A DNA stretch of 41,959 bases from Basidiobolus meristosporus CBS 931.73. Taxonomy: Eukaryota; Fungi; Basidiobolomycota. The stretch covers positions 1 to 41,959 of the forward strand of contig MCFE01000725.1 in the NCBI GenBank assembly GCA_002104905.1, read 5' to 3'. Every line of letters starts with the position of its first letter. Positions within the stretch are counted from its first letter, which is position 1. The position numbers and the translations under genes were made by a program. Below, piece after piece: positions 1 through 41,959 of the stretch. The notes below the pieces were generated by a model. That model did no database searches, was not told the origin of the DNA, and worked only from the letters and a program-made list of their open reading frames with translations.

Positions 1-462
1 CTAGCTCCTGTAGCTTGTATCATGTCACAAAAATGAATGGCACTATCTTGGTCCACTGGTACTATCTGGCACTATATTTAAATATTAGCCCTAAAGTAAG
101 ATCTATACAAAGCACTTATAGTGCCAGATAGTACCAGTGAACCAAGATAGTGCCATTCATTTTTGTGACATGATACAAGCTACAGGAGCTAAATTCAGAG
201 TGCCATGGGTATTGAGTACCAGATGCATATCTTCAATCTGCTTGCGCTCTAACATATCCTGCACAACATTGATCCAAAAAAAAGGTCAAAAAATGGATTT
301 TCTCCAACACATGGGGTGAAACACAGGGGCTGCTTTGCATGAAGATGCAGAGCTATGTTTCACACTCTGTGGCCAGGTAGAGGCTCACTTGGCCTCTCTG
401 GCACACTATGGCATCATTTGGCACTGATGGCTCAATGTGGCACTATCTAACGGAACAAGTCT
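1..462. mobile_element. Foldback MITE copy A (left part cut off by window start)
   Basis: 1-72 is the reverse complement of ~121-192 around a ~40-bp spacer. Ends in ...CTAACGGAACAAGTCT, the family terminal inverted repeat (TIR), followed by ACT. Confidence 0.9.
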
Positions 463-769
463 ACTATGTAGTTAGCAAAGATAACAAGCTGCTCAGTTAT
501 AAACTGGTTGAGCATATTCCCCATGCATCTCTGATTTGAGCCATAGATATTGTAGCCCCTTTGCAGAGTCTTGTTGTCATTAACCGCTCAAATGGTGTTT
601 GCAGTGGAAACCACTATCCCGTTAGTTTCTGCCCCAAATATTAGTATTGTGCTCATATCCTGCTTACCCTGATTAGTTATCAGCATTAGTTTTTCCAAAT
701 GTTATAGAGCTTTGTGATTGTACAATATATCTTCATCAGGCAAGCTCTGCATCAGTGACAATAACACAT

Positions 770-1345
770 GACATAGGTTTGTGCTGCCATCCCTACCATT
801 TCAATACTATATATGGTATCTCTTTGTTACAAAGGCTTTAGACTACTGATCCCTGATTGATTGGATGTGCTGTGCCTATTAGAACCTTCCAGGACCTACT
901 TAGAATATTCTTAGCATGAATTGAGGCCAGCAAAAATTCTACTGATGCCTGGAATCTTCTAGAACTATATCATTAGGGATCACTTGGCAATCACAAGAAG
1001 TATTTGAAGGAAGTAAATCCCACACTGATAAATCACCACTTCTATCAGTAACACTTCTCCCTTATTGCATAGCAGTTGATCACTGCACCTACCTTATCAG
1101 TTATGCATATTCTATCTTATTGGTATTATCCAAATTTTATTGGTGTCATCCCCATCTGATGTTACTTCTGATTAGTATCCCAGATGTTATTCAGCTTTGC
1201 AACCCCTATATCTATCTATGTTAAGCAAGTACTTGCATTGGAAAAATATTTGAGGAAAGTCAATCCCTCATCAATAAATCATTCCTTCTATTGGTACCAC
1301 TTCTCCCCTATTGATTAGCAGTTGATCACTGAACCCACCTCCAAC
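770..1345. repeat. Degenerate LTR-derived sequence with a ~95-bp imperfect direct repeat (~1001-1095 and ~1247-1342)
   Basis: 770-960 resembles the reverse complement of 24170-24320 (family-C LTR). The motif ...TATTG(C/AT)TAGCAGTTGATCACTG occurs twice. Confidence 0.5.
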
Positions 1346-1622
1346 AGTTATACCTCAGACCTGCTTGAGTTGTGTAGCTTCTCCCAGGAGTACCTTGACA
1401 CCACCACAGCACTTGCTCTGAGGGTCTAATCTAGTCAGATGTTAAGGATCCATCAGTTGGATATGTATGCAATGGTGCAAACTTCTGTTCAACTGTATTG
1501 TATCTTGCTTCACTATGGCTCTCTGCTCCTCTATACCTAGTGAGCAGCTTTGACTGTTAAGCTGTATGTTATATTACATTTCACATCTTTGTTTGTGACA
1601 ATTCATGGCTCTAGTAAGTAGT

Positions 1623-1843
1623 AGACTTGTTCTGTTGGATAGTGCCACATTGAGTCATGAGAACCAAATGATACCATAGTGTGCCAGAGAGGCCAAGTTA
1701 ACCTATGCTTGGCCACAGAGTTTGAAGCATAGCTCTGCATATTCATGCAAAGCAGCCCCTATGTTTCACCCATTGTGTTGGAGAAAGTTCACTTTTGACC
1801 TTTTTTTTTATGTCTTTGTAGTGCAAGATGTGTAAAAGTACAA
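1623..1843. mobile_element. Foldback MITE copy B (truncated left arm)
   Basis: Starts AGACTTGTTCTGTTGGATAGTGCCACAT after AGT and aligns with the arm of copy E for ~220 bp. It then switches to family-C LTR-like sequence. Confidence 0.85.
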
Positions 1844-1844
1844 A

Positions 1845-3115
1845 CTTGAGAAATAACTAAAATATATGTAAGTAATAAATACTTTGAGTATCCCTCTCAA
1901 GTGTTGGCATAAAGGTCAGTTAGCTGTTGACATGGTTTCCTGGAAGTGTCTTGTGGAATGATATTAGAGGTTCATGTGTCAGCAGCTGCATCAATTGTGG
2001 TATCCAAGAGAAAAGTGTGATAAAGCTGTTGAATGGTTTGACTGAACCAAAGGGACAATTAAGTCCAGAATCTTGGGATTGCCAGGGAAGTAGTAGAAAT
2101 ATTAGCCAAAAGGTTCTGGTCTGATATTGGTATTTCATATAGTTGGGCTTGGTTATAAAGGCAAGCAGCTAGCTTGCTATACAGGCTAGGCTTGGTGTTT
2201 TTAAAAGTGCAATCTGTGCTAGGCTTGGGTGGAGACTGGAACAGAATTGTTGAATTCTTCTTTTTTCCCCAGACTCAATTTTAATTTTGCTGAGAAACAC
2301 ATTAAGCCAAAAGGTCAGTAAGCTTGATAAATACTTTTCTGATCAAGTTGGATTTTAAGCACCAAGATATTGAATCAATTGAAATCTGTGTGGGTGCTGA
2401 TAGGTGCACAAGATAAACAAAAATTGCATCATCAATCAGCTGATGTATTGGCAACTGCTGGGTGGCTGGAACAGGTACAGATGACTAATTGCCTAGAAAG
2501 ACTTGGCATGTTACATTGAGGATGTAATGACCACATAGAAATTGATTAGTTGTGACAGAAAAAAATAAAATCCAAGAAGTGACAAATTATCCATAGCTGG
2601 GATTAGTTATGTTTGGGCTAGGGAAAATTGGTTAGGGGACTTGAACTTTTAACTTGGTAGGATTGGCCAAGTGTTTAAGTTTTGATGCAAAACATCACTG
2701 CCTACTGGAAGAGGAGTCTTCTGATAACTTATATGCTCCCCTGCAGCTCAATATTGCTCAATATTGCTAACATTGTTGGAGTTGGTGTAAGGATCCCAAG
2801 TGCTGGGTTTGGCACCTAATCTTTATACTTAACTAAATAAAGGCAACTTGGTTCTTCTCCATCATGGTCTACAATATCTTTAACTACTTAGGATTTTGAA
2901 GTTACTGGGTTTCAGATTCCAGTTTGAGTAAAGAAGGTGGAAAGATCTTGGGTTGCAGTGCTCCAGTATTGCTGTGAGGTATATAAGATCCTCCAGTAGT
3001 GCATCTAACAACCTCAAATGAGCTTTTGTAATTGGGGTGAAATATAGATTGTCAGATTGTCATGACATATTACCCATCTGGGAAGCTGCTGCTGTTGTAT
3101 CTTGAGGTAATATGG
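1845..3115 (-). mobile_element. Family-C LTR fragment followed by a very degenerate, probably retroelement-derived remnant
   Basis: ~1845-1955 resembles 23870-23965. The remainder is CpG-free with no long ORF; its identity is uncertain. Confidence 0.35.
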
Positions 3116-6100
3116 TGTTACAAGTCTTGGTATAAGAGTTGTAGAAGAATAGGGAGTTTAGCTAGTATTGTATTCACTAAAGCTTTAACTGATCTTTACT
3201 GAGATTCCAGCAGCTCCTTATATACATTTTGCCAGATCAATTGCTGACTAATTGTGTTTCCTAATGTAGGCTATGGCTGATGACTCATTTGATTGCATCA
3301 TCATCACCAAATAAGATCCTACCTGGTATATCAATTTTTGTCTGATAAGGATCTGCTGATTCATTTGCTGACTAATGCTACTGATTTGATATATATAACT
3401 GATATACTGATAACCTAAACATATAACCAGTTGATTTGACTAAAAACTGATCTAACTTCAGCATTCAAGTGGCAGATCATAATATTCTCCCATACTAAAG
3501 TTGAGAGGTTCTCCTGATTATTTTTTCTTGTGATACCAATATCTTGATAGTTAAGTATTATCAGCAAGTCTTGCAAGCTTGAGTCTGTCCCTATGCACTA
3601 AGTCTTCCCAGATATTGCCTTGTTTATCCACTAGTTGGTAAGTTGCAAATGGACATTCTCTGATGATCTTGATTGGTCCTGTCTATTGTGGCTCAAACTT
3701 CTGCCAAGTGTTGCTTCTTAGTAATACAAAGTTCCCAACTGTCAATGATTATGGTGCTATAGTCTTATCAAATCTCTGCATCATATTTTCTGCACTTTGA
3801 GATACTTTGGTCTGTGCCTCTTGACGTCTTTGTTCCCGTTGCTGGTGTCTACTTGGCTGCCTGAGTTCATCTTCTATGGTGTCTGTGAGCTTTGGTTGTG
3901 TGAGATCTCCTGGAATCCTAGGTTCACATCCAGACACTAAGTAAAATGGCAATTGCTGGGTGGTATTGTGTACTCTGACTCTGCATGGAAAGAGTGCTTG
4001 GTCTATATACTCATCCCATCTACTGACAACTCCATTTGCATACTTGGTCAGCATTTTTCCAAATAATCCATTCAACCGTTCAGTGACTTCATTAGTTCTG
4101 GGGTGATATGCCAAGGTTTTCAAGTGTTTGATCTGCTGCACTTCCAGGTAAGCTTCCAGTGTCTTGCCATAAAGGTTGCACCTCTATTGGATGGAATCTC
4201 TATAGGGCATCCAAATTTCATAAGGATCTCATGGTAGATGAAGCTTACAACTTCTTGTTCACTGGCTATAGGTATGGCTTAGCAACTGGCCATTTGGTGG
4301 CATGGTCAATTGCTACTAGGATCCAACAGTTGCATTTCCTGGTAGTTGGCAGTCTTCAAATAAAGTCAATTCCCCATCTTTTAAATGGTCTTACAGGCTC
4401 CAAGGGAAAAAGTACAGCAATGCTCTGTGGTTGGCCTTGGTTGATTTGGCAATTTAGGCATGTTTTCACTAGCTTCTCAAGGTCTTGCTTCATTCTGGGC
4501 CACCATGATCTGGCTTTCACAAGGCTATAGATTCCTTCAATTCCAAGATGTCCATATCCATTGTGTAGCTTATGTATTAAATCCAGGCAAGAAACATAAG
4601 GGCAATAGGCAATAGGGCTTCCATCAAAAATTTGGTAGAGTGTTTCATTCTGTACAACAAATTTGCTGGCTTCATCACGGATTATCTTCTTGATATCTTC
4701 ATCCACCTCATTAGGAATGGCTTAGTCCTCCAAGTACTTTGGTAATAGGCTAGGCCAATCTGATTCATGCACCAAGTTGAGTTGTGCAACTTGATCTAAT
4801 CTTGATAAGGCATCAGCAACCATGTTGTTTTTTCCAGGACAGTAGACAAACTCCAGGTCAAATTGCTGAATGTATTCACTCCATCTTGTCATTCTTCTAG
4901 AGAGTACCTTCTGAGTAAATATACACTTGAGGGAGGCATGATCAGTCTTCATAGTGCATTTGACTCCTTCAATATAGCATCTCCATATCTTCAAACAGTG
5001 TATTATAGCAAGCATCTTCTTCTTGTGCACTGGAGAGCTTTGTTCTGCTGAACTCAGTATCTTGGATTCAAAGGCAACAGGGTAGTCCTTTCCCTTGTGT
5101 TCATGACTCAACACTCCACCAATTGCATAATCTGAAGCATCCATGCACTGAGTAAACTCTTTTCTGAAGTCAGGTATTCTTAAGCTTGGTTGTTTAGCAA
5201 GTTCATTTTTGAGCATCTGAAAGGCAGTCTCACAAGCTATGTCCCACTTATAGGTGTTGTCTTTCTTGAGGATATCAATTAAAGGGGCTGCAATACTTGC
5301 AAAGGACTTGACAAATCTCCAATAATACAAAACCATTCCAAGGAATGATCTGAGCTCTGATGTGCTATGGGGCTGCTTCAGGTTCTTGATAGCTTCAACC
5401 TTCTTAGGGTCTAAGGTCACTCCTGTGCTAGTCACTATGTGTCTCAGGTACTCAACATGTTCCTTGAAGAATTCACACTTGGCTAGCTTGCCATATAGCT
5501 TGTTTTCTCTTGGCTTCTTCAAGACATTTTAATGTGCCCCACATGATCCTCTTCTGTATTGCTGTATATCAATATGTCATCCAGGTAGATTATCACAGAC
5601 TTGTCTAAGTACTCCTGGAAGACAGTCTGCATCAGTGCCAAGTTCCCAGGTTTTCATTGACTCTACCATGGTACCAGTTGACTTTCACACTGAAGTTGCT
5701 CTTGACAGGGTTCTGCTAGCTTTGGGCCATGGTAGTCATTCCTTGTTGTTGCTGGCTAAGGAGCTGTAGTGACTGTTGCTGCCGGGCCAGGATTTGCTGC
5801 ATAGCATTCTTTCATTCTTAATTTTTGGACATCTTGAGCAAGGCTTCTTCTTTCTTGAGGAGGGAGGTCTCTGATTATTTCTACTACCAATGTTACAAGT
5901 CTTGGTATAAGAGTTGTAGAAGAATAGGGAGTTTAGCTAGTATTTTATTCACTAAAGCTTTAACTGATCTTTATTGAGATTCCAGCAGCTCCTTATATAC
6001 ATTTTGCCAGATCAATTGCTGACTAATTGTGTTTCCTAATGTAGGTTGTGGCTGATGACTCATTTGATTGCATCATCATCACTCAATAAGATCCTACTTA

Positions 6101-6259
6101 GTATATCTATTTCTGTCTCATAAGGATCTGTTGATTCATTTACTGACTAATGCTACTGATTTGATAGAAAATAGTGATATACTGATAACCTAAATGTATA
6201 ACTAACAGATTTGAGTAAAAACTGATCTAACTTAAACATTTAAGCGGCAGATCATAACA
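3116..6259 (-). mobile_element. Ty3/gypsy element (family E), internally deleted, with two ~368-bp LTRs (3116-3484, 5891-6259)
   Basis: Direct-repeat LTRs TGTTACAAG...ATCATAA(C/T)A. A TGGTAG primer-binding site (PBS) lies next to the 5' LTR on the minus strand, and a purine tract lies next to the 3' LTR. Pol fragments lie between them. No matching TSD. Confidence 0.9.
3530..5640 (-). pseudogene. Gypsy pol remnant (RT with YLDD, RNase H, integrase)
   Basis: ORFs 4722-5522 (LYGKLAKCEF..., DASDYAIGGVL, NMVADALSR), 4356-4706 (H..GHLG zinc-binding region, WGIDFI) and 3749-4141 (YHPRTN...ERLN). Stops and frameshifts are present. The gag start is fused to mid-RT at ~5640. Confidence 0.9.
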
Positions 6260-6629
6260 TTACTTTAGGGCTAGTATTTGAATACAGTACCAGATAGTAC
6301 AAATGGTCCAAGAAAGTGATATACATTTTTGTGACATGTTACAAGCTGTAGGAGCTAGATTCAGAGTGCCACAGGTATTGAGTACACAATAGATATCTTC
6401 AGTCCTTCTGTTCTCTAGCACATCCTGCACAACATTGATCCCAAAAAAAAGTTTGAAAATTAAATTTCCCTCAGCACAATGGGTAAAACTTAGGGGCTGC
6501 TTTGTATGAACATGAAGAACTAGGTTTTGCACTCTGTGGCCAAATATAGGCCAACTTGGCCTCCCTGGCACACTACAGTATAATTTGGAGCTAATAGCTC
6601 AATGTGGCACTATCTAATGGTACAAGTCT
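6260..6629. mobile_element. Foldback MITE copy C (part of spacer plus right arm, diverged)
   Basis: Begins inside the spacer (TTACTTTAGGGCTA). Ends ...CTAATGGTACAAGTCT followed by ATT. Confidence 0.85.
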
Positions 6630-6648
6630 ATTCTCTGAGTGCATTGAA

Positions 6649-6894
6649 TGTTATGAATAGGTACAAGGCAGGGGAGTAGAGCTAGACAAGGCACAATCTT
6701 GAATGGACTTATGTGTGGATCACCTATATAAACTCCAATGTGAAGCTTCCATAAAATCTTCTGTTGTGGAATGCTGCCATGGCTTTTCTAGAATTTGCTG
6801 GAATGTAGTAGAACTCTTTAGAAAGAGCCATGATTTCTTCATCAACTTGATTTGGCCAGGCCATGAAAGCTCAAATATGTCATGTGATCATGAA
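6649..6894. repeat. Degenerate LTR related to the family-B gypsy LTR
   Basis: Starts TGTTATGAATAG like 18184 and ends ...ATGTGATCATGAAA like 28884. Shorter than the other copies. Confidence 0.55.
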
Positions 6895-7088
6895 AATGAA
6901 GACTCACTGCATCCTGCTTACACAATCTGCCCGTGGTAAAAGGATTGAGGTTACTACATATCTGGCTTGAAAACACACAGCTAAGACCACTACCAGCAGG
7001 TAACAAGCTCAAGTTACTTAATTATATGAGTTGTGCACCTATAGATTTGTTTGCTTTGACCATGGCTTACAGCTGAGAGGAGGATGAA

Positions 7089-7545
7089 TGTGGTGGTGTT
7101 GTAGTAGCACCCACTGACAAATGCGCCCATTGTTATATCTTCTACTATACTACTTCCTACTACCATTATTTTAGTTTATCTTGTTTGTCTTATCTGTTCT
7201 GTACTATCCCATAAGCCTTCTGACAATGACACCTGCTTCTTTTATTGCATAAGTTATCTTTTACTTTATCTATGAATACTGTATGTAAGTGCTTCTATGA
7301 TAGGCAAGTACCTGTGCCAGTATTGATGGCTCATGACTAGACAGTGTCATTATCTCTGCCATATTCATCCCATATATGACTTCCATATGATACATAGCTT
7401 TCAGGACACCAATCTCTGATTATTTAGATGTGCTGTTCATCTTGAAGCATTCCAGCATCTACTCGGAGCATTCTTAGCTCATTCTGAAGTCACGCAAATT
7501 TCTAGTGACCTCTGGAACCTTCTGGAGCACCATGTAAAGTAAATA
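7089..7545. repeat. Diverged LTR fragment related to family C, inverted relative to 23488-24558
   Basis: CACCCACTGACA...TTATTTTAGTTTATC...TATCCCATAAGC matches the reverse complement of ~24420-24540. Confidence 0.55.
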
Positions 7546-8319
7546 CTTGGCCAGTAAGAAAAGTATATATGGGAGTCAATCAATCAACAATAAATAAGCA
7601 TCCCTTGCATCAGTATACCAACTTATTGATTGATGTAACCACTGCTTCTATTTGCTGCCTGATCTTGCAATCTCAGACACAGGAGACTCCCATAAAACTA
7701 TGCCTACTGTGTACTGTATGTGACGAATACTCTGAGTTGGTATCTTTTATTATATTTGATTCTTTCCAAAATGTTTTCTTGTGCAGACAGTGGTACTATT
7801 CTATCTTTATGATTTTTGACCATAGCTACATCCCTATGATGTCCCAGCTGGTAGAGTATGCAGCTGTTTTAATATTGAAAGTTTTATCACATCATCATCT
7901 AAATGGATCCTGAGCCACTGATATACTTTTGTAAATATTTCCACTTTGATTGGTATACAACTACAAAATTTGCAGAGCTGACCAAGCTTTATTAAATAGA
8001 TTGCACTCAAAATGCTAATTTTGCCAGTACTTTGGTACCAGACTCTAGTATATTGGTATCTCAAGTTGGAGTGCTTGGGGGATATGTGATTAATCACAAC
8101 TCTTCAGATCCAATCCACAGCAATCAAATATCAAGAAGTTTTCCCTCCCACTGCAACAAGATATGTATATAACAGTATAAAGTAAGTGTATTTCACTTTG
8201 AACCTAAACCTCAATATTTGGAATTAAACTATTTTCTTCAGAATTGGTAGAGTATTAACGTACTATATTTTCTGACATATTAACATGCCACTTTCATTGA
8301 CTCTACTTTATAGTTAGCT

Positions 8320-8520
8320 TGACTAGTTATGGAGAGCATCTTTTTGTGGCAGGGCCTTCTTCTCAAAAGCAAAGTGCTTATAAACATAGTCCTTTAGTAG
8401 CAATATTGCTACTTAACTTTAACACAACAATAGTGAGGAAACTCTTTCTCCCAACTAGCAGAGACACATCCAAAGCTATGTTGACACAAAGCAGAGAGCA
8501 AGCTTGGGGCTCATAATTGG
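8320..8520 (-). pseudogene. Highly degenerate copia PBS/gag-start remnant
   Basis: GCTTGGGGCTCATAA is the reverse complement of the family PBS/ATG region. LTR-like fragments follow at ~8750-8830. Confidence 0.4.
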
Positions 8521-9049
8521 TTATAATTCTCTGAGGCTTATTGGAAGTTGTATGGAGAACTAAAGCATCCACATGTTATTCACTTGTACAATAATTGATC
8601 CAAACTATTGCATTTAAACTTTTGATTGTTGCAATATTCTGTAGAGTATTGGAGGTGATGTAGAGGACTAGAGAATTTGCATGTTATTCACTTGTAGATT
8701 TAGTGATCAAAAGTATGGTATTTATACTTTGGATATAGTGGAGCAAGCATACATGTTGAGTGTGTTAAGGAAGGCCCCAAGAATGTATGTGTAAAGTGTG
8801 GGGGCTTTTAGACAACTTTGAAAAAGATCAAATGCTGGGCACCTGATAACTTGGCAAAAACATTTCAAGTAATTTGCAACAAGAAATTTGTTCAGGGCAG
8901 AAGGCTAATCAAAGAATAATATCTATTTGCCTAAGTTAGCGTGAATTTTATGCAACAACTTAATAATTGCAATATTGATATATAGGGCAAGCAAGTATAT
9001 AGAGCTTGTCAAGGGAGTGTGGTAATCCAATGTATTCCATTACTACAAT

Positions 9050-9756
9050 AGACTTGTTCTGTTGGATAGTGCCACATTGAGCCATTAGTGCTAAACAATG
9101 CCATAGGGTGCCAGGGAGGCCAAGTGAACCTATACTTGGCCACAGAGTGTTAAACATAGCTCTGCATCTTCATGCATAGCAGCCCCTGTGTTTCATCCAT
9201 GATGAAGGAGAAAATCCATTTTTGGATCTTTTTTTGGGTCAGTGGTGTGCAGGATGTGTAAGAGCACAGAAGAACGGAAGACATGCATCAGGTACTCAAT
9301 ACCCATGGCACTCTGAATCTAGCACCTGTGGCTTGTAACATGTCACAAAAATGCTTGGTACTATCTTGGTCCACTGGTTCTATATGGCACTATAAGTGTG
9401 TTGTATAGATCTTACTTTAGGGCTAATATTTAAATATAGTGCCAGATAGTACCAGTGCACCAAGATAGTGCTGTTCATTTTTGTGACATGATACAAGCTA
9501 CAGGAGCTAGATTCAGAGTGCCATGGGTATTGAGTACCAGATGCATATCTTCAATCTGCTTGTGCTCTAACACATCCTGCACAACATTGATCCAAAAAAA
9601 AGGTCAAAAAATGGATTTTCTCCAACACATGGGGTGAAACACCGGGGCTGCTTTGCATGAAGATGCAGAGCTATGTTTCACACTCTGTGGCCAGGTAGAG
9701 GCTCAATTGGCCTCTCTGGCACACTATGGCATCACTTGGCACTCATGGCTCAATGT
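9050..9756. mobile_element. Foldback MITE copy D (lacks the last ~24 bp of the right TIR)
   Basis: Left TIR after AAT, both arms and the spacer are present. The right end is fused to the interior of a copia LTR. Confidence 0.9.
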
Positions 9757-11301
9757 TTTATACTTTTACATGGTCTTGGCATTACACACACACAGAATAA
9801 GATAAGGAAGGTCCCAAGAACATGTGTGCAAAGTTTGGGGCTGTTTGGACAACTTTAAGAATTTTCATGTTCTGGGTACCTGGTATTTTGGTGAAAATAT
9901 TCCAAGTCCCAACAAGGAATTTGGTTGGTATTCTCTAGGATAAGAAGGTAATGATTCAAGTGACTAAGTTAGGTGAATATTTAGGTGGAAATACAAATTT
10001 TTACAACACTTCCACTCAGCTAAATGTTCATACTGACTAGTCCTAATTTTGACCTAAGATATTCAAACTTGTCTCTAGCTAATGGTTTGGTAAATATGTC
10101 TGCAGTCATTTCATCTGTAGGACAGTAAAGTAAGCTAACTAAGTTATTCTCTATAGCTTCACATATGAAATAATCTCTAATATCTATGTGCTTAGTTCTA
10201 GCATTAAAAGTTGGATTTTGACCTAATTGTGTACATCCTTGATTATCTTGAAATAAAGTAATAGGCATCTTTGGACATAGGCCTAAATCTGTAAAAAGTT
10301 TTCTTAACCACATTGCTTCTTTTCTAGTTTCACAGGCTGCCATATACTCTGCTTCTGTGGTGGAAAGTGCTACAGTTGGTTGCTTTCTTGAATTCCTTGA
10401 AATTGCTCCTTTACAGTAAAGAAAGGTGTATCCTATGGTGGATCTTCTGTCTTCAAGATTTTGTCCCCAATCAGCATCAGAGTATCCCACAAGATCCTGT
10501 TCTGAGTCCTTATAAGTGTATCTTAAGCATATATCAGCAGTTCCTTTTAGGTATCTAAAAATCCACTTAACTGCTGCAATTGATCAGATCCATAGTTCTG
10601 ATTATGTTTGCTGACAACTCCCACTGAATATGAGATATCTGGACGTGTTCCTAGCATGATATACATCAGACTGCTGACCATAGATTGATAAGGAAAGTCA
10701 GGGCTTTCAGATGGCACCAAGCTCTCTTGATTTGGTTGAGTTTTAACCAAATTAAGGTTTGTCTCCATTGGGGTAGCTACCAGTTTACAGTCTTCCATTT
10801 GGTGCTTCTTTAGTATATGTTGAATATACTTGGATTGGCTTAGGGTAATAGTCTGGGTACTTCTGTCTATGGAGAACTTAATCTCTAAGTAGTAACTAAG
10901 TTCTCCTAGATCGGACATCTTGAACTCCTTAGATAGGCTGGATTTAGTCTCTTCCAATGTTTCTAGGTTATAGGTGGCTATAATAAGATCACCCACATAT
11001 AGAGCTAATAGAACTGGATTTGCTCTATCTGACCTATAGGGTATGCTATAGTCAACATTACTCCTTCTGAAACTTGGATATTTCAAATAGGAATATATCT
11101 TGCAACTCCAGGCTCTTGGTGATTGTTTGAAACCATATAGTGTGTTTTTAAGCTTGCAGACCAAATGGGGGTTAACTTGGTCAACAAACCCATCAGGCTG
11201 GTCCATATACACGTCCTCATCAAGTTCTCCATTCAAAAATGCAGTTTTTACATCCATTTGATGAATAAAAAACTTATATTTGGCTGCAATACGCAATATA
11301 A

Positions 11302-12387
11302 TGTTGTAAGAGTCTTGGAGATATTGGAAGTGATTTGAGGGGACAAGTAGATTAGACTTGTTCTGTTTGATAGTGCCACATTGAGGCATGAGTGCCAAAT
11401 GATGCCATAGTGTGCCAGAGAGGCCAAGTGAGCCTCTACCTGGCCACAGTGTGTGAAACATAGCTCTGCATCTTCATGCAAAGCAGCCCCTGTGTTTCAC
11501 CCATTGTGCTGGAGAAAATCCATTTTTTGCCCTTTTTTTTTGGATCAATGTTGTGCAGGATGTGTTAGAGCACAAGCAGATTGAACATATGCATCTGGTA
11601 CTCAATACCAATGGTACTCTGAATCTAGCTCCTGTAGCTTGTATCATGTCACAAAAATGAACGGCACTATCTTGGTGCACTGGTACTATCTGGCACTATA
11701 TTTAAATATTAGCCCTAAAGTAAGATCTGTACAAAGCACTTATAGTGCCAGATAGTACCAGTGGACCAAGATAGTGCCATTCATTTTTGTGACATGATCC
11801 AAGCTACAGGAGCTAGACTCAGAGTGCCATGGGTATCAAGTACCAGATGCATATCTTCAGTTCTGCTGTGCTCTGACACATCCTGAGCTACATTGATCCA
11901 CAAAAAAAGGTCAAAAAATGGATTTTCTCCTGCGCAATGGGTGAAACACAGGGGCTGCTTTACATAAAGATGCAGAGCAATGTTTCACACTCTGTGGCCA
12001 AGTATAGGCTCACTTTACCTCTCTGGCATACTATGGCATCATTTGGCACTCATGGCTCAATGTGGCACTATCCAACGGAACAAGTCTATTATGTGGCTTT
12101 CACTTAATGATTTATTGAATGAAAAAGTAGTATTTATACTTTTACCTGGTCTTGGCATTACAAACACGTAGAATAGGTTAAGGAAGGCCCCAAGAACATG
12201 TGTGAAAAGTTTGGGGCTGTGTGGACAACTTTGAGAATTTTCATGTTCTGGGTACCTGGTATTTTGGTTAAAATATTCCAAGTAAATCCCACAAGGAATT
12301 TGGTCAGTGTTCACTAGGATTTGAGGGTGATGATCTAAGTGACTAAGCTAGGTGAATATTTAGGTGGAATTACAAATTTTTTTAACA
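11302..12387 (-). mobile_element. Copia solo LTR inserted into the RT region of the same family; itself split by MITE copy E
   Basis: TGTTGTAAG...TTTAACA flanked by TATAA/TATCA (5-bp TSD, one mismatch). Removing it restores the RT frame (IRLILRIAAKY). Confidence 0.85.
11354..12087. mobile_element. Foldback MITE copy E, complete (734 bp), TSD ATT
   Basis: Arms of ~347 bp around a ~40-bp spacer. The empty site is visible in other LTR copies (ACAAGTAG-ATT-ATGTGG at ~15120 and ~40170), which defines the 3-bp TSD. Confidence 0.95.
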
Positions 12388-15300
12388 TATCAATCTGATG
12401 GAATTAAACTTGGCTACCAGTGCAAAGGTCTCAGTATAGTCAAGTCCTTTTGTTTGGGAATATCCTTTGGCCACAAGTCATGCTTTGTATCTGTCATTTG
12501 TACCATCAGCCTTGTATTTTGTCTTGAAGACCCATCTGCATCCAATTGATTTTTGGTTGATTGGTAGTTTGACTGAGTCCCAAGTTTGGTTTTCCACCAG
12601 GGCTTGATATTCCTCAGTCATTGCAGATCTCCAAAACTTTGTCAGAGGGCTATTTAGGGCCTCTTTTACAGTCTGGGGTTCATCAATATGGACTGAATAG
12701 GCATAGGCTAAGTTTGTACCCTCATTGATATAGTAATTTGGGCTATTTCTTGTCCAATTGAATCCCCAGGCATTTGATACTGAATGATCACTTCTGGGAT
12801 ATTCCTGGGCACTGATTCTGGCTAAATCATGGTTTTAGAGTCCTCTGGAGTGAAAAAATTTTTATTGTTTTGCTCTGATTCAATCCGGACAATTGGTGGA
12901 TTGGAGATCAGATTATTGTCATTGTCTGATGCCATTTTTTGTGAAAATTTTGGATTTTCATCAAAGAGCACATCCCTGAACTTGATTAGCTTCTTTGTTT
13001 CAGTATTGTAGAGTCTGTATGCTTTACTCTCATTGCAGTAGCCCAAAAATATGCATTTTATACTTTTTGGCTCAAATTTGACTGTTCCCAGGCAGTTTCT
13101 TGGCATATGCTGTACACCTAAGTATTTTTAGATGTTCTGCACTTGGTCTGTATCCATACCATGCTTCAAATGGAGTAGAATCACAAAGTATTCTGTTATA
13201 GCACCTATTTTCAAGGTTTACAGCAGTGGCAACCAATTCCGCCCAAAAATCATAGGATAATTTTTGATCATGGATCATAGATTTGGCCATATCAATTATT
13301 GATCTGTTTGCACGTTCTGCTACTCCATTTTTCTGTGTGGAGTATGGTACAGTAGTCTCTTGCTGTTTCCCATAAATTTGCAGAAGTGGATCAGGAGTTT
13401 TGAGGTATATTCTCCATCATTGTCAGAGTATATTTCCATGATTTTTTCACCAGTTTCTCTCTCCACCATGGCTTTGAACTCCCTGAGCTTAGACAGAGCT
13501 TCTTCCTCTCTCTCCATGCAGTAGACCCATGTGTATCTTGTGTAATCATCAACAAAGATGCTTGAATACTTCATCCCACCAAAGGACAAATCTTGCATAG
13601 GTCCCCTCAGATCTGGGTGAATTAGATCTAATTTTTTCTTAGTTTTGATCAGCCCAGAGCTCTTGAACAGTTGTCTGGCTTGTTTCCCATATATGCAGGC
13701 TTCACAGTGCTCCAAATTTGCTGGGGGATCAATTTTTACTCCAGAAATTAGCTGTTTTCTGATCATTTTGCGCAAATAATTAAAATGGATGTGCTCAATT
13801 CTCCTGTGCCAAAGCATTGGTGTTTCTTCATTTAAATTACTTATACTGGCTTCCAAATATGCAGGAATATAACTCAGCTTGTATAGATTCTGATCTCTGA
13901 TACCCAAAGCAATATGGGCACCATTTTGATCAGTAATCTTGCATCCAGAATTGTCAAATCTGAAACTGAGTCCTTCTGTAGTGGCCTTGCTTACAGATAG
14001 TAGGTTCTTGGCTATTGCTTGTACATAGAGTACTTCTTTGAATGTCAGTGTATGGCTTCCTTCACTGCCTCTTAGATTTACTTGGATAGCTCCTTCTCCC
14101 ACTGCATCAAGTGTTCTATTGTCACCCATGGAAACCTTCTTAATTGGAATTTCTGGATATTGGGTAAAAAGCTCTTTTTGGTGTGTTAAGTGTTGCAATG
14201 CTCTAGAGTCAATGAGCCATGTCTAAGAATCTTTGTTTGTGGTCATATTTAGTGCAGATATGAATAGTCTATCTTCAGTTGTTGCAGCATTTCCATATTC
14301 AGGCTTCTTTTGCTGATTATCTTTCTTTTTGGGACACCAGTGTGATGTGTCCTTTCCTTTTGCAGTAGTTACAAAGCAGGTTGCTGTTGCCTTTGCAGGG
14401 TCTTGAATACCTCTTTTGTTGGTTATCATTGCTTATTAAAGCACTTTCTTCTTCCTTCTTATTTGCGCTTGATTTTCTTAATTCTTTATCCAGGAGCCTT
14501 CTGTGTATGTAATTTAAGGGCAAATCCTCAGTTCTGGACTCTAGGGCTGATACAAGGCCCTGAAACCTGTCTGTCAGGCTATTCAGGATGGTAACTATCA
14601 CATCCTCATCAGTAGTAGGTACGCCCACAGATTCCATCTCATCTACCAGCAGGGTAATTCTGTCAATTGGATTTTTCATTTCTTCTCCTGGCAGCATCTT
14701 TGTAGTGAAGAATTTTTGTCTCAGATACATTTTCTTAGCAGCTGAACATGACTGGTAGGTGTCTTCTAATGCTTTCAGGCATTCATTGCTGTTTTTGCAT
14801 TTGAGTATTGAATTAGCAATTTGTTCTTAACATTAAGGCAAAGGTAGTTAAATGCACTTTGTTCTTTCTTCTGGAACTTCAAGGCTTCCTCTTCCATGCT
14901 TTTAGGAGGGCATTCTTCTCCAATGGTATTATCCCAAAGGCCTCTTTCTTGTAGCAGCATCTTCATCTTCACCTTCCACACTTGGTAGTTAGAATCATCC
15001 AGCTTTTCAGCAGAGAGATAAATTCCAGTAATAGCAGTAGTAGACTTTGCAGAGAGTGACAGCTTGGGGCTCATAGCCTGTTGTAAGAGTCTGGGAGATA
15101 TTGGAAGTGACTGGGAGTACAAGTAGATTATGTGGTTTCACTTGATGATTTATTGAATGTAAAAGTAGTATTTTTACTTTTACCTGGGCTTGGCATAACA
15201 AGCACATAGAATAGGTTAAGGAAGGTCCCAAGAATATGTGTGCAAAGTTTGGGGCTGTTTGGACAACTTTGAGAATTTTCATGTTCTGGGTAGCTGGTAC

Positions 15301-18300
15301 TTTGGTGAGAATATTGCAAGTAAATCCAAACAAGGAATTTGATCAGTATTCTCTAGGATATGAAGGTATTGATCTAGGTCACTAAGTTAGGTGAATATTT
15401 AGGTGGAAATACAGATTTTTACAACAAAAACCACATAATCTACTTGTCCTTACAATCGCTTCCAATATCTCCCAGACTCTTACAACAGGCTATGAGCCCC
15501 AAGCTGACACTTTCTGCACTGTCTACTGTTGCTATTACTGGAATTTTTCCCTCTGCTGAAAAGTTGGATGGATCTAACTATCAAGTGTGGAAGGTGAAGA
15601 TGAAGATGCTGCTACAAGAAAGAGGCCTTTGGGATATTGTCATGGGAGAAGAATGCCCTCCTAAAAATGTGGGAGAGGAAGCCTTAAGGTACTAGAAGAA
15701 AGAACAAAGTTCCTTTAACTGCATTTGCCTTCATGTCAAGGACAAATTGCTAATTCAATGCCAAGAGCAAAAATGGCAAAGAATGCCTGGAAGGCATTAG
15801 AAGACACCTACCAGTCATGTTCAGCGGCTAAGAAAATGTATCTGAGACAAAAATTCTTCACTAGAAAGATGCTGCCAGGAGAAGAAATGAATAATTTAAT
15901 TTACAAAATTACCCTGCTGGTAGATGAAGTGGAATCTGTGGGCATACCAACTACTGATGCACATGTGATAGTTACCATCTTGAATAGCCTGACAGACAAG
16001 TTCCCGGGCCTTTTATCATCCATAGAGTCCAGAACTGAGGATTTGACCTTAAATTACATATATGGAAGGCTCCTTAACAAAGAATTAAGAAAACCAAGCG
16101 CCAATAAGAAGGAATAAGCAAATGCTTTAATAAGCAATGATTACCAACAAAGGAGGTACCCAAGACCCTACAAAGGCAAAAGCAACCTGTTCTGCAACTA
16201 CCTCAAAAGGAAAGGACATACATCAAACTGGTGTCTCAAAATGAGAGATAATCAGCTAAAGAAGCCTGAATATGGAAATGCTGCAACAACTGAAGATAGA
16301 CTATTCATATCTGCACTGAATATGGCCACAAACAAGAATTCTAAGATGTGCTATATTAACTATGGAGCATCTCAACACTTTACACACCTAAAAGAGCTTT
16401 TTACCCAATATCTAGAAATTCCAATTAAGAAGGTTTCCATGGGTGACAATAGAACACTTGATGCAGTGGGAGAAGGAGCTATCCAAGTAAATCTAAGAGG
16501 CAGTGAAGGAAGCCATACACTGACCTTTGAAGTAGTACTCTATGTACAAGCAATAGCCAAGAACCTACAATCTGTAAGCAAGGCCACTGCAGAAGGACTC
16601 AGTTTCAGCTTTGACAATTCTGGATGCAAGATCACTGATCAAAATGGTGCCCATATTGCATTGGGTATAAGAGATCAGAATCTATACAAATTGACTTATA
16701 TTCCATCATATTTGGAAGCAAATATAGATAGCTGAAATGAAGAAACACCAATGCTTTGGGACAGGAGATTTGGGCACATCAATTCTGATTATTTGCGCAA
16801 AATGATCAAAGAACAACTAATTTCTGGAGCAAAAATTGCTCCCCCAGCTAGTTTGGAGTAATGTGAAGCCTGTATATATGGGAAACAAGCCAGAATACTG
16901 TTCAAGTGCTCTGGGCTGATCAGAACTAAGAAAAATTAGATCACTCAGATCTGTGGGGACCTATGCAAAATTTGTCCTTTGGTGGGATGTGGTATTCAAG
17001 CACCTTTATTGATGATTATACAAGATACACATGGGTCTACTTCATGGACAGAAGGGAAGAAGCTCTGTCTAAGCTCAGGGAGCTCAAAGCCATGGTGGAG
17101 AGAGAAACTGGTGAAAAAATAAAGGAAATTTGCTCTGACAATGGTGGAGAATATACCTCAAGACTCTTCATCCACTTCTGCAAATTCATGGGATAAAGCA
17201 AAACACTACTATACCATACTCCACACAGCAAAATGGAGTAGCAGAATGTGCTAACAGATCAATAATTGATATGGCAAAATCTATGATCCATGATAAAAAA
17301 TTATCCGATGAATTTTGGGCAGAATCAGTTGCCACTGCTGTAAACCTTGAAAATAGGTGCTATAACAGAATACTTTGTGATTCTACTCCATTTGAAGCAT
17401 GGGATGGAAACAGACCAAGTGCAGAACATCTAAGAATATTTGTTTGTACAGCATATGCCAAAAATCTGCCCAGAAAGCACTCAAAACTTGAGCCAAAAAG
17501 TGAAAAATGCATATTTTTGTGCCAATGCAATGAGAGTAAAGCATACAGACTCTAAAATACCCAAGCAAAGATGCTTATCAAGTCCAAGGATGTGTTGTTT
17601 GATGAAAATTTAAAATATTCTCAAAAAACGACATCAGTTGATGATAAAGATTTGATCTTAAGTCCACCAATTGTCAGGATTGAATCAGAGCAAAACAATG
17701 GAAAATTTTTCACTCCAGAGGACTCTACACCCTTGGCTCATCCAGAATCAGTGCCCAGGAATATCCCAGAAGTGATCATTCAGTATCAAATGCCTGGAGA
17801 TCCAATTGGACAAGAAATAGCCCAAATTACTATATCACTGAGGGTACAAACTTAGCCTATGCCTATTCAGTCCATATTGATGAGCCCCAGACCCTAAAAG
17901 TGGCCCTAAATAGCCCTCAGACAAAGTTTTGGAGATCTGCTATAACTGAGGTATATCAGACCCTGATGGAAAATCAAACTTGGGGCATGGTCAAATTACC
18001 AATCAGCCAAAAATCAATTTGATGCAGATGGGTCTTTAAGACAAAATACAAGGCTGATGGTACAATTGAAAGATACAAAGCATGACTTATGGCCAAAAAA
18101 TACTCTCAAACAAAAGGACATGACTATACTGAGATCTTTGCACCGGTAGCCAAGTTTATTTCTATCAGATCAATATTGGCTATTGTTATGAATAGACACA
18201 AGGCAGGAGGAAAAGCTAGGCCCAGCAGGAAAGGACTTAGGTGTGGACCATCAAGGCAAGGCTGTTTATTCAAGACCTGTGTTTATCAGACTGAGGAATA

Positions 18301-19513
18301 CTTAAGGGGGGATAGGACTATATATACTTTTTGGCAATATGGATGCAAACAGATATTGGCTAATACTGATGGGGTTCTGGGGTGAGGCACAGCAGCAGTG
18401 CTGGGTATAATAATGTAGAAGGCAAGGCACTGTGACAGGATGGGTAAATGGATTGGGTCACTGGATCATATGACCTGGTATTTCCATATATGGTACTGGA
18501 CTATGAAAAATACAATGGGAAGCTTCAATGGAATGTTCCATTGTGTAACAATGGTTTGGAATGGTCAGAAACTTTCTGGAAGGTGGTAGAAGGTTCCAGA
18601 AGGAATCTCTTAGAAATTGAGCTAGGAAGCTGAAACTTGGCATGGGTGTTCATGGTTGTCATGAGATCTTGGCTCTATTCTCCTCTTCCAGGCAAAGCTC
18701 TGTTTCCCGGTGTGGTGGTGTATAAGTCCAGAGGGCAAAATACGGCTAACACTTCTCAAGTGTGAATGTGTGTGGGGTGTTCACTGGGTGCAATAACCTC
18801 TGGCAAAAGCTTGCTAGGAATACTGGGTCTTTTGTCTAATCTAATGTGATGGGGGATAAAGCCTCAAGCTGGTCAAGGGAAAACTATTGAACTACAATCC
18901 CCAACTTAGTTGGCGTCTTAACAAAAGTTTATAATGGCTTTGATGTCATTTGAGATGACAATGTACTAAAGCTTCCAAAGTCAAAACAACTGTAAACTCC
19001 ACCAACAGGGACTTGATAAGAATGCAGCTTTGACCAATAGTTACAAAGACTGAAAAGTATCTTTGCCTGTACAAGAACAAACTTGGGAAAACAAACAAAT
19101 ATAATAAAATATACCTACTCTGAGTATTCCTCACAAGTAGTGCCTCCAAGGTCAGTTGGCTGTCAGCACGGTTTCCTGGGAGTGTCGTCAGGTCTGAGTC
19201 AGAAAATAGTGGTAATAGGTAGCGGTGATCTCACTAATCAATAAGTCGGAATATTGGAAGAGGGATGATTTATTTTAAGGGATAGCCTCCCTTATATACT
19301 TTTTTGCTGCTCAAATTCTTGCTAGAAAATAGACTTGTTCCGTTGGATAGTGCCACATAGTGCCAGCCGGTTTATAGTGCCGGATCAATCTGGCACTCTA
19401 CGGCACCATCTGGCACTATAATTTCTACCATGATGCCAGTGGTATGATACAGTTACTGGTAATTTTACTCAATCTTACTTATGTTGCTCAGAATAGTGCT
19501 TTCCTTGCTTTAT

Positions 19514-20398
19514 TTACTCTTCATAATGCTCCAGACAGATTTCTCTCAGTGGATGTCTTCTTGTATGAACATACTGTGCATTGATAAGTATCTTAACTAC
19601 TTTACCTATTCTGCTGTTTTCTCCTATATATGACTTTCCTCTGCATTTACCTGCCAATATGCTGAATCTCTTCAGATATCCAAATGTGTGCTCTACCCTT
19701 ACTCTGAAATGATTAAATATCTCATTGTAGAGCTTCTGCTTCCTGCTAAGCACACCATTCCTTGGCTTCCTATAAGCTGTAATACATCCTAATCTCTGAC
19801 AATCCTCTCCTATATAGGCCAAGTCAGCCATACATTTCTCCCCTCTACTGAATTCAGGATGATTCTCTACCCAGAGTGCTTTGTCATGCCTACTTCCAGC
19901 AAATGGCCCACTAAACCAGATGATGTTACCCTCAATGTCAGACAGTGCTTGAAACTTCACACAGTGTGCCTTGTACTTGCCAGAATAAAAGTGCCTCTGC
20001 CCTCTAGAAGGTCTGTTAATCCTCACTGGGAAGGTATCCAAAATACTCCTGATATGGAACCTGTTGCTGAACACTCTGGGATATGGAAGTCTATTGGAGC
20101 TTCTGAACCTAGTATTCCAAGCTTGCTCTAAGTCATTCATACCCTCTGCAAGGTGGTTCTCCATTGCTGTCAGCTGGGAATGAAAGCTTCTAGGACTTTT
20201 GTTGCCATGGATGGTGGGATGAAACCTTGTAGGGCAATAGTTCTTGTAATAGCAGAAAAGCTTAACAAGAGATCTCCTTGAGTAGATTGGGGTTGATGGT
20301 CCACAGTACTTGGAATAGATCTCCTCCAGTGTGTCAAAAGGAAATCCAGTGGTAGTGATGGGATTGATGAGAAAAGACCATTCAGATGAGTAAGTCAT
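19514..20398 (-). CDS. DDE transposase (DDE_Tnp_4 / IS5-Harbinger-like), 294 aa, apparently intact
   Basis: Motifs ILDTF, YSGKYKAHCVKFQ, G.RHD, ADLAY and RVRVEHTFGYLKRF carry the D-D-E triad. An HTH-like N-terminus precedes them. Confidence 0.92.
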   Translation of the reverse strand: MTYSSEWSFLINPITTTGFPFDTLEEIYSKYCGPSTPIYSRRSLVKLFCYYKNYCPTRFHPTIHGNKSPRSFHSQLTAMENHLAEGMNDLEQAWNTRFRSSNRLPYPRVFSNRFHIRSILDTFPVRINRPSRGQRHFYSGKYKAHCVKFQALSDIEGNIIWFSGPFAGSRHDKALWVENHPEFSRGEKCMADLAYIGEDCQRLGCITAYRKPRNGVLSRKQKLYNEIFNHFRVRVEHTFGYLKRFSILAGKCRGKSYIGENSRIGKVVKILINAQYVHTRRHPLREICLEHYEE

Positions 20399-20757
20399 AT
20401 TAAAATTGATGGATGATTGTATGGAGGCGGTATGAATCGATTCGGCGCGATCTGCAATATTTATCTGATTTTTTACACATTATGGTTAAATCTCCATCAA
20501 TTGCCATGTATCCCATCATTATGTCGCAAAAATCATCCGCAAACAATGCCTTGGTACTTTTATTGATGCTTTAATCATAGGTCTATAATCAAAAAGGAAA
20601 TCTGCGATTGATGTGATCTGATCCGTGTCAACGCGATCCAAGATGCATCATGCATAATATATGGAAAATTCAACAATCACATTAGTTTTCATATATATTT
20701 CATATAAGACCAGGTTGATGCCAATATACTGCTGTATAAGTATCCAAATCCGTTGCT

Positions 20758-22029
20758 ATGGTCCCCATACCAAGCCTCAACTCATCTTTAGTACAACCCA
20801 GACAAAACCCATCCCCCAGCTCACAAGCGCGGTCCGGACCGGAAAAGTTGATGTCGGATCCGTTCGAGTTCTTGCCAAATGATTTTAGTATGGCCCAAGT
20901 GTCTATGATGAGCCTTCATACAGATATTTGGGCACTACTGATTAATCTAGCAGAAATAGATACCTCAGAGAGTCGACAAAGATGGAAGAATTTGAGTAGA
21001 AAGCTGTGGCATGAGTTCTACATCAAGATGCCAGCCTATGTATGTAAAAAGATATATAACAAGACAAGTATTGAAATCAAGAATGAGCTGAGAGCGAGGG
21101 GATTTGACGAGGAAGCCGCGCGGGAACAATTTTGCGCGCAATTTGCACAGTACGGGCCGGACACGTCCGTTCTTGCCTCAACTTTGTGAACCAAAGAGAT
21201 TTTGAATGAGTTTTTGCCTCAAATGACTAATGTACTACGTGATATATTAGTAGAGCTAAGTGGCTTCCGAGAGCAATATACACAGGACTCATCCAGGCAA
21301 CAGCTCCAAAGTATCAGACAGAGGGTAAGTGAATACCTTGAGGAATCAGATGGTGAGCTTCAGGAGGAAGAATACAGACCGCAAGCAACATTGTCCAGAT
21401 TGCGCCAGCACGCCTCGCTGGATTCCCTACCATCTCTTGCAACCACAGCACGCCGGCGCACATCAGTCCAGAGTACGCCAACACCCTTTACCAGAACGCC
21501 CTGCGTCAAGTCAATGCGCATTGAGTCAACGCGCGTCGGGTCAACGCACACGCTTCAGAGCAAAACTACCAGAACTCGCCAAACTGCTCATTTAGACACA
21601 AGTCCATTGGAGCGGACCAAGTTGCGTCAACATACGGCATCACATTGAACTCAGCCAAGGGCCATCTCAACGCGTCAAGGCGCGCCTGCGCGTGCCGTTT
21701 TGCCTGACCATCAGCAAGTTACTTCTGGTGAACTGACTGATGATGACCAACATGAAGTGACTCAACCACCGGAGCCCTTGGCAAGTAAAAGAACGCGTCA
21801 GCGCGTGGCACTACAGGCCGGTTCAGTTGGTTCAGTTGGTTTAGTCGGAGCAATTCAGCACGGCCAAGCTGCAGCATCGCACTCATCAACTAGGAGGCAA
21901 AATACTGACTACAAATACACAAGTAGCCAAGATGATAGTCAGCCAGGAAGTAGTATAGGTGTGCAAAGTGAGTCACTACCAAATGCTTCAGTAGTAATCC
22001 CTGTGAGAAAAAAACCCAGGAGAAGATGA
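20758..22029 (+). pseudogene. Transposon ORF2, putative Myb/SANT(MADF)-like DNA-binding partner; ~423 codons with two in-frame TGA
   Basis: Track ORFs 20758, 21202 and 21700 share one frame and are separated only by TGA at 21187-21189 and 21646-21648. Carries an RQRWKNLSRK helix motif and a C-terminal NLS-like PVRKKPRRR. The domain call is inferred. Confidence 0.75.
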
Positions 22030-23234
22030 TGCGATCGCTTTGAATTGCTCACATTTGTAATGATCCCGACAACCCTTTTTTTTTGCGATCCGAATCAAGC
22101 CATTGCAAATCAGTGATCATCAAATTTTTGATATAAGTAATATCAAGGTTGTCTCACATTTGAGACAGAACCCCTATAAATAAACACCCTGCATATATAT
22201 ACGTCATCTGTAATACCAGTGCAGCTATTGGATCTGTTTTGCACCTACACAATCGCTTGCGTGCTAGCTATGACACCTTGCTCAATCACTAGGATCAGGG
22301 ATTTACTTGCTCAATGGGCAAAATGGGATATTTGATGGCGAATCAGGTAGCTTTTTCAGTAGTCAATGAGCCAATTGGGGGCTGCCAGCTTCAGGATACT
22401 TTTGGACCAATTAACCACTGAGATACCGTCCAATTGGAGTGAGGGTAACCAAAATGGTAAGTATCAGTATAGTTTATAGTGTGATACATATTTATTTCCA
22501 TTTACATTAAAGAAACATATCCAAATACCGGATTTTACCTGCCATTATAGCGGTATCCGATCGCGCACGTGATGCGAGCATTACAAGTTGGCGCGATCAT
22601 CCGCGCCAACCTCATTGTGTCAGATTGTGCCATAGTGTGCAAGATCGTCCCGCATAGTGCGAAATCGTCCAAGAACAATCCTGCCTTCTGGTAGCTATAA
22701 CATCGCGCCCGATCATTCTTAGCAACCGCGGATTGCGCCGCGCGCCCTGGCACGGTACGATGGAACAAGTCTAATACTTTCCGGAAGTTTCCAGAAGGTA
22801 GTAGACAACCAATCATGTCTTTGTGTACTAAAAATAGCGCAAATTCATGGCGGATTGTTCCATGAGACATAGTAGCACCTAGCCAATCAGGTAGTGGTAA
22901 TATGAAACCTCTGTGTCATGTGGTTGCCTCTTATGGTAGTGAGATGGGGGGTTATGAAACCAAGATGGTCACGTGACATGGGCACTGTTGGGGTACTTGC
23001 CTTATAAGGTAACTATCTTATCTTGGCATCTTGGCAAGGAATAAGAATAGCTTGTGCATTGGGTTAATAGTGACAAATAGTTTGTCAGGTTGCATAGTAA
23101 TTATCACATAGACAAAAATAGGAAATATTGCAAATTTGGGATGATAATAATATAGGTGGGGTAATCCTTTTTAGGGAAGTGAACGCATAAGAATGAGCAC
23201 ATCTGCCTGTGGGTGTCACTGTGACCCCACTACA

Positions 23235-23487
23235 CCGGTGGGGCAGGTTTTGTAGGATATTGCTGGTGGAACTGGGTAACTAGTTCTTGACAATTAGAGA
23301 GATTAGTAGCTGGTTCCCATGTTTGGTCACTTGGACCATAACCAATCCAGTCTACTAAGTAGTACAGCTTTGACCAGATATACTTGGAGTCTAGAATCTG
23401 TTTAACTTCAAATTCTTGATGTTGGTCAACCTGGATGGCTTAGGGCTTTGCTTCTTGCTGATTTGGTAAGGTGTTCCTACAATACAG
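23235..23487 (-). pseudogene. Chromodomain of the family-B integrase (not in the ORF track)
   Basis: Hand translation: IQVDQHQEFEVKQILDSKYIWSKLYYLVDWIGYGPSDQTWEPATNLSNCQELVTQFHQQYPTKP. Confidence 0.9.
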
Positions 23488-24558
23488 TGTGGTGGTGTAT
23501 AGGTCCAAGGGAGAGATACGTCCAACACTTCTCAAGTGTTTTGTGTGTGGGGTGCTCACTGGGTGCAATAATCTCTGGCAAAAGCTTGCTAGGAATACTT
23601 GGGTTCTGTCTCTAATCTAATGCAAAGGGGAATAAAGCCACAAGCTTGTCAAGGGAAAACTATTGAGCTACAATCCCCAACTTAGTTGGTGTCTTAACAA
23701 AAGTATGTGCTGGGTTCAGCATTGTTTGAGATGACAATGTACTAAAGCTTCCAAAGTCAAAACAACTGTAAACTCCACCAGCAGGGACTTGATAAGAATG
23801 CAGCTGTGGTCAATAGCTACAAAGACAGAAAAGTATCTTTGCCTGTACAAGAACAAGCTTGGGAAAGAATCAAATATAATAAAAGATACCTACTCTGAGT
23901 ATTCCTCACAAGTAGTGCCTCCAAGGTCAGTTGGCTGTCAGCGCGGTTTCCTGGGAGTGTCCTGTGGTCTGGGGTTGGAAGTTCAGGTAGCAGCAGGTAG
24001 CAGTGATCACACTAATCAGCAAGTTGGTATATTGATAAAAGGGATGATGATTTATTGTTGAGGGATAGCCTCCCTTATATACTTTTCTCACTGGCCAAGT
24101 GATTACTAATCATGGTATTCCAGAAGGTTCTGGATAGCAATAGAAATCTTAATGACATCAGAATAACCTAAGAATGTTCCAAGTAGGTACTAGAAGGTTC
24201 TAAGAGGCACAGCACATCCAACCAATCAGAAATTTGTATTCTGAAACCTGTGTAGCAAAGGGATACCATATATGGTATGGAAATGGTAGGGATGGTGACA
24301 CGGGTTGATCATATGTCATGGGTACTGGCGCAAGTACTTGCCTAATATATAAGCACTTATAGCTAGTAATCTTACATAGAGTGAGGGGTAACTTATGCAA
24401 TAAGGTAAGCAGGTGTGATAGTCAACCCGCTTATGGGATAGTACTGATTGGGTAAGACAAATGGCATAAAACTAAAATAAGTTTAGTAGAGATATAGGGA
24501 AGTAGAATATAAGGGAATGAGTACATCTGTCAGTGGGTGTCACTGTCACCCCACTACA
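23488..24558. mobile_element. Family-C solo LTR copy 2 (1071 bp)
   Basis: TGTGGTGG...CCACTACA termini. It interrupts the integrase between HVSLLEP and the chromodomain linker. Flanks are ACAG/ATGG. Confidence 0.88.
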
Positions 24559-27500
24559 ATGGCTCCAGGAGGGACACATGGAAAGTATCATGGATTTTCA
24601 TACTTGCTGGTAACTGTAGCTGATATACTATAGGGCTAAGCTTCTTGATTTTGCAGGGGCCAAGTATCTTGAAATCCAATTTGTCACAAGGGCGGTTGGT
24701 GCTGATGTTTCTTCTGAGCAACCATACAGAATCTCCTTCATTAAGATCAGGGCTGGGATGCTGTTTTAGAGTAGCAAATTTCTTGTAGCTTTCCTGAGCT
24801 AGGAATAGCTCTTCCTTAAGGGTATTCTGGATGTCCTGGATTACTAGGGCATGTTCAGCTGCATGTGGGCTCATTGGGTTTGTTGGAATCTGGATATCAA
24901 ACTGAGGGTGGAGTTCATAGTTTGCGTAGAATGGTGCAAAACCAGTTGCACTATGGCTTGAGTTATTGTAGGCAAACTCAGCAACAGGGAGTAGATCAAC
25001 CCAATTGTCTTGCTGGTAATTGATATAGCACCGGAGGTATTGCTCTAGAATCTGGTTGATTCTTTCAGTCTGGCCATCAGATTGAGGATGGAAGGCAGTG
25101 GAGAATTTGACTTGAACACCAAGGTATTGCATGAAGTGTTTCCAAAACTTGGACACAAACTGTGGGCCTCTATCTGACACAATATCACTGGGGATACCAT
25201 GAGGGCGGAAAATATTCTTGAGGACTAACACAGCGGTTTCTTTTGCATCAGTGTTCTTACAGCAAGGGATAAAGTGAGCCATCTTGGTCAGCCAGTCGGC
25301 CACTACAAGTATAGCATTGAAGCCACAGGACTCAGGGAGGTCAGTAATGAAGTCAATAGATATAGATCTCCATTGGTGTTCTGGGATAGGCAAGGGCTGA
25401 AGAAGTCCATAGGGCTGGTGTCTGGCTGGTTTTGCATGGTTGTAAATATCACAAGTCAGAATGCACTCTTTGATAAGAGTTATCATTCTAGGCCACCAGA
25501 AATCTCTTTTGATAGCATTCAAGGTTTTGGCAGTACAAAGTGGCCTGCAGCCATTGAATCATGCCAAGACTTAATGATGTCTAGCTGGGTGGCAGGGTCT
25601 GGGACATAAAGCTGCTGCTTGTGATAGATGAGGTTGTATACCAAATGCAGGTTCTGGATGTTTGGGAACTTGGGAGGGGGCCCAACTGGGGATTCCAGAT
25701 ATTTCTTGATGGTGCTGGAAGTCATATCAGAGGCTTGGGATTCTGATATCTTTACTAGGAATGAAGGGGTGACAAAACTAGGGGATTGGGTGGCAAGAAT
25801 CTCAAAATGTTTCTTGCTCAGCAATGTGTGTTCTATTTGCCAACAGGCATCATCTCCCTCTTCCAGGGCATATTCTTTTTTTCTGGACAGGGCATCAGGC
25901 TTTCCTTGCTTTGCACCAGGTCTATAGGTGATAGTAAAGTCAAAGCTGGACAGGAAGAGTGACCATCTGGCTTGTCTCTGGTTTAGTACTTTGGAAGTTG
26001 CAAAGTACTTGAGGTTCTTTTGGTCACAGAAGACTTTGATTTTGTGTTTTGCACCATCCAGGTTGTGTCTCCATTGCTCAAAGGCCACAATGATGGCAAG
26101 CAACTCCTTATCATAGATATCATAGTTGATCTCTGCAGGGGAAAACTTCCAAGAGTAGAATGCAATGGGGTGTAACACATTGTCTTCATCATACTGGGAG
26201 AGTATGGCACCAAGGGCATAATCAGAAGCATCAGTCTCCACCATGAATTGCTTCTGAAGGTCAGGGTGGGCAAGCAGGGGGGCCTTCAGGAAAGATTTTT
26301 TGAGTTGGTTGAATGAGGTGGATTGCTCCTCATTCCAGGCAAAAGGTGTGTTCTTCTGGGTAAGCTTTGTCAGAGGGGTGACTATCTTGGAGTTGTTGGC
26401 TATGAACCTGCAATAGAAATTGGCAAATCCCAGGAAGGATTGTACTTCCTTGACTGAGCTTGGAGTTTTCCAGGATTGGACTGAGTCAACTTTCTTTGGG
26501 TCCATTCTTGTTCCCTCAGGGCTGATGTGGTAACCAAGAAATTCCACTTCTTTCTGGTCAAATTCACACTTCTCTAGCTTGGAATAGAGACCAGCAGAGT
26601 CTAGTTTTCTCAATACTTTCTTGACATGTTCATCATGTTCATCTTGGCTCTTGGAGTATATGCGAATATCATCAAGGTAGATTACCACTAACTGGTCAAG
26701 GTATTCACAGAATCTGTCATTCATGAGGTGTTGAAACACAGCAGGGGCATTGGTGAGGCCAAGTGGCATTACTTTGTACTCAAAGTGACCATATCTTGTG
26801 CAAAAGGCAGTTTTCCATTCATCACCAGGCTTGATTCTGACAAGATTGTAAGCCCCTCTCAAGTCTATCTTGGTGAAGACTTGGGCAGCAGATAGCTGAT
26901 CCTACAGTGCGTTGATCAGGGGCAGGGGGTAGTGGTTCTTGACTGTGATCTTATTCAAAGCATGGTAGTCCACACACATTCTGAGGGTGCCATCCTTCTT
27001 CTTGACAAAGAGGATTGGGGCTCCAGCAGGTGATTTGGAGTGCTGAATAAAGCCCTTCTGGAGGTTTTCTTGAATTTAACAATGGAGTTCTTTCAACTCC
27101 GGTGGGGAGAGGTTGTATATTGGGCCAGATGGAAGGACTTTTCCATCTTCAAGTTCAATAGGGCAGTCATAAGGCCAATGGTCAGGGAGGAGTTCTGCTT
27201 TCTTCTTGTCAAAGACATGGGCAAACTCTTGGTACTTGGCTGGTATAGTTGCTGAGGGGGCTCCTTCAGCTGGCAAGGTATCTTGGGCTGTTGAACTGTT
27301 GGCAACAGTCTTTTCACGGTTATCAGGGTCTGGAGATTTCATGGAATTGACTTGGTGGGATCTGGTGAGTGACAGGATCTTGGATTTCCAATCAATACTT
27401 GGATTGTGGTAGCTCAGCCATGAGCTTCCAAGCACAATAGGATAGTGTGGTGAGTGGATGATGTTGAAGGCAACTCTTTCTTGGTGAGCAGTACTGGACA

Positions 27501-28470
27501 GCTGGAGTAAGCATGTTTCATGGGTAATGGCACCAGAGGAGAGTGATCTTCCATCAATAACTTCTGCTTGGACTGGACAGGATTTCAAGGTAACAGGAAA
27601 AGAGTGCTTCTGGACAAAGGCTTGGTCAATGAAACAGGATGAAGCACTGGAATCAATCAGGGCTAGGACTGGGACAGGACTGGAGTCCGGGATCTGTATT
27701 TTGACAGGCATTCTCAAGGACTGGATAGATTTTGTGGCAAAGGAAGATTCTTGGATATGCTGGATTTGCATGGGTGGGTCCAGTTGCAGGCCTGTCAGTG
27801 CAACTGGACATTGGAGTTTCCCAACAGATCTGAATCAGGTAGGCTACTGGAGGACTGCATCCGCTTGAAGCTGGACTTCTTGTTGGGGCAGGACTTGGCA
27901 AAGTGACCTGGTCAGCCACAGTATAGACAGAGGTTGGCTTGTTGGCGTCTGGACTTTTCACTCTGTGATAGTTTCTTGTATTTGGCACTATCAATCAGCA
28001 TAGGATCTACTGGAGTGGCTTGGGGAGCAGGAGGGGCTGAGACTGCAACAGGAATGTGTCTTCAATGGTTCTTTTGCTTCTTCTGGAATAGTCTGTTATC
28101 ACACCGGATTGCTTGGTGCATAGCTTCAACCAATGTATCTGGATCTGGGAGTGTGAGTAGCAGATCACAAACTTCATCATTGAGGCCATCTTGGAACTGG
28201 CTTATCAAGGCTGCTTGACCCCAGGTGCTGAGGTCACTGGAGAGTTGTTAGAATTCTGAGGCATAGACTGATGCTGGTTTGTTCCTTGTTTGAGGGTCTT
28301 GATCTTGTTGGCAGCAGTTCTGGCTTGGTCGAGGTTACCAAATGTTAGCTCCATTTTAGTGAGAAAAGCTTGGTAGTCTCTGAGGAGGGGAGAGTTGGTC
28401 TCCACTAATGGAGAGAACCACTTGAGAGCTGTACCAGTAAGCAGGTTGGAGATGAAACCAACTTTGGCCT
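24559..28470 (-). pseudogene. Family-B gag-pol remnant (gag, zinc knuckle, protease, RT, RNase H, integrase)
   Basis: ORFs 28205-28405 (gag), hand-read CLYCG*PGHFAKSC (~27890-27930), 27076-27771 (ALIDSSAS protease), 25519-26862 (YLDD; DASDYALG) and 24554-25522 (SDRGPQF, FHPQSDGQTER). Confidence 0.93.
27778..27822 (-). promoter_or_regulatory. -1 programmed ribosomal frameshift signal between gag and pol
   Basis: G GGA AAC heptamer in the gag frame, a 6-nt spacer and a perfect 11-bp hairpin GTCCAGTTGCA/TGCAACTGGAC. The -1 frame runs into MQIQHI of ORF 27076-27771. Confidence 0.85.
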
Positions 28471-30544
28471 GGTCAGTGTTTATCAGACTGAGGGATACTT
28501 AAGGGGGGATAGGACTATATATACTTTTTGGCTATACTGATGCCAAGAGATATTAGCTAATACTAATGGGGTTATGGGGTGAGTCACAGTAGCAGTGCTG
28601 GGTATAATAATGTAGAAGGCAAGGCACTGAGACAGGATGGGGAAATGGATTAGATCACCTGATCCTGTGACTAAGTCATGTGACCTGGTACTTTCATATA
28701 TGTTACTAGACTATGAAAAATACAATGGGAAGTTTTTATGGAATGTTCCATTGTGAAACAATGGTTTGGAATGGTCAGGAACTTTCTGGAAGGTGGTAGA
28801 AGGTTCCAGAAGGAATCTCTTAGAAATTGAGCTAGGAAGCTGAAACTTGGCATGGGTGTTCATGGTTGTCATGTGATCATGACAGCTATTGCAGCCAAAT
28901 ATAAGTTTTTTATTCATCAAATGGATGTAAAAACTACATTTTGGAATGGAGAACTTGATGTGGATATGTATATGGACCCGCCAGATGGGTTTGTTGACCA
29001 AGATAGCCCCCATTTGGTCCGCAAGCTTAAAAAGTCACTATATGGTCTCAAACAATCACCGAGAGCCTGGAATTGCAAGATTGATTCTTATTTGGAATCT
29101 TTGAGTTTCAAAAGGAGTAATGCTGACTATAGTATATACTAAAAGCCATATAGAGCAAATCCAGTTCTGTTAGCTCTATATGTGGATGATCTTATTATAG
29201 CCGCCAATAATCTAGCAACATTGGAAGAGACAAAATCCAGCCTGTCTAGGGAGTTCAAGATGTCAGATCTAGGAGAACTCAGTTATTGCTGAGGGATTAA
29301 GTTCTCTATTGACAGAAGTACCCAGACTATTACCCTATGCCAGTCCAAGTATATACAAGATATACTGAAGAAGTACCAAATGGAAGACTGTAAACCAGCA
29401 GCTACCCCAATGGAGACAAACCCTAACTTGGTCAAAACTCAACCTAATCAAGAGAGCTTGGTGCCATCTGAAAGCCCTGACTCTACTTATCAATCAATGG
29501 CCGGCAGTCTGATGTATATCATGCTTGGAACATGTCCAGATATCTCATATTCAGTGTGAGTGGTCAGCCAACATAATTAGAACTATGGATCTGATCATAT
29601 TGCAGCAGTTAAGTGGAATTTCAGATACCTAAAAGGAACTGCTGATATCTGCTTAAGATACACCTATAAGGATTCAGAACAGGATCTTGTAGGATACTCT
29701 GATGCTGATTGGGGACAAAATTTGGAAGCCAGAAGATCCACCACAGGATACACCTTTCAATACTGTAAAGGAGCAATTTCATGGAATTCAAGAAAGCAAC
29801 CAACTGTAGCACTTTCCACCACAGAGGCAGAGTACATGGCAGCCTGTGAGGCTACAAAAGAAGCAATGTGGTTAAGAAAGCTGTTTACAGATTTAGGCCT
29901 ATGTCAAAAAATGCCTATTACTTTATTTCAAGATAATCCAGGATGTATACAGCTAGGTAAAAATTCAACTTTTCATGCCAGAACTAAGCACATAGATATT
30001 AGACATCATTTCATACGTGAAGCTATAGAGAATAACTTAGTTAGCTTAGTTTACTGTCCTACAGATGAAATGATTGCAGACATATTTACCAAACCATTAG
30101 CTAGAGACAAGTCTGAATATCATAGGTCAAAATTAGGACTAGTCAGTATGAACATTTAGCTGAGTGGGAGTGTTGTAAAAGTTTGTAATCCCACCTGAAT
30201 ATTCACCTAACTTAGTCACTTAGATCATTACCCTCAAATCCTAGAGAATACTGACCAAATTCCTTGTCGGGATTTACTTCGAATATTTTCACCAAAATAC
30301 CAGGTACCCAGAACATGAAAATTCTCAAAGTTGTCCAAACAGCCCCAAACTTTGCACACATGTTTTTGGGAACTTCCTTAACCTATTCTACATGCTTGTA
30401 ATGCCAAGAACATGTAAAAGTATAAATACCACTTTTACATTCAATAAATCATTAAGTGAAAACCACCTAATCTACTTGTCCTCCCAATCACTTCCAATAT
30501 CTGCAAGACTCATACAACACTTTTTAGCATAGGGAGGAGTTCTA

Positions 30545-30880
30545 ACAAACACAGTAGTAGACATTCCAGAGAGTGATGGCTTGGACCTTGTAGCCTGTGG
30601 TAAGTGTATGGAGATACTGGAAGTGATTGGGGGATCCAGTATCATATATGGTTACTACTCAATGATTCATTGAATGTAGAGTAGTGATGATTATTTTTCA
30701 TGGTCTTGGGAGTACAAACATGTAGAATATTCCTGGAAAGGGCCCGAGAGCATTTGTGCCAGGTGTGGGGTAATTTGGACAAGTTCAAAAAATCCCACGG
30801 TCTGGGTACTGGATATTTTGGTGAAAATATTCCAGGGAAATCCCAACAAGGAGTTTGGTCAGGATTCTCGAACATTTGTA
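30545..30880 (-). mobile_element. Older, diverged copia 5' LTR with gag-start remnant
   Basis: Colinear with 15030-15360 (GGAGATA.TGGAAGTGA..., TTTTGGTGAAAATATTCC) but more diverged. Confidence 0.7.
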
Positions 30881-33678
30881 GGTAGTATGCTTCCGGGATC
30901 AGGGAGTGAGAAGGAAGGCTGCGAATCTTTCAGCAGCAATTTAGGAATCTTTAAGGTGAATGATTTTGCCCTACGGTCCATGCTCAGCTAAGCTCCCCAG
31001 ACAACATCAGTCAGTGTGTAGAACAACCAGAGGGGCCAGCAGGCTCCATTCATGGCAAAAAAAATCTTGGATGATTGTAAACACCAGTGGATTGATTGAT
31101 CTCCTACAGATGGTGAAATGCGATGAAATCTCACCAGGAATTTGTAAACAAAAAATCCGAATGGTAGCTTAGTTCAGGTACGGACCATCATCCCACCCAT
31201 GTTTAGCACATCAGAGGGGGCAAAAATGTGGCCTGATTGTTCGCATGATGCGATGCAACTGTTCTGATCCATGGCAACCCTTATTGTCCATCCAACACTT
31301 CATAAAATCCGAAAGTAACTTCGGATTAGCTCCGATGGATAACCAGTGGAGCGGTAGAGCCAACATTCCCTAGGACCCCACCCCCGATTAGCAATATGTC
31401 GTGATTTTGCCCCGGGCTCAGGAAAGGGCGGGAAGACAATGGTAGGGTCTGTGGTGCTGTGGGTGTGGGTGTGGGTGGGATTCGCTCAACACCGAAGAAG
31501 TATTTTCGAGAATGGCGGCGGCCAGCAGGAGGAGTCCACCGACATTGTTGGCTGCCGGTGCTTTTCCGTTCACAATTCCCGTCACTTGAACCATTCCGAC
31601 GCCATAAGGAGTGATCGTATGAGCATGTGTACGGATTCTAGAGCCCCAAAACATCCCACTAAATCCCTTCATTTATGCATGCCAATCATCCCTTTGGATT
31701 TCCTCATCGGTGCGCGGTTCAGTTCCGAGGCTAGCTAGCCATCGGTACTGCCGCACCCCAGGAGCAGCCCCAAATGGCTCTGTGGCAATCCAGGATGGTA
31801 CTCATGCCCAACCACTTCTATCGCTCAAGGGGTTCCGTTCTTGCATGAACACGACGCATTCCCTCCAACCGGGCTGACAACAAACTTTTACATCTACGCA
31901 GCCACGGATTCCTCGATCCAGCGTAACGCACCTATCCGTTGGCCTTTGGTACTACCCTGGGCCTTCAACTTGCGAACAACATCTCCATAGGCACTTAGAT
32001 GAGCTGAGCCCATGGGCCGGCTACGTTTCTTATCGAATTCAGTCCACTGAGGATCCATTCCACGTGGGAATCCGATTGGTGTGCAGCCTTGAGATCCCCC
32101 AAATTTCTTCCCAACCTCCAGGGTCGAGCCTACCATGTCGATAGCGACTCGTCAACCGTGTGGCCTCGTTGACCCCTGTCCAAATCGGGAACGAGAACCG
32201 ACTCGAAGATAAGATTTCGACGATTTCCCTAAGCTGTCCTGAAGCCATCGAGCCTGCCCCCCCAACCCGCCGAAAACTGTGGGTGCAGGTAACCCCAGAG
32301 AAATATGGAAGATAGTGCCCAGGCAACTCTTGGCTCAGCGCCATGTGCGTGCCATGCGATCGAAATCTTACAACAAAGAAGGTGTCGGCGGGATCAGCCC
32401 CGCGGTGGTTGGACACCATGTCCCCCGGACAGCGCGCTGTGCTGGTGCTGGTAAAACAGGAGCAAAGAGTCACACCCTGGGATGGAGGAAGGATCGGGGA
32501 GACGCGCAACTCTAAACATGTACATTGGTGCGCCATTTATCGCTACATGATCCCACCCAAGGCAAGATGGCACCAGAGATCCCCGCCTCCGGTCCATCGT
32601 TCCGTCCGGATTTGGACTGCGGGCCGGGCGATGTGATTGGATGGGCTAATTTGCGTTAAGTGTGATGGAGAAAGCATCCCCTCTAGCCATGCTACGGTGC
32701 TCCAACATGGTCCGGTGCCCACCAGAACACGGTGTGCGACCCTCCCGGCTGGCTGGTAGACACCCTCGCAGCAGAGCCACGCCCCTATACCGGCACCCGG
32801 CAATCGAGGCACGAACCTAACGCTCCTTGTCGCACTTTACCACACAACCGACCCAAGTCGGATGTTGATCCAAGTCACAGAACGGTTGACATGCGGGCCA
32901 CAAACGCGGCCGGCCAATCAGCGTGGCCCGGTGGATTCCAATCTTGGATTGGATTAATAATCGTCAAGCTCAGATAACTCCTACCCGGTAGACCATATAC
33001 CAACACGGACTGGCCAATGTCGTCGGTGCGAGGGATCCATATCGAGCCGGCAGATGCATCTCCCACCTGTCTAGAATACACCATATGAAAAGAACCTTGC
33101 TCCTGCTATCTGGATGCCCATCAATGCCTCCGAGGGAATCCCATTAGCCTCGGCTCTGGCCAATGAGCTTGCGGTCCTGGATGGAGGGACCGCATTGGAT
33201 GCGAGCGCAGAGGGCCAGCGGTGGAAAATTCTTTGGAGCCCGCGCAGGGAGCATGATTTTCCGCCACACCACTGGATCAACCCAACTCCCGGGTAAAGGT
33301 GGACCCAGGCACAGATTCCTGATCCACGATATAAAGTTTCCAAACCAACCACACTCGCCCAATATGTACTCGGTGGGATACCTTTTCGCAGGTAATTGAG
33401 GTGTGCGGTGAAGCAACTTTCCATACCGAGCCTTCCACGACAAATATGGATGTGGCTAGGCCATATTTGAGCAGGTGGATGGGGAGATTGCTCATTCCTG
33501 GTTAAGCCAGATGCCCCCTTTGGCGGTCGTAGATGATGCGCTCACCCAGTCCATGCAAACCGTAAATCGTGGTCGACTGATACATCAGATCGAAGCGGGC
33601 GTTTTCGCAGCTTGGCCTTCCAGGCCTTGCCCTAGAAGGGGGAATCCCTTAGCTGGCCCGTTTCGAGCTCCTCCAACA

Positions 33679-33684
33679 TATAAA
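33679..33684 (+). promoter_or_regulatory. Possible TATA box of the HPP gene
   Basis: CATATAAAT lies ~55 bp upstream of the ATG at 33734. Confidence 0.4.
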
Positions 33685-33733
33685 TGGACGGGTGCTGCTT
33701 CCAGGATGGGAGCAATTCGAACCATTCCACATC

Positions 33734-34565
33734 ATGGGTTTTTTCGGCACCTACATCGGCAAGCTAAAGAAATATGAGAGGGTGGCGTTCCCTCCCATGC
33801 CGCCGTACTCGCACCTTTTCTCCTCGTGGGCGGCCACCTTCACCGGCATCGCCATCACCGGCCTGTTGACCTGGAACGCCAAGATCTTCAGCCACTTCGA
33901 CGGGGCCCCAGTGCTTATCGGCTCCTGGGGTGCTAGTTCAGTGCTGATGTATGTAGCACTGGACAGTCCTCTCGGACAGCCCTACAACGCACGTAAGAGA
34001 AGCCCGAACCTCCTTTGACTCCCCGCCTCGTTTCCCTAACCTTCTGCTTCCTGTAGTTGTCGGTGGCACCATCTCAGCGTTTGTCGGAGTCACCATCGGA
34101 AAGATCTTCAACGCCGGCTGTTCCGAGGACATGTGCTACCTGTGGCTGCAGGCTGCGCTCGCTGTGTCGCTGGCCATCGTGTGCATGATGGTCACCCGGA
34201 GCGTTCATCCCCCTGGTGCCGCCACCGCCCTGATCACGATCACCGCTGGACAGCATATTCGTGAGGTGGGGTACTTCTTCATCATCTCGCCTGTCCTCAT
34301 CGGCACCCTCATCCTGATCATAGTGGCCGTCTTGTTCGACAACGTGTTCCGGAAGTACCCAAGGTACTGGATGTACAACTGGCCCAAGAGCACCAAGGAG
34401 CTCATCCTACCGGCCCAGACCCCCAAGAAGCCCCAGGAAACCCAGGTCGCAATGGTCGAAGGGCCCGTTCCCACCGCTTCCGACCTGAGCGCCCAGCTGG
34501 AAGCAGCCCATCAGAGAATCCAGGAACTGGAAGCCAAGCTCACCGCACTCGAGGGCCCTGCGTAG
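33734..34565 (+). CDS. HPP-family transmembrane protein, 255 aa; exons 33734-33992 and 34057-34565
   Basis: GTAAGA...CCCTAAC...TAG intron (33993-34056) joins the frames. Motifs LIGSWGASSVL, DSPLGQPYN(ALVGG) and HPPGAATAL, with several hydrophobic helices. Confidence 0.92.
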
Positions 34566-37500
34566 ATGCCAGGACTCCCGGAGCAGCCAGACAACCCCCG
34601 TCAACCGATTTCTCCCATTACATCATCCGGCGGGTGGATTCCCATCCCCGGGTCTTAGATTCCCATAGCCATAGATTCAACTTGTTGAGAAATCCCCATC
34701 ATACCCGTATCATATACCTTATCTATTTAATGATTTAATTGGTGTGTTCTATATATAAACCTCGGTCCACCATCAAGAGGGTTGGCGTATCAGCGACGTG
34801 TTTTGTTGTGCACCTGCCTATCATGGGGGTGGAAGCAGTCCCCTCAGGATCACCGACGGGTTGCGATCACAGGGAGAACGCTGTCCAACCAGGCCACGGA
34901 GCGTTGGCTCACTGCATGCTCCCAATGACAGCGCGTATTTGCTGGTCGTCAGCACCGTCTGTGTGGAGCCCACCACGGATGGGCAGGATTTCTGCAAAGC
35001 CGGTGAAGTGCGTTGGGGCTTGGGGCCCACTGATCCCCGGCATGCTGCAGTCAGGGTCGGCAATGCCGTTGGACCAGGATTGGCGCCGCTGGGGGTGTCA
35101 GCAGCGGTAACCACGGTGAGCTCGACGTCGAGGTTGGAGAAATGGTGTGCATGTGTACGCTTCTCCAGCCGCCATCGCAGGAAACTTCTTTGTTGACTTT
35201 AGCGGGAATCGCCCCATTCCCTTGTGGATACAGAAATAGCATGGCCAGCTCTGGACTGCCACAGGGCAAGCATCATAAGGTTGCTTCCGGTCTTGGGACA
35301 TACCGAAGAGGCAAATGAACGACGATTGGTGTGGTCGAAAGGAGAAAGTTTCAGTCGACCATTAGTCCAATGCGGTAATGGTCAGTAGAGATCTGGATGG
35401 ACCAGAATCTAGCTCGGAATCACTGATATTACTTATAGAAGATTGAGTATTGCCACTTTCGGTCAATCCGATTTTAAGCACTCTCCAGCAACCAATGGAC
35501 ACCCCATGAATACCCCGAATAGCCAGCCATCTGCAGTCGGATTGGCAGGCAGAGGGATTTGTGGAGATTTTCAGCAACTATGGCTCAAGCTAGTCGATGA
35601 ATAAGACCCGTTCATTCCACCCCCTACGACTTGTCTACAGCAGAGGATGCTGTCCATGGAAGCACAGCAACCGGCATTCCAGATCCGCTCAGGTGCTGTT
35701 TTCCCTGGCTTCTGGGGAATCGGTTCCTCTTTTAGATGGCACATGCCCCGACTGAATGGATCGCCGGTGCGCACCTGCGTCTACACGCTTTTATTTGGCC
35801 ATAGCTTCATCCCTTACTGGCGCCATCTACTCGTACGGCTGTTCCCAAATACCGAGCAGGAGATGGGATTGGTGTCACACACGCTTGGGTGCCATTCTCG
35901 AGCCCGCTAACTGCAACTAGCGCTGGGCCCTCCGTCACACGTCGGCGGACTCGCAAGATTTGCATTTGCCCCTCCGCCTGCCTCGATGACTATCTGGGGG
36001 GATCACACGTTTGGCACACATATTACAGCGTCTACTCAGGACGAACGCGTGTTGCGCCTTGTCTTGTCGACCGCAACCAACTGACCCAACCAACCTCGTG
36101 AAGCTATTCCGGAGGATCCCGAATGGCCCCCTGCCATGCTGCATGCAAGGTTTGGATACAAACATCGAAGATTACGATCTTTTCCTTGATTTCACGGCCC
36201 CGTCACTGAATCCGGTGTCAACCACCCGGCCGCCCAGGGATTGGTGAGGATAGCATCATTGGCTCTACATCAGGGCTTGAGATGATCGTGTGTCACCATA
36301 GGTCGTGCTTAGGTTGAACTTCCGCTGGCCCTTAAGGGAGATCCGATCTCCCCTAGTCGGGATCTGGTTGATGGGATTTGTCACTCTACTTCTGGTTAAA
36401 TCCGATCCCCCCTATCAGTGGAAACCAGGCTTCCGCCTCTAACTGGTCTCGTGATTGAGTTTGCCCTCGACACGCTTCCTATGTTTGTGCTTATAGTTGT
36501 GAGAATTTGAAGGCCCACCCAGTTCCCGGCTATATCACGTGACGTGGTACCGGTGATCTCCCACCAAGCTGGACGACATAGGATGCATGCACTCCAGACG
36601 CTTTTCCCTAGCATCCGTGCCATAGTTCTGCGGGTACTACCCAAAGCCCCCCTACAACGGGAACGGGGTCCAAGTACATGCATGCCGCCGTGACCACTAA
36701 AGAGTGCTGTTGCAAGGAAGGTCACTTGCCGATTTGGGCCAAATGCACCGAGGTGATCAGAGTGCAAGCACCGCCGATTCCAATCCCAAATTAGTCCAAC
36801 GATTTCGCGTCATATTTGGCGGATTGCCCTGAGGGTTATTTCTAAACATATTTTTGATAATCCATCCGAAGCACTCTGAGCTAGTCTCAAGATGTACATA
36901 CGTTATTCTGAAAAGGTTTTATATGGAAGGATGCGAACCAGTAGCTACTCTGGCACAAGATACTCCAGCTTCGTTGAGATCGGTCTCATCGCATTCCTGC
37001 GGATTCCCAGCCAAGTTGCCATGTTTGTTGTCGGCATTGCGCCAATCAGTTGCTCAAATGGGAATGCGCTGTTCCATTCACTGATCCACCGTGGCATTCC
37101 GTAACCATACCTTGCCACTGAATGCCTACTACCAGATGCCATAGGCATCAGAGTACGTTTCCAATGGGACCCCTGTGCTTTACCGCGGGCAGGGGGAGGT
37201 CGCGTGAGGGCCCATCCTGAATCCATCTGACCACAACAATGGGGCGGCGTTTAGTCTTCACCAGCAGGGAATCCCTGAAAGCCTGGTAATGAGCGGGCAG
37301 TCAGAGAGTCGAACGGCCCACGATCTTTTGTGTTAGTGTTGAGAACCCCCGGTTGGATGTGCGCAGTGTCACCACATGTTCTTCAGAAAAGCATGGGCGG
37401 TGGTTGTTTATAAACATATCCAGAGAGAGATGGCGGAGACATGGGATGCTGCTGGTAGAGAGGGAATTTTTACCCGAGGTGGTCGACTATGTCCTGTAGA

Positions 37501-38829
37501 ATTCTATAGAATGTTGGATTATCTTGCCACAAGATTGGAACCCGGGATTCGTCCTGAACCAATCGGCACTCAGGGATTTGCCCTCGATGCGCGAGCATAA
37601 CTGCTGAAAGATCAATCATCAACTAGGTTTAGGATCGACATTGTGCAGGGGATTTGGAAAATTGGATTCACTCAGCACTCCTAGACGACAATGGCCCTGA
37701 CCGGATATGTGTGTGGGCTTTTATTCGTGAATTATGCTGTATACGGAACTATCCACAGGTTAATATGCCACCGCATCCTATCCGATTCAATCCAGAATAC
37801 TCTGCCTGGTTGCGCTTCATCTACTGCAGACTGGAATTCTACTTTCTACCAATTTGCATTCTACTAAACCAAAGCCAACCTTGGTTACGAGTTAGCTCCG
37901 GGCGCTCGATGTGTCATCATAAAGCAAATCCTTCAATATAGTATCACTTGACGTCCTTGCTTCTCGCCTTGTTTATCGCCAGCCCACTGATGGAACTCCA
38001 ATATACAAACCAGATCCGCCTTCACCATAGCAATCGCCGCTGAAGCTTAAAATGCTTGCAGGGATGCATGCTCCAGAGATACGACCGCCTGCCTTCCCAG
38101 ATGCAAGAGAGACCAAACCAGTAACTTGGCTTGTATAAGCGATGGTAACTCTTGCCGAGATAGATGTCCTTAGATCTTCAAGGCTCAGTGGTGATCGGAT
38201 ACCATTAGCACAACGGATTCCCAAATAAACTAAAACTCCGTGTGGGCACTTTCCCTACTCTCGATCTCTCACCAATTGCTATTGACTTCAACATGACTGG
38301 GCTAAATCTTGACCACTAAAATGCACGTGTAAGTCTCGTTGCTTGGTGGAGCACACATATCCCCAACTCTATCAATCCACTGTGACGACCAGTATCCATA
38401 CTTCCATATACTTTACCAATGGCTGTTTTCTCCGTCAAAGCTTGCACCTTCCACGCGTGGGGTACGCTCGGATGGCGCCGGAACGATCAATTTTCTCGCA
38501 CAGTATTAGTAGCGACAATATGCCTGCTGCACCAACTACGGTGGCATTTTCGTTATTCCCACAACATGATTCGCTCCTTAATTGTTAAGACCGATCACCG
38601 GCTCAGGCATCTGGTTGATCAAAGTTGTCCCAATGTTGAATAGCATAGTCTGATAATTACCAAAATTCAATTTCGCAGTAAGCTGTGTTTTAATTTGCAT
38701 TTAATCGTGATATAATAGGCTCCCCTCTTCCTGTTGCCTGATTAGCTGCACTTTTGATCTACCATCATTCACTACAAATATATTAGATGGCACCTTGGCC
38801 AGCTTTTTATTTTGCCTGTGACAGTCAAA

Positions 38830-39680
38830 CAAACTAGGTGTATGGTGCTACAAGAAAGTGATCTTTGAGATATTGTTACAGGAGAAGAAAGCCCTCCTAA
38901 AGGTTCAGAAGAAAGTACAAAGTGCCTTTAACTGCATCTACCTTAATGTTGAAGACAAATTACTGATTTAATGCTTAAGAGCACAGATGGCAACAAATGC
39001 CTGGAAGACATTAGCAGACACCTACCAGTCATGCTCAGCTGCCAATAAATGTATGGTGAGAGTATTTCAAGTAAATCCTGCCAAGGAGTTTGGTCAGTAT
39101 TCTCTAAGATTTATAGGTAATGATCTGAGTGACCAAGTAGGTAAATATTCCGGTGGTATTACAGATTCTTGTATCACTGCCACTTGACTAAATGCTCTGA
39201 CTGAGAAGTTCTTGCTGAAAGAATCTTGGAGATATTGGAAGTGATTAGAAGAATAGATAGATTATGTGGTTTTCATTCAATGATTTATTGGATGTAGAAG
39301 TAGTGTTTATACTTTTACATGGTTTGGGCAGAGCAAACACATAAAATCGATCAAGGAAGGTCCCAAGTGTTGTAAGAATATGTGATTCCACCTAAATACT
39401 AGCCTGGCTTAGTCACTTAGATCATTACCTAATATTCTTAGAGAGTACTGACCAAATTCCTTGCTGGGATTTACTTAGAATATATTGAACAGAATATCAG
39501 ATACCCATAGCATGAAAATTCTCAGAGTTATCCAAACAGCCCCAAACTTTGCACATATGATCTTGGGACCTTCCTAAACCTATACTTTGTGTATTTTGCT
39601 AAGACCATGTAAAAGTATAAATGCTACATTTAGATTCAGTAAATCATTATGTGAAAACCACCTATACTCCAACAGCACCT
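38830..39680. mobile_element. Scrambled copia gag and LTR remnants in both orientations
   Basis: 38830-39045 resembles gag at 15600-15835. LTR pieces lie at ~39050-39175, ~39215-39368 (reverse) and 39369-~39665 (forward, starting TGTTGTAAG). Confidence 0.75.
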
Positions 39681-39682
39681 AA

Positions 39683-41745
39683 TGTTGTAAAAATTTGTAA
39701 TTCCACCTAAATACTCACCTAGCTTAGTCACTTAAATCATTACCCTCAAACTCTAGAGAATACTGACCAAATTCCTTGTTGGGATTTACTTAGAATACTT
39801 TCACCAAAATACCAGGTACCCAGAACATGAGAATTCTCAAAGTTGTCCAAACAGCCCCAAACTTTGCACACATGTTCTTGGGACCTTCCTTAACTGATTT
39901 TATGTGCTTATAATACCAAGACCGGGTAAAAGTATAAATACTACTTTTACATTCAATAAATCATTAAGTGAAAACCACATAATCTACTAGTTCTCCCAAT
40001 CACTTCCAATATTTCCAAGACTCATACAACAGGCTATGAGCCCCAAGATGACACTCTCTGCAATGTCTACTACTGCTATTACTGGAATTTTTCCCTCTGC
40101 TGAAAAGTTGGATGGATCTAACTACCTGTTGTAAGAGTCTTGGAGATATTGGAAGTGATTTGGAGAACAAGTAGATTATGTGGTTTTCACTTAATGATTT
40201 ATTGAATGTAAAAGTAGTATTTATACTTTTACATGGTCTTGGCATTACAAGCACATAAAATAGGTTAAGGAAGGTCCCAAGAACATGTGTGCAAAGTGTG
40301 GGGCTGTTTGGACAACTTTGAGAATTTTCATGTTCTGGGTACCTGGTATTTTGGTGAAAATATTCTAAGTAAATCCCAACAAGGAATTTGGTCAGTATTC
40401 TCTAGGATATGAAGGTGATGATCTAAGTGACTATGTTAGGTGAATATTTAGGTGGAAATACAAATTTTTACAACACTACCAAGTGTGGAAGGTGAAGATG
40501 AAGATGCTGCTACAACAAAGAGGCCTTTGGGATATTGTCATGGGAGAAGAATGCCCTCCTAAAAATGTGGGAGAGGAAGCCTTTAAGTACCAGAAGAAAT
40601 AACAAAGTGCCTTTAACTGCATTTGCTTTAATGTCAAGGACATATTGCTAATTCAATGCTCAAGAGCAAAAACAGCAAAGAATGCCTGGAAGGCATTAGA
40701 AGACACCTACCAGTCATATTCAGCTGCTAAGAAAATGAATCTGAGAAAAGATTCTTTACTACAAAGATGCTGCCAGGAGAAGATATGAAAATCTAATTAA
40801 CAGAATTACCCTGCTGGTAGATGAGATGGAACCTGTGGGCATACCAACTACTGATGAGGATGTGATAGTTACCATCCTGAACAGCCTGACAGACAGGTTT
40901 CAGGGCCTTGTATCAGCCCTAGAGTCCAGAACTGAAGATTTTACCTTAAATTACATATATGGAAGGCTCCTGGATGAAGAATGAAGAAAATCAGGCTCCA
41001 ATAAGAAGGAAGAAGAAAATGCCTTAATAAGCAATGATAACCAACAAAGGAGGTACCCAAGACCCTACAAAGGCAACAGCAACCTATTTTGCAACTACTG
41101 CAAAAGGAAAGGACACACATCAGACCGGTGTTTCAAAAAGAGAGATTATCAGCAAAAGAAGCCTGAATATGGAAATGCTGCAACAACTGAAGATAGACTA
41201 TTCATATCTGCACTAAATATGACCACAAACAAGGATTCTCAGACGTGGTATATTGACTCTGGAGCTTCTCAACACTTTACACACCAAAAAGAACTTTTTA
41301 CCCAATATCAAGAAATTCCAATTAAGAAGGTTTTCATGGGTGACAATAGAACACTTAATGCAGTGGGAGAAGGAACTATCCTAGTAAACCTTAGAAGCAG
41401 TAAAGGAAGCCATACACTGACCTTTAAAGAAGTACTCTATGTACCAGAAATAGCCAAGAACCTACTCTCTGTAAGCAAGGCCACAGCAGAAGGACTCGGT
41501 TTCAGTTTTGACAATTCTGGATGCAGGATCACTGATCAAAATGGTGCCCATATTGCTTTGGGCATCAGAGATCAGAATCTATACCAGTTGACTTATATTC
41601 CATCATATATGGAAGCCAATATAAGTAACTTAAATCAAGAAACACCAATGCTTTGGCACAGGAGATTTGGACACATCAATTTTGATTATTTGCGCAAAAT
41701 GATCAAAGATCAGCTAATTTCTGGAGTGAAAATTGATCCCCCAGC
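39683..41745 (+). mobile_element. Ty1/copia element truncated by the telomere; 5' LTR 39683-40031, PBS from 40032
   Basis: LTR, then GGCTATGAGCCCC, gag, protease (WYIDSGASQH) and GAG-pre-integrase (LWHRRFGH). It stops at KIDPPA. Confidence 0.93.
40127..40475 (-). mobile_element. Copia solo LTR (349 bp), antisense within gag, TSD CTACC
   Basis: TGTTGTAA...TTACAACA with CTACC on both sides. The empty site is visible at ~15575-15590. Confidence 0.95.
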
Positions 41746-41959
41746 TTAGGGTTAGGGTTAGGGTTAGGGTTAGGGTTAGGGTTAGGGTTAGGGTTAGGGT
41801 TAGGGTTAGGGTTAGGGTTAGGGTTAGGGTTAGGGTTAGGGTTAGGGTTAGGGTTAGGTTAGGGTTAGGGTTAGGTTAGGGTTAGGGTTAGGGTTAGGGT
41901 TAGGGTTAGGGTTAGGGTTAGGGTTAGGGTTAGGGTTAGGGTTAGGGTTAGGTTAGGGT
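41746..41959 (+). repeat. Telomeric (TTAGGG)n array, ~35 units
   Basis: Uninterrupted TTAGGG to the end of the window, with three distal TTAGG variants. Confidence 0.98.

Follow-up and report, generated by a model that had tools for sequence, protein, structure and literature searches.

How can one transposon carry an intact catalytic gene in which the dinucleotide CG never occurs, next to a partner gene and a terminal arm in which it is plentiful? This question is raised by an insertion in the 41,959-nucleotide stretch of Basidiobolus meristosporus DNA analysed here (hereafter the window). The initial annotation of the locus proposed that the transposase gene had been recoded over time into a form that CpG methylation and deamination can neither silence nor mutate, leaving the partner gene vulnerable.

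The insertion is a young copy, complete in its structure, of a cut-and-paste transposon of the Pangu/Harbinger2 type (PHIS) that is present in multiple copies; it is located in an old retroelement within a subtelomeric graveyard of transposable elements (TEs). The mobile unit covers positions 19331-22772 (3442 bp) with AAT on either side. Contigs from four sequencing runs contain the empty-site joint 19327->22773; hence both genes and both ends form one mobile unit, in agreement with the earlier assignment of the CpG-bearing partner gene and right end to the same insertion. The contigs in question represent paralogues of the target retroelement in which the insertion site is unoccupied. In the window itself, a paralogue of the flanking retroelement piece is found at 23487-24086 (86.7% identity) and 24495-24558. 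The 26-nt inverted repeat at the borders might be taken for a chance pairing, but the empty-site joint shows it to be a real terminal inverted repeat (TIR), with 11 identical nucleotides and partial matches beyond these. The terminus AGACTTGTTCC recurs at six further places in the window, as ends of MITEs or fragments, and A-N-T precedes all eight family termini in the window. The features of the insertion are listed in Table 1.

Table 1. Anatomy of the insertion and its flanks, in window coordinates (TIR, terminal inverted repeat; o/e, observed/expected; L001, contig of the closest relative).
Feature	Position	Strand	Basis or remark
Left flank: old CpG-poor retroelement piece, insertion site of the transposon	18710-19327, resumes 22776-23234	.	
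Left target-site duplication, AAT	19328-19330	.	empty-site joint 19327->22773 (4 runs) and reading of the flanks
Left TIR, begins AGACTTGTTCC	19331-19356	+	perfect inverted match to the right end over the first 11 nt
Left subterminal repeats, ATAGTGCC units in both orientations, 4 CpG	19331-19425	.	block kept in L001
CpG-free non-coding spacer 3' of the transposase	19402-19513	-	0 CpG against 3.9 expected
Intact DDE transposase gene, 294 aa, zero CpG	19514-20398	-	
Divergent intergenic (promoter) region, 359 bp	20399-20757	.	CpG o/e 1.11
GATCGCGCC motif	~20444-20452, ~50 nt upstream of the transposase ATG		unchanged in L001
ORF2, partner gene, one frame of ~423 codons, 58 CpG	20758-22029	+	
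Right non-coding arm	22030-22746	.	
CpG cluster: GATCGCGC/ATCGCGCC motif three times and 22-bp tandem repeat with ATAGTGC core	22529-22759		
Right TIR	22747-22772	-	paired with the left end over 11 identical nt
Right target-site duplication, AAT	22773-22775	.	

Residues 120-271 of the transposase match DDE_Tnp_4 (PF13359) with an E value of 2.3e-23, and D121, D192 and E236 are shared by all of its aligned relatives; such a domain with an intact D-D-E triad is the hallmark of PHIS transposases. An exact-protein look-up returned no record for this sequence. A profile search with the transposase alignment retrieved two close relatives, followed mainly by cyanobacterial IS5-like transposases, and no further eukaryotic lineage appeared in that search.

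The initial annotation had described the frame and the DDE motifs as intact, the open reading frame as free of CG, and all of its ~28 Arg codons as AGA or AGG, and each of these observations holds. The 1027 bp that separate positions 19401 and 20428 contain no CG. In the interval 19403-20427, 43 CpGs are expected from base composition and 46 from the density of the remainder of the element, so that the depletion is real and the expectation even higher than the 30-40 estimated by hand. The 28 Arg codons comprise 16 AGA and 12 AGG, with not a single CGN. Avoidance extends to codon boundaries: none of the 25 pyrimidine-ending codons that precede a G-starting codon ends in C, compared with 65 of the 131 that precede any other codon (Fisher 5.6e-7), where C- and T-ending codons are balanced at 65:66. 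Synonymous codon shuffling of the gene gives 11.8 +/- 2.5 CpGs. Of the differences that other copies show in the coding sequence, the two best supported among the variable places listed (19826 and 20257) create no CpG.

Seen against the surrounding TE DNA, a kilobase without CpG is ordinary, and only within the element does the contrast reach significance. The window has a G+C content of 42.7% and consists of two compositional states. Its TE DNA (1-19.1 kb, 23-31 kb and 39-41.7 kb) has a CpG o/e of 0.00-0.12 per kilobase and 0.05-0.1 overall, whereas the host-gene block at 31-39 kb and the stretch at 20.4-23.0 kb reach 0.7-0.86. The gap of 1027 bp ranks only fifth among the CpG gaps of the window, and the probability of finding no CpG over such a length at the TE background density is ~0.1. 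The initial annotation had considered that host genes might be equally CpG-free; they are not, with an o/e of ~0.8. The host block contains a two-exon gene of the HPP family.

In the Copia lineage, depletion predates the divergence of the copies. Three Copia copies, which are ~90% identical over 1.27 kb that includes coding as well as non-coding DNA, retain 3-4 CpGs each. If each copy had lost CpGs on its own from an ancestor of normal CpG content, a mixture of TG and CA would be expected at about three quarters of ~45 sites. Both dinucleotides occur in only four columns of the alignment, and thus the common ancestor was already CpG-poor. Arg codons in the gypsy and Copia reading frames are almost exclusively AGR, and in the gypsy reverse transcriptase there are 70 NNT codons before a G and no NNC codon in that position. 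The CpG-free state is therefore not special to the transposase: all TE DNA of the window is CpG-poor. The neighbouring retroelements do carry some decay scars, as had been noted earlier.

The age of the pattern in the transposon family itself can be read from its relatives. The closest one in the protein collections, and the only close one, is P0001 on the Logan contig L001, a transposase of 294 aa with 62% amino acid and 65% nucleotide identity to the window copy. Its coding sequence has one CpG in 885 bases (o/e 0.03), flanked by 5 CpGs over 187 bases on the upstream side and 4 over 178 bases on the downstream side (o/e 0.5-1.0). Its Arg codons are 25 AGR and one CGC. The two proteins share Arg at 21 positions, with dN at 0.27-0.28 and dS saturated, and no decay scar from Arg to Cys, Trp, His or Gln is found in the window transposase when it is compared with this relative at 62% identity. 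Judged from these two sequences, the absence of CpG is a trait of the family, long kept in two lineages under purifying selection of the protein, which rules out the decay of a single copy. The comparison with homologues called for at the outset thus bears out the earlier argument that post-insertion C>T decay does not explain the pattern. Nor does the protein sequence impose it, since the more distant metagenomic relative on contig L002 (37% identity) has a CpG o/e of 1.5 and 30 of 32 Arg codons of the CGN type.

The spacer of ~110 bp 3' of the gene behaves in the same way. On L001 it contains 0 CpG against 3.3 expected, and the joint probability that the spacers of both the window copy and L001 are CpG-free is ~7.5e-4. 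A non-coding spacer devoid of CpG in both lineages indicates that the CpG-free zone is a region and not a protected set of codons, which fits regional mutation pressure better than protection of the protein at the codon level. Beyond the spacer, the CCGGCAC and AACGGAA motifs of the left subterminal block are conserved in L001, and conservation of the CpGs in these repeats is partial.

Given the CpG-poor state of the TE DNA in the window, the actual anomaly is the CpG-rich half. The element holds 110 CpGs outside the gap, with an o/e of 0.78 in ORF2 and 1.02 in the right arm, similar to the intergenic region. CGCG occurs 20 times in this half (5.9 +/- 2.5 expected) and GATCGC 7 times (1.3 expected), and neither is enriched in the host block. 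The GATCGCGCC motif recurs three times in the right arm. It could be supposed that CpGs survive only in such motifs, but the right half still has an o/e of ~0.55 outside the CGCG and GATCGC neighbourhoods, and motif conservation therefore accounts for only part of the contrast.

ORF2 is clearly a coding sequence, as its frame has 2 internal stops compared with 23 and 31 in other frames and 21.5 in shuffled sequences. In this copy it is broken by TGA at 21187-21189 and 21646-21648, each a single C>T step from CGA. Introns that would remove both stops were rejected because convincing splice sites of a frame-preserving length are lacking. Searches by Pfam, by word matching and in the atlas gave no homologue of ORF2. 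Among 1.84 billion representatives there was one match, a bacterial secreted carbohydrate-binding repeat protein with a Por tail, which was judged to be due to chance. A single-sequence AF2 model predicts the N-terminal part to be helical with low confidence (pLDDT 55). The stretch most confidently predicted as helical is rich in CpG, so that constrained parts of proteins cannot simply be equated with CpG-free parts. A recent capture of ORF2 from a host gene was likewise rejected: its GC3 of 0.44 is TE-like (host genes, 0.72-0.81), and its CpGs are spread evenly across the three codon positions.

The CpGs of the promoter, ORF2 and the right arm decay by C>T and G>A in other copies after insertion. 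Of the 265 variable places in the run X1 contigs, 165 (62%) are C>T or G>A, and among the 40 variable places listed out of 929 across copies, such changes sit on CpGs of the window copy in precisely these three parts. Old family termini in the window, the MITE ends, show TG or CA where the TIR of this copy has CG. Together with the two TGA stops, these observations support the view that the partner gene and the ends are vulnerable, as the initial annotation had inferred for the partner gene. Its central proposal fares less evenly: a transposase gene long maintained without CpG is what the relatives reveal, whereas an adaptive purpose, or a specificity for the catalytic gene, is unsupported in view of the similar state of the Copia copies, the retroelement Arg codons and the spacer.

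With moderate confidence, we prefer a mutation-selection equilibrium driven by CpG hypermutation to adaptive recoding, and regard the CpG-rich half as a CpG-island-like cis-acting or regulatory module. TE DNA in the B. meristosporus genome would lose CpG very fast, most likely through deamination of 5-methylcytosine (5mC), and those TE lineages that persist would reach a CpG-depleted equilibrium. In a gene under purifying selection, changes could persist only along routes that are silent or conservative, namely CGR to AGR, NNC to NNT before G, and NCG to NCA. The outcome would be an intact transposase gene without CpG, whose immunity to further CpG decay would follow from this process and would not have to be the reason for it. 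The promoter, ORF2 and the right arm would lie off that equilibrium, with host-like CpG levels and many CpGs in clustered CGCG and GATCGC; this module may be unmethylated or under selection in copies that are still mobile, and may decay once a copy is silenced. By analogy with other two-gene PHIS elements, the transposase and the ORF2 protein, both expressed from the divergent promoter, would recognise both the AGACTTGTTCC termini and the subterminal ATAGTGCC units and insert the element at ANT sites.

Methylation is the probable cause of the CpG loss. The restriction of CpG depletion to repeats and the C>T and G>A differences between copies at CpG are both as expected of 5mC deamination. B. 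meristosporus moreover encodes CDCA7F, which almost always co-occurs with HELLS and DNMT1 (PMC10538959), making a methylation machinery plausible. An equilibrium covers the transposase, the spacer, the Copia lineage and the codon usage of the retroelements. Equilibrium alone is insufficient, as uniform mutation pressure cannot yield an o/e of 0 beside 0.8-1.0 within one element. Contigs of organism B show 86-87% identity over the transposase and 81-83% over the 5' part of ORF2, and the two halves of the element seem on this evidence to have been linked for long. With host-like CpG in one of two apparently long-linked halves, a region-specific factor is needed, and protection or selection of the CpG-rich module is the preferred candidate for this role. 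The partial explanatory power of motif retention and the CpG-rich helical stretch of ORF2 speak against the favoured reading.

The alternatives differ in what they make of the contrast between the halves. Selection among lineages could have favoured synonymous avoidance of CpG, such that lineages with a CpG-free transposase outlive others because CpG methylation and hypermutation by the host have no means of silencing the gene body or disrupting the frame. This is possible, if doubtful. The 0-1 CpG retained in two lineages in spite of saturated dS, the complete avoidance at codon boundaries and the normal CpG content of the directly adjoining DNA are all in line with it, as are a transposase that is whole in a copy whose ORF2 has two TGA stops and the use of engineered CpG-free transgenes and low-CpG transposon vectors to resist silencing. 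The same depletion, however, is seen in the non-coding spacer and equally in coding and non-coding DNA of the Copia lineage, and CpGs are retained in the promoter of the very gene at issue. ORF2, which is probably also needed, is unprotected. Two-gene PIF/Harbinger elements typically need both proteins, and by that analogy the element would probably not stay mobile if only its transposase were protected. Furthermore, a transposase acts in trans, and selection on the gene of each individual copy is accordingly weak. An extended form of the idea, a two-part counter-defence against a CpG-directed genome defence, would combine a transposase kept CpG-free by lineage selection, and hence exposed to neither methylation nor CpG mutation, with a CGCG/GATCGC-rich module of promoter, ORF2 and right arm, serving either to keep the element unmethylated in the manner of a CpG island or as a methylation and decay clock that limits which copies remain mobile. 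We consider this unlikely.

The boundary between the halves could instead be a seam. Recombination, gap repair or horizontal transfer may have fused an old, long-established and CpG-depleted transposase module with a younger one, made up of ORF2 and right arm, whose CpGs are not yet lost. The sharpness of the compositional boundary suits this reading, and so do the lack of an ORF2 homologue among the 1.84 billion representatives and the lack of a conserved motif in the second ORFs of Pangu elements (PMC4482050). It is nevertheless quite improbable, given that the organism-B contigs span both halves at similar identity, that the GC3 and the absence of CpG codon periodicity make recent capture of a host gene unlikely, and that a conserved GATCGCGC motif ties the promoter to the right arm. 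It is scarcely credible that the pattern reflects ordinary decay of a single copy after insertion, chance, or sequencing errors at methylated CpG. CpG-free kilobases are indeed common in the TE DNA nearby, but the reading frame is intact and unscarred, 110 CpGs are kept in the rest of the insertion, and the same pattern is present in the relative on a contig of the separate run SRR949943. Basecalling artefacts in particular are rejected, as C>T errors cannot produce AGR codons and the contig of the separate run agrees.

Either main reading would give the locus a wider meaning. If the contrast results from selection, it would show a transposon in nature making its catalytic gene resistant to a host defence aimed at CpG. 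If it results from regional methylation, young copies are a sharp, built-in reporter of methylated and unmethylated regions of mobile elements in an early-diverging fungus. To our knowledge, 5mC is poorly charted in early-diverging fungi, and neither a 5mC map nor a TE study for Basidiobolus was found in the literature. The many near-identical copies of the family and a culturable host make the question testable.

Among known systems, the element comes closest to Pangu, which is listed as Harbinger2 in Repbase (PMC12730594). Pangu elements target ANT, have TIRs that measure 11-40 bp and begin with AG or GG, reach ~3.5 kb when autonomous, and encode a DDE transposase that lacks other domains, together with a second ORF in which no motif is known or conserved (Han et al. 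2015, PMC4482050). The window element shares each of these traits: the AAT on both sides is a 3-bp duplication of the form 5'-ANT-3', the TIR starts with AG (AGACTTGTTCC...), the length is ~3.4 kb, the DDE_Tnp_4 transposase has no other domain, and the second ORF, with its two TGA stops in this copy, is free of known motifs. Pangu transposases form a clade next to bacterial IS5, and the mainly cyanobacterial IS5-like matches of the profile search, apparently the nearest non-fungal relatives of the window transposase, may point the same way. Unlike the fungal hosts in Han et al. 2015 (PMC4482050), which are ascomycetes and basidiomycetes only, this copy resides in Basidiobolus, and its CpG mosaic has not been described for the group. 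A canonical PIF/Harbinger element, with a TWA (TAA/TTA) target and a Myb/SANT partner, does not fit the ANT duplication and an ORF2 without Myb/SANT match in Pfam.

The depletion itself resembles the CpG hypermutation of TEs in basidiomycetes (Horns et al. 2012, PMC3318451), in that CpG is strongly depleted in TEs with host genes spared, and copies differ mainly by C>T and G>A. It differs from that system in being the family-level state of an intact gene that stops sharply inside the element. Repeat-induced point mutation of the Neurospora type, which converts CpA to TpA and raises TpA, does not match, as CpG is depleted, TpG/CpA lies at 1.0-1.7 and TpA o/e at 0.58-0.81. A naturally CpG-free transposase was not found in the literature; only engineered CpG-free transgenes and low-CpG transposon vectors turned up, which are used against silencing (e.g., PMC11840574). 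The likeness to such constructs is that coding DNA without CpG cannot be CpG-methylated; the difference is that they were designed for mammalian cells, and the state in the window is natural. Mammalian LINE-1 has a CpG-rich promoter island in its 5' UTR and CpG-poor ORFs. The window element likewise shows a CpG-rich regulatory part beside CpG-depleted coding DNA in a genome that, as argued above, probably methylates its DNA, but LINE-1 belongs to another class of elements, and in the Pangu copy the CpG-rich part includes a whole second gene.

The CpG-poor state common to the three Copia copies of the window is older than their divergence from one another. The host-gene island between 31000 and 39000 is CpG-rich, with 51-57% G+C; it is located near the telomere and is flanked by CpG-free transposable-element blocks. 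At the chromosome end itself, the truncated Copia ORF and the telomere tract adjoin directly, with no gap, and, judging by this junction at 41749/41750, it looks as if the end was healed within a retroelement.

Features of the contig and of the metagenome contig encoding a transposase relative
Feature	Position	Remark
Pangu-family MITE-like or fragmentary ends	11354-12087; termini at 462, 1623, 6629, 9050	each at an A-N-T target site
Copia copies (three)	12963-15138; 15428-17600; 40475-41746	~90% identical to one another
Degenerate tandem units, period 15	21509-21547 and 21660-21810	GTCAACGC / ACGCGTCA; within ORF2 coding region
HPP-family membrane protein gene	33692-34018 + 34131-34565	two exons; within host-gene island
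Copia gag/pre-integrase ORF	41219-41749	truncated
Telomere tract	41750-41959	(TTAGGG)n
L002	1-1728	metagenome contig with transposase relative P0002, 37% identical

The Pangu transposon is bracketed by a 600-bp direct repeat of retroelement sequence (18710-19303 versus 23487-24086, 86.7% identity), and a second repeat pair is found in the window, where 18279-18671 recurs at 28476-28881. Among the other Pangu-family ends, the ATT duplication of the pair 11354/12087 matches on both sides. The dinucleotide at position 11-12 of the terminal inverted repeat varies between copies, being CG, TG or CA. Within the coding region of ORF2, the partner gene of the transposase, the motif ACGCGT occurs twice with the period-15 tandem units, which may represent binding sites or slippage products.

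The L002 DNA is very rich in CpG, with an observed/expected ratio of 1.5. The P0002 protein that it encodes carries a C-terminal extension of ~70 aa, whereas the Basidiobolus proteins are without such an extension.
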